This document shows positions 1 through 64,000 of a stretch of 64,000 nucleotides of DNA, piece after piece. The DNA is from Adineta vaga. Lineage: Eukaryota; Animalia; Rotifera. The notes beneath the pieces were generated by a model. It did no database searches. It was given only the letters and a program-made list of their open reading frames with translations, and had not been told where the DNA came from. Each line of letters begins with the position of its first letter. Positions within the stretch are counted from its first letter, which is position 1. The stretch covers positions 4,588,001-4,652,000 of the forward strand of contig CP075496.1 of NCBI GenBank assembly GCA_021613535.1, given 5' to 3'. A program made the translations under genes and the position numbers.

Positions 1-1725
1 TTTCGATCTTGTGCACATATGTTTCTCTAGGAGATTCAAATTCGTAAAAGCGCTTTTCAATTGAAGATTTACAACCAATACCAATATTCGTTTAAAACAA
101 TATTGACAAATCTTATCAACTGTTATTCTTTGTATGAGAAATATGGAACTTTAACATATGAGTAGCATTGAATAATTTATGCAATTATTTTCTATTGATG
201 AATATATGATATTGAAGTGTCTTTTATTTATGAATTTTCCAGTGAAATATATGAGTTCTTCGTAAACAAATCGAAAGAAACAAAATTAGAGTACGAAAAG
301 TGCAGATGAGAAGACATAGAAGAAAAAACAAAGAATTTTTCTCATTCGATTAGAGTTTATTTTTTCAAGTCAATATTTAACATATATACATCAATCGTTT
401 CGTTTCTTTCTCTGCTATGTTGCCAACTAATGAAATGAAAGATTGTCAAATATTCACATTCCGATTTAACAGATATTCAGTTCCTTTTCTTTTTACAAAT
501 ACAAGCACATAGTCTGTATTTGAAAACTTGTCCAAAAGAAGGATTAACTCGTCTTCTATAAGTAATAAATTTCATTCTGAGATATCATTCGAAGATTTTG
601 AAGTATTTGAATAATATATATCATGGACAGGAAGATCTAAGCAATAAATAATAATCAGATTTATAAGTAAAAAGAAAGTATTGACATTCGCTCTGATTAA
701 TCATAAGAATTGAAAACATCAAAGTGAGTTTATTCGATATTTTTCATCCTGATTTTCTTCAAGGATATGTATTATGATCTAATATTATTTCAGTGGAATC
801 TATCTTGTGTTGTGTCTCATACATAAATCCATATATTCATGTCTTTGTCTATTGACAATTGAAAAAAAAATATACATCGTAAAATATAGTCTGTATCTTT
901 CTGTATATAATATCGGATGTCATTCTAATACAGTTTGTTGTTTCTTTCTCTCTCTGTCTCTCTGCCTCTCTCTCTGTCTCTCTTTCTCTGTCTTTCTTGA
1001 AAGAATCTGGCTAGATTGCCTTTGATGATAGATTGGTTTTAAATGATAACACCTTTCTTTCTTCTCATTTAGGTTTTTTTCATTCATTCCTGCACGATAA
1101 TATACGAATAAGGTAATGTTGTTGTTCACTCTGGTTCTTTGTTCCATTCTCTCTCGGACATTGACTGTATATGAAGTATCAGATCACATCCATCTATTAT
1201 CGAGTATTGCAGAATGTGTATTTCATATATGAAATAAATTTTTTTTTATAATTTCGTAATTGCTTGAAAAATTCATGTTAAATTAGTAACGAAAACTGAT
1301 TATCAAACTACTCAATAGACATTCAATATTAGACAGTTATATGATCCTTCCTATTTCTTTTCTCCTTCATTTCATATAGATGAGTCAGGTGGCTTAATAT
1401 CACTTTTTTAATTGTCTTTTTTCCCTCTAATACTGGCCTTGTCAAAAGAGTGTCTGATACAAGAGTTAATTTACTTTATATGTCTAACGTATGTTAAAAT
1501 ATATTCCGATGTCAGCGAAATATCAAATTTTGTATGTACACTTTCTAGCGACGAACAAGATCTTGTATGCTTTTTTTTTAGAATATCCACTTTTCTTCCT
1601 CTTCTATACATATAGTCTCTTATTTTTTCTTTCTTGTCATTTTTTGTATTCTTTTTAGATCAGAGACAGAAGAAGAGAAATTGAAAGAAACGATTAATCG
1701 TTTAAACCATTCAAATACTTCCAAG

Positions 1726-4700
1726 ATGGTGTTCGATAATATTTTTGTTTACAATTTTTGCATTTCTATCTTATTATTGGGATCGATCCATTTCACATTA
1801 ACACAAACTTCTACTACAGGTAAGTTAAAAACAGATATACTTTACGAAATAATACCATACATATATATGATTCATTTTGATTTTAACGAGTATTTGTATC
1901 TCTATAAACAGATGGTTTGTATTAGTCGTTTGAATTCTATCGTACGAGAGGTCATTTTTGAATTGATAATATTTTACAAATATATTTGTTCCAAATCTCA
2001 GATAATCTCCTAAGAGAAAAAGTATATCAATGTATATGGAATAGTTAAATAAATTAAACTACATAATTACAAGAACAATTTTTAGAAGGATAGTAATAAG
2101 TTTACGTGTTATGTTTATTTAATACTAGATACGCCATCGACCGATCCTTATGAGAGTTCGATCAATTCTGGAGAGACAGCATCTATCGTCACTCCACTTT
2201 CTACCGCTACTGACAATGCTGCATCCAGTGCAACGAATGGTGATTCTACTGTGGTATCTATACCTGCCGCTACTGACAATGCTGCATCCAGTGCAACGAA
2301 CGGTGATTCTACTGTGGTATCTATACCTACCGCTACTGACAATGCTGCATCCAGTGCAACGAATGGTGATTCTACTGTGGTATCTATACCTGCCGCTACC
2401 GAAAATGCTGCATCCAGTGCAACGAATGGTGATTCTACTGTGGTATCTATACCTACCGCTACCGAAAATGCTGCATCCATTGCAACGAATGGAGATTCTA
2501 CTGTGGTATCTATACCTACCGCTACTGACAATGCTGCATCGAGTGCAACGAACGGTGATTCTACTGTAGTATCTGTACCTACCGCTACTGACAGTGCTGC
2601 ATCGAGTGCAACGAATGGCGATTCTACTGTAGTATCTATACCTACCGCTACTGACAATGCTGCATCGAGTGCAACGAATGGCGATTCTACTGTGGTATCA
2701 ATACCTACCGCTACTGACAATGCTGTATCGAGTGCAACGAATGGCGATTCTACTGTGGTATCATACCTGCCGCTACCGAAAATGCTGCATCCAGTGCAAC
2801 GAATGGTGATTCTACTGTGGTATCTATACCTACCGCTACCGAAAATGCTGCATCCATTGCAACGAATGGAGATTCTACTGTGGTATCTATACCTACCGCT
2901 ACTGACAATGCTGTATCGAGTGCAACGAATGGCGATTCTACTGTGGTATCTATACCTACCGCTACTGACAATGCTGCATCCAGTGCAACGAATGGCGATT
3001 CTACTGTGGTATCTATACCTGCCGCTACCGAAAATGCTGCATCCAGTGCAACGAATGGTGATTCTACTGTGGTATCTATACCTACCGCTACCGAAAATGC
3101 TGCATCCATTGCAACGAATGGAGATTCTACTGTGGTATCTATACCTACCGCTACTGACAATGTTGCATCCAGTGCAACAAACGGTGATTCTACTGTTGTA
3201 TCTGTACCTACCGCTACTGACAGTACTGCATCCAGTGCAACGAATGGAGATTCTACTGTGGTATCTATACCTACCGCTACTGACAATGTTGCATCCAGTG
3301 CAACAAACGGTGATTCTACTGTTGTATCTGTACCTACCGCTACTGACAGTACTGCATCCAGTGCAACGAATGGAGATTCTACTGTGGTATCTATACCTGC
3401 CGCTACCGAAAATGCTGCATCCAGTGCAACGAATGGAGATTCTACTGTGGTATCTATACCTACCGCTACTGACAATGCTGCATCCAGTGCAACGAATGGC
3501 GATTCTACTGTGGTATCAATACCTACCGCTACTGACAATGCTGTATCGAGTGCAACGAATGGCGATTCTACTGTGGTATCTATACCTACCGCTACTGACA
3601 GTGCTGCATCGAGTGCAACGAATGGCGATTCTACTGTAGCATCTATACCTACCGCTACCGAAAATGCTGTATCGAGCGCGACAAACGGTGATTCTACTGT
3701 AGTATCAATACCTACCGCTACTGACAGTGCTGCATCGAGTGCAACGAACGGTGATTCTACTGTAGTATCAATACCTACCGCTACTGACAATGCTGCATCC
3801 AGTGCAACGAACGGTGATTCTACTGTGGTATCTATACCTACCGCTACTGACAATGCTGCATCCAGTGCAACGAATGGTGATTCTACTGTGGTATCTATAC
3901 CTACCGCTACCGAAAATGCTGTATCGAGCGCGACAAACGGTGATTCTACTGTGGTATCTATACCTACCGCTACTGACAATGCTGCATCCAGTGCAACGAA
4001 TGGTGATTCTACTGTGGTATCTATACCTACCGCTACCGAAAATGCTGTATCGAGTGCAACAAATGGTGATTCTACTGTAGTATCTGTACCTACCGCTACT
4101 GACAGTGCTGCATCCAGTGCAACACACAGTGACTTTACCGCAACAAATGAATCTCCAAGTAGTTCATCATCATCAAATACTATATCTTATTCTACATTTA
4201 CATCGCCGTTATCAAACAATACCTTTTTTACGAGTACAACGACAACTTCACAAACTATGTCAACAACAATTGTCAGCAGCCTTCTTGGTATTCAATCAAT
4301 TTCAAATACATATCTAGTTAATGAAATTATCTATTCGACTACAGTAGATTGTACTAATTTAACTAAAGGAAATTGTGAACAAAAGTTGGCTGAGAAGTTA
4401 AGAAACGATCTTAAACCATTGTTAACTGATATTACAATTCAAGAAAGCAACTGCACCAGTATACCATGTTATGTATCCTACACCGCGTCATATAATGGTT
4501 ATAAAAAATTTAATTGTTCAGTACTACGAGAATATATTGCAAATAGAACAGAATCATACGGATCGTTCATGAACTGCGAACAAAAGAAAGGTAGTGGAAA
4601 GTGAAATACATTTTGGAATTCTATATTTTATCTAATTTCTAGTATTTGCATGTGGATCTGAAAGAGAAAGTAAAACTCAAGGAGACTGCGAATATTGTGG

Positions 4701-5840
4701 CGAAGAACATCCATGTGCTGATTTTGACGAATCAACCTGTTATTTAAGAGATCTTGATGGAAAGTCATATGGATGCCGGTATGTATGAATTACAGTGAGT
4801 AATCGATTTCTTTCTGAATTTTTTATGTAGTTGTGATCGAAGAAGACATTTTTTTCGAACAAATTATGACTATAATGAAAGATGTCAACGTACAGCAACG
4901 ATAACATGGGAACAAATGTTAGCACTTTGTTTACTGTTATTCTTGATATTCTTACTTCTCCTTGCCCTTCTCCTACTTTTATGTCGACGCCGACGAAAAC
5001 TTGCTAAAAAGTAAACATTATTCTTTCGATATTCGTTCAAATTTCTTCTTCTTTTTTGTTCTTAGGGCAAAACGAGAGCCAGAAGTTCAGCTAATGCTCC
5101 ACAAAAGCCGCCAAATATGGATTATGGTGATTTTCACAATCTTTCTCAAGTGCCATCGGAAAACTACTCATCACTTCCACAGTAAGTTCTAAAATGTATT
5201 TTCATATTTTTAACTTTATTCAAACGAAAAATCAATATGAAAACTATTAAATAAATGAGAAAACAAATACAAAATCAGAACTATTGTTATTTCATTTTTT
5301 TTCCGTTTGAGTTCTGTCATATCTGTTCATTAACAAAAACACAATTGATAATTGACAGATCGTTTTGAAATTCCGCATAAATAATGTCTGTCAATTGAAT
5401 AGAACAGAAAACAAAACGCATAGTACTGTTTTTTTTCAATTCAATAGAATATTCATCGATTGATTTTGTTCCTGTATTACTTGATTTACGATTTCCTTCC
5501 TCTTCTCTTTAGTTTACGTCGACCTCGACCAATACATCCGATACCACCATCGAATGATTATGATTATGTTTATCAACGACGGTTTGTTTATTTTTTCAAC
5601 TAATTCTAAAATTTTTTTCGTTCGGTCAATTTATTTTGTTCTAGTCTGCCACAAAACAATACCTATCCATCACGTAATTATTCACATATTCAGGGAAATT
5701 TACCTCCAACTTTTAACAATGAAACTGATGATCGCTTAGGCATCTTACGTGATTTAGTTAATGAATATAATCTTGAAAATGGAGCCAATAGACGTTTGAA
5801 TCTTATACGTGAACTCGACGATGATGAAATCTATGTTTAA
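1726..5840 (+). CDS. Mucin-like type I transmembrane protein (signal peptide, Ser/Thr/Ala-rich 21-aa tandem repeats, Cys-rich juxtamembrane region, TM helix, cytoplasmic tail); 1-nt frameshift in the repeat array in this sequence
   Basis: ATG 1726 gives the signal peptide MVFDNIFVYNFCISILLLGSIHFTLTQ. GT-AG intron 1820-2128 joins in frame to DTPSTDPYESS... and the repeat SIPTATDNAASSATNGDSTVV. Later exons encode a Cys-rich segment, the TM LALCLLLFLIFLLLLALLLLLC followed by RRRRK, and a tail ending ELDDDEIYV* at 5840. Confidence 0.8.
2201..4124 (+). repeat. Coding minisatellite, 63-bp unit, about 30 copies
   Basis: Unit ctaccgctactgacaatgctgcatccagtgcaacgaatggtgattctactgtggtatctatac repeats with few substitutions; one unit at about 2763 is 1 nt short. 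Confidence 0.97.
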
Positions 5841-6130
5841 GAGATTCTTCTTTCTTTTCTCTTCTTAATCATCTTCCGGTGATATGATACGGACTAATCA
5901 ACTAAGCTAACATTACTTCATGGTATTGCTTTCATCTTTTATCTAGACGTTTTAATTCTTTCTGAACAAGGGACTTGATTCGAACAGCAAACAAAGACGC
6001 AAACTATTGCTACTTTTTAGTTTTTCTTATTTTTTATTCTAGACACGTTCTTTTTAATGTAACAGTATCTATTTTTAACACAAAAGATAATTACAAAACA
6101 AAATCTTAGCACCATATATTGTCTTTTAAA

Positions 6131-7450
6131 TTAGATCTGCAATATTAATAATTGTTTACCGTTTGCACATTTATATAAATTAAGTTTCTGACCAGATTTA
6201 AACGAAAGATCTTCATTAATAGTTGATATTTGTTCTGATTTTGTCAGCAATGGACTGGATTCTTCTTGAATAATTGATGTATTTAATGTTGAATTCTGTG
6301 CAGATGTGTTTGAGAGAACTTGATGCATGATTTCATTTGATTGATTAGATTTTCTTATTGAAACATTGGGTTCAACTTTAACATGATCGGAAACTTGTAT
6401 CGGTTGTAATGCTCGTGCTTCATTTTCAGCTAATTTGGAAATTCGTGTTTGTAAATTGATTTGCTTATTTGAATTCAAAAACAAATGTAAAGTAAATCGA
6501 ACCAATGTCTTACGAAATTTTTGTCCGAAAAAACAATAGAGTAGAAAATTTGTTGAAGTATTAAAAACAATCAATAAAATTCCAATTGAATTTAATGAAT
6601 GAAATACTATACTTTGTGATGAACCATGAGGATCAATAGCATGCCATGCATTTAATACTAACAATGGTATTTGACATAAAACAAAAACAATAATTACTGC
6701 AACAAGCATTAAAGTAATATGATAATCAGCTTGTTTTTTCTTATTTGTCTTCGCACCTAAAGTTTTCTTACGACGTTTAGTAGCAATTAGATTAACAATG
6801 ATAGTTATATTTATACATGTCAACGTAATAAATGGTATTAAATAAACAACGGGTATATAAATATATATTCGTGTATATTTATGGATTTTTCTACCAATAT
6901 GTGTTAAACGACATTGTTTATGTTCAGGTTTATATTCTTGTTCTAACCAATAAGGTATACAATAGAGAATAGAAAATAAATATATGGATAGAATTGCTAT
7001 CCATGTTGTACGTGGAGTTAATATTTGTTTAGCTTTCAATGGAAATTTGACGAGAATTAAACGATCCATTGAGACAGCTATTGTTAAATAGATAATCGAA
7101 AGAAGTATTGTATTATATATCGGTGTTGTTGGTAAACGTGTTAGTAAGATTTCAAATGCAAATGGAGGTTGATTAGTTATATATAAACGATAACCGATTA
7201 AATATCTCATTGAATATGATGGAATAAAAATCAAAAGAAAAAGTATATTTGAACACGATAATGCTGTTAAATAGATATTTGTAGATGTTGTACGCATTGA
7301 TGGTGATATAAGTACTAGTATCGTAATAATATTACCAACAATTCCAAATAAACTTAAAACCATTCCAACATAACCCCATACAATCAAACGAAAGAGAAGA
7401 ATATAATCAAGACTATTGTCAGGATCAACAATAGACGAATTATTCGACAT
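6131..7450 (-). CDS. Class A (rhodopsin-like) peptide GPCR, FMRFamide-receptor-like, intronless CDS
   Basis: 439-aa ORF with 7 hydrophobic helices: GIVGNIITILVL (TM1), NIYLTALSCSN (TM2), SMDRL (DRY variant), FVLCQIP (TM6), NTSTNFLLYCFFGQKFR (TM7/H8). Confidence 0.9.
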   Translation of the reverse strand: MSNNSSIVDPDNSLDYILLFRLIVWGYVGMVLSLFGIVGNIITILVLISPSMRTTSTNIYLTALSCSNILFLLIFIPSYSMRYLIGYRLYITNQPPFAFEILLTRLPTTPIYNTILLSIIYLTIAVSMDRLILVKFPLKAKQILTPRTTWIAILSIYLFSILYCIPYWLEQEYKPEHKQCRLTHIGRKIHKYTRIYIYIPVVYLIPFITLTCINITIIVNLIATKRRKKTLGAKTNKKKQADYHITLMLVAVIIVFVLCQIPLLVLNAWHAIDPHGSSQSIVFHSLNSIGILLIVFNTSTNFLLYCFFGQKFRKTLVRFTLHLFLNSNKQINLQTRISKLAENEARALQPIQVSDHVKVEPNVSIRKSNQSNEIMHQVLSNTSAQNSTLNTSIIQEESSPLLTKSEQISTINEDLSFKSGQKLNLYKCANGKQLLILQI

Positions 7451-10400
7451 GATGCATATGTTTACTTGATTTGTGTTTTGTTGTTATGATCTATATGAGA
7501 AATAGAAAGAGATAGTTTTATTTACATATTCTACCGTGAATAGAATGAGAAATGTATACGTATGTTCTTTTGGAAGAAGAAGAAAAAAACGCTAGAAAGA
7601 ACAAGAACTAACTATAGCAAACATATTTATTGAGATGAAAGTTCGATCGATTCTATGAGAATAGCGGATGTTAATATCCGTCTGATAAAGAAAAGCATAG
7701 TGGATTAACGTTTTGAATCAGAAGAGAAGAAAATGAATGAACGAAAGTTTGTTTTCTGTCTAATCAATCAAGTGTATGAACTATTTACTTGAGCAGAAAT
7801 CTACTCTCGAAGCTGGTATTTACAATGACTGAAAACGTGATAAATTATGCAAATTGAGTCGGAGATCTTTGCGACTATGTTGCATCGTTTTTAGTCAAAC
7901 AACGCTCGAATACACATTATGTTGTTGCTGTTCTTCTTCTTCTTCTTCTTCTCTTATTTTGTCTATACATCCATTAGAGATCCGAAAAATAATGTGTATT
8001 TTATTCGAAGAATCTTTTATTTTTGTTCTTTTCTTCATTAGTTTGGAATAAAGTAAAAGAAGAAGGATCTCTCTTTTCTTTACTATCCAATATTAGTAAC
8101 AATTGATTGATGCTTCTATCTTATACAATACCAAATAGAACGAAAGATTTCTTCTGTGTTTTTTAATCTCACCATGTAATGAAATGAAGAAAGACTATAT
8201 TATTGTTTGATACAATAAAACTGATAATGATGAGCGTCTAGAAATAGTCGTTAGAACTAGTAATTCGATAAATGGGATCGACTGGATGCTGGATGTGTCA
8301 GCATATTTTTCTAGTGTGTGAAAAAGAGAAGAAGAAAGAATAGATATATCAAGAGCAAGGTCTATCTGTCCTTTTAAGAAATAAGCATATCTAATGGACA
8401 ATTCATTGAATCGTGTTTTCAAAGATATGATTTCGTATGTCATTGATAAATGACTAGATTGTAACGTCATCTTGTTCGTTTGAGACGTTTTTTTAATGCA
8501 GGAAATTAAACTCACTAGTTTTTCCGCCTTGATAAATCTAAATGCATCTCTCTGCTGAGTGGAAAAAGTAGAAAGAAAGTGTCTTGAGAAAAATTGATTA
8601 TCTCATCATTTTTTTTCTTTACTTCTTCTTTTTCATATGATTAGCTTAATTATAAAAAGAATAACTATCGAATACGTAGATCAGTAACAGTCGAAAGCGG
8701 AAACCTTATGTTCTGATAATGCTAATTTCCTTTTACGACTGAAATAAATCTAAACGACTTCTCAACATATGCTTCGATCTTGTCATCGATCTAACGCCTG
8801 TTTCAATGATAATGATAATGATAATGATAACGATAATAAATGATTCTTTTGTGTATCTTGTTGACTTACTTGAAAATATCGATTCGAAGATTGATAATGT
8901 TATTCTTGTTTGCTCGAAACATATTGAATTATTGACAAGATTTTTGAAGGAAGAAAAAACCGAATCAAATCAAATTGAAACAAGTCTATTGTTTAATGTC
9001 AATGATAAAATCTACAATGAAAAAATATCTTCATCATGTTTTTCATCACTAATATTTTACATTCATTCTTAGGGAAATAATTATCAAGAGTTTTCTTTAT
9101 GTGTTCGAGCACTTCTCCCTCTCTCTTTTTTCTTCTTCTTCTTCTTCTTCTTCTTCGTCATCTTCTTTTTGTTCGTTCTTTACTTTTGCTCTTATTACTA
9201 TATTGTCAACGACAAATAAAAACTATGTCCGAATGTAGTGTGAAAAAAGAAAGAAGAATGACATGAAAAGACATGTTCATGTTTTGTTTTGTAGATATGT
9301 GTGAATCAAATCTTCGTTTGTGTCCTTCGACTTGTTTGCCTTCGTTGTTCCGACATCTGACGATGTCTTTTTCCCATCGAACATGTCAATTAGACAACAA
9401 TGACGAAAAACCAATGAACTATTCTTAGTGTTGTTCTTTCTCTCTAGTTTCTTTATAAGCTGTTTTTTTTCTTCTTCACGCAAAATCTATTCAAAACTAT
9501 TTAACCGGAAAGTAAACGAGAAAGAATATTCATAACAATTTGTTAACGAATGATATTAGTCAATGATCATTTTCGATAAACAAAAACAGAATAAATCTAT
9601 TTTCAGTACATTATATCGAGTAAAGAAGACGATAGATTCTTCTTCTTCTTCTTCTTCTGCATCTATCAATAACATACGTTTGTGCATGTCAATTTTACTA
9701 CTCATATAGATCATAATAATCGCCGAATGTGTAGACAACATTATCACTTATCAACGTAGCAACAATTCTTCTCTTTGTTATGAATGACTAAAATATGCTC
9801 TAACGATTGTTTCAGTGAGTTTATTTACTTATTTATTATATTACAAAAATCTGATTAGGGAATTAATACTCAATCTCTGACTTTTTCTCATTTGCTTGTC
9901 AAACATAGAATCTATGAGACATCTCATTCAAAACGTTATTATTCAAATTAATGATCAGAGTGAATACATACTTGAAATATATAAGAAGAGATACTTAGAT
10001 AAAAATATCTATAATGATAAGTATACGTAAATTGACACGATTCAGTTGAAAAAATCAAATCTAATTTTATATATTTGAGTGTTGTTAATCAAAACAATAC
10101 TTTATTTTTAGCAACGAGTGTTCTTTCGTTTGATTGCACTCAAAACAATTCATATTGAACTTAATCGAATACTATCTGAACTGATCTACAGACGTTTCTA
10201 ATGTCAATTTGGAATTGATTTGAATAATTCTTGTTGATAAATGTCAGAATTATTTGCAAATATGATTGCTGATCTGTTCGATCATCATTGAAGAGAAGAA
10301 AAAAACAACGACCATCGAATATGTTTTTTTCCTCTTCTAATAAACATTCTATTATTTGCACGACAAACATGATGAAAAAAATTACTAATTATTTGAACTT

Positions 10401-11810
10401 CTTTTTATATCGTACTCGGAGACGCAGAACAAAAGGAAAATACAATTATATAAAGTATTTATTTTCTAGTTGAACTATTTCTCGTGATCTTTCTGCTTAC
10501 TCTGATATACTCAATAATAAAAATAAATATTTAATGGACTCTTATTCTTAACGTATGGATAAGTTTAATAATGGAATTATTTATATAAGACTTTGATCGA
10601 ATTCACATTTAACAGAATGTAAATCATACTTACAGAATACGTAAAAATGACGTAGATAAAGAAAAGAATTTTATATTTAATAGGATATTTCTGACTATTC
10701 ATATAAGTTTTTTATTATTATTATTATGTGACTTGTGAACTACAATATAATTGGTAATAAAAGTTACATTGAATGTGTTATTGACGATAAACATAGTCTC
10801 AAAGATTTTTCTATTGGAAAAGATGTGTCAATAAGGACAATATCTTTGTAAAGAAAGAATCGTTCTTCATCTATGGAAAGAAACAGCACGTTGTTTCTTC
10901 CTTCCTCCAAGAAATTAAGTAAATTCGATGTTTATATTGTTATTCAAACATATGCATCGCATAGTTGATGAAGAAAATTGTTTCTTTATATGTAATAAAT
11001 AACATCATCTTCATGCTAAAATATCGCATGTTATCGGAAAATATTTCATTTTTATTTTTATATATAATTAAACTTATAAAATGAAGAATCGTTTCAGTTT
11101 ATTCATCCAACATCCAGAATCTTTGATCAATGAGAGATCATTAACTTCAAAATAATAGCTATTATTAGAAATATGCTAATAATATTCAAGAAAATAAACT
11201 CATGACAGCTATGTATGAATCGTTAATAATGCAAAGTAGAAGCAATGATTTGAGTATGAAACGGAAGTTATATGAAAGTTCGTCACGTGAAAATATATTG
11301 TATGAATGACACATTTCATATAAAGTATAACTAAGAAAAAAAAGAAATATTTAATTCAGAATATTCGAAGTGTTTTTCTTATGATGACTTACGACAAAAT
11401 CTTTTAATATTTAAAAGAAATTAATGAAAAGTAATAACTGCTTTTATTTTAATGAAAAACAAACGAACAAAAGACTTTTTTCTAATGAATAAAATATATA
11501 TTTTTTAATTGACTAGTTTTGAGGCATATGTAGAACGAATGAGGATATACAGGTTAACTTGATCGATTAGCTATAGAGAAATTTGATATATCTCTTGTAA
11601 AAGATAAATAGTACCTACAGTTTCGGGGTAAACTTATATGCATTTATAGATCAATCAGAACCAAGTTTGAATAGTTTAGAATCTTGTATTTGTTAATTGG
11701 AGCACTGGACAATAGTGAAGTTTGAACTATACTTGGAGAAAATTAGAAGTTTTATTGAATAAAAATTCTAATAACTACAATCATCAAGTAAGATTTATCA
11801 TAAGTTTGTA

Positions 11811-12495
11811 TTAACTAATATATTTGGTATGTTTTCCAGTTGCTAATAATTCATTATTTTGTTTATTACGAAATTCCACCGATAGAAAAGCCAATGTTCG
11901 ACCTAATTTAACCGTTTCAGCATCAATTAACAATGTTTCACCTTTCTTTGCTGCTTTAAGAAACCTAAATATACATTGCATAGCAACTCGTTTACGGAAG
12001 AAAGATAATAACAAATATCGAGTACATCATCTCTGTTTGCTGTATGCAGAAGTTTTCACTTATTCAATATATTTCACTGATGTTTCGAACCAGTTTTTTT
12101 TCTCTACTTACGAAACACTCAATTCAATTGATGCAGATTTTGACGGTTTCTTTTCATTGGTATCAAGTGCTAAAGTTGATACACTATCTGTTAGCGAGGA
12201 AATCATTCCACCATGTAATGTATCTTTAAAGTAAGTAGAATTGTATTGAATACAAATGAAAATTTGATTATGAATTACCATTTCGATTCAAATGTCTTTC
12301 ATCAATATCAAGTTCACATTGAATATGTCCTGGTTTTCGAGATGCAACTACACGAATCTGATAGGAAAGAACTCAAGAATGATTAATAATCAACTCTCAT
12401 CTTACTCCATCAAATATTCGATTGAATTTTTCAGTTTTTGGTCCCAATGTTATCAAATCTTGTAAAGTACGAAGAACAGTTTTACTTGCATTCAT
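11811..12495 (-). CDS. ACOT13: Acyl-CoA thioesterase 13 (PaaI/hotdog fold), 4 coding exons
   Basis: Spliced product MNASKTVLR...HLNRNDTLHGGMISSLTDSVST...SIELSVSFLKAAKKGETLLIDAETVKLGRTLAF...ATGKHTKYIS*; has the HGG motif and the typical C-terminal G.HTK. Confidence 0.9.
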
Positions 12496-12638
12496 CTAGA
12501 ACATGTTCTTTAGAAAGAATTCTGTTTTTGTTTCAATTTAATAAACAAAAAACTAAATAATAATATAACCGGAGGGATGAACACTTACAAAAAGAACAAA
12601 AACTTTATTAAAGCAAACGCAAAGAAAACAGAATTGAT

Positions 12639-15000
12639 CTAATGTCGACGTTTTAAAGTCGATTGAGTGAGATGTGTTAATAAATTTAAAAATATATTCG
12701 TTTCATTGAATGATTGTGGAAAACTACTAAGTATTCGACATGCTTCATTAGCGTACTGTTCAGCAAGATGATACGTTCGAGCTTTTCCATCACTCTAAAT
12801 ATTCAATTCGTCGAAGAGAAAAATGATTTAAAAAAGACAAATTTCTACAACTTACTTGATCAATTAATTCTATTGCTCGTTCGATATCACCAGATTCAGA
12901 AAAACGTCTTAATATAAGATTTTGTAATTCTGGAAACTAAAACATGAATAATCGACCATTAATATGAGTTATCAAAGACATCTTTGTTTGTCTATTCTAA
13001 CCTGTTGGCTAGCGAAAAGTACTGGTGCAGTTGATAAACCTAATTTTAAATCTGCTGTAGCAGGTTTTCCTAGGTCAGCATCTGTTGATGTTACGTCCAA
13101 GAGATCATCAATTAATTGAAAAGCCATACCAAAGTTTTTACCAAACTCATAAGCAAGATCTGCGCATTGATTCGTATCAATATTGGGAATATTTCCCAGC
13201 AATGCTACCTAAATAAAGTTTTCATTTGTCGGTACAATTGTTGAAAATCATTCATTGACGTACAGCTTTACATGTATTGGCAAATAGACTGGCAGTTTTA
13301 CAAAATGTTTTATTTAAATAATCTTGAAATTGTTCGGCATCACTTTCTTTGGTTGATAATTGCATAAATTCACCTGAATTAGAAATCAATTATTGAAAAT
13401 GTAAAGAGAAAACCACGTTGTAGAATAAAATACCTCGAACAAGATCTTGAATAACACGAGAGAGAAGTAATATAACATCACTATTTCCAATGCGCGCAAG
13501 CATAACCGATGAGATACCAAGAATATAATCACCTGCTAATACAGCCTGGCAAAAAAAGCATAATTGATCAGTTCATCAAATGAATCTTTCCTGTATAATC
13601 CAACTTACTTTCTTTGGTCCCCATCTGATAGCTGCTGCTGGTTTTCCTCGTCGTCGATCACTTGAATCGACTACATCATCATGAATTAGACTGGCTGTAT
13701 GAATCATTTCGCCAAGAGTTGCTATACACCGTTGATTTTCATGCAAGAAACTAAATACAAAGAATAAGGATTATTCTACGAACGAATCTTTTCTTTTCAT
13801 ATTCAATTACTTGTCTTGTTGTTGATTAAAACTTCTTGCCATAGTACATATAATCATCGGTCGAATAAGTTTGCCTTTCCCATCGAAATGATATTTAGCT
13901 AAATCGTTCAATTCTTCTTCAAAGCATCCCAAATGCTAAAAACAAAAAGCGGAAAAATTACTGACAATTACTGCACATATGACATTCAATATGTAAATAA
14001 ATAAATATATGACATTAATAAAATGAAAAGGGTAAACATCTACAGATATAAAATGACGAGATTTAAAATTGCATCCAATTTGATTCGGAACAACTAGTCG
14101 GATTTGTTGGTGCTGCTGGAGGAAGTTTTGGAATAGTTGTACCTGGTGGTGGTGGCAGAATACCACCTGGTGTAAGACTTTCTTTAGAAGTTTTAACGGA
14201 TTTTTTTGTATATTCGTCTCCTATAAAACTACTCTTGAGATTGATTTTTATCGTTTGTCCTTGTTTAAAACTTAGATCAAGTTTTGGTTGTTGTTCAGAA
14301 GAAGAATCTTCATTTGTTGATTTCTTTTCTTCTTCGTCTTTGATTTGTTTCGTTTGTTTTAAATATTTGAAATGATCTTGTAAAGCAACATTGAAATCAA
14401 ATGAATCAGATCGATCACTAAATCCAATTCCTAAGAATGCTTGTTGACCATTTTCATTTTGTACACGTATAACAAAATAACGTGTGGAATCTTCAACATT
14501 TTCTACTGCAATCGATGGATAACTTTCAATTGGACATGTAGCAAAATGTGCGCCTGTATTTCGATCTTCTAACCGAATTAAACATTTGTCACCTTTTGAA
14601 ACAATTTTCAAGCGACATATGAAATTCGGTGAATCTAATTTCCAATCAGCGGCACGATGTTTACGTGTGGTCGATTGACGTGGTGGAATGACGTAAACAT
14701 TCACTTCTGGTTTGACAAGACCTATAGATTCGTAGTTTTCATCATTCGTTAAAGATGATGAAGCCATTTTAACGCGAAAATCTGAAAGAATAAAGAAAAA
14801 AATGATCAATTAGTTCTTTTACTTACTTGTAAAATATCACGATGGATCAACTGCAGATCTTCTTTGATTATATTGATTGTTGGCTGATACTGTTCATTTT
14901 GTTTTTGAAGATTTATGGCACCAACGGATAAATACCGAGAAGAATATGAAAGTTTTGTTCGTGATAGAATTCGATTTGAAAGACAACGAAATGTAAACAT
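12639..15000 (-). CDS. PDSS1: Decaprenyl-diphosphate synthase subunit 1 (trans-prenyltransferase, CoQ side chain), multi-exon; first coding intron (about 13937-14826) contains NECAP
   Basis: Exon 1 (15000-14827) encodes an Arg/Ser-rich mitochondrial-type presequence ending ILQ|gtaagt (phase 0). It joins tag|[26 protein letters not shown]. Motifs: [57 protein letters not shown]. Stop at 12639. Confidence 0.92.
14063..14767 (-). CDS. NECAP: Adaptin ear-binding coat-associated protein (NECAP), intronless CDS nested in the PDSS1 intron
   Basis: [30 protein letters not shown]...RAADWKLD...GAHFATCP...[15 protein letters not shown]...[25 protein letters not shown]...[15 protein letters not shown]..., ending in the AP-2-binding motif NWMQF*. 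Confidence 0.95.
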   Translation of the reverse strand: MASSSLTNDENYESIGLVKPEVNVYVIPPRQSTTRKHRAADWKLDSPNFICRLKIVSKGDKCLIRLEDRNTGAHFATCPIESYPSIAVENVEDSTRYFVIRVQNENGQQAFLGIGFSDRSDSFDFNVALQDHFKYLKQTKQIKDEEEKKSTNEDSSSEQQPKLDLSFKQGQTIKINLKSSFIGDEYTKKSVKTSKESLTPGGILPPPPGTTIPKLPPAAPTNPTSCSESNWMQF

Positions 15001-15607
15001 TAATGTTTAATATCTAGAAAAAATTGATGCCGATACGATTTGTACAATACATATCTGTTTGGCTTGGCAAATGGCAACAATAAATCTTTATTATCAATAG
15101 TGATAGTTATAGTATCGTAATCATTCATTCGTGTGTGTGGTTTGATTTTGTTTTCATCATCTATTCGTACGATGGTAACAGAAGGAAACCAATAAGGTTT
15201 TTATCGAAGGCCACCGGATTTGCCAATAGATGGCGCCTTATATCATCGGAGAAAAGGTGCTTATTTATTTGGGAACATCAGAATTAAAGAATACAGAATT
15301 TTACCATGAGATAATTTTATAATCTCGAACCGATTTCTGAATACAAAGTGCGCTTGATCGAAACTTGATAAAGTTTTCGTATATCTATTGACTTTCCGCT
15401 TGATCGATTAGGAGTGTCGTCTTTTTTCCTTTTTGCATATATTTTACATTTACCGAAGCCTGACTTTGATATACTACGACAAAAAAAAATCAATCGTTTT
15501 CTTTTCTTCGTTATACTCTCTGACGAAGGCCATTCAGTGAGTAATCAAACAAGCGTTCGACAACAACAATCAACTAAGTTTCTTTTTGCATTAGTTCTAT
15601 CGATAAT
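15001..15607. promoter_or_regulatory. Probable bidirectional promoter / 5' UTR region between PDSS1-NECAP and the myosin
   Basis: Head-to-head ATGs 608 bp apart, with a locally more GC-rich patch near 15205-15240. Inferred from gene orientation only. Confidence 0.45.
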
Positions 15608-18600
15608 ATGGCAACAGTAAGTTGAACAATAATCAGTTACGTAAAGATTTTCTAAAACTATTTCGCATAGACTGCGTATATTTGGCTACCACCCGATAAG
15701 CAGGGTGAATTTGATGTAGAGATTGGTGCTCGTGTACTCGATGTTAATCAAACTCAATTGAAAGTGGTTGATGATAATGGCAAGGTTTGAAAATTTGAAA
15801 AATTTAGCATTCTTTCGTTTTAATCATCATTTAATTGTACAGGAGCGAACTATTGCCAATAATCCGGCGAATTTCAAAAAGATGCATGCTACTTCCTTTA
15901 CTGATATTCCGGATATGATTCATCTAGGTGATCTAACAGAAGGAGCGATATGTCGTAATATTTTATTACGTTATAATAAAGATAAAATTTATGTAAGTAA
16001 ATTTCATCAATTTTCTCTTAATGAAAGATGCGCGATGATTTGTTTTTCTTCACTTTAGACTTATATCGGATCAATTTTAATCGCTATAAATCCATATACA
16101 CAATTGGATTTATACAATCAACAATATTTACGTGCATATCGAAATCGAAAATTTGGTGAATTAGAACCACATACATTTGCTATTGGTGATAATGCCTATC
16201 AAAATATGTTACGTGAACGAACAGATCAAAATTCTAAATACAATCAATGTGTTATTATTAGGTTAGACATTATTCCGGAAATTTTTTTTAAAATTTCAAA
16301 ATACAATTATTCTTTTTCTAGTGGAGAATCAGGTGCTGGAAAAACAGAATCAACAAAACATATTCTTCAATGTTTAGCTGCCATAAGTGGAACAAAAAAG
16401 AATTCGAGTATTGAACAACAAATACTCGAAGCCAATCCTATTATGGAAGGTGAAATTTAGAGAGAGAGAGAGAGAAAAATCAATCTTATTTTTCTTTATG
16501 AATGATATCTTTTTATAGCTTTTGGAAATGCTAAAACTATTCGAAATGATAATAGTAGTCGATTCGGAAAATATATAACTGTTAATTTTGATAGTAATGG
16601 TGCTATTGCTAATGCTTATGTTGATCAATATTTACTTGAAAAAATTCGTATTGTTTCACAAGTAAAGATTTCTTTCTGAGAAGATAATTTATATTTGATT
16701 ACTTCGCATTTTTCTTAGGCAAAAGAAGAACGAAATTATCATATATTTTATTGTATATTAGCTGGTTTAGGCAATGAAGAACGAAATAAATTAAAATTAA
16801 CAAAACCAGCTGATTATGTGTATTTAAATAAGGTAGAAAGATTCGAGTTTAATTTCGATTCAAACAATGATTTTGTTTTTTAGAGCACACCGAAATGTGA
16901 TACACGTAATGATGCGGAAGAATGGAAAGCTATTCGACATGCTTGCAAAGTTTTAATGTTTACTGATGATGAACTCTTTGAGATTTTACGTATCTTAGCA
17001 ATCGTTTTACATCTTGGAAATATTCAATATGTTGGTAAATATCTCATACAATCATAGGAAAACTTAAAAGAGAACATATTCAATTTGTTCTTTCGTATCT
17101 TTCTACGAATGAGTAAAGCATAGCAATATTATTCAATCTTTAAACTTTCTTTTAACGATACTATAGAAAAGTTTCCAATGATGATGAAATTGTATAAACA
17201 TACTTTTATAATCTTTTAGCACAAAGCGCAAAAGGAACGGATAGTGTAACAATCAAAGATCCCAAATTAGTGGAATTTATTGCTTCATTATTAGAAGTAA
17301 GAAATCATTGATTCTTTCGCATATATATATCAAATCTTTTTCTTCTTCTTAAGGTTGATCCCAAACGATTGTCTACTTCATTAGTAACAAGAACACTTGA
17401 AGTTCAAGAAAGCAAAGTAGCCAGATCTTTGAATACAGCTTCTGCTGCTGATGTTCGGTAAGATATCAAAATAGAAAAATGTATTTTCTCATAAAATTTT
17501 TGACTCATTAGAGATGCATTTGTCAAAGGATTATATGGTCAAATGTTTGAATGGTTAATTGAACGAATTAATACAGCAATGAATAATAAAAATAATGCAA
17601 ATCGTCAGAATCCTGCCGATGACAAATTGCGTTCAGTTGGTGTTCTTGATATATTTGGTTTTGAAAAATTTGAACAGAATAGGTTTGTTTATTTCTGTTC
17701 AATGAAATAATTACTGATGAATATTTAGTTTTGAACAATTATGTATCAATTATACGAATGAAGAATTACAACAATTTTTTGTTCATCATGTATTTAAACT
17801 TGAACAAGTAAAAACGCTTTTTTTCTTAATAAAAACATCTAATTGGAAATTTCTTAAGGCGGAATATGAAAAAGAAGGTGTTAATTGGAAGAAAATCACA
17901 TTTATTGATAATCAAGAAATAATTGAATTATTAGCACGTGGCCGAATGAGTATTATATCCATGATTGATGAAGAAATGATTGTACCACAAGGTTCGGATC
18001 AAACTTTATGTGCTAAACTTCAACAACAACATGGAAAAAATAAACATTTCATCACTCAATCATCTCGACAAGTACAAAAATCACTTCTATTTGGTGTTAA
18101 ACATTTTGCTGGACCTGTTTCCTATGATTGTCTAAGTAAGTTATTAATTTGGAAATCAATATGGGAAATTTAACTAATTATTCATAGATTTTCTGGAAAA
18201 AAATCGTGATACGTTTAGTAATGATTTGAAACATGTCTTAGCAAAGAGTAACAATCGTTTAATAAAAACAATCTTCCCACTTGAAGCTTTAAATTTGGTA
18301 AGTAAATATTCTTTTTACACAAAATCTATTATCAAACAAATGTTCTTCTTAGGATGATAAAAAACGTAAACCATCCTTAGCAGCACAATTTCGTAAATCT
18401 CTCGAAGTACTACTCAATGCTCTTCGTCAATGTGAACCATTCTTTATTCGTTGTATCAAACCTAATGAATTCAAAGCTATTCATGTATGTAGGAAAATAT
18501 TTGTTAATTCATCTTCTGTGCAAGAAAAAACTTTTTAATAGAGTTTTGATCGAGAACGTGTTGTTCAACAACTTCGATATTCTGGTATGATGGAAACAAT

Positions 18601-21600
18601 TAATATTCGTCGGATTGGTTATCCAATACGTCATGATTTCAATGAATTTGTTCATCGTTATGCTTCAATAGCACCATCCTTAGAACGTATGCATAAAAAG
18701 GCGGAAGCACGTGGTGATCGTAGTGATCAACGGGCAATTGCAACAAAAATTTGTGAAGTAGCACTAGTTGGACAAGATTATCAAATCGGAAAGAATAAAG
18801 TATTTTTGAAAGATGAACATGATGCAATGTTAGAACAAGCAAGACAAAAAGTACTTGCTGATCGTATTTTAGCATTACAGAAAGCAGTACGTCGTTATTA
18901 TGCCCAACGACAATTTGAACGAGCAAAAAAATTAGCAAAATGGCTACAACAATCATGGTTATGTTATGCTGAACGACGTGCTTATTGTGAAGTAACATAT
19001 TTTTTCGATTAAATTTCATTTTTCACGTTGATTTTGTTTTCTCGTATATAGATGCGTCTTGGTTTTCGACGTTTACAAGCATTATATGAAGTACAACATA
19101 TTGGTGAAAAACAAAAACTGTATTTTGAAACATTACCTCGTATTCAGGTATGAGATGATCAATAGAATGAAAAGATAGTTCTATAATGGCTGATCTATTT
19201 TAGATGCTAGGAAAAGGTTATATAGCAAGAAGAAACGTAAAATTTCGTCCAAAAGCATTCAGTATTCTTCAAGAAAAAGTTTTGCAATATGTTGCATGGC
19301 GTGATGTTCGACGTGAACAAGTTAAGGTAGATTTGTATCATTTATTAGTGTTTATTTTGTGGAAGATTTTCTTTGATTTATTAAGGCAATGAAATTAGAT
19401 GAACTTGATGCCTTCAGAAATGAAGAAGAACGATTATTAACACCAGAATTAGGACCCGAAAAAGCTCGTGAAGCTGCTCAAGCTGCATATGACGCACGTT
19501 TAGCTAATTTAGAAGACGAAATACGTGAACAGTTACGTGTTGATATTGCGAATGCTCGTGATAAACGAGCAGGAATTTCAAGACGTTATGGACGTGATAA
19601 TGACGAGGGCGAAGATGGTGTACCAGAGGTTTGCTTCTATTTCTAATTCATACGTTGATATTTGAAAATTCTTTCATATCTTTTAGTCACGACGCACAGG
19701 AGTAAAAGAAGCAGATCCATTTAAAAGTGACGTTTCAAGAAATTCGTTTGATAAATTTGCTGCAAAATATTTTCAACATGGTTATGATGCTAAACATACA
19801 GGTGCGGAAATTATTCGACCACTTCTTGATCTCAAATCAGGTGTTGATCAAAAAGTAAATCTTAGCTTTGAACTCGTCCGATTCATCTATTACCATTTGT
19901 CTATAGGCAGCCATTGCCATATTTCAAATGATTATGAAATTTATGGGTGACAAAGATGATAATATACCAATACCCGCAAAAAGTGCAAAAAATGATAAAG
20001 AAGCTCAGCGTTTAGAATCTCAATATGATATTCTTGTGCCTGAACTTTATCCATTAATAGCTCAACAACATCAAATGAAACTCGAAGAAGAAGAAGATCC
20101 ATATGAAAGGGTATGATTTTTCGCGATAAACTATTCATTCATGACCATAGTTATTAATAGAAAAGATCAAAAGGTATTCGTGCAAAAACAGTGGCTCGTA
20201 TTCGTGCATTTAGCAAGAAATCTGTTTATCTTGAAGAACGATTAAAAAATGAAAATCCATTTCTTGAAGATCGATATTTAACATCATTAGAAAAAGTACA
20301 AATGATTACAATGTTGGGTATTATTCGTCGTCGACTGAGGTATAAATTTTCCTGATGATTTGTTCTCGATAAATCTAACTAAGAGTTATTTGTTTTTAGA
20401 GATGAAATTCTTTGTCAGATTTGTAAACAATTAAATGATCATCCAGCGTTACGAGAAAAGAAAAGTCGTGATCAAGAGAAAATGGAAAAACGTGAAAAAT
20501 CACTTATGCGAGGATGGTTTCTTCTGTGCATATGTTTATATACATTTCCACCAGGTTCAAATGTTAGCTCTTTTGAGAAAAACTATTTTGAATTTTCTAT
20601 GACACATTTTTTTCAATATTTAGTTAGTTCGATTTCTTCGAAATTTTGTACAAAATGGTCCATCAAACGTATCGGAATTTGCTGAATTTGCTTTACGAAG
20701 AACATATCGTAATGGTAGTCGATATGAACCATTAAGTATGGTAGAGATCAATGCAGTTCAACAAGCATTGCCCATGGAGATCACTGCACGAATAATACAT
20801 GGTGAAGAACAGCGAACAGTTTCCTGTGATCCAGCAACAATCGCGGAAGAAGCTTGCTTAGAACTGGCTAGACAATTAAATATTACGTCAACATTTGGAT
20901 GGTCATTATTTGCAGAATGTAAATCAGAAGTATGTAATATGTTCTTTTTTTTACTTCTAGAAGAATTGATTTCATTTATATACTTGAAGGGTTATTCTCT
21001 TGGGTTTAATAATGATCACATATATGATATATCGTCTCGATTGGAAATGGGACAATTACATAAAGGAGAAGATCCTCGAACTCTAGATATCAGTTATATA
21101 TTTTGTAAACAATTATTTGCTCCATGGGAAAATCTTGATGAAGATCCGATTGCTGTAGATTATATCTATGATCAAATTATCAATGGTAATAGAAAATGAT
21201 CAATCTTTATCTTTTAAAAGAAAATGACTTCTATTTTTTTCCTTTGTGAACTAGGTATTCGTTCGAATATTTATGTCTATGAACCTGATGCTGATCCAGC
21301 AGAATTTATATTGCTTGCTGTTCAACATTATTTTATAACTAATGGAAAAGATGTTGAACCGGAGAAAATGAAAATAGTCATTCAAGAATTGATGCCTGCA
21401 CCACAAACAAACCTACCAAATAGCGACGGAAAAACGAATAACAAGCGAATTAAACCTTTTATGACCGAAAAAGAAATTGATATTGCCGTTCAAAGTGCGA
21501 TTCAAAAAGATGCTGATGTAAGTGAAAATAGATTGATCTCCTTCATATAACATGGTCATTCTATTTTGATAGTTCAAACGTGTTATCAAACGTCTTAAAC

Positions 21601-24376
21601 AAAAACATAAAGGTCGTGATCAAGTTAAACGTGAAATAAAGAAAGATGTAATTGTCTATGCACAAGGACGATGGCCAGTTACATTTTCACGTGTATTTGA
21701 AATTCATATGCTTTCTGGTCCATTAATTGATGAAGTTCATATTGCAAGTATTTCCATTGGACGAGATAAAATTCGTCTTTATATGGATGATACATTAATC
21801 TTACTGGGTGAAATCAATTATTCAGAAATAACTGATATTATTTGTGATCAGTAAATAGAAAAACATATCAATCAATTCAAAGATTTTTTCTATGTATTTC
21901 TTTTGTGTATTTAGCGATCCTGTTTTAAATTATTATCATTATACTTTACAAACAGTCTATGGTGATTTTACTTTTACATTACCAAGTAAATACTCATCAA
22001 TATTTTTGTGATCTAATACATAATTTGATTTATATAGTGGGTGCAGATCTTGGAATTTTAATCAATCTTATTCATAAAAATTTGAAAGATCGTTCGAAAC
22101 TAGCTATTGCTCAAAAAGATTATAAACCAACAAGTAAAAGTTTATTCACAAATCTTTTGAATTTCTTTTCTTTGTTTTTTACTTTAATTAGAACGTGGTG
22201 CTGGTAAATTAGAACTACTTCGTGGTGATATTGTCGTTCTTGATGATGAAAGTAAGAAAAATATGGAATCCGGTACTATGACTGGTATCAACGATCGAAC
22301 AAATCGTGAAGGAGAATTTCCAGCGGATGTTGTTTATCTAATTCCATGTACAAGTAAACCCGATACAAAAGTTTTAGTGAGGAAATAATTTCTTAAAAAA
22401 AATGTTTCCATTCAATTCAATTATTATTTGATTTAGCGTGGACTTGTTTTACATGTTATGAAACGTGCAGTAAACTTAAATCAAGAAATGGAACAACAAG
22501 CTCATATTAATCTACATACATTACAAGCTTATGCCGAAAAATATTTTCGTTCGAAGAAAATTACTGCATGGCAATACGAGGCAACTGACATCAAAGGACC
22601 ATTATTACATCGTTTCGATGGACAAACAGAACTTTCACATAAAGCTGTACAAATGTTTCGTGCTATAATGGCATATGCAAAAATGTCTGCACAAGAACGA
22701 AAGAAAATTCAACAAAGTCATTTAGATAGTATATTTGATTATGCATTTGAAAAGAATGTAAATATACGAAAAAGAACTGCAGCAATATGAATAACTAATT
22801 GTTTATTATTTGTTTAGAAAGCATTAAAAGAAGAATTATATTGTCAATTGATTAAACAATTAACATTTTGTCAAGATATGAAAATTGAAACACGTATTTG
22901 GGAATTATTATGGCTTTTAACAGGTGTTCTTACACCGGGAAAAGTTCTTTTTCATCATGTTGCACTTTTTCTTCGGTCAAGTTCAAATCCAACTGCATTG
23001 GAATGTTATAATCGTATTCAAAAGATTCAAAAGTAATTCCCTATAATTTCAATTAACTCTTCACAATGAATCTCTTTTTTATTTTTATTTTTATTTAGAC
23101 AAGGTGAACGTACACGTGGTCCACATATAATTGAATGTAATGCCAATATCAATCGCGTAAAAATTCGACAATACGTTCATTTTCCTAATGAACATGAACA
23201 AGATTTCGTCGTTGAGTCGACAACTAAAGCCAGTGAATTAATAGCAAATATCTGTCGAGAACTGAAATTTCTTCCAAATTCCGCTACAGGACTTTCATTA
23301 TTTTTAGAAACAAGCAAAAAACGTCAGTTGATTTTTTTTCACTCAAATGATTGATTCATTTCTTTCTTGTTATTTATAGAAATTAGTATTCCAAATAATG
23401 CATACTTCTTCGACTTTCTTACACAACTTCGTGGACATGATAAGAGTAAGAAGAATTTGATTGATGATACTTATTGAACCTTGTTTGTTTTGTTTAAGAA
23501 AAACTTGATTATAAAATACATTTTCGTCGAAAACTTTGGATTGATGTTATACCAGGTGAAGATAAACAAGCGGATACAATTATTCATTTCTATCAAGAAA
23601 GAGATAATTATATGTTAGGTTTACATAAATTAGAAGTCGATGAAGCAGCTAATTTAGCTGCTCTATTAGGTAAAGCTGATCGTGGAAAAGGTGCACCTGA
23701 GTAAGTTAAGATTGAACTAATGGAAGTTTGCTTGAATATTTTGTTTCTAGAGCAAATTTAGCAAATTTTGTTCCAGGATATTTAATCAAAGCTGTTTCTC
23801 AATCTGAATGGTCAAAAGTAAATATACAAAATCAATTTTTCAAATATTCTTTTTAACAACATTGTACTTTAGAAAATCTATACTGCATCGGGTAATATTC
23901 GCGATGTAAATGATGATGAAGCTAAAATTCGCTTTTTGAAACATGTGGCTACTTGGTCAACATATGGAACAACGATGTATCCAATTAAAGTAAATTTTAT
24001 GAATGAATTTCATCAATTCTTTTTCTTCTTCTTTGTCTAGAACGAAACAGAAGCTGAATTTCCGGAAGATATTTATATCTGTATCAATCAAAATGGTGTG
24101 AGCATTTTAGATGCTAATACAAAAGTAAGAGTATTCAATCAGTTTTCCTTCGAATGTATCGAAATTGATCTTTTATTTCTCTAGGAATCTGCTGCTACAT
24201 ATCCATACTACAATTTGAATTATAATTCCAATGCAATTTCATTATTTCTTGAAGTTCGTTCAGGACGTTCATCGAAAAAATATACATTCGATACAGAAAT
24301 CGGCGATATTATTGGTGATTTAATTGATGATTATATGAAAATAGCTGATAACGAAGGCAAACAGGATGATTTATAA
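15608..24376 (+). CDS. Unconventional myosin, class VII-like (motor, degenerate IQs, MyTH4-FERM-SH3-MyTH4-FERM), many short introns
   Basis: N-terminus [20 protein letters not shown] resembles myosin VII. Motor motifs: [42 protein letters not shown]. MyTH4 motifs: [12 protein letters not shown]...RGWFLL and [14 protein letters not shown]3-like LELLRGDIV...GEFPADVV. Stop at 24376. Confidence 0.9.
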
Positions 24377-25186
24377 TGACTTCATAATTTTCTTCACTAA
24401 AAAATTTCTATTTTTATCTTTTCTTTTGTAACATGATTAACATTAAATATTAAAAAAGAAAAACTTCCTCTAATCAATTCAATTTAGTAAAGTTTGTTTC
24501 ACATTCTCAAAGGATTACAAAACGAATATCTTTCAAAGATTTTATTCATCAGAATATAGATAAAACATGAATACCAACAAACAGTAATGTATGTTTTTTT
24601 TTAAATAAGAAAACAAGAAGTTGAAAATAAACAACAGACGTTTTGTAATATAAGAAAGAGAAATATCCATCTGTCTATCATGCAAAAACAAGAAATAATA
24701 AACAGAGAATTCTAGTTTGTTTGCTTTTTTTTGTTTAAAATAAAATGTAGTTAAAACGTCAAGTTAAAATCTATATACAAACACCCACTGGTGAAAACGT
24801 TATTCTTTTTTTGTTTTTGTTTTTGTTTTTGAGAAGAAACGAAGCAAGAATGATAGCGTATAAATACATACTCATGCATAGATACGAAAAGAATAAAATG
24901 TCACAAAACCGAACAATAAAAACACAAAAAAAAGACGTTTGGGTTTTTTTTGGATTGAAAATACGGTTGTTAAACAGATAAAGAAACGAAGGAAACAGAA
25001 TGATAAGAAGAAAACAAGCAGCAATAAAATTCGACAAGAGAAATTTGAGTTCAAATATTGAAGAAAATAACTATGATAAGAATGAGATGAACAATCAAAG
25101 AAGTATTAGATCAACTCCTTTCATAGATCGTCGCAATACCAAAAGGAATGCGTACAATATCAAAACGGTTAGTTGAATAATAGTTG

Positions 25187-28135
25187 TTAGAATGGTGTCA
25201 TCGATGGTGTAAATGGAGTTGGATGAGGATAACTTCCAACTAAAAAGAGATAAGAGCATATGGTTTTTCTTTTTCATTGAAAAACTTATTAACATACGTC
25301 GAAATTCAGAATTAAGAATAATCGTTTTATAATTTCGTCGACCACGAACTTGTGCAACAAGCTGAATTGCATCGAAAAGACGTGGCATTGTTGGAAAACC
25401 ATAATCCGTTGGATAGAGTAAATGTGTTGAATTTGTTTGCCGCTGATATTCAACAATAAAATCATCATAAGGCATACGACCATCGGATGTACTGAGAAGA
25501 ACAACAACATTATAAGCAAAAAACATTGGTGGAGTTAAACGAACTGATTGATCAATGACCTAAATAAAAAAAATACAATTTTCCATAGTAATTAACAATA
25601 CAATCAATTCAACTGACTTCAACATAGTCACGTAATTCAGTACGACATATATTTAATGTAAGATCTTGTTTAAAACGAACAAGCATATCTTGTTTTAATT
25701 GCCAAAACGATAATTGACATTGTGACAGCATTAATGTTAAAACAACATTTTTTGCTAATTGTATCATCGTTGAATTGGGTTCTTTTACTGAAATCGCAAT
25801 ATCCGATTCGGTGTAATGAAACTAAAAGAATTCGACAAAAAATAGTGATATTACAAAAATTCATTCTGTAATAAACATACTTCGAGTTTATCGGTCATTG
25901 TTAAAAGTAAAGCTTCTAAACTAGTAACACCGAACTCTTCAGGATTAAGTTCATTTCGATAAACTTGTAAATATTGTGCTTGTAAATCTCTTATTTTCAA
26001 TGGTACTTGAGATTTTCGAACTAATTGTTCAATATTTAATAACATTGCACGTGTCGTCATTGTGGCACTTAATTGAACAATTTTTTCACCATTTTTATCT
26101 TCATTAATCTAATTTAATATAGAAAAACGATAAAATTCGATGAAATTATTTTGATCTATTCTTTACTTTGACTACATGTGTCAATTCTTCAAGTAAATCA
26201 ATTAAACGAGAAAAACCATAGGTTTGCACTTTGCATTGATAACCAAAGTGATGACTAAATGAAATGAAGACATGTGAGAATTGAATAGAAAGAAACGAAA
26301 CTCTTTTTCCTACTGATAAGATGGAATAAATTTTTGAAATGGAATACTGAAATCAGGTAAGATTCGAAGCATATCGACAACATCTTTTTCAAAATTACTT
26401 GTCGCATAAATTTCTAATTCTGTTCGTTCTAAATTATCAGACGATTTTTATTAAAAAACTAAAGATATTTTATGATTTCTTTATCAGTAAAATTACCTTT
26501 TCGATAGAGTTTAATAGTACTTTTCCGCTTCGACAACTAATTCCTTATTATCTTTTACTTCATTCACTAAATCCTCTAATGAACACATGCCAAAATCACG
26601 AACGTAAAACAATTTCTTATAGGCCATTTCTAAACAAAAAGATAATCATACAGTTAATAAACTATATGACAGTTTTTCTAATACCATATTCCATGGGAAT
26701 ATCACTAATTGACATTGATCGTTGTGGTTTATTTTTTAATATACGAATAATATCATTAGTAAATCGTTTCATTTGACATCGATGTGTAATTGTTAAGATT
26801 CGTTTATTACCATCTCCAAGAATCTATGAAATGGAAAAGAAAGATTTTTCGTTAGGATCATCAAAAGAAGAACCATAATTTGATTTTACTTGAACAGATT
26901 TTGGAACTGCAGCTAAAAGATCAATAATTTTTGAAAAGCCATAATCAGCCACACGACATTGTCGACTAAAATACTGATGATAAGCCGAAACAAATTTCGA
27001 AACAGGTAAACGACAATGTGAACCTTGATTTTTAAGTAAATCAAGTACTTCACGTGAAAATTGTTGCAAACGTTGTTGAACTTCAGCACACATATCCACA
27101 TGCACTAGACAAAGAAGAAGGACATAGAATCAATCTTATCAAGAGAAAACAAAATTTATATGAATTATTACTGTTGGATGTATCAAATGGTGTTGGCATG
27201 AATGGAACACCTTGTGTATGAGAAAATTGAACTTTTTTAATTACACCTTGTCCTGTAACAATTTGAATATCTTTTATGCCTATCAATTACAATGAGAAAT
27301 TAGCTGTTTGTATAGAACAAATTATTTACATAGAAATTAAATAAACTTACATGAAATGTAATGTTCAAGGGGTACACCTTCATTATGATCGATTAAAGGT
27401 TCAAAACTATACGCATAACATTGCGGAAAACTAAAAATGAAGAAGATTATTTATGTAGGATATGTCTTCAAGTAATTTGCGGTAGTTTATTACCTCGCCA
27501 AAGGCATTGAACCATTATGTTGGGTCATTAATTGACGAACATTCTCAACAAAGATACTGAATGGAATTTTAACAAACGGTAAATCCAGATCAGGATTAAC
27601 AATAAAATTCTTTGAACAATGTGTAATACAATAAGGTTGTTCAAGTTGACTCTAAGAAAATTAATAAAGAAATTTTAAATGAAGACGTTTGTATAGAATA
27701 CAATGGACATACATGAACATGATTTTCATCGAAACGAACACGAAATGCTGGTAATAAACGAGCAACTCGATTACCTCCATAATCTTGGATGTCAATAACA
27801 TGCTTCATTGTATATATTTCATTAACATGAAGAGGTTTTTGAAATCTATTTGAAATAAATTCGTGTTATATGAATGTTTTTTTTCGATCGTCAGACAAAA
27901 TACTAACCGACTTTGATATTGTTGAATAAGTGTAACAAGTACACAAGTACAATCTGGATGTTCTTTAAGTAGAAGAGCAATTTCTAATGCTCGTCTAAAA
28001 CAATTCATATGAAGATAAAGAAGAATATTGAAAAAATTCGATAATTTACTCCGCCGAATCGGTAGAAGGTAATGGTGGAGAAGGTGTATCACATGCAGAT
28101 GAAATCAATGTAGATGCACCACATGATCGTTTCAT
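25187..28135 (-). CDS. MARF1: MARF1/limkain-b1-like protein made of multiple LOTUS (OST-HTH) domains; no NYN nuclease or RRM visible
   Basis: Exons encode [14 protein letters not shown]...[21 protein letters not shown]...[62 protein letters not shown] and [19 protein letters not shown], which match MARF1 LOTUS repeats. The uninterrupted frame starts at ATG 28135; the upstream coding-like region to about 28700 is disrupted. Confidence 0.8.
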
Positions 28136-29202
28136 TGATTATGATGATGATGATGATGATACTCGATTGTATAGATCAGGTGTAAGGGAATGGACTGGTG
28201 TAGAAAAATCCAATTTTGGTAATGGTGGTCGTACCTGTTGATTACCGACGATTGATCGACCAACTGAATATCAAAAAAGATAAATTGCAACAATGAAAAC
28301 AAATACAAGATAGATAGGCTTGTTTTACCATATGATCGATTGCTAACATCAGAGAGAGGACGTTTTGAAGCACTACTCGCTGGAGAATGTGGTCCAAGTT
28401 CATTCATTACAGATCGTGGAGTATAGAACATGTGATTCAGGCATTAAAGCATGATCCCATCGAGATGGACTCGGTGTCCACCAACTGGATGTGAAACTTG
28501 GTTCAATATAGTTATTATCACTAAGCAAATTGAATACAGTTTGCTTTTCAAAATCTGGTCCAATACACCAAAGTTCACTTAAATCGATTTCACCTTTGGT
28601 ACTTTTCGATTGCTGCTGTAAATAATCATGTGACCTATATAATAATGTACATATAGATATATATGAATTTTAATTGAAATTTTAATTTATAAACAAACAT
28701 TAGAAAGGACATTGTTTGATATATGTTGTTGTAAACAGATAGGAAACAAGTCGACGACAAATAATATGTGTACGAATTATCTGTTCTCCAGCCTTCTTAT
28801 ACTGACACAAATAATGGCCGACGATGGCAGATAGACAGAGAAAGAGAGAGAGAGAGAACGATCGAGATCGACTACTGATGAACATCTGTTCGTTGTTTTT
28901 GTCTGTTTGGACGAAAATACCTCGAGATATTCGTACGAAAGAGTATAGATGATGAAGATGATGATATGAAAGCATTCACCGATTGTTATCATGGTACATT
29001 GTACTACGAGATTTCTGGTCGAAACAAAGTTTGTCTTTGATAGATATACATGTTTAATATGTCCTTTCTTTGTTTCAGTAGTTAATAAAAAGAAAATAAA
29101 TGATGATGAAAATATTATTTTTCACGTTTTATTGTTTCTTTAAAGTTTACAAAAAAAAGTATAGCTAATGTTTTTTTTCTCTTTTGAAGAAATAAATAGA
29201 TA

Positions 29203-30723
29203 TCAGGTATAATTTGGATAGTAATTTGGACTTTCCAGACCACCATCACTTCGCGAATCAGTATCGTTAGAATTATTTAGCTGATGTGTACTAGACACAT
29301 CATGACGTTTTTTACTTAATTTACGTTCTTTTGCACGACGATTTTGAAACCAAATTTTAATCTGAATTCAAAAGAAAAAAAGATTTAATGGACGATTAGA
29401 TTACTAGTAATAGAAATAATTTGATCTTACTTGTCGTTCACTTAATGATAATGCTAATGATAAAGCGGATTTACGTGGTATAGAAATATATTTTGATAAA
29501 ACAAATTCATTTTCTAATTCATATCGTTGTTGTTCAGTATACACAATACGATATTTATCACGTGTGCGCGTTTTACCTAAAGAAAAGTCTGTAAATTTGG
29601 TTATTTCGTTTTTTTTCATTAAACAAAAAGAAACATTTTCTAACAACAAGAATTGTAACTTTAAGATTAATCTTATCTTGTCTCGAACTTCAAAATGCAT
29701 ATGTATATCAACAATTGAAAGTCATAAAAGAATCTACATGTATTTCGGCACTATTTTATGGCACTCGACATTCTTTTTTTCTTACAAAAATCAATCAAAC
29801 AGACTGACTTATTAAGTACATTATTGTTAACCATGATGTGTTTACACTCATTTCATATTGAAGTGTAACACCCATGTGGAAGCGCATGTTTCAATCGAAT
29901 GCCCTTTTACATTTTCATCTTATTCTTCTTTAGTTTTAAAGGTCAATTGATTACCGTTCATTGGATTTCTTGGTGGAACAGGTTTGCAATGAGTTGGAGA
30001 GGATTGATTTTTAAGCCAAGTTGATTGCTGTGGAGAATGGGAGAGTTCTTCTTTGGATAATTGTTCTTGACAATGATTTAAACTATCCGATGATTCAATA
30101 TACGATGGTGGAGGACTATACGGTGACTCAAATTTCAATGTCGAAGATGGTAACCATTGAGATTGTGATGGATCATAAAAGTGATTCGGAGGATAAAATG
30201 AACATGGAGTAGAATAATGACGATATGATGGTGGAGTTGTTGTTGTTGTGGTAGAATGTAGTGCTTGATAATCGCCTGAACCAAGCCATGCAGATGAATC
30301 ATTATATGTTGTTGTTGTGGGCGGCGGTGGTGGTGGTGGTGATGGTGATGTGGATGATTGTGGATATAGATATTGATGAATATGATGGTAGTGTTGTGTG
30401 GTAGAAATTGGTGCTGATAAATTATTTTGGGGTAAATGTACCGATGAAACAGATGCAAGTGTACCAATTGTTTGGTTTGATGATAGTGAAGGTGATATTT
30501 GATCGAGAAGTGGATTTGATGGATTGGCTAGAATGTTATGTGTAGGAATAGTTGACCAATAGGGATATTCGAATGCTTCTGATTTTGATGTTGATAATGG
30601 ATATTCAGAATATGTCATTGGATGAGAAGAATAGCTATGATAAGGTGAATCAAATGTACGTAAAGATTCTCCAGTCTCATGATTTGCAGATATTATTGGT
30701 GTATATGGAGTGTTAGTGTTCAT
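29203..30723 (-). CDS. Cdx: Caudal-type ParaHox homeobox transcription factor, 3 exons
   Basis: Pro/Ser/His-rich exon 1 with a hexapeptide-like STWLK, then [25 protein letters not shown]...LSLSERQ|[14 protein letters not shown], which is diagnostic of Cdx. Confidence 0.93.
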
Positions 30724-31904
30724 TTTCTAAATGAACAAAATGAAAGAATTTATTAAAAGTTTCGTTTGTTTCTGTCATTTGACACAATTTAAAAGAGAAA
30801 CAAATCAATAAATCTTGACTTACTTGTTTAATGATTCGAAAGTGCTGAAAATGACGCAATAAATGTCAATGATAATTTTACGGATAATCAATCGATCAGG
30901 ATGTGTGATGATTGTTATAGTAATAAAATTAGAACTTTTCAATAGGGCGATTTCTTCTGTGATGACTTTAATCACATGGTATAATCATAAAAAATTCGAA
31001 ACTGTTTTTCTTCAATGGAAAGGAAAATGATGTTGTTGATGACGACGATAGTTTGTATGTCTAGCAAAGAAATAGATTCGTGTATAACTGCACTTTTTCT
31101 TCTCGTTTTATGACTTCACTTTGCGATAAATCGACAAGTAGGGAAGCGAGAGGTAGAGAACGAGAGAGAGAGAAAAAAAAGACACGAAAAAAGGGATGCA
31201 AATTCTTATTGGTGAAGAAAGAAAACGAGTTAAGTTATTGGTTATCGTCAACGAGTCGAAAGTATTTCGTTGTTAGAGTTGTGATTCATTATAGCTTCTC
31301 TCTCACTAAAATAGGATTTGCATAGAAGAATTCTATTGTGAGAAAAATTCTGTATGAAGATTCAAATCTATTGAATCATTTAAGGTGAGGAAAACATTAT
31401 CTTCATTTTCTTTCGTTTTCAAGTGGATTTATGTTGATTATTTTGTTGGATCTTCAATGACGATATACTCGAAAAGATAAGCTTACTTTTAATTACATAG
31501 TCATTCCTTGTTTTAGTCGGTTTTTACCTTCTGTCTCTTTTATTATTCATTTAATCATATTCACTTTCTTTTTCTTTTATCAAAAGCAAACAAATAAAAA
31601 CCAATCTGCTTCAGAATCATCTCATAATCTCATTACAACATAACATATGTCTTCTTCGAATTCGTATACGTATGGATAGAAACAAGACGATTCATTGATT
31701 GATTGAAATTGCTGATAGCTTGAGCTTGTTGGCACTTCCCTGTTGCTTAGTTTGACTTCTCCATCTTATTTCTTTTTGTCTCTCTCTCTCGTGATCACAC
31801 CTTAGTGTGACCAATCACATGATGAACTGATTTAGTATTCATTCTAATTGATTCAATGTTTCGTCTCAATTGCCATGTGATTGAATTGAAAAAGTCAACT
31901 TGTG

Positions 31905-32972
31905 CATAAAATTGATATAAACTAGTGAGATCTTAATGGAGTCAAAGTAAATATCGTTGTCTTAAATGTCATTTTTAGGAAATGATATGAATAAATAGAT
32001 ATAGAAGTAGAAGTTTTTTCTATCATACTAATATGTTTCACACATGGACTTAGAAGAAATATCATAAATATAACAGTATGAAAATAAAACATAGAAGAGA
32101 ATGTTCAAGATGAAAATTGCATTACACATTTTAACGATTTGATATGTGTTTGAACTGTAAGTTTTATGAGAATTAGTTTTTCTCTTTATTATTTAAAGAA
32201 GTTTTCATTCTATGTACGAAAAAGACTATTTTTCGGAAATCAAATAAGAACTAAGGAAGCATTCAGAGTTCCTAAATTATAGATAGTTCGTATTTGAGTA
32301 GATTTATAATTTTTTTTAACATATGAAATAATGTTATATAAATATTTTTAAATTAGTCTTCATCACTTGCATCAGGAGACTTTAATAGTCGATGTACGGT
32401 TCGGATTTTCGCATATTTGATACCAAGGAGAAAAACTATTAATAGACCAATGAAAAAGTCAACTAGTTAAAAGAAAAGCATTGATGTTTAATGGAATTCA
32501 TGGAGTATTTCCATCGGTCGACATGTTAGTGCACTGGCTAATTGATTAAATATGCATGAGACGACAAGAAACATAAACGTACATTATCTGCGCCAGTCAA
32601 AGAAGTGTCGCATTTGCGACAATCAGAAAAGGTGTGAATACGTGTACAAATTTGTAACTGCTAAAGCTGTCGATAGGAATTGTTAGTGAAAATGACAGTG
32701 GGAACAATGAACATCATTCTGTAAATAAATAGTAAAAGCAAGTATTTATCCATGATTTGAAATTTTAACGAAAAATACTTACTAGTATATGCTCTATTAC
32801 CTTAAAATCAACGTTAAATAAATTCATGGTATATTATTTCTTTTTTTATATTTTATTTGAAAAGTAAAATTTCCACGTATGATAGAATTGATACAAACCA
32901 TTGGCATCTCAATGGAATCGTTGTCTCAAATGACATTTTTAGGAAATAATATGAATAAATAGAAATAGAAGT
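31905..32972. repeat. Pair of imperfect direct repeats of about 90-100 bp (about 31905-32008 and 32881-32972)
   Basis: Both copies share atcgttgtct(t/c)aaatg(t/a)catttttaggaaat(g/a)atatgaataaataga(t/a)atagaagt, plus the upstream aattgata(t/c)aaac...tc(t)(t/c)aatgga block. Confidence 0.75.
32353..32753 (-). pseudogene. Possible decayed gene for a small single-pass membrane protein
   Basis: MDKYLLLLFIYRMMFIVP (signal-like), a Cys-containing segment, a possible GT-AG intron, then LVDFFIGLLIVFLLGIKYAKIR...DASDED*; interrupted by several stops. Confidence 0.3.
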
Positions 32973-33420
32973 TTATTTTATATTTGTCTTACCAAGATAC
33001 TAAATATACACGTACAAAAAAAGAAAGAAAGACGAGGAACGGAAAAAGAGATCACATGCAGAAAAGTATGTAAATAGAGATTATGAAATGAGAATACAGG
33101 TATGTGTGGAATAAACCACCGGTTTGAATGTAGAAGAAAAATAATAAATGCATACAACGTGTATGTTATCAAACTACTGAGATTCTTTTAAATATTAAAC
33201 CAAACATTGGTTCATGCAACAAAAAAGAATCAGCATTAAGCACCGAAACATAGCCATGCGAGAATGAAAGAGAAAAATATCACTAACTGTGTATGTATTT
33301 TTTTTTGTTTTTCTAATCTTTTATACTGTTAGTTTTAAATAATTTACGAAAAAATGTTTTAGCTTGTAATTTTGAGTTTTGTAACTGTGAAATAAGTTCG
33401 TCGAATGTGTCTGAATGGAA

Positions 33421-35055
33421 TTAAAATAATATAGAATCAGGTATCATGTTTTTTGATGGATCAAATGATTGAGGAGTCATACCTATTTCAGGAGAAAAAG
33501 GATAATAAACAGAAGCCAAATGATCAATTTGGTCGTCGGATAAAACATGAAGTGAACCAGTTCTATCATCACCATCATCAGTCATTTGAGATGAAAAACT
33601 GGATACTCGATCACGCATTTCTTCGAAGAATGTTTTTGATTCTTCTTTCGAACTATTAACCAAACTGGAATAAGTTGATTGTTTTGAGGAAAGAAGGAAT
33701 TGATCATTAAAATCACTCGTTCGTTTAATTGGTTCAATAACTTCAGGTGAAAATTGATTATTTGTTTTACTAAAAACTCCAGCTGGCAAACTTTCTGTAC
33801 GAAGTAAACATGACATAAGTAATGTATCTGATGAATTTTTCTGTTGAGATTGTTTGAGATTGTCGATAGCAACAGGTTCTGGTACAATTGATTTCTACAA
33901 GTAATTAAACAAAGTCTCTTGATATTTCTCTTTATAAAACAAAACTAGGAATATTATACTATTTCTGGAATGATGACTTGTTCTTGAACAACATCGGATA
34001 GTGATTTTCCATGTTTACGTTGTTCATGGATTTCATTACTAATACGTTCAAGATTTTTTAGTGATTGTTGATATTGCATTTTGGCTTCGTTAACACAATT
34101 TTCCAAACCAAATACTTTACGTTTATGAAACTAGAAATCAATGATCGATCAGATGATATTAATATTCATTTTTCTTACTTCTAATTCTTTATTAAATTCG
34201 ACTTTCTTCTCGTAGTACGGTCTATAACAAATAAATAAATCATTCAAATATATAAGAAAAATCAAAAGAATATCCGTACTTCGATTTATTGATTGATTTT
34301 CGTGAATCTTTTTCTAATTTTTCTACTAACATTTCAATTTCAAAATAAACTCTTTCTGCACGTTGTTGATCAAAATCAGCCAAATATTTTTCTTTTTCAG
34401 CATCTCCAGCCTACAAATAAATTATTCTTACTCAATTACCAAAGTAAATCCATAAACGAACTTTTTCTACAGCTTGACGATAAGTTTCACTCCATGCAAT
34501 TGCATTTTCACTAGATATTCCTGCTTCATCAGCATGATCTGCCTACAGAAAACAAAACTATCTTCATGAAAATTAACAAAATCTATTATTACTGAAATAA
34601 TAGCTAATTCTTTTGCAGCGACATGTAATGCTTGAGCACGTTCAAATCGATGTTTTGCTTTCGTTAATACTTCTTTAGCTTCTCGTAGTTTAATTCGAGC
34701 TTCATAATAACTTCGTGATTTAATAACAGCAGAACCAATACTTTTTTCAAGTTGAGCTAATTCTTCATGTGATATTTCCAAAAGTTCTTGCAATGTTTTT
34801 CGAGCTTCCTACATAAAGAAATGAAAAATTTTTTCTCTTTGTTCAATAAATTACATCAAGTTGTAATTCTAAATGATTGATTGCTTCATTCGCATAATTT
34901 AATCGATCGAGTTCAATCTATAGAATAATAAATATGATTAGGAGAGAGAGATATTATTCAAAAGAACAGACTTGAATTCGAGGATCGAGTTCGTCATCAA
35001 CTGATGGACTTGATAAAGCAGATGATTGAGTTTGATTATCTAATGAATTCTCCAT
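33421..35055 (-). CDS. SH3BP5: SH3 domain-binding protein 5 family (Rab11 GEF; SH3BP5/parcas)
   Basis: DDELDPRIQ|IELDRLNYANEAINHLELQLD|EARK...IGSAVIKSRSYYEAR...FERAQALHVAAKE...SINKSRPYYEKK...YQQSLKNLERISNEIHEQR. Confidence 0.92.
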
Positions 35056-35155
35056 GCATAATCTAGAAGAAGAAAAAAACGAAAATGAATTTTATTTCAT
35101 ATTATTCTCATATTACAAAATATTTAACAAATAAACAAACAGAAAAAGAGAGATA

Positions 35156-36964
35156 TTAAGAATTAATCTTTTCGATTAAATGATCCATTTGTTCAGTGAA
35201 ATTATCATCATCATTATTTGCAAAAATAAATGACCATTGTACATTTGTATCTAACTGACATTCGGATTCTATCGTATCAACAGTCCAACCTCGTTGTTGT
35301 CGGACATTATCTGATGCATTGATACAGACAAGTAATAAACGATCATGAAAAACTTGTTGAAAAAATTCAATTTCTTTCGTAAATTGAATACCATTGATAA
35401 TCCATAATGGATTTGATGAACATAATTGATCTTTTTCTTCTAACATCTTTTGACATAAGAATGTTGGATCTTCACAGTATTTATCTTTTCTCCATCTAAA
35501 ATAATAATTATAAATTTCTTTTCATTTAAAAAACAAATCAATGGACATACTTTGTTATAGTTGCTTGGGCAACATCTGTACAATTATGTGTTTTTTCATA
35601 TTCATGTTTTAGAGTTTCATTGATATTTAAGAAAAGAGCAGGAAGTTTTTCAGCCAATTTTGTTCCGATATAAGTTTTACCTGATTTATCTTTACCCGAA
35701 AGCATAATGACCTTTTTCACGTGAGAGTATTTCTCTGAATCATTTGTATCAGATCTAAATTTTTGGTATTTCAGATAAAAAAATCAATAGAAAGAAGTCG
35801 AGATTTAGTAGATTACTTATTTTCAAAATCTAAATTGAGCTTTCCTAGAATAAACTTCATAACACGATCACATCGTTCATGAATAACTAAAGTTGCTATT
35901 GAATCCATAGATGTTTTCTGTAGATTAACAATGACTACTTTTCCACCATTTTTCTTTGTTTTTCGTGGTAGATCTCGACAAGGACGAATTTGTAACGATG
36001 TTCCTAGACATAAACATAGATCTGCTTTTCTAAAAAGAAAAAGTAAAGATAAAATAAAAATTTTATTTTGTTTTCAGACATCTACATTTCATATAACTTA
36101 CGCACAATGTTCTTCAGATAGTTTAAGTGCTGGTTCCGGTAAAGCATCTTCCCAATCCAGAACAGTATCGCGTAGTTTTCCGCGACATGATAAATTCTTA
36201 TTGCGTCCTTTCATAGAGTTACAAATATTACCAGTTCGTTTACGACAATAAGAACCAACACTCGTAGGACGAATAATCTATAATAGATATTTTCATTAAG
36301 AAAAAGTAGGATAGTAATCAGTGAAACTCGATTTAAATCTTTCTGAATGAGAAGAGCATACAAATAGTCCATGAGTTTCGGTAAACAATGCATTTCGTTT
36401 TCAAACAAACCTGTGTATGACAAACTTCACATTCTTCTGAAAAAACATTTCCATGTAATTCTGCCAATTTATCTAGCGGTAAACCAGATCGATGATGAAG
36501 TCCATCAATATTCTGAGTGATAACATAATGTAAATAATTGCTTTCTTCTAATCGACATAAGGCTCGATGTGTATAAGTTGGTGTTGCTTTCTCGAAGCTA
36601 GTATTGAATGTAGGTTTTTCACCACGTTTTTCCAATGTCCAAACACCTAAAGAATAAGTTTTAATGACGAAATATATATATTTTACAGATGAATCAAAGA
36701 TTATAACCATTAGGTCCTCGAAAATCTGGAATACCGGCATCAGTTGATATTCCAGCTCCAGTAATAACAACGGTATGATGACTTTGACGAATCATTTGTT
36801 CTAATTGATTTAATTTCGCTATATAAATGAATAATTAATTTAAGAATATAAACATTAGAATTAATTTTACTTTCTAAATCATCAGTTTTTTCAGTTAGTT
36901 CAGGCATACCAACTTTACCTTTGTGAGGAAAATATGAGAGACTTTCGGCATAGGATAAACTCAT
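35156..36964 (-). CDS. SIRT6: NAD-dependent deacylase sirtuin-6 fused in frame to a C-terminal phosphomevalonate-kinase-like domain (about 450-460 aa, 7 exons)
   Basis: Sirtuin part: [61 protein letters not shown], four Zn Cys, [27 protein letters not shown] 62-nt intron (35816-35755) links it to [28 protein letters not shown]...EDPTFLCQK...RQQRGW...ESECQLD (animal PMVK-like). Stop at 35156. Confidence 0.88.
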
Positions 36965-37338
36965 TTTTCGATCACGTTTTGCAATTAAGTCAAATGAATG
37001 AACGACGAACGAACAGAGCGTGTCATTTCTAAATGGTCCAAAAATAAGTATCATTACAAACATTATAGACAGGTGTCGCTCGCAACAAGAGTATCATTGC
37101 CAAAATCGAATATATATATATATATCGATACAAATAAAACATTTAGATAATGATTGCATGGTTTTCAATAGTGTGCAAATGTACTATCCGTTGATATATG
37201 GAAATTTATACGAAGCAGTTTTCAATAAAATTATTTATGTTAAGAAATAAATGTCAAGAAAATTGTACAAGCAAGAAAAAACAAACAAACAAAGTGCACA
37301 ATGCTTAAGAAGAAGAAAAAACAGTTTTTTCTTTTCAA

Positions 37339-39637
37339 TCAATTAAAATTACTCAATGACGAGCAAGAAAGATAACGTCGAGCTTGTTCCGTCACGTGAC
37401 GTTGAACATAAGTTTGACCAATTAAAATTTCTTCATAAGTTGGATCATACTAAATGAAGAGAAAATGATAAAAATTTATTTCAAATTCTTTTGATCTTAC
37501 GCCTAATTCTTCTTTCAATCTTTTCGAAGAATTTAATAAGTTCTTTGGGAATTTTTCACGTTTTTTCGTTTCTAGAATTGTGGATTGATATTTATGCAGA
37601 CGTTTATTTCGTCGTACAATTGTTGGTCGTATTGACGTTTGAGTATCCTGAATCATTGATGTGGTTGTTGTTTGTTCAGAATATGTAAAGTAATCACTAA
37701 ATGTGAAGAAGATGAAAATTATTAGAAGAATTTATGATTACGAGAGATATTTACCTGAACCAATCGTGTTCTGTCAAATGGATTCGATGTGGCTGAAAAA
37801 AGAAAAATAGTTTAGATGTTTGTAACAGAACAAAATCAAAACTTTACTCGATCCAAACGTTCAGGTGTATTAAGAACACGATGTTTTGATGGTGAGGATG
37901 TATTTGAAATAGTTTTAGGAGAAACAATAACATCTTGGGTTTGTTTCAAGGGAGTAAGTTCAATTAATAAATGATCTGTTTCCTGTTTGATCTCATTTTG
38001 AGAATTGAATGTAAAAGAAAAAGAATCATCTGTAGTAAAATGATTTCTATTATCTTGACGATTTCTTATTTCAGGTGAAAAAGTCGTTAACTGTGAAGAT
38101 GACTGAGATGATGAAGTAGTAAATGTAGGTATTGATGAGGCTTGTGATGAAGTTTGAGATGAATAATATGCAAAAGATGGCTGAAATAAAGAGAGATGAT
38201 GATCTGTTTGAGAATTTTGACTTGAAGACGTATAATCAGCACAGGATGAAAGCATAGGTAATTGTTTAGCAGGAGATGGTGGTGTACAATAAAATAAACG
38301 TTCAAGATCTTGTGAAGAATTTTCTTGTTGAGAATTGGAGGTTATTTGGGATGATACAGGCTAAAAGACATATAAAAGATTTACATTACTATTTTCATAA
38401 ATACTATGCGAATTGCACGAGAAATATAGAGTCAATTCTGATCATGATCATAAACAAAATCCAGTTGTGAAAGACTAGCAGAGAATTCTCAATTTTACCT
38501 GTAATTGATCTGGATAAACTGTTGCTAGATGATGTGAAGATGCAACATCAATATTATTGTAATCAGCTGTTGGAAAAAAATGTTGATGATGATTATCACT
38601 GTTCATTGTTGGGACATGGGTTTCAGTTTTAACGACAGGAGTTGTTGAAGAAGAGGATGAATGTTCTTTCGAAGATCTTTTCGTAGTTGAACGAGTTGTT
38701 TGATTAGTAATTGTTGTCAATGCTGGACGTGGTGAAGATGCTTTATCAAATTTAGGCCAAGGAAAATCTGATGGAATTCTAAAATAAAAATGCCGATATA
38801 TTATACAGGATATATATATCTCACTATTTCTTTCTTACAATGTAGTCCATTCAAGTCCTTGTCTTTTTAAATTAGTTACTTCTGATTCAAATTTCTTTTT
38901 CATTGAAGAATTCCAATGATTTTTAATTGAATTATCCGATCGTCCATTGAAGTATTTAGCGATTTCTGCCCATCGATTTCCAAAATGTTGATGTAAAATA
39001 AACAGCTGAAGATTTTCATCAGTAGTCCAAGGATTTTTATTAATTGCAGGATTAAGATGATTATGCCATCTGTAAAATGTGAAAAAAAACCTGTATAGTA
39101 AAATGAAATTATTTCAAAACTCTCATACCTTTCCCGGCATTGTTTTCCAACACGTCCTTTCAATTCTTTCGCAATTAAACTCCATTGTCTTGCACCATAA
39201 TCACGTACAAGTTCAATGACTCTTCTATCTTCTTCATCTGTCCAGGGACCTTTCGTGATCGATGGATCGAGAAATCGATCCCAACGATGTTGACATTGAG
39301 CATCCGTACGACCATTACCAACATACTGTGAGATACGTGACCAATCTATTAAACCACCATGCAAATTAATAAAATCCTTCAAACGTTCATCCTAAATAAA
39401 GTATGATTTATTGTAGTAAACAAACAAAAAATCGCATAATTTTCTTACTTCTTCTTTTGTCCATTTTTTATATGATTTTTTCCTTGATGACGAAACCTTT
39501 TTATTCACAAAGACATTTTCATCAAGATCAGAATCATCATCTGTAAAACTACTTCGACTACAACTAGCTCTAAATAATATTATCGTTTACTTTTGGAAAA
39601 AAACGAAATGAATTTAATCTTACCGTTGGGAAATCAT
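37339..39637 (-). CDS. Myb: Three-repeat Myb transcription factor (B-Myb/c-Myb family)
   Basis: R1-R3 repeats: KKWTKEEDERL...[26 protein letters not shown]...[40 protein letters not shown]. Conserved C-terminal [16 protein letters not shown]. Confidence 0.93.
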
Positions 39638-40110
39638 TTTAAAAAAAGATTCGTGTCATTTAAAACAATGCCTTACATCAACGAACGAACATGCATACAA
39701 CAACTATGATACAATGAACGCTCGATGTGCGTACATTCGTCCGTTTTCTTTTCTTTCCTCGTCAGCTATGTTCGAAGAAAATTGAACAATGACTATATCG
39801 ATGTGCGTTCCTTCGCGCGCATGCGATTAGACAAAAGAGACGAAATCACGGACACGGACAATCGAATATTGAACGATGGAGGAAAGGAAAAAAAAAGTAG
39901 CATTTCTTTTTCTTTCTGTTGAATGACACGTACAGGAGACTTATAATTGCACATCATCAAAGTGTGTGAGTGTGTGTGTGTTCTTTCAATTCAATTCTGA
40001 TTTTATTAAGAAAAATAGTTGAAAAAATAAGATAAGAAAAGAACAAACGTGCAAAAAAAAATTTGTAATAAAAATAAGTGATTGTCTTTGAATGAAAGTA
40101 ATTGTAGAAT

Positions 40111-43100
40111 TTAGGACATAATTGTGTCAATCATTGTGCGAAAAAGATCGATATAATTGAATTGATCACGTAATTGTCGGTCATATTTGGAAAAAACTTG
40201 ATAGTACTCTTCATCAGTTTTCTTCAAATTAACACCATTGTCATGAAGTAAGGAATGATATTCATCATTTGTTAAATAGCCTAAATGAAAATATCTTAGT
40301 GATCTTTTACAATGATTTTATAGAACGCATATATTCATGAGTATCAGAGTTTTACATGTTTTATTCGAAAGAGAGAAAGTTAAACTGTACCTTTGCGTGA
40401 TTTATCATACGAATGAAATAATCGGAAAAGATTTTTCAGATCTCGTGAATTCTATAATGAAAAAAACAAACAAACCAACTATAATACAATTAATCCAATC
40501 ATCTATCGTTTTGTTACATATTCACAACATACTTTTGAAAAATTCTACATAAGCATTGAGATTTTATCGATGATATTCATCATTGGCGAGCAAAAGCATA
40601 CGGTAACCAACAACAATATCACATGAACAAAGACATAGCATTAGAAAACAAGAAAAACAAACATATAAGTGTAATTATCAAAATAGATTTCTATGTTAGA
40701 AATAGTTAGATTAAAACAGTAAGAGAAAAGAACCTGTGTTCGTTGATCATGAACTTCTTTAGCAGGTCGCTATAATAAATATCAACAATGTCAGATTAGA
40801 GTTTTCTTGAGGAAAATTACTTTGTTATATTGTTTTTGAACGATTTGTTCATAAATTGGATGTACACGTAACCAAGGACTCTAAAATAAATCGAAAAATG
40901 AATTCGAACAATTAAGATACAAATTTCAATTACAATTCTAATAACAGGTCCATCTGGATGATATTTTCGTATGAAGAATGGATATTGAATTTTTGACCCA
41001 TTACGTGGATCATCCAAACGAATAAGTACACCCAATTCTTCTCCAGTAACAGGAATGGAATATTGAGATAAAATATCCTATGAAACCTTATGAGAAATAA
41101 ATTTCAACTAATCGAGTAGATTTACTTGTAATACAGAAAAATCAATGAAACCACAAGCTGTTGGATCACTGTCAAGTAATGCATTTTTAATTCTATTATA
41201 ATTTTGACGAATCTAAATGACAAGTTTATTTTACAAATACTACGTAACTTTGATTATCTTACATGTGGAAGAATACGATTGTATACTTCTCGATAATCTA
41301 TCGATTGATTAACACAAATCATATCAGTTAAACTTCCTGATGTTGTAATATTTCTTGATGATGCTGTTCTAGGAGCTGAATAAGCAAGACGATCACGCGC
41401 TACTATAGAACGTTGTACTAAAAATTCAAATTAAAAAAATTTTCAAAGACTAATTTATCTCAATACATTGTTTCACTGATGAATGTTTTTCATCACGAGT
41501 AAACATAATGATTTGTCGAATAAGATTAGCAAATGGAATGCTTCTATCCATACGAAAACCACTTGCTAACCAAATTAAATTAACTTCTGATCGTGTTAAA
41601 TCTGTATCTAAACTATAATGAAAAGAGAATCAATTCGTTTTTCTATTCATTATAGATGATCTTTACTCTTGAAGAACTTTGTAGAATTGATCTTTATTAA
41701 TTCTATCTGTTCGAGGTTGATCAATATTGGAAAATGCTTTTGTAAATGAATGCATACGAAGACGAATTAAATCATATAAAGTTTTTTCAATCTAAACAAA
41801 ATTTTCAATTGAAATTAAATACAATATAGAACGATTTTTACATAAGCTAAATTTCTTGGTGGTGTAAACGGTTTTTGTTCGGATTTCTTTTCAATAAATT
41901 TCTTTTCATTATTTCGTTCTTTATGTGTTGGAATTGTTCTAAAAATCGAATATCAAATATCGAATTTCAAACAATAATATAAAGAAACAAACGTTTTGAT
42001 CAATATATATAATAAACGTTTGTATGGTACTTGTCGTCTTTGTCGCATATCATTTGAACAATTTAATGCTGTATAAATTTCATCTTTTTGATAATCAGTA
42101 AACTGATAACTATCAGCAATACCAAGTTCTTTTTTCAAGACAAGAAAGAATTCTTTTTCCGTACATGATTCACCATTGTCTTTCGATATATAACTAAAAC
42201 GGAGTAATGATTTCATTTTTTTCAACAAAATTAAATCGAAAACTAACTTTATCATTGCTGATGTTAAGGAAAGAAATGTATCATGTAATAAATCAATAAT
42301 ACCATCTTCGATATCAGTTAAAATTGATTGAGGTATTTTTGATCTTGACAAAAAAAGAACAGAACAAGGATCAATTAGGATGAAATTCTCATATTACTTT
42401 GGTTTTTTCAAATCACTAACTGCACGAGCGAGGAAACTTGAATCAGAACGATCTTGAAAATATTTTAAAAAGGCATTATAATCAATGACTGTTTCATTGT
42501 TTGTATTTTTCGAAGTTTTGCAATGATATCTAAACGAAAATATGTGATACAAGAAATAAATATTCAGAAAGATTCAAAAAATTACTTTTGTAAAAATTCA
42601 TCGATATTATCATATGATAGAGGAATATCAAATTGATTGAGAATAGCAATCAATTGTTCTTTAGTAATATAATTAGTATGATCTGGATCCAAATATGAGA
42701 AGATTGTTTTGAGACAATAATAACCTTCATTAACCTAAAGAGAATGAGTTGTTAAATAGCATACGAAATATTGATTCAAAAGATATGCTAAACTATACAA
42801 AAAAAATCAGAATGTCACTACGAATAAATTGACGTCAAAGACAAATGAATTTCATAACGTATAAATCTACTATTGTCGCTCGTCAGCATAAATCTTTTCT
42901 ATATTATTTGTAAAAAAAAAAGAGTCAATATCATTACTTTTCGATCAAGAAATGGCATAAAATCATCTCCTTCTTTCAACTGTTTCATTAACATTTTGTG
43001 TTTTTGTACCAAAGTTCGAAATTTTGTACTTAATACTTTCGTCGATACGTTCTTCGATGATGAAACTACTCCATTGGAACACTCCCTTTCATCATTATTA

Positions 43101-44548
43101 CATTTTGTATTTGATTTATCCATTGTTTCATCTCCTGATTCATCAGATGGTGGTGGTGTCGTATATTTTCGATGTTTATCCTTATCATTTTCTTCACGAT
43201 TTTGATTTATTAATAATGGTCTCTTCTTTCGTGAAAATGATCCGTCGATTATACATGATGAATAGGGTGTACTTCGATCAGTAATTAATCTTTGAATATT
43301 CGCATTAATTTCATCAGCAAGATTAACACCATAATCTAACAAACGAAGAAATACATTAGTTCGAACCATTCCAACATTATCCAAATCGAATTTTGACCAA
43401 AGTTTTTCAAATTCATTTGCATTATTGATTATATCGTCCAAATGAAAATTCTTTAGGATTATCTTCAAATGATCACGAATAATAACACCATCATTTAAAC
43501 AATCAGCTGGAAGATAATCATTGGGTTCAAATGAACTGAAAAATAAAGATTGATTTATTCGAAATAGAACAAAGTATCGTGTCATATATTTACGGATCTC
43601 GACATCTTGCTTTCATTAATGAATAACAATAACTAGCAGTGAGACGAGGTAAATAACGTTTTGAATAGTTGTTGGTAGATTTTGACTGAGACTAAGTAAT
43701 GCTGAATTCTTACGTTCTGATTGAAATGCAACTAATTCATGTTTGGCTTTCTAGAAAGAAAAAAAAGTCATGTAATAGAATTCTTTGTCTATTAAATCAA
43801 TTGATCTTTTTCACCTCATTATTGGGAAAAAAAGAAACAAATTCTTCAAATGTTATTGTTGCATCACGATCGTTCATATAAAACCTAGAATTAATATTGA
43901 TTTCAGATAATCTTATAAACAGTAAACTTACAGTTTGGAAGCCTTTTCCCATTCTTCGTTATTGATGTAACCACATAGTTGTCCTAATACTCGTCGAAAT
44001 CCTTCTCTAAAAGATTATTGATAAAAATAGAGAACAACAAGAACATATATGAGTGTTTGTTTTATTATTATTCTAATACCTCGATAATTTGCCTGCTCGA
44101 TTAGGATCATTTGCACGAAATAAATGACGTACACCATGAATACCTGTCTGTAATTTTCGATCAATTAATTGGAAGATCTAGAAAAAAATCAATTAAATAT
44201 GATTAGAGTTTCTATCGAAAGACAGTAGAATTACTTCATCGGATTTTGCTGAACGATTTTGTGTTGAAACTTGTTTACGTTCATATTGTTTTTCTATGAA
44301 AGAAAAAGAAATTTTAGTTTCTTGCTCTAATGAAAAGAACATTGATCGTCAATTGTACCGCCTGAAAAAGCTGAAGATCTAACTGGTAAATCAGGTGAAT
44401 TGAAATTTGAAGTTCGATTCAATTCTTTATCCAAAACTGTTCGTTCACGACGTAATGGAAGGATACTTTGATAGATTTGAGGTGTTCGTCGAGATCCTTC
44501 TTGAGATATGTCACCAGCCGCATAGGAAGATGCTACTGAAGTAGCCAT
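40111..44548 (-). CDS. Multi-EF-hand protein, EFCAB6-like
   Basis: Many exons with paired EF-hand-like segments (LFRANDPNRAGKLSRE, LWSKFDLDNVGMV, FSYLDPDHTNIITKE, LLDSDPTACGFIDF, FHSYDKSRKGYLT...KYDRQLRDQFNYIDLF). Stop at 40111. Some small internal exons are uncertain. Confidence 0.7.
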
Positions 44549-45692
44549 TTAGAGAAGAAAGACTTTTTTTCTAAAACAAAAATCGAATCGATCTTCGTCT
44601 CTTTATTAAATGAATAAACATCTGTTTCTTTTTGAGACAAGAGAACTATGTTTTATCTACTTGATTTGACTAAAGAATGAATAGAGATGTTTTGTAGATC
44701 ATAGTATTGACATTGAGAGTATTGATTGATGAGAGAAAGAAAGAAAAAGATTAACTGAATGTTTATGTTACATTATGCAATTTAGTGCTTTTAAACCTTG
44801 CTTCTTTTTCTTTAACAGACGTATCATTTTAAATCAACAGAAACACTTGAAATTTTGAACCTTGCTATAGGCAACTGATGCAGACATGTATTTAGTTGAC
44901 TTGATTAATTGAAAGTGAACGGTTTTCGATATTCGTAGATTTCAATCTTTACAATTTAACTCCATCTAAAGACTGGAAGTAGAGGTCACTAATATTAGAC
45001 TCGGATGTTTTATTTTGATCTAAGTATAAAACTGACCTTGAGTTTTTTCTTATCTGCTTCATAATAGAGAGAATAATTCTTTTTTTTTTGTTCCTTCTAC
45101 ATACATATCTGTCCATTTTAGAAAATAAAGCATTGTATAATCGATCGTTCTCATATCGGTTAAAACTTTGACTTTTTCACCAGTAACTTTTGAATACTTT
45201 TCTATCTCTTTTACTCTTTCTTATCTAAACGCGATACTCTATAAGACAATTACTACCATACAAAACAAATTAATCAAATTAATACTAATACCCTTTGAAT
45301 AATAGAAGACAAATGAAAACATTTACACAAATATTCAAATGCATCGATTAACATATCAAACATCAAATTTTCTATCAAAACACACTTTTGTTTTGCTACC
45401 TAGGTAATCCTTTAAAGTGATACTTTTTTCAATTGAAAATTGATTTTTCAAAATTCAAATGTCGTAGTGTGTTAGAAATCAAATGCGTTTCTTCATAGAA
45501 TAAAATAACCAATGAAAACTTTTCTTCTCTAGCGCTATTAGTAACGTCAGTTTCGGATTGGTTTGAAATGCTTAAGAACCCTAAACGATGATGGTGGTGG
45601 TGATGATGAGGTTGATTGATTTCATACTTTACATAGCTTTTTCTTAAATATTAAAAGATTCAATAGTTTAGTGATATTTATCGTTATTTCAG

Positions 45693-48690
45693 ATGAATTC
45701 ATCATCACCACCTGTATTATATTTAGACGACGACGACGACGACGATGATGATGATGACGGTGTTGATCATATATATCGAGCATCATCATCAAATGATATG
45801 CGATTACCACGTAAAAAAAGAAAATTAACAAATACGAATGTTCAAATTAATCCGTCAGTTGTGAATTGGTCAAAACGACAAAGAAACGATCATTTTCATC
45901 GGCAACCATCACAAAATATGATAGATGCTGAATTTGATCCTGAGCCAGTTTTACTTGATCCAGAGGAATATATTATTGAAGAACCTGATACGCATTCTTT
46001 CTGTTCTTTCGATTGGACAATTCAAACGCGACCACCACTACCGCCGCCACCACCACCACCACCTCCTCCCTTATTATCTACTAGAATACGTTCAAGTCCT
46101 ATTCAAACAACAGCTCATGTATCATCAGTACCGCCTTTGAATGTCAACTATGCCACTAAACGTTATGTAGATAAACCTGATCGAATTCCAAATATCAATT
46201 CACATGAGAGAATTATTCAACAGCCCAGGAAACCATCAATTGTTCCAGCATCAGCGTCGACACCACCAACGCCAAGACCATCATTATCAGTTTTAACATT
46301 ACCTTTACCAAAACCGACATCTTCAATTGCACGACCAAATACACGACGAGGGCGACCACTAAAAAATTCTCGAGTTCTACATACAAAAGATGTAAGATTA
46401 TACCTTTTCACTTGAAAATTCAGTAATAATAAGATGTACGAAATAAATCTTGTAGTTCCAATACTCATCACTTTTCCGAACATCAGTCGTACAGAAAGAA
46501 ATGCAAGATGAGATTTCTTATGAATTTTCATATATTCCTAATCTTTTTCAAAATTGCAATCCATTATTCTTGACAAAAATCTGACGAACTATATCCTTTA
46601 AGTATATACTCGAACGATTTACATGTCTTGTGATAACTTTTCAAAGGTTTTAAAGACATCAAACATAAAAACGTTTTAAAATTCTCATCGGCAGATCTAA
46701 TATACTACACCTATATTTTTTAATTTTGTGACAATTAATTCATTATATATGAAGTAAAGCGAAACTGTATATTTAGACTTCACCTCCTTCATTAGTACGT
46801 CATCGACCTGAGCCACAACTTTATTCACAAGTGCAACAAGCACCACGACTATCATCAACAATAACTCCTACTCCAACAGTGGCAAGTTCGTCATCCAATA
46901 ATCTTACATCAGAAATTCGTCGTCAAATACTCAATGGCACAGGATTATTCTCTGCTTTTCATGACACTAAATATTATCAATGCAATATCTGTAAATTTAA
47001 AAGTGTCACTAGGTAACTATCAAACTTTTACATGAAAGAATTTTTCCTATGAATGACTTCTCTTCTCTTTTTAGTTCAACTCTTCTTCAACATCTTTTTA
47101 CTCATATGTTTTTTTGTGATCAATGTTCATTTTATTCCTATTCACATTATACTCTCACTCAACATGTTTATGAAAAACATACACCAAATGTTAGTGAACA
47201 TACACATGATTCTTCAAATCCCAAATCATTTGATTTACTCTATATTACACGTTGTTCAGATGGCACATTTGCTTTATGTATGGATTCATCCTTATCACCG
47301 ACGACAACAACAACAACAGCATTAAATAAAGTAACAACAAATGATCACCCATTGATTATATCGTCAGCTGTTCCTAATGATCAACAACAAAATCAATCAC
47401 TGAAGAAAAAGCTAGTAAAACAAAAAAGCTCAACTAATGAAGAAAATAATGATATTGTTTTATTATCATCTGAAAAACATGATACAACAAATCATCGACC
47501 AGTAACACAAACCAAAACAAAAGAAAAACCTTTTCAAAATTATATTTCAATAAAACATCGAAGAGTTTATTCATTGAAGAAACCATTTTCTTTTCATACA
47601 TTAACATTAGAATATGATCTTTGTCGAGAAAATATGATTCGACTTATGTGTAATACACAATCGATAACAAAACGACGAAGTTTTTTAGAAGAATTTCACA
47701 AAACAAGATTAATTGATGAAGTTGCAGATTGTTTACGAATTATTGTTAATGATATTGTTGATAGTGAAGATAACAGGTTAGAATAAATAGTTCGTAATCT
47801 CTCATTCTTCTACATAAAGACAATTCGTTATTAATAAAACAATCGATTCGAGAGACACCTCTAAGATGATATCAAATAATATACTTATAACTAAACAATT
47901 CATCAGTAGTTTTCAGAATTCATTAAGATTTCTAAGAGGAAATATTTATAGTTTTATTTCGTACTGAGAGAAACAAAACAATTTCATTTAATTTTAGTGC
48001 TCAATCATCTTTGATTTGTAAATTACCAAATCGTATTCTTAGTTCAATATTTTCTGTTGATAATTTGGATATAATCACGCATTCATTAAAATTAAATAAT
48101 AAATATGAATATTATCAGGAACAAAAAACTTTATATGATCGTGAACATATTATACGTGAAAATCGTAAAAATATTTTTGTTTTATCATCTCCAGATGCAA
48201 ATCATAATGAACAATCAATTATTTCTTCATTACATTCATCAATGACAAATGGCGATTCGGTATTCACTCAAACGAAAGTTGATAGAACACCGAGTACTAG
48301 TGAAAATACTCGACGATATGCACAAAGAAATTCGAGTAAATCATATCTATTTCAATTTGTAAACAGATATTTTAAACATCATCTTTTAGACGTTCAATCT
48401 CAAGTAAATCATTCAAAACCAATAGCTTCAAAAAAAATGACTGCTATTCAATCATCGCCACCTTCACCATTACCACCTTCGCCAAGTAATAATTTCAAAA
48501 AAAGTTTTTATTTAAAAAGCGTATATAATCTGCATATCTTCTAGGAATAGCTCCAATTCATTCTGTTATCCCCAAAACTTCACGTTCTCAATCGAATCCA
48601 TCAATACTCGATCGAAATAACAATACAATTCCTACACCTCATCCAAAAGTTTCACCTTCAAAACATCCTAATGTTATTATTCTTGATTAA
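45693..48690 (+). CDS. Nuclear protein with C2H2 zinc fingers, an AT-hook and several SUMO-interacting-like motifs
   Basis: NLS PRKKRK, AT-hook RRGRP, fingers YQCNICKFKSVTSSTLLQHLFTH and FFCDQCSFYSYSHYTLTQHVYEKH; ends KHPNVIILD* at 48690. Start codon uncertain. Confidence 0.7.
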
Positions 48691-49512
48691 AACCTAAACG
48701 TTTTCTCGTTTTTCTTTTCACTTTGTTCTTTGTTGCTTCTTAGCCTTTCATGCGTGATTTATGTTCTTTTACTCTTGTTGCTTTGTTTCTTTTCGTTTTT
48801 TCATACATATGTGTATGTGTTAAAGTATTTTAATCTGCATATGATTTTTGCTCAAGAGAACCAAACTTCTTGCGATATGTGGTTCATAAAACTAAAATAT
48901 TTCAGCGATTTAATTCTAAATATTTCTTTCTTTTTCTTGTCTTTTGTTACTTTCATTTCTTTTTGTAAATTATACAGAAGTGAAGTTGAAATATATCGAC
49001 ATTTGCTTTTTTCGAACATGAATACATCATTTCTTAGAGATGAAATTTTCATGAAAATACACTCGAAGATATACGGTAATCGATTATAAATTCAAATAAA
49101 TATTAAAGGTGAGGTTGTTTACTTGCATAGTACGACACAATATTATTCGATATTCATACCTAGAAAACGACCTTAATCGAACGATATTTTTTTCGAATAG
49201 ATGATAGGTTAAAGGTGAATCATCGTACTAACGCGAAGTACTTTGTTTTTTATTTGCTATATCTTATATCGATTTAATCATGCATAAAATGTACTAAGTT
49301 TAATCGTTTCATCCATAGGCTTGTATATATGTATATATATGCATGTATGCGACACGATTCAAATGTTTCTTTTCCATTCTCTTTGAATTGAATGCACCAG
49401 ATCGAGAGAGGCTTGCCTTGTTTATTTCTTTGTTCGTTAAAATTATATATAAATTAGATAATCTTACGTTGTTTTTTTAATTTCATGTTTAGCATAATAC
49501 AGAGAAAAATCA

Positions 49513-51431
49513 ATGCCTGCTAACGATCATGTTTCATCAGCTCAACAAAATGCTAAAACAACAGCTATTGTTGCAGTAAATACACTTAGTGAAGACGATC
49601 AGGCGATTAATCCTGCTGACCATGACGGTAAATGGAATGATTAACATTGTTTATATGATTATTTTTCCTGTGATTTCTAGGTGTACCATCGGATTATTCA
49701 ATTCAAGTGAATAGTAGAAATACAATCTATTCAACTGAATTTATTGAAAGTAAATATATTTATGAAATGAATCATTGTGAAGTTGATCATCAAACAAAAC
49801 AAGTAAATATTACTCCACGAAAGTATCACTATGATTTTCGAACACAACGAAAAGTTCAACGTACAGGTGTTATGCTCGTTGGTTGGGGTGGAAATAATGG
49901 TTCTACAGTTACAGGTGCTGTTATTGCAAATCGTGATAATATTACCTGGATGCGTAAAGGTAAAATCTACTAAATAATTTTTTGTATATTTAATAATCAA
50001 TTTTTTTTCCTATAGAGGGTGAACAACGTGCCAACTATTATGGTTCTTTAACACAATCAACTACGATTCGACTTGGAAGTAATAATGATGGTAAAGAAGT
50101 TCATATTCCATTCAATACCATCTTACCAATGTTACATCCAAATGATATTGTTATCGGTGGTTGGGACATCAATGATGCTAATTTATATGAATCTATGCGA
50201 CGTGCATGTGTATTTGATTATGAATTGCAAGAAAAATTAAAATCTAAAATGATTAAATATAAACCATTACCATCAATCTATTATCCAGATTTTATTGCTG
50301 CCAATCAAGAAGATCGAGCAAATAATTTAATACCAAAAGGAACGAAACAACAAGATTTGGATCATATCCGAAATGATATACGAACATTCAAAAAAGCACA
50401 TAATTTAGAACGAGTGATTATTTTATGGACAGCAAATACTGAACGTTATGTCGATGGTAAAATATTTAACTAACCTTTCTCAATTCTGCTTTCGTCTAAA
50501 CTCTCTTATCTTTTAGTTCGACCAGGTTTAAATCAAACAAGTGATGATATTCTTCAATCCATAGCTAATAATGAAGATGAAGTTAGTCCATCGAATATTT
50601 TTGCTTGCGCAGCTATTCTTGAAAACTGTCCATATATCAATGGTAGTCCACAGAATACTTTAGTACCTGGAATAATTGAACTTGCTGAAAAACATCAAGT
50701 TTTTATTGGTGGTGATGATTTTAAAAGTGGACAAACAAAATTAAAATCTGTTCTTGCCGATTTTCTTGTATCAGCTGGTTTAAAAGTACAATCGATTGTT
50801 TCATATAATCATTTAGGAAATAATGATGGTAAGAATTTAAGTGCACCACAACAATTTCGTTCAAAAGAAATTAGCAAATCTAATGTTGTCGATGATATGG
50901 TTGGAGCAAATCATTTACTTTATAATAAAAAAACAAATGAACATCCTGATCATGTTGTCGTTATTAAATATGTTCCATTTGTGAAAGGTAAAAATCGAAT
51001 ATTCCCAATACAATTTCATTGAATATATATTCTTTCGAATTTTAGATTCAAAACGAGCAATGGATGAATATATATCATCAATATTTATGAATGGTCTTAG
51101 TACAATTGCTATTCATAATACATGTGAAGATTCATTATTAGCTTCACCATTAATTCTTGATCTTGTTATTCTAACCGAATTAATGACACGTATTACATAT
51201 AAAACAAATGATCAGGAAGAATATCAATCATTTGAAGCTGTTCTTTCAATTTTATCTTATCTTCTTAAAGCTCCAATGGTTCCACCAGGTACACCAGTTA
51301 TTAATGCACTTTTTAAACAACATCGTTGTATTACAAATATTTTTTCGGCATGTGCTGGTATTGCGATGGATACAGATATGTTACTTGAGCATAAAACACA
51401 AATGCCCAAACCAATGAAAATTCAATTATAA
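49513..51431 (+). CDS. ISYNA1: Inositol-3-phosphate synthase (MIPS), 5 exons
   Basis: Four hallmark motifs present: [33 protein letters not shown]; also [10 protein letters not shown] and [10 protein letters not shown]. Confidence 0.96.
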
Positions 51432-51711
51432 TCGAATTTCATCATTGTCAGTATCTCTTTTTATCGAAAATACGAAGATTTTTAAACAAAGTTTTATGAA
51501 ATATCTTAAAATAAAATATATGCAATTCAAGATCATTCAGAATTGCTAAATGAAATCCTATTTTTTTTCTCATTCAAAAAGTTTGATATCTTTCAATTGA
51601 TCATTAAGATTTTATAAACTCATGAATTATTTTATTAATACAAAACAAACACACTCACACAAAACAAAGCTTAATTAGAGAATTATTCGCATAGAAATAA
51701 AAAAATTTCAA

Positions 51712-53365
51712 TTATTGAAAATTTCCTGTTCGATTAATACACGTGTCAATACATTGTTCTTTCTTCATGAATTGATTTTCATTACCTTTACATCCAGAAT
51801 ATTCAAATTGTCGACATTCTTTGCTTTTATTATCATAATACCACATATCCATACGTCCTAAACATTCGCCTCGATCTGGTGATGGAGCACAGGCTACAAA
51901 TGAAATCATTCGTATATAAATAAATATATGTATCCAATTTCAATAGAAATCAACTTACTAATACATTCTAAATGACATTCATGTAGTGTAAGAAAATTAT
52001 TTTCATTTCCACCCAAACCACGATAAACAAAGAGATGGCATGTATCTTGATCAGGATGATAATACCAACGATTGTGATATCGTGCATCAATATCATGAAA
52101 ACCAGCATCTCGCGGTTGATAACAACGTGTTGGACGATCTAGCAAAAAAATTAAATGATTTTTCTTTCGTTTAATTTCGATGGTTTACCATGTTCAGTGC
52201 CATTTTGTGGTTGACAATAAGGATGTCCTTCTTCTGTGATGACACATATATCATTACCAAAACATGGATAATTCTATAGAATTAAGTTGTGTTTTTTTTG
52301 CAAGAAAAGACAACAAAACTTCATCACTTACGTCACATGGTGGAGTACAGAGACATGTATCATTAAGAATTTCAAAACCATAGAGACATTCTTTTAAACA
52401 TTGACATGATAAATCACATATAGGAATTGCTATTGCTTTTGATGATGAATTAGAAGATTCATTGGAATTTTGAAATGTGTCAAATGCATTTATTTCTGAA
52501 TCATTCAAAGATATATCAGGATCAATTGAAATAATCGCATCTTTTTGAGAGAGATTTGTGTTATTAGAATATTCATCAACTGATTCAATTGAAAATGTAG
52601 TATTGTTGGAAGAAATCGTAGGATAATCTATTGTAACATTAGAAAATACTGTTCCAAAAGTAATTGATTCATTTTGTACTGAAATTTGAGTAGGAATCAT
52701 TGCAATAGATGTAGATTCTAATTCATTAGATTCTGTTTTGTTGTTCGTTGTAACTTCATTCATATTTGTTACTAATATTTCTGCATTTGTTATTGCAAAA
52801 CTTGTATGATTATGATTTGGAAACAGTTCTTCAATATTTGCATTCGTTATTTGATCATTCGTTTGATTTAATTCCGATAAATCTTGTCGTAATAATGGAT
52901 ATCGAATCGTTGTATTGTCATCTGATTGTATATCAATTGTTGTTATATTGTCGAGAAACAAAGATGTAGTATTATTCGAATATTCAGTGACTAATAAATT
53001 CAATTCAGTTGTTTCAAGACTTTCTATAGTACTGTTCATAGTTGAACTGAATGGAAGACTATCATCTGAATTATTCAAAGAAATTTCTACTTCATCATTA
53101 TCTCCATGTCTTGACCAACGTTTTAACCGTTTCAATAAAGGTAATTGAGAATTCATATATTCTGATCGATAAAATTCATTGTTAACACTTGAAAAATTAG
53201 GATTATTTTCAACTGAATATAATGAAAAATGAAGACTAGCTGCATTAGTCCACTAAGAAAGATAGAATAATGAATAAACTATACAAATGTCATATATATA
53301 TTACTTACATGTGTGATCAGGATTAAAAACAATAGAGATAGCATACATGAACAATAGTTAGTCAT
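51712..53365 (-). CDS. Secreted protein with a Ser/Thr/Asn-rich stalk, a Cys-rich module and two C-terminal Kunitz/BPTI domains
   Basis: Signal peptide MTNYCSCMLSLLFLILITH. Kunitz 1: CYQPRDAG...RWYY...CHLFVYRGLGGNENNFLTLHECHLEC. Kunitz 2: CAPSPDRGECLGRMDMWYY...CRQFEYSGCKGNENQF...CIDTC. Confidence 0.88.
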
Positions 53366-54848
53366 GTTTGTGTTTGCAATAACACAATGTTCAAATGAAT
53401 AAGAAATTTCTTTTCCTTTATACAAAATGAGTAGAGAATACAAGAAAAAATACTATATATCCTTCGTTTCTGTTTGTTTTTCTGCTATGCTTTGATAACG
53501 TAATACTCATCATGATAATGGACAATCAATATCTGCTATGTTGCTCTTTCTTCGTACTGTTCGATGTAATTTCTTGATAATCGACCTATGGTCAAGCGCA
53601 TAATTCTTCTTCTTCTTCTTCTCCTTAGTTTACATTATCATTACAAAACATAATTTCTCTTCGATGTTGTTTTGTTTTCTGTCATAATCTCTCTCTCTCT
53701 TTTTTGTTCTTGTACTGGATGGTTAACGAGATAAAGTAAACTGACCCTTATCATAAAAATACAAACACATTTCATAATCGATTTCTTCTTTCTTTCTTGA
53801 CTACATAAATTATACGTTTTTTTTAAACGTGCATATCATTTATGTCAATTTCATCTATTCAAATATGAATATAAAAGGAGTCGAACAATTCTTTTGTTTA
53901 TCTTTCAAGGTCTTCGTATAATTATAGTTTCTATTATGATTGTTGTTTTGTTATGATGAACAAGCAACAATGAGGAAATTCTTGATTACATAATCCCATT
54001 TTGTGTTTCATTTCATCAGATGTATACCGATAATAACTGTCCTTTGTTCATATTGTGCAACCAGATCACTTTCGATGATAATCTGAACAAGAAGAGCCAT
54101 CGGTCACTGTTCGCGTGATTGCTATCGACTTCTTTCAATACGATTATCCTCATTAGAACAGAACATAATTATCCAAATTCTTCTTCTTCTTCTTGTTTAT
54201 GACGTAATCAAGAAGCAAAAAGTCTACATACAACTTGAATAGATATCAAAAAGGAACTTCTTACATGAAATTAATAAAATATTAATATTAGACTGAACTT
54301 TCGTTTACATAATTTCTTTCTGGCATGCATTTCTTTAGAAGACAAACATTTTTGATTATTAAATTGCACCTTCATCCATTATCGCATTCAAATGTATGTT
54401 TCGCTTGAAGCAAGAACTTTTTGTCTGTTCACCCGCACTTGAAAAATGCATGCTACAGATACCTGAGATTTAATTGTACGGTTTGAATCAAATTCAGACT
54501 TCGTTCTTTTTCTTTCTCTCTTCTCTTTTTTTTGACATATGCACGCTCACATCCCTTTCTACACGCAAATACTAGTCAATTCTTCATATAAAAGAACAAG
54601 TGAAACAGAGAGAGAGAGAGAAAGAGAAACGTTAAATAAAGAAAAAGTGAATAGAATGGCAGTATATTCTCGTCTAAAATACAAGGTAACGAACATTTTA
54701 TGAAGCATTTCTTTTTTTTTGTCAATATTAATTTCTAGATCTTCCTATCCTAACCATTTTGAACGATCAATTATTTTTGTTTTCTTGTTAGTTGAAAAGT
54801 AAGCAAATTATTTACAATTTACTGTACATCAATTACATTCATATTCGA

Positions 54849-56590
54849 ATGTTTTCAACGGATGAAAATTATCAACATTATCCTATAATTAAACAATCGA
54901 AAGTACGAAAATTATGTAGATATGCATCATCGATCAGTAGTAATGGAAGTGGAAGTTCAGTAAATAATTCTCCAAATAGTAGTAAACAAAAACTTTTCTA
55001 TCATAATGGTGATACCGATGATGGTTATGCAAGTTTTACTACGACAAGTACACTCTTAGGTAGTAATAATAGTTCAACATTACATAGAGATGATAGTTTA
55101 TATTATACATCTGGTTCGGAAGGTTTATTATCGAGAAAACCATCATTATTATCACGAACTGTTGCTGAAAGTGAATCAGATAAATCACAACTCTCTGATG
55201 ATGATGATTTAGAAGATTTAGTCGATTGGTCTTCATTGAATCAACAAGTTCGAACACTTGTTTCTCGTTTTGATAAGTGGCTTCATAATCCATTGCCTGA
55301 TCGTTGTATACCTATTAAAAAATCTTATGTTGAACATGCATATCCTGTTTTACAACGGCGAACATCTTCCATTCCTCTAGCGATTAATTTAGCCACTGAC
55401 GATACACATCAACTTTCAAATCAATCAAATTATGCTGTTAATTTTGTACAAAATAATTATACTACTAGACAAAAATCGAATCTTTCACAGAAAAGTGCGC
55501 AATCCCATGTACATTTCAATCTTCACACTGAACAGGTTTAAATTTCAACATGTTAATGACATTTCTTTAAATAATTCTTATATTTCTTAGCTTCAACATT
55601 GTACAACATGTTCAAGACTTATTCAATTAACTTCTGCAATAAATACACAACGACTTTCCATAACATGTCCTTATTGTGAACAAATTTATTGTAGTAAAAT
55701 ATGTCAAAAATCCGACTGGCCTATACATAAACGTCAATGTCGTCTTGCTAATTCGTATTCATGTTGTGGACATATCTTATATTTAATGAAAAGTAATATA
55801 TGTGTATTAAAACGTTTAAGTACATTAGCATCAAGTGGATATTTATCATCAGGACGTGGTGCAACATTACTCTATTTTGATAATATGAAAGAAGCTGATC
55901 TTTATGTTCAATCAGATACCATTGAAAATACACGTTTAATGGCTATTTATTGGGCATTAACTGATGAAAAAACAACACCTGCGATAGAAAATCTTCGTAC
56001 AACAGAATATGAACATTTGAAAACACTTTGCATGAAATATGATCCGAGTACGGAATTTGTTTGTCATGTCACTATACGAGTTGATGGTGGAGAGAAAAGT
56101 AAGGATACAATTTGAAGTATTTTATGAAATTTATTCTTTCAATTGAATAGATATATCATCTAATACATGTGTTAGTCGAACGATTGTTTATAAACTAGTA
56201 AAAAGTCCATTGAATTATCAAGAAAATCTACATTCATCTTCAGATTCATATCCAACTTTATATCTAACATCATTAAATTATGATCATGCAACTGAAGATC
56301 ATCATCATATGCGTCAAGTCTTTTTTGCTAAATTACAAGTTGAATTACGTGAACGTGGAATTGAAATTGAACAACATTATCCTGAATTGTATCATAAATT
56401 ATGTGATTATATATCAACAAATTCTAATCAAGAATATGTTCTACCATTTACACCTATATGTTTATTTATGAAACATCGACATACTCAACAATTATTTATG
56501 TGTGTTATTACACCCGAATCTGAACCAGATCGTTCATGGTTACTTGATCGTTGTTTAATTGAAAGACAATTGACTCATATGAATAACTGA
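54849..56590 (+). CDS. Apical junction component 1 (AJM1/C9orf172)-like protein with a MYND-like Cys cluster
   Basis: CPYCEQIYCSKICQKSDWPIHKRQC...CGHILYL...LSTLASSGYLSSGRGATLLYF...CMKYDPSTEFV...LQVELRERGI resembles the conserved AJM1 C-terminal region as I recall it. The start may be further upstream (ATG 54656 with a GT donor). Confidence 0.65.
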
Positions 56591-57603
56591 TTTTCATAGA
56601 TTTAAAACAGAAATATACATACATACATATATATTTTTAGACTCTAATAAACAATTTGATAGTATATAAAATAATATGCCTATAGTGAGCAATTATTTCT
56701 TCTTTCTTCTCGCGACTGTATTTGTTTAGCTGATATGGCAAGACAGATTAGTTGACGTCGTTAATTCAAGCAAAACTTCTTTTGAAAGAATAGTTATTTA
56801 CTGATGTGGTAATAAATGTCTTCAGGTGAAATATATTGAACTATTAAAAGACATGTATTAATGATTAGATTCATTTTTCTCTCAAGTATTTGTTGATAGA
56901 AGACTATATACTATACATAAGAGAATAAGTAACAGAAATGATATTTGAACAAAGATTGTATGACACAATTGTCGTTATTTATTAATTCATTATTTATCGT
57001 TGATTTCGATCTTTCAAAAAAAAAGCGTTTTTATCTTAATGACTTTTTATTAACTTTTACAGTCTGTAAGAGAATTTTATGAAAAGCAAGATTTATTGGT
57101 TTCATGAAGCCTTTTTCTTGCTCACTAAGTGTATTGATTTTTTTTTGTTGACAATCATTCATTGGATTCGTTTTAATTAGTAATCAATGTTATAATTTAA
57201 GAAATGATTTTTACTTTTGTCTATGGAAAATAGTCATGATAAATTGATGAGATTCGTCGTTTATAATCATAGTTGATGGCTAAGAGAAAAACAATCTTTT
57301 GAAATATATGTGTATGACGAAGTATCGCCTACGAATTTGTTAAAGATGAATTTAATGAACTTAATGGTGTGATTACATATCGATGTGCCTTTCATAAATA
57401 CAGAAGAAAATATCATATATATATCGATAACAACAATATAATGTTAGAATTATGAGAGAGAGAGAGAGAGAAAGGAATAGAATATTTACAAGTTTGATGA
57501 ACTCAACCTTCTCCATACTTCTAAAACAGAGTATCGTCTTATAAGATGAATAATTAAATAGCAACGAACAAGAAAGAACATTTGTTTGTCATTTTAGAAC
57601 ATT

Positions 57604-60600
57604 ATGAATTATTATCGTTTACAAATGAAACATCGACTTTATTTACTAGTATTGATCATTACATTGTTTCAATGTATGTTTGAGAAAAGATTTCTTACAA
57701 TGATTTTCTATTTTATTTTTATATTCTAGCAATTCAAAGTCAATGTTCAGGCGGAATATGGCCTATACAAGACACGAATATTGGTTCATTTACTATTTCA
57801 TGGAGATATAATATGGCTTCAAATACTGTTCAATTTATTATTGAAGGTAAATTTATCATTTCATATTAACTTTCAATTCATTTGTTCTCTCGTGAAATAT
57901 TAGGAAAAGCAATCGACAGTATTAATCTTGCATCTACTTATATTGCACTTGGATGGTCGGATACAGCACCAACTATGGTGTGTGCTTCTCACTTTCAAAT
58001 TGAAGTTTTTATTAAAATAATTATTCTTTTCTGCATGTCTTTAGAATAATATGGATGTTGCGATGTACTTTCTTGGAACTCAGATAGTTCAAGATCGGTA
58101 TGTTTTGTTTTGTCATTATGATAATACATATCATACTTTTTTTTTATAGATATTCTCGTAGTCATGCTGTACCGACGATTGATAATCAACAAGATTTTTG
58201 TGTTATTCGTACGAATACTACGGATAAAAATATCTATGTAGCATTTGAACGTTTCGTAACAACAGGAGATTCAAATGATATTAGTTTTATTTCAAATCTC
58301 TATTTAATGTTCTCTATCGGATCGTATACATTCACTAATAGTTACAATCCTCAACAACATTTCTATCGTATTCCCTATCAAACAAGTATTAATCTAATTA
58401 GTTGTATATCAAGTAAATAAAATATATTTTTCTATTGAAAAAGAAAAAAAACAAAATCTATATACTACTTTCTAATTTAGATGGTTGTTTAACAACAAGT
58501 TGTCTCATTCCATCTTGTCCATGTTTACAACAAATAACAACGGGTTCTGCACAATGTGTTTGTTTTCCACCATCATCATGTATTTCAGGTTCAACAATAA
58601 CACCCCGTACAACAACATCGATACCAGTTGGAATTCAACCTGTCTCAACATCGATTACGGGTTCATGTCAAAATCAAACGAATCCATGTTCATCAAATGG
58701 AATATGTATTCAAACATCAACAACACAATATACATGTCAATGCAAAAATAATTATACAGGTGTATTTTGTCAAACAACATTAGGAGAAAATAATATCATT
58801 CTGGCAAATTTATGTCAATGTCAAAATGGAGGTACCTGTTTAGCAAATGGAACTTGTTTATGTAGTAGTCTTTTTCGAGGAAAATTTTGTCAAATAAGTA
58901 TGATGAATTGACTATTTATATACATATGTATATATTCATTAGATACATGAATTTTAGATAATCCTTGTATTACTTATTGTCGAAATAATGGTGCTTGTTC
59001 AGTTGCTTGTACGGATACAACATGTGCTACACCAGTGTGTACTTGTGGAAGTGATAGTACTGGTGTACAATGTGAAACAACTGTGGATGGACCGTGTCAA
59101 ACAAGTACATGTTTAAGTGGAAATTGTGTAACACTATCAAATGGAACAACACAATGCCAATGTAATAGTGGATATTTTGGAAGTCGTTGTAATTTGAGTA
59201 AGAAAGAAAGAAAGAAAATAATATGAATTAAAACAAAAGTTGAGAAAATATTTGTTTTCATATAGTCAATAGTTGTCTATCAAATCCATGTAATCAAGGT
59301 ACTTGTTTAGCATCATCAAATTGTCAAGGTGTCCTCTGTAGTTATTCATGTCTTTGTCCAACTGGTATAACAGGTTAGTATTTTGCATATTTTAATCTAT
59401 GTATTAAACAACAAATCAAATAGGTACAAATTGTGAAAATGGTAATAATCCATGTGTCAGTAATCCATGTCAAAATAAAGGTACTTGCCAACAATCAGCG
59501 AATAGATATACATGTAAATGCGCATTACCATATGGTGGAACACATTGTGACTTAATTATTAATGTTTGTACGCCAAATCCTTGCTTTAATAATGGTGAAT
59601 GTGTTCGAAGTAGTGATATACAAGATGGTACATATCGATGTAATTGTCAAAATGGTTTTATTGGTGCAAGTTGTGAATATGGTATGGAACATGAAATTCT
59701 ATATAAACAAAAGAATATTTTGTAGATCGAGATTTTTTCTAAGAAGAGTTTTGTTTCTATAACTTTAGTAAGTGGTTGTATATCATCACCGTGTCGAAAT
59801 GGTGGTCAATGTATTTCATCGACTACAAATTGTTCGTTGACAACATGTCCTGCAAGTTGTAAATGTTTAAATGGTACAACTGGTGTTTATTGTGAACAGC
59901 AAAGTATTTCATGTTTGACACAATCGTGTTTAAATGGTGGTATATGTTCTACAAATCCTACAACTAATATTTCTTACTGTCAATGCCTGTCAAATACTAC
60001 TGGTGTTCGGTAAGATGAAATTATTAGTAAATATCCTTTAAAATAATTCACATTATTGTTATTTTAGTTGTGAAACAATTGTCCCAATATGTACGAATAC
60101 AACATGTTCGAATAATGGCGTTTGTTATATCGATGCATCAGGAGGTAATAATCTATTACGATGCATATGTTTGTCGGGATATGCCGGTCAAAATTGTGAA
60201 ATATCAATCAATTCATTGAATTTATGTTCATCAAATCCTTGCGGATATAATGGTACCTGCATTCCAACATCAAATTCATCATACTATTGTATGTGTTCAA
60301 ATGGTGCAGCTGGATCATCATGTAGTTTAAGTAAATTTTAATTCTCGAGAGCTACAAACAATCTAATTGATATGTATTTATTTTAGCTACACTAACATCT
60401 TGTGATAATTCTCCTTGTCATTATTTAGCAACTTGTCAACCAATAACAAACAGCGTTCCGAAAAGTTATGAATGTATTTGTCCAGATTATTTAACTGGTG
60501 ATCGATGTCAATATGTAAATAATTGTCAAAAACAACCATGTTATAATCAAGGTACTTGTATACCATTGGGTCCACAAAACAATTTCATGTGTTTATGTCA

Positions 60601-63335
60601 ACGAGGATTTGGACATTATGATTGTTCGATATGTATGTTATTTTACAATGAGATTTTTCTTCCTCTCAAACAAAAATATCTAATTTTGATATCATAGATT
60701 TGGGTTTATCATGTAGTGCAACTGTTTGCTTAAATGGTGGAACATGTGATTTTAATAGTACTAATATTCGATGTATTTGTCCATCTGGTTTTACAGGAGC
60801 ACGTTGTGAATGGAGTAAGAAGCGAAAAAAGACATTTTTCGATTGAATAAAGATGGAAATAATTCTTAGATTCAGTTTGTTCATCAGATACATGTCTAAA
60901 TGGTGGAACATGTAGACAGACTGCAGCTACAATGGCAGAATGTTTATGTCCAAATGGTTTCACTGGTCCAACATGTGGTTTACGTATGAACGATGTTTTT
61001 GATCAAAAAATAGTTACCACATTTATATATTTTCAGGTGATTCTTGTGTTAACTTTCCATGTAAAAATGGTGCGGCTTGTACGACATTACTGACTGAAAC
61101 AGGTAACAATTGGTCAGCATATCGATGTGTTTGTCCACCGGGACGTTTTGGAGAAAATTGTGATACACGTAAGACCGATAGATATGAATAGATTGTTGCT
61201 TTAATTTTGATTTTTCTTTGTCATATAGCAATTACATCCTGTGCTAGTATTCTCTGTCCAACAAATAAAATTTGTAGTGAACAAGCCACAGGACCTGTAT
61301 GTACATGTTCAGGAAATAAAGTCGGTACATTTTGTCAATATGGTAGGTAGACAAATATTTATTCCTATATATTTGAAAGATGTATTTCACTTGAGTAGAT
61401 ATCGATAGGCTTGAATTTTTGAGAATACTAAATTATTCAAACGAACCTTCCAATTCACTTACGTTTGTTTAGAGAATCCATGTGCAGTTTCATCATCAGT
61501 ATTCTGTCAAAATGGTGGCACATGTGTTTCATCAAATACAGATCCTCCCATAGCTAGTTGTCTATGTCGTACAGGTTTCACCGGTTCTCAATGTAATACA
61601 ATTATACAAAATGATCCGTGTGGTAGTAGTCCATGTGAAAATCGTGGCTATTGTGCATTATCAATGAGTAATGCAACATTTTCATGCATTTGCCGTTCCA
61701 ATTATACCGGTAGTCAATGTGAAAGAAGTGAGAAAAACATATTTCTTTTCCATCGAATTCATGCTTTACCTTTATTTAAATGTTCTTCTCAGCGAATCCA
61801 TGTGTATCATCTCCTTGTTTGAATGGAGCAGTTTGTCAAAGTCAATGGAATACAAAAAATACATGGTTTACATGTAGTTGTGTTGAAACATTTACTGGAA
61901 CAAGATGTGAAACATCATTACTCAATCCATGTGGTGGATTATGTATGAATGGGTATATACATCTCAACTCTTCTCAACTCAATAAATTCATTTCTTTTTT
62001 TTTCTCTCTCTCTCTCTCTTGCTCTCTTTTCAGAAGCCCGTGTGTTAATGGTGTTTGTGTATGTCCTGAACAATATCTAGGAACATATTGTGGATATAGT
62101 AAGTTATTTCTTCTTTCCACGAAATATCTTTAATTATTATTTGTATCGGCTAGCTAATCCATGTCAAAGTTCAATATGTCGAAATGGTGGTCTTTGTGTA
62201 TCAATATATAATTCGACGGGTGTCTCATTTACATGCACTTGTCCACCTCAATACACTGGTCAATATTGCGAAACATATCTAGTTGCACAAACGTCAAATG
62301 CCTGTATTTTACCGTGCTACAATGGAGGTTCTTGTGTTAATGGTCTCTGTATGTGTACATCACAATACGTTGGACCTTCATGTCAATATGGTAAACGAAT
62401 ATTTACGATAAGAAACGAAAATCTTTTCTTTTACAAATTTGTTTTTCTAGAAAATCCGTGTATTAAAAATAATCCATGTTTAAACAGTGGTACCTGTTTT
62501 GGTCGCTATCATTTAAATGGAACTTTATATACCCAATGTTTTTGTTTACAAGGATATACAGGAACGAATTGCGAAGGTTTGATAAATGTTTTTTACGGAT
62601 AATATATGTCTGATCCGTTTTATTTAGCATCCATTTGTTCGTTAACATCCTGTAATGGAGGTAATTGTACGGCAGTTCAAAATACTTTTATATGTTCATG
62701 TCCAACTGGAAAAGTTGGTGATCGTTGTCAAGTAAAAATTCTCCTTTCAAATTATTCTTTTGTTTCATCATGATGATCATCATTTATATTTTAGTACACT
62801 GATGTTTGTGCAAGTAATCCATGTCCGTCAACAGAACGATGCGAACAGAATGGTAGTATCTATCAATGTATGTATTAGCTGGATCTCTAAAAAAAAAGAA
62901 TGATCTCTACGTTCAAATTCCATAGGCGTTTCGTGCTATGATAAAAGTATATACTGTTCAATGTACCAAAATCGTCGTGAATATTGCACTAATCTTTATG
63001 CTATTTTAATCAACGACAGTTATTATTCAACACTTGAAGCATGTCCACTTTCATGTGGTCAATGTGTAGCTACACAAAATTTAAGTGATCGAAGTTCTGA
63101 TGTTATAATCGAAAATGATGAAAGTTATACAAGCGAATTCACAACTACTACTTCAAGTTCATCAACAACGACAGTCTCCAGACCAAATATTATCTTTTCA
63201 CGAGAAGAAAAATGTATTGATCGACTACAGAATTGTGCAGAACAAAAAGCATTGGGTTTTTGTGGTATTCTCAATGCAAAATACCCGGATGATTGTGCTG
63301 AAACATGTCATCCAGTTTGTAAAACAAATTTCTAA
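57604..63335 (+). CDS. Secreted DOMON domain + more than 20 EGF-like repeats + two ShK (ShKT) domains
   Basis: Signal peptide RLYLLVLIITLFQ; DOMON-like TYIALGWSD..PTMNNMDV...VQDRYS...VAFERFVTTGDSND...H; repeated NPC..NGG.C...C.C..GYTG..CE units; C-terminal CYDK...ACPLSCGQC and CIDRLQNC...FC....CAETC. No TM segment seen. Confidence 0.82.
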
Positions 63336-63462
63336 TACATTTAACTTATTTTTTTTCTTTTAAAACAACCCTTGATTTAGTTACAACATTCAAGAATAAA
63401 TATTTTATCAAATAATCATTCTCGAGCAGTTTAACTTAGTGAAATATTCAGTACAGAAATGC

Positions 63463-63534
63463 AGCAGCGTGGCGCAGTGGAAGCGTGCTGGGCTCATAAC
63501 TCAGAGGTCGGTAGATCGAAACTACTCGCTGCTA
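63463..63534 (+). tRNA. tRNA-iMet: Initiator tRNA-Met (CAT)
   Basis: AGCAGCG...CGCTGCT-A acceptor stem with A1-U72, A box TGGCGCAGTGG, anticodon loop CTCATAA, initiator-type T loop GATCGAAAC (A54/A60). Confidence 0.95.
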
Positions 63535-63541
63535 CTATCTC

Positions 63542-63549
63542 TTTTTTTT
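63542..63549 (+). terminator. RNA polymerase III oligo-T terminator
   Basis: Run of 8 T, 7 nt after the tRNA discriminator base. Confidence 0.8.
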
Positions 63550-64000
63550 CTTTCCTCTCGCTGTATGTCTAAGCAATAAACTTACGAAAGGCAAAGAAAA
63601 AGAATTGTTCTTATTGCTATGAAATCTACGAATTGAGATAATGATTAATCTCAAATAACATTAATGATTTTACCAATAGTTACAATCAAAACTAAACTAG
63701 TCTACACTAAATAAATAGAAACCTTATCATTTCTATGACTAACAAAATAAACTGATTCTTTCGAAATCGTTTATTCTGTCATATCAATGTACTTAATCAA
63801 TGGTAACTAAAATAAAATTGACCGTGGCTTCATTCGAACTTTTTTACGTACAAGACTAAAATAATCTTCGAAAAAATATCCTATTTTAATGATAAATTGA
63901 ATAAATAATCAGATTAACAATAATCAAAATTTCGAAAAAGTTCTTCAAGATTCGACTATTTGTTTTCGATGTAAGACGATCACCAAACCACATTATATTA

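Follow-up and report, generated by a model that had tools for sequence, protein, structure and literature searches.

An expressed SIRT6 gene of the rotifer Adineta vaga ends in a degenerate domain of phosphomevalonate kinase origin

A 64,000-nt stretch of Adineta vaga contig CP075496.1 (positions 4,588,001 to 4,652,000; here called the window) raises the question of whether a single gene encodes both a sirtuin of the SIRT6 type and a phosphomevalonate kinase (PMVK)-like protein, and, if so, whether the second half provides the first with a working metabolic module. SIRT6 is a class IV sirtuin that acts on chromatin as an NAD-dependent deacylase and mono-ADP-ribosyl transferase. Its part in regulating chromatin, the repair of DNA breaks, and lipid/sterol genes has been studied intensively, and its C-terminal tail is usually disordered.

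The A. vaga gene was found to comprise seven GT-AG exons on the minus strand (36964-35156) with a 457-aa product; the exons and the features discussed below are collected in Table 1. The seven exons sum to 1374 nt, or 457 codons, and translating them gives exactly the sequence of NCBI "hypothetical protein I4U23_018533 [Adineta vaga]" (P0252, 457 aa). All six introns are GT-AG, with lengths of 52 to 133 nt and a GC content of 12 to 29%, and six of six were spliced in cDNA-type contigs from three studies. Pfam and homology searches of the window model were run exon by exon, while whole-protein steps used P0252; the exon-by-exon Pfam search gave the same two families as the whole protein, SIR2 (PF02146; 98.1 bits, cut-off 24) and P-mevalo_kinase (PF04275; 40.7 bits, cut-off 33.8, profile positions 1 to 113). 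Both scores lie above cut-off, and the fusion of SIRT6 to a PMVK-like domain proposed in the initial annotation was thereby upheld. The locus is one expressed gene with one spliced mRNA, encoding a SIRT6 core followed by a PMVK-like domain of the NMP-kinase fold.

Table 1. Exons, introns, and joints of the A. vaga SIRT6-PMVK-like gene (window coordinates)
Feature	Position	Strand	Description and evidence
Exon 1	36871..36964	-	ATG at 36964-36962; SIRT6 N-terminus, aligned from human SIRT6 residue 1; joint 36818/36871 in X1, X11, and X14
Exon 2	36708..36818	-	Predicted NAD-binding motif; Pfam SIR2; spliced joints in contigs
Exon 3	36411..36646	-	Predicted catalytic His133 (LAELHGN) and zinc ligands Cys141 and Cys144; Pfam SIR2, 56 bits; 3zg6 alignment
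Joint	36277/36411	-	Exon 3 to exon 4; spliced contigs
Exon 4	36102..36277	-	Predicted zinc module, Cys166 and Cys178; spliced contigs, SIRT6 alignment
Exon 5	35817..36029	-	Last sirtuin exon, end of core; alignment reaches human SIRT6 residue 272
Junction intron	35755..35816	-	62 nt, GT-AG, phase 2, precisely at the domain boundary; removed in X11 and X14
Exon 6	35551..35754	-	Linker, predicted first strand, and P-loop SGKDKSGKT; Pfam P-mevalo_kinase profile positions 1-44
Intron 6	35496..35550	-	55 nt; joint 35495/35551 in X1, X11, and X14
Exon 7	35156..35495	-	Remainder of the predicted PMVK-derived domain; stop TAA at 35158-35156

Residues 1 to 273 align with residues 1 to 272 of human SIRT6 without large gaps at 300 bits, compared with 157 bits for SIRT7 and at most 115 bits for the other sirtuins. 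In the SIRT6 alignment, the catalytic His133, the GAGIS NAD motif, and the zinc cysteines Cys141, 144, 166, and 178 were all present, and the next sirtuin loci of the A. vaga genome showed 54 to 55% identity over exon 3. From these alignments, the sirtuin half is assigned as the A. vaga SIRT6 orthologue with a complete core, and deacylase activity is predicted. The tail was modeled by AF2 with a pLDDT of 91.6, and its top structural matches with Foldseek were silkworm PMVK (7xnd) and human PMVK (3ch4), with TM values of 0.77 to 0.82; a phmmer comparison of exon 7 with 3ch4 gave an E value of 3.3e-11 over chain residues 81 to 191. Profile, alignment, and model therefore agree that the tail is PMVK derived, with a predicted NMP-kinase-like fold. 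In the full-length AF2 model, the pTM was 0.68 and the linker was weak (pLDDT of about 66), so that nothing indicates a fixed contact between the sirtuin and the tail.

The fusion is not unique to A. vaga. A profile of junction-spanning pieces identified annotated fusions in Adineta ricciae, Rotaria magnacalcarata, Rotaria sp. Silwood1, and Rotaria sordida; the fusion was also present on five environmental rotifer-like contigs, including L016, L018, L019, and L021, and several further environmental ORFs read through the sirtuin-kinase junction. The acanthocephalan Pomphorhynchus laevis has a hypothetical protein (KAI0988437.1; P0057) with the same order of SIR2 and P-mevalo_kinase, both domains being covered by one uninterrupted exon. 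Its kinase half differs in being canonical (131.6 bits, SGKRKCGKD, DARR) and is 26% identical to that of A. vaga; the junction intron is missing from the gene, whose linker is longer than the A. vaga linker and bears no relation to it. Word-indexed searches with the P. laevis kinase region found only itself, and with the whole P. laevis protein only ordinary SIRT6s among the top 120 matches. The literature search found no paper joining SIRT6 or a sirtuin to PMVK as a fusion or in rotifers. The gene models, however, already stand in the public proteomes as hypothetical or unnamed proteins, and the fusion represents no new kind of system.

The initial annotation had also proposed that the gene is switchable by one intron, with a 52-kDa chimera resulting from splicing and a clean 31-kDa SIRT6 from retention. 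Exon 5 was found to end in GAA AAT AA/GTAATC at 35817/35816, and the intron (35816-35755) ends in ATTTAG, after which exon 6 continues in frame (AA+A = K). This joint (35754-35817) was spliced in contigs of runs X11 and X14, representing two studies and both haplotypes; a second listed joint ("skips 65 + TTG") corresponds to this junction as read from the other haplotype, which carries the synonymous change 35819 A>G. The annotated intron and the in-frame connection of the sirtuin core to the tail were thereby confirmed, as was the reading AAT AAG TAA that retention would produce in A. vaga. Retention would also lead to an immediate TAA in A. ricciae, as a switch would require, and a minor isoform would be compatible with the contig data, since contigs drop rare forms. 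However, no contig retaining the junction intron was seen in three RNA-type runs (assembled contigs, from which rare forms drop out), since the depth over the intron in these runs amounted to the contribution of the exon edges alone. The immediate TAA appears simply to be the G/TAA of the donor consensus in phase 2, and it is not conserved: the retained-intron frame would stay open for 8 more codons in Rotaria and for 18 more in L021. An intron occurs at the equivalent site in A. ricciae, R. magnacalcarata, L019, and L021, but it is absent from L016, L018, P0240, P0241, and P. laevis. Moreover, the retained form would have its stop long before the last exon junction and so would bear the usual mark for nonsense-mediated decay. 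A regulated switch is therefore very unlikely, the claim of two isoforms was not sustained, and the junction intron is probably subject to ordinary constitutive splicing.

A further reading of the junction is that the locus holds two cistrons, with SIRT6 stopping at the TAA and a spliced leader being added at 35754 to give a PMVK-like mRNA that starts at the Met of VIMLSG. A. vaga trans-splices, the next gene carries the leader tail ...ACTTACCAAG at 35064, and one X1 contig terminates exactly at 35754. Nevertheless, two studies and both haplotypes gave cis-spliced joints, and among the loose ends listed, all but nine, no leader stood at 35754. The proposed start is codon 294, the only in-frame ATG ahead of the first strand of the kinase-like domain; it sits within that strand, which such a start would cut. 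The two haplotypes differ at this codon, one having Met and the other Val (35703, 35705), and most relatives have Leu; relatives also carry both halves in one unbroken frame. Separate transcripts, which had been named as the scenario that would overturn the fusion, were thus not seen; the two-cistron reading is already largely refuted and scarcely credible, other than as a minor trans-spliced form that contigs might miss.

Whether the tail could still act as a kinase was then judged from positions that are at least 85% (85 to 100%) conserved in 36 to 37 canonical PMVKs. In A. vaga, nine such positions were replaced (R18D, D23T, K69T, R73Q, R84Y, D108G, R110Q, R111F, and R130C), and a 10-residue deletion takes out the K69 region. 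The P-loop reads SGKDKSGKT rather than the basic SGKRKxGKD. Loss of R18, K69, and R111 was common to 10/10 bdelloid fused copies; in L021 the P-loop was lost too, and in L016 and L018 the tails have deletions of 25 to 35 residues. The PF04275 scores were 131 to 133 bits for stand-alone bdelloid PMVKs and the P. laevis fusion, 63 for the Rotaria fused copies, and 40 for the Adineta fused copies. We take K69, R73, R84, D108, R110, R111, and R130 to be substrate or catalytic residues of PMVK; their roles were reportedly established by mutagenesis of the human enzyme by Herdendorf and Miziorko (in Biochemistry, 2006 and 2007). Judged by conservation and these reported roles, the A. vaga tail very probably no longer phosphorylates phosphomevalonate.

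A truly bifunctional A. vaga protein, with the tail as an active phosphomevalonate kinase, would fit the PF04275 score above cut-off, the retention of the P-loop lysines K17, K19, and K22 together with K48, R138, and R141, and the fully canonical look of the P. laevis fusion. It is highly improbable given the nine changed near-invariant positions, which include both DxRR arginines and R84, the loss of the K69 region, and the presence of a canonical PMVK elsewhere in the A. vaga genome. Of the chimera with a nucleotide- or metabolite-binding module envisaged in the initial annotation, the fused PMVK-fold domain stands; what has to be given up is a working metabolic module, as the tail appears to be a degenerate PMVK copy with an intact twin on chromosome 1.

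Genome-wide, exactly two PF04275 loci were found in A. vaga. The second, C1:8047319-8047960, is a two-exon canonical PMVK of 196 aa with its own ATG and all conserved catalytic positions. About 22 kb of the surrounding block is colinear with the window, and chromosomes 1 and 4 of A. vaga are homoeologues (PMC8494291). SIRT6 was not found in the chromosome-1 homoeologous block, nor were SIRT6 relics upstream of the chromosome-1 PMVK, all tblastn and blastn matches having E values of >0.1. Because an intact PMVK lies in a colinear homoeologous block without SIRT6, it appears that one locus retained the sirtuin and the other the kinase after the bdelloid tetraploidy. The stand-alone bdelloid PMVKs (the C1 locus, Adineta steineri P0261, and Rotaria P0262 and P0264) share with the fused gene the KYSHVKK before the first strand, an intron, and a downstream SH3BP5, and differ from it in having no upstream sirtuin and in their high PF04275 scores. 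The position of intron 6 is that of the single intron of the chromosome-1 PMVK and of one intron of the P. laevis gene. In a tree that used the joined translations of both chromosome-1 PMVK exons, the stand-alone clade (99/97) was sister to the fused clade (100/100) within one bdelloid clade (100/100). As both the stand-alone and the fused clade contain Adineta and Rotaria, the duplication appears to be old.

We consider it probable, as the overall explanation, that an ancient fusion was followed by a tetraploid duplication that left an intact PMVK on chromosome 1 and, on chromosome 4, a constitutively spliced SIRT6 with a dead but retained tail. The SIRT6-PMVK fusion, or at least a head-to-tail adjacency, would be older than the split of bdelloids and acanthocephalans, and the acanthocephalan kinase half is still fully catalytic in appearance. 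Ancient tetraploidy would then have doubled the locus in bdelloids. The chromosome-1 copy would have lost its sirtuin exons last, leaving the stand-alone PMVK, which, being intact, would do the work of the pathway. The chromosome-4 copy, in the window, would have kept SIRT6, and residues typical of true PMVKs (arginines, a lysine, and aspartates) were lost from its kinase half; relaxed purifying selection would nevertheless have preserved the tail with an open frame and a good fold.

The order of events, and with it the number of fusions, is less firm. The P. laevis gene lacks the junction intron, and in the tree its kinase half has a long branch and is not part of the bdelloid clade, so that two independent fusions of adjacent genes are possible. 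With the same gene and dead domain, SIRT6, PMVK, and SH3BP5 would on this account have been neighbors, perhaps in a trans-spliced polycistron, and fused twice. In bdelloids, after tetraploidy had made one PMVK redundant, a donor at the SIRT6 stop would have been cis-spliced to the leader acceptor of PMVK, the junction intron being the former spacer; in acanthocephalans, a separate fusion would have arisen by read-through. The grouping of all fused kinase halves in one clade was rejected by an AU test (p 0.017), and the missing P. laevis intron likewise accords with this account, as do the location of the junction intron exactly at the domain boundary with its donor overlapping the TAA and the trans-splicing of the neighboring SH3BP5 92 nt past the stop of the fused gene. 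The chromosome-1 PMVK, moreover, has a TTTTAG acceptor 10 nt ahead of its ATG; counted from the shared KYSHVKK codons, the site of this acceptor agrees with the equivalent position to within about 12 nt. Set against this, two fusions and the loss of SIRT6 from chromosome 1 make three events, versus two for one ancient fusion and one fission; no convincing MAFFT alignment of the junction-intron and chromosome-1 acceptors was obtained, trans-splicing of the chromosome-1 PMVK is hypothetical, and there are no reports of operons from rotifers (PMC7986045). Two fusions are accordingly a reading of some substance that we nonetheless hold to be doubtful.

Two candidate relationships were discarded. 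An ungapped match by eye between the L019 and chromosome-1 acceptors (20/27) was too weak in AT-rich DNA to indicate homology. The P0266 cluster, which grouped loosely with P. laevis as a possible monogonont PMVK, had unrelated neighbors on its contig and no sirtuin.

A further question is why the tail persists. It could be a functionless remnant that is being lost and that remains because it is harmless or because truncation would disturb the SIRT6 message or fold. Between species, dN/dS was 0.05 to 0.13 for the sirtuin exons and 0.22 to 0.58 for the kinase-like exons, and the dN of the tail was 4 to 5 times that of the sirtuin part, as expected of a remnant. Among variants within the species, the ratio of non-synonymous to synonymous changes was 0:10 in SIRT6 and 8:3 in the tail (Fisher p 0.001); the latter is near the neutral expectation, and within A. 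vaga there may be almost no constraint on the tail. Conserved residues have also been lost in a lineage-specific manner, and the loss is ongoing, as seen in the P-loop of L021 and the deletions in L016 and L018. Yet the between-species dN/dS is not 1, the fold is still predicted with high pLDDT, and the frame is open in all copies seen (at least 12, from Adineta, Rotaria, and environmental bdelloids), having remained so since before the Adineta/Rotaria split. The last exon alone offers 67 one-step paths to a stop codon; if 0.25 substitutions per site accumulated neutrally, it would stay open with p of about 0.004 and gain a stop with p >0.99. A mere remnant is thus unlikely, and the substitution pattern indicates that the tail is under relaxed yet present purifying selection.

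A tail retained in this way would now serve SIRT6 as a non-catalytic module. Its P-loop and R..RGW segment, which have been kept, might still bind nucleotide; alternatively, the tail might have a structural role or mediate interactions. A more specific proposal, for which we see little likelihood, is that the tail is a ligand sensor, its P-loop and R..RGW lid binding ATP/ADP or a phosphorylated isoprenoid intermediate and tuning SIRT6 deacylase activity or chromatin binding, with the acanthocephalan protein as a true two-enzyme chimera. If true, such a sensor would make DNA-break repair and the control of chromatin responsive to isoprenoid and energy state in bdelloids, which are famous for surviving desiccation and radiation. 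What the data support is that bdelloid rotifers and at least one acanthocephalan possess a SIRT6 with a predicted folded tail from an enzyme of the sterol/isoprenoid pathway, and the locus would illustrate how a two-enzyme fusion is dismantled after genome doubling, into A plus a disabled B at one locus versus B alone at the other. It offers material for asking whether a pseudo-kinase tail affects SIRT6 activity, whether the acanthocephalan protein is bifunctional, and whether rotifer genes fuse and split more readily through spliced-leader trans-splicing.

Among known systems, human and other animal SIRT6 (PDB 3zg6, 3k35, and 7cl0) share with the A. vaga protein the N-terminus, NAD motif, His133, and zinc cysteines. 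Vertebrate SIRT6 continues into a disordered C-terminal extension of ~80 residues, which bears the nuclear localization signal, whereas A. vaga has a predicted folded P-loop domain of 180 residues instead. The fold of that domain is common to animal-type PMVK (PF04275; human 3ch4, silkworm 7xnd); however, the animal enzyme is free-standing and keeps the nine near-invariant residues, while the A. vaga tail is fused, has these residues replaced, and carries the 10-residue deletion. In general terms, the closest likeness is to pseudoenzyme domains kept after duplication, in which a disabled copy of an enzyme fold likewise stands beside an active paralogue. The A. vaga tail differs from that class in being covalently joined to an unrelated, predictedly active enzyme, for which its regulatory role is hypothetical.

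The fused gene was found to comprise seven exons and six GT-AG introns on the minus strand at window 36964-35156, with introns of 52 to 133 nt and 12 to 29% GC, against 30.6% GC for the window as a whole. Joining the exons gave a 457-codon open frame whose translation was identical to database protein P0252 ("hypothetical protein I4U23_018533 [Adineta vaga]", 457 aa). In an exon-by-exon search, Pfam SIR2 was matched by exons 2 and 3 and Pfam P-mevalo_kinase by exons 6 and 7 (profile positions 1 to 44 and 66 to 113). P0252 scored 98.1 bits for SIR2 (cut-off 24) and 40.7 bits for P-mevalo_kinase (cut-off 33.8); with both profiles above cut-off, the fusion of SIRT6 to a phosphomevalonate kinase (PMVK)-like domain proposed in the initial annotation was upheld, and the junction, with its 62-nt intron and in-frame exon 6, was exactly as read there from the sequence. 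The A. vaga assembly searched here comprises six contigs totaling 100.8 Mb, in which the window is C4:4588001-4652000; this agrees with the six chromosomes of the published assembly (PMC8494291).

Features at the domain junction and downstream of the fused gene
Feature	Window position	Strand	Detail
Exon 5 end / junction donor		minus	...GAA AAT AA/GTAATC
Junction intron, 62 nt	35816-35755	minus	ends TTTAG; exon 6 in frame after it
Interval, fused-gene stop to SH3BP5 acceptor	35063-35158	minus	
AATAAA	35096-35091	minus	

Residues 1 to 273 aligned end to end with human SIRT6 residues 1 to 272 at 300 bits, and SIRT7 scored 157 bits. The assembly contained no other close copy of SIRT6, and the next-best sirtuin loci were 54 to 55% identical over exon 3. 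These two loci, C5:1686195-1686407 and C6:2215462-2215674 (L006, L007), each lie in a long open frame (342 to 372 aa), are not SIRT6 ohnologues of the window locus, and are not linked to a PMVK domain. A (TA)n microsatellite (37105-37130) precedes the SIRT6 ATG by approximately 150 nt, and several genomic contigs of sequencing runs X9 and X14 break or branch at it.

Fourteen public runs contained the stretch, and four (X1, X9, X11, and X14, from four studies) were compared over window 34600-37400. The X9 contigs were genomic, with zero joints. Contigs of X1, X11, and X14 skipped all six introns at the model coordinates, with CT..AC ends on the plus strand, and were therefore of the cDNA type. 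The predicted splice across the junction intron was recovered, with contigs of X11 and X14 bridging 35754/35817; a second joint ("skips 65, TTG between") was the same junction in the other haplotype, differing by the synonymous change 35819 A>G. The two haplotypes, both expressed, were distinguished in DNA and cDNA contigs at 35703-35705, 35819, 35848, and 35327-35438, the last being a 112-nt stretch of exon 7 with six differences. Also observed were a 13-nt insertion polymorphism behind 37185 and, in X9, intron deletions of 3 nt and 1 nt (36063, 36332).

It had also been proposed that the gene is switchable by this one intron, retention giving SIRT6 alone. In the RNA-type runs X1, X11, and X14, depth in the bin that includes the intron equaled the contribution of its 32 exon bases, and no intron-retaining contig is therefore present; all but nine of the loose contig ends were listed. 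Rare forms are lost from assembled contigs, and a low-abundance message that is retained or trans-spliced may lie below contig detection. The stop reached after retention is the TAA within the donor G/TAA, read in phase 2. The retention stop of A. ricciae has this same origin. The stop is not conserved elsewhere, since Rotaria reads 8 more codons and environmental contig L021 reads 18 more, and many relatives are without any intron at the domain junction. The switch was not supported, and regulated retention at this intron is considered very improbable.

Exon 7 matched human PMVK (3ch4, chain residues 81 to 191) with an E value of 3.3e-11, the AF2 model of residues 276 to 457 had a pLDDT of 91.6, and the top structural matches of that model were silkworm and human PMVK (TM 0.77 to 0.82). 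Taken together, these results show a tail derived from PMVK, with the fold kept. Fused copies were read at columns conserved in ≥85% of 36 to 37 canonical PMVKs, with human residue numbers taken from the 3ch4 alignment and the P-loop. In the A. vaga tail, nine conserved positions were replaced (R18 by D, D23 by T, K69 by T, R73 by Q, R84 by Y, D108 by G, R110 by Q, R111 by F, and R130 by C), 10 residues were deleted around K69, and K17, K19, K22, K48, D87, R138, and R141 were retained. R18, K69, and R111 were missing in 10/10 bdelloid fused copies and R84 in 7/9. From mutagenesis of the human enzyme, we take R110 to be required for catalysis, R84 and R111 to bind phosphomevalonate, and R141 with the P-loop lysines to bind ATP; read against these roles, the residues suggest a phosphomevalonate site that was lost and a nucleotide site that was partly kept. 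The PMVK origin and fold of the annotated domain stood, but its kinase residues are not intact. The full-length AF2 model (pTM 0.68) had two confident domains and a weak linker, with no sign of a fixed contact between sirtuin and tail. Tail decay differed among bdelloid lineages: the L021 protein (P0006) is without a P-loop altogether (FGHDQSRNG), and environmental contigs L016 and L018 have 25 to 35 residues of the lid region deleted, with the frame in all three still open to the conserved C-terminal helix.

Between species, dN/dS was 0.05 to 0.13 in sirtuin exons 3 to 5 and 0.22 to 0.58 in the tail. Within the species, where variants were haplotypes and strains, 10/10 coding variants in the sirtuin half were synonymous, and the tail had 8 non-synonymous versus 3 synonymous variants (sirtuin versus tail, Fisher P = 0.001). 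Two of the eight share one codon, and one changes Met294, the only candidate internal start, to Val. Constraint on the tail is thus much weaker and, in A. vaga, perhaps nearly absent. Every fused copy seen had an open tail frame. In the last exon, 67 one-step paths lead to a stop, and over a neutral branch of 0.25 substitutions per site the exon would stay open only 0.4% of the time; against this chance, the open frames make some selection for a full-length tail likely.

The following SH3BP5-family gene (Pfam PF05276; minus strand, ATG at 35055) starts ∼92 nt past the fused-gene stop. In X1 and X11, cDNA contigs carried a spliced-leader tail at its acceptor (35064/35063; leader letters, reverse complement, ...ACTTACCAAG), and A. 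vaga trans-splices. Similarly tight spacing (about 30 to 120 nt) was observed at the chromosome 1 ohnologue, in A. ricciae, and in Rotaria (sites L001:2088-2140, L024, L025, and L026). The spacing is operon-like; operons have not been reported in rotifers (PMC7986045).

Exactly two PF04275 loci were present in the A. vaga genome, the fused gene and C1:8047319-8047960, a two-exon, 196-aa PMVK with its own ATG and all conserved residues (SGKRKCGKD, YKENYRKDMIK, WGEEKR, CDIRR, VRIEAS, RQTRGW). Its single intron lies at the same place as fused-gene intron 6, and a paralogue of the SH3BP5 gene follows it. By tblastx, window 25-48 kb was colinear with C1:8.041-8.057 Mb in opposite orientation, and chromosomes 1 and 4 became homoeologues through the old tetraploidy (PMC8494291). 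No trace of SIRT6 was found in the 750 nt between the shared flanking genes of the chromosome 1 block. A TTTTAG acceptor 10 nt before the chromosome 1 ATG, at nearly the place corresponding to the junction-intron acceptor, may be an orphaned cis acceptor turned leader acceptor, or the reverse. Overall, C1:8041000-8057400 and window 25000-47800 form an inverted colinear ohnologous block with differential gene loss, in which SIRT6 is on chromosome 4 only and nothing in the chromosome 1 stretch compared corresponds to window 39.6-45.7 kb.

A search with a profile of junction-spanning pieces recovered the same SIR2-PF04275 fusion in four further named species, A. ricciae (458 aa), Rotaria magnacalcarata (462 aa), Rotaria sp. 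Silwood1 (463 aa), and R. sordida (partial), all annotated only as unnamed or hypothetical. The same search returned stand-alone 196-aa PMVKs from A. steineri, Rotaria sp. Silwood2, and R. magnacalcarata. A. ricciae and Rotaria conserve the gene order, with a Myb gene before the fused gene and SH3BP5 after it; at the stand-alone locus, SH3BP5 likewise still follows PMVK. Unusual PMVK architectures were also seen (P0010/P0017 and P0014): in one protein, of 502 aa, a canonical PMVK follows an N-terminal region of 370 residues rich in Cys and Asn, and another, of 341 aa, has two tandem PMVK domains. The junction intron, in the same phase, was common to Adineta, Rotaria, and environmental contigs L019 and L021. 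In L016 and L018, one uninterrupted frame covers the entire tail along with the last sirtuin exon; there and in the relatives P0240 and P0241, the junction intron and intron 6 are both missing, and it looks as if the two 3'-most introns had been lost together. The acanthocephalan Pomphorhynchus laevis (KAI0988437.1, 490 aa) has a single stop-free exon that connects the last sirtuin segment to the PMVK P-loop.

In the kinase-domain tree, bdelloid sequences formed one clade (100/100) that split into stand-alone (99/97) and fused (100/100) clades, each with Adineta and Rotaria. The P. laevis kinase half fell outside on a long branch, and a single clade of all fused kinase sequences was rejected (AU P = 0.017). 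With both genera in each clade, the duplication dates to the bdelloid stem, in agreement with the tetraploidy, which is said, by way of reference 12 of PMC8494291, to predate the bdelloid families. One ancient SIRT6-PMVK fusion may have been duplicated in bdelloids, the sirtuin half then being lost on chromosome 1. Independent fusion of neighboring genes in the bdelloid and acanthocephalan lineages also fits but needs three events versus two for ancient fusion with later sirtuin-half loss, which we prefer with modest confidence. The locus pair would then be a tidy case of duplicated fused genes splitting their functions.

A literature search found no paper on a fusion of PMVK with SIRT6 or other sirtuins and none on rotifer SIRT6 architecture; public proteomes already contain gene models in which the two Pfam domains are present. 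As judged from its residues, the A. vaga gene appears to encode a SIRT6 whose enzyme-derived tail is lineage-specific and disabled. Its sirtuin half shares with human SIRT6 the N-terminus, the NAD motif GAGIS, His133, and the four zinc cysteines. The kinase half of the P. laevis fusion is canonical, scoring 131.6 bits for P-mevalo_kinase against 40.7 bits for the A. vaga tail.
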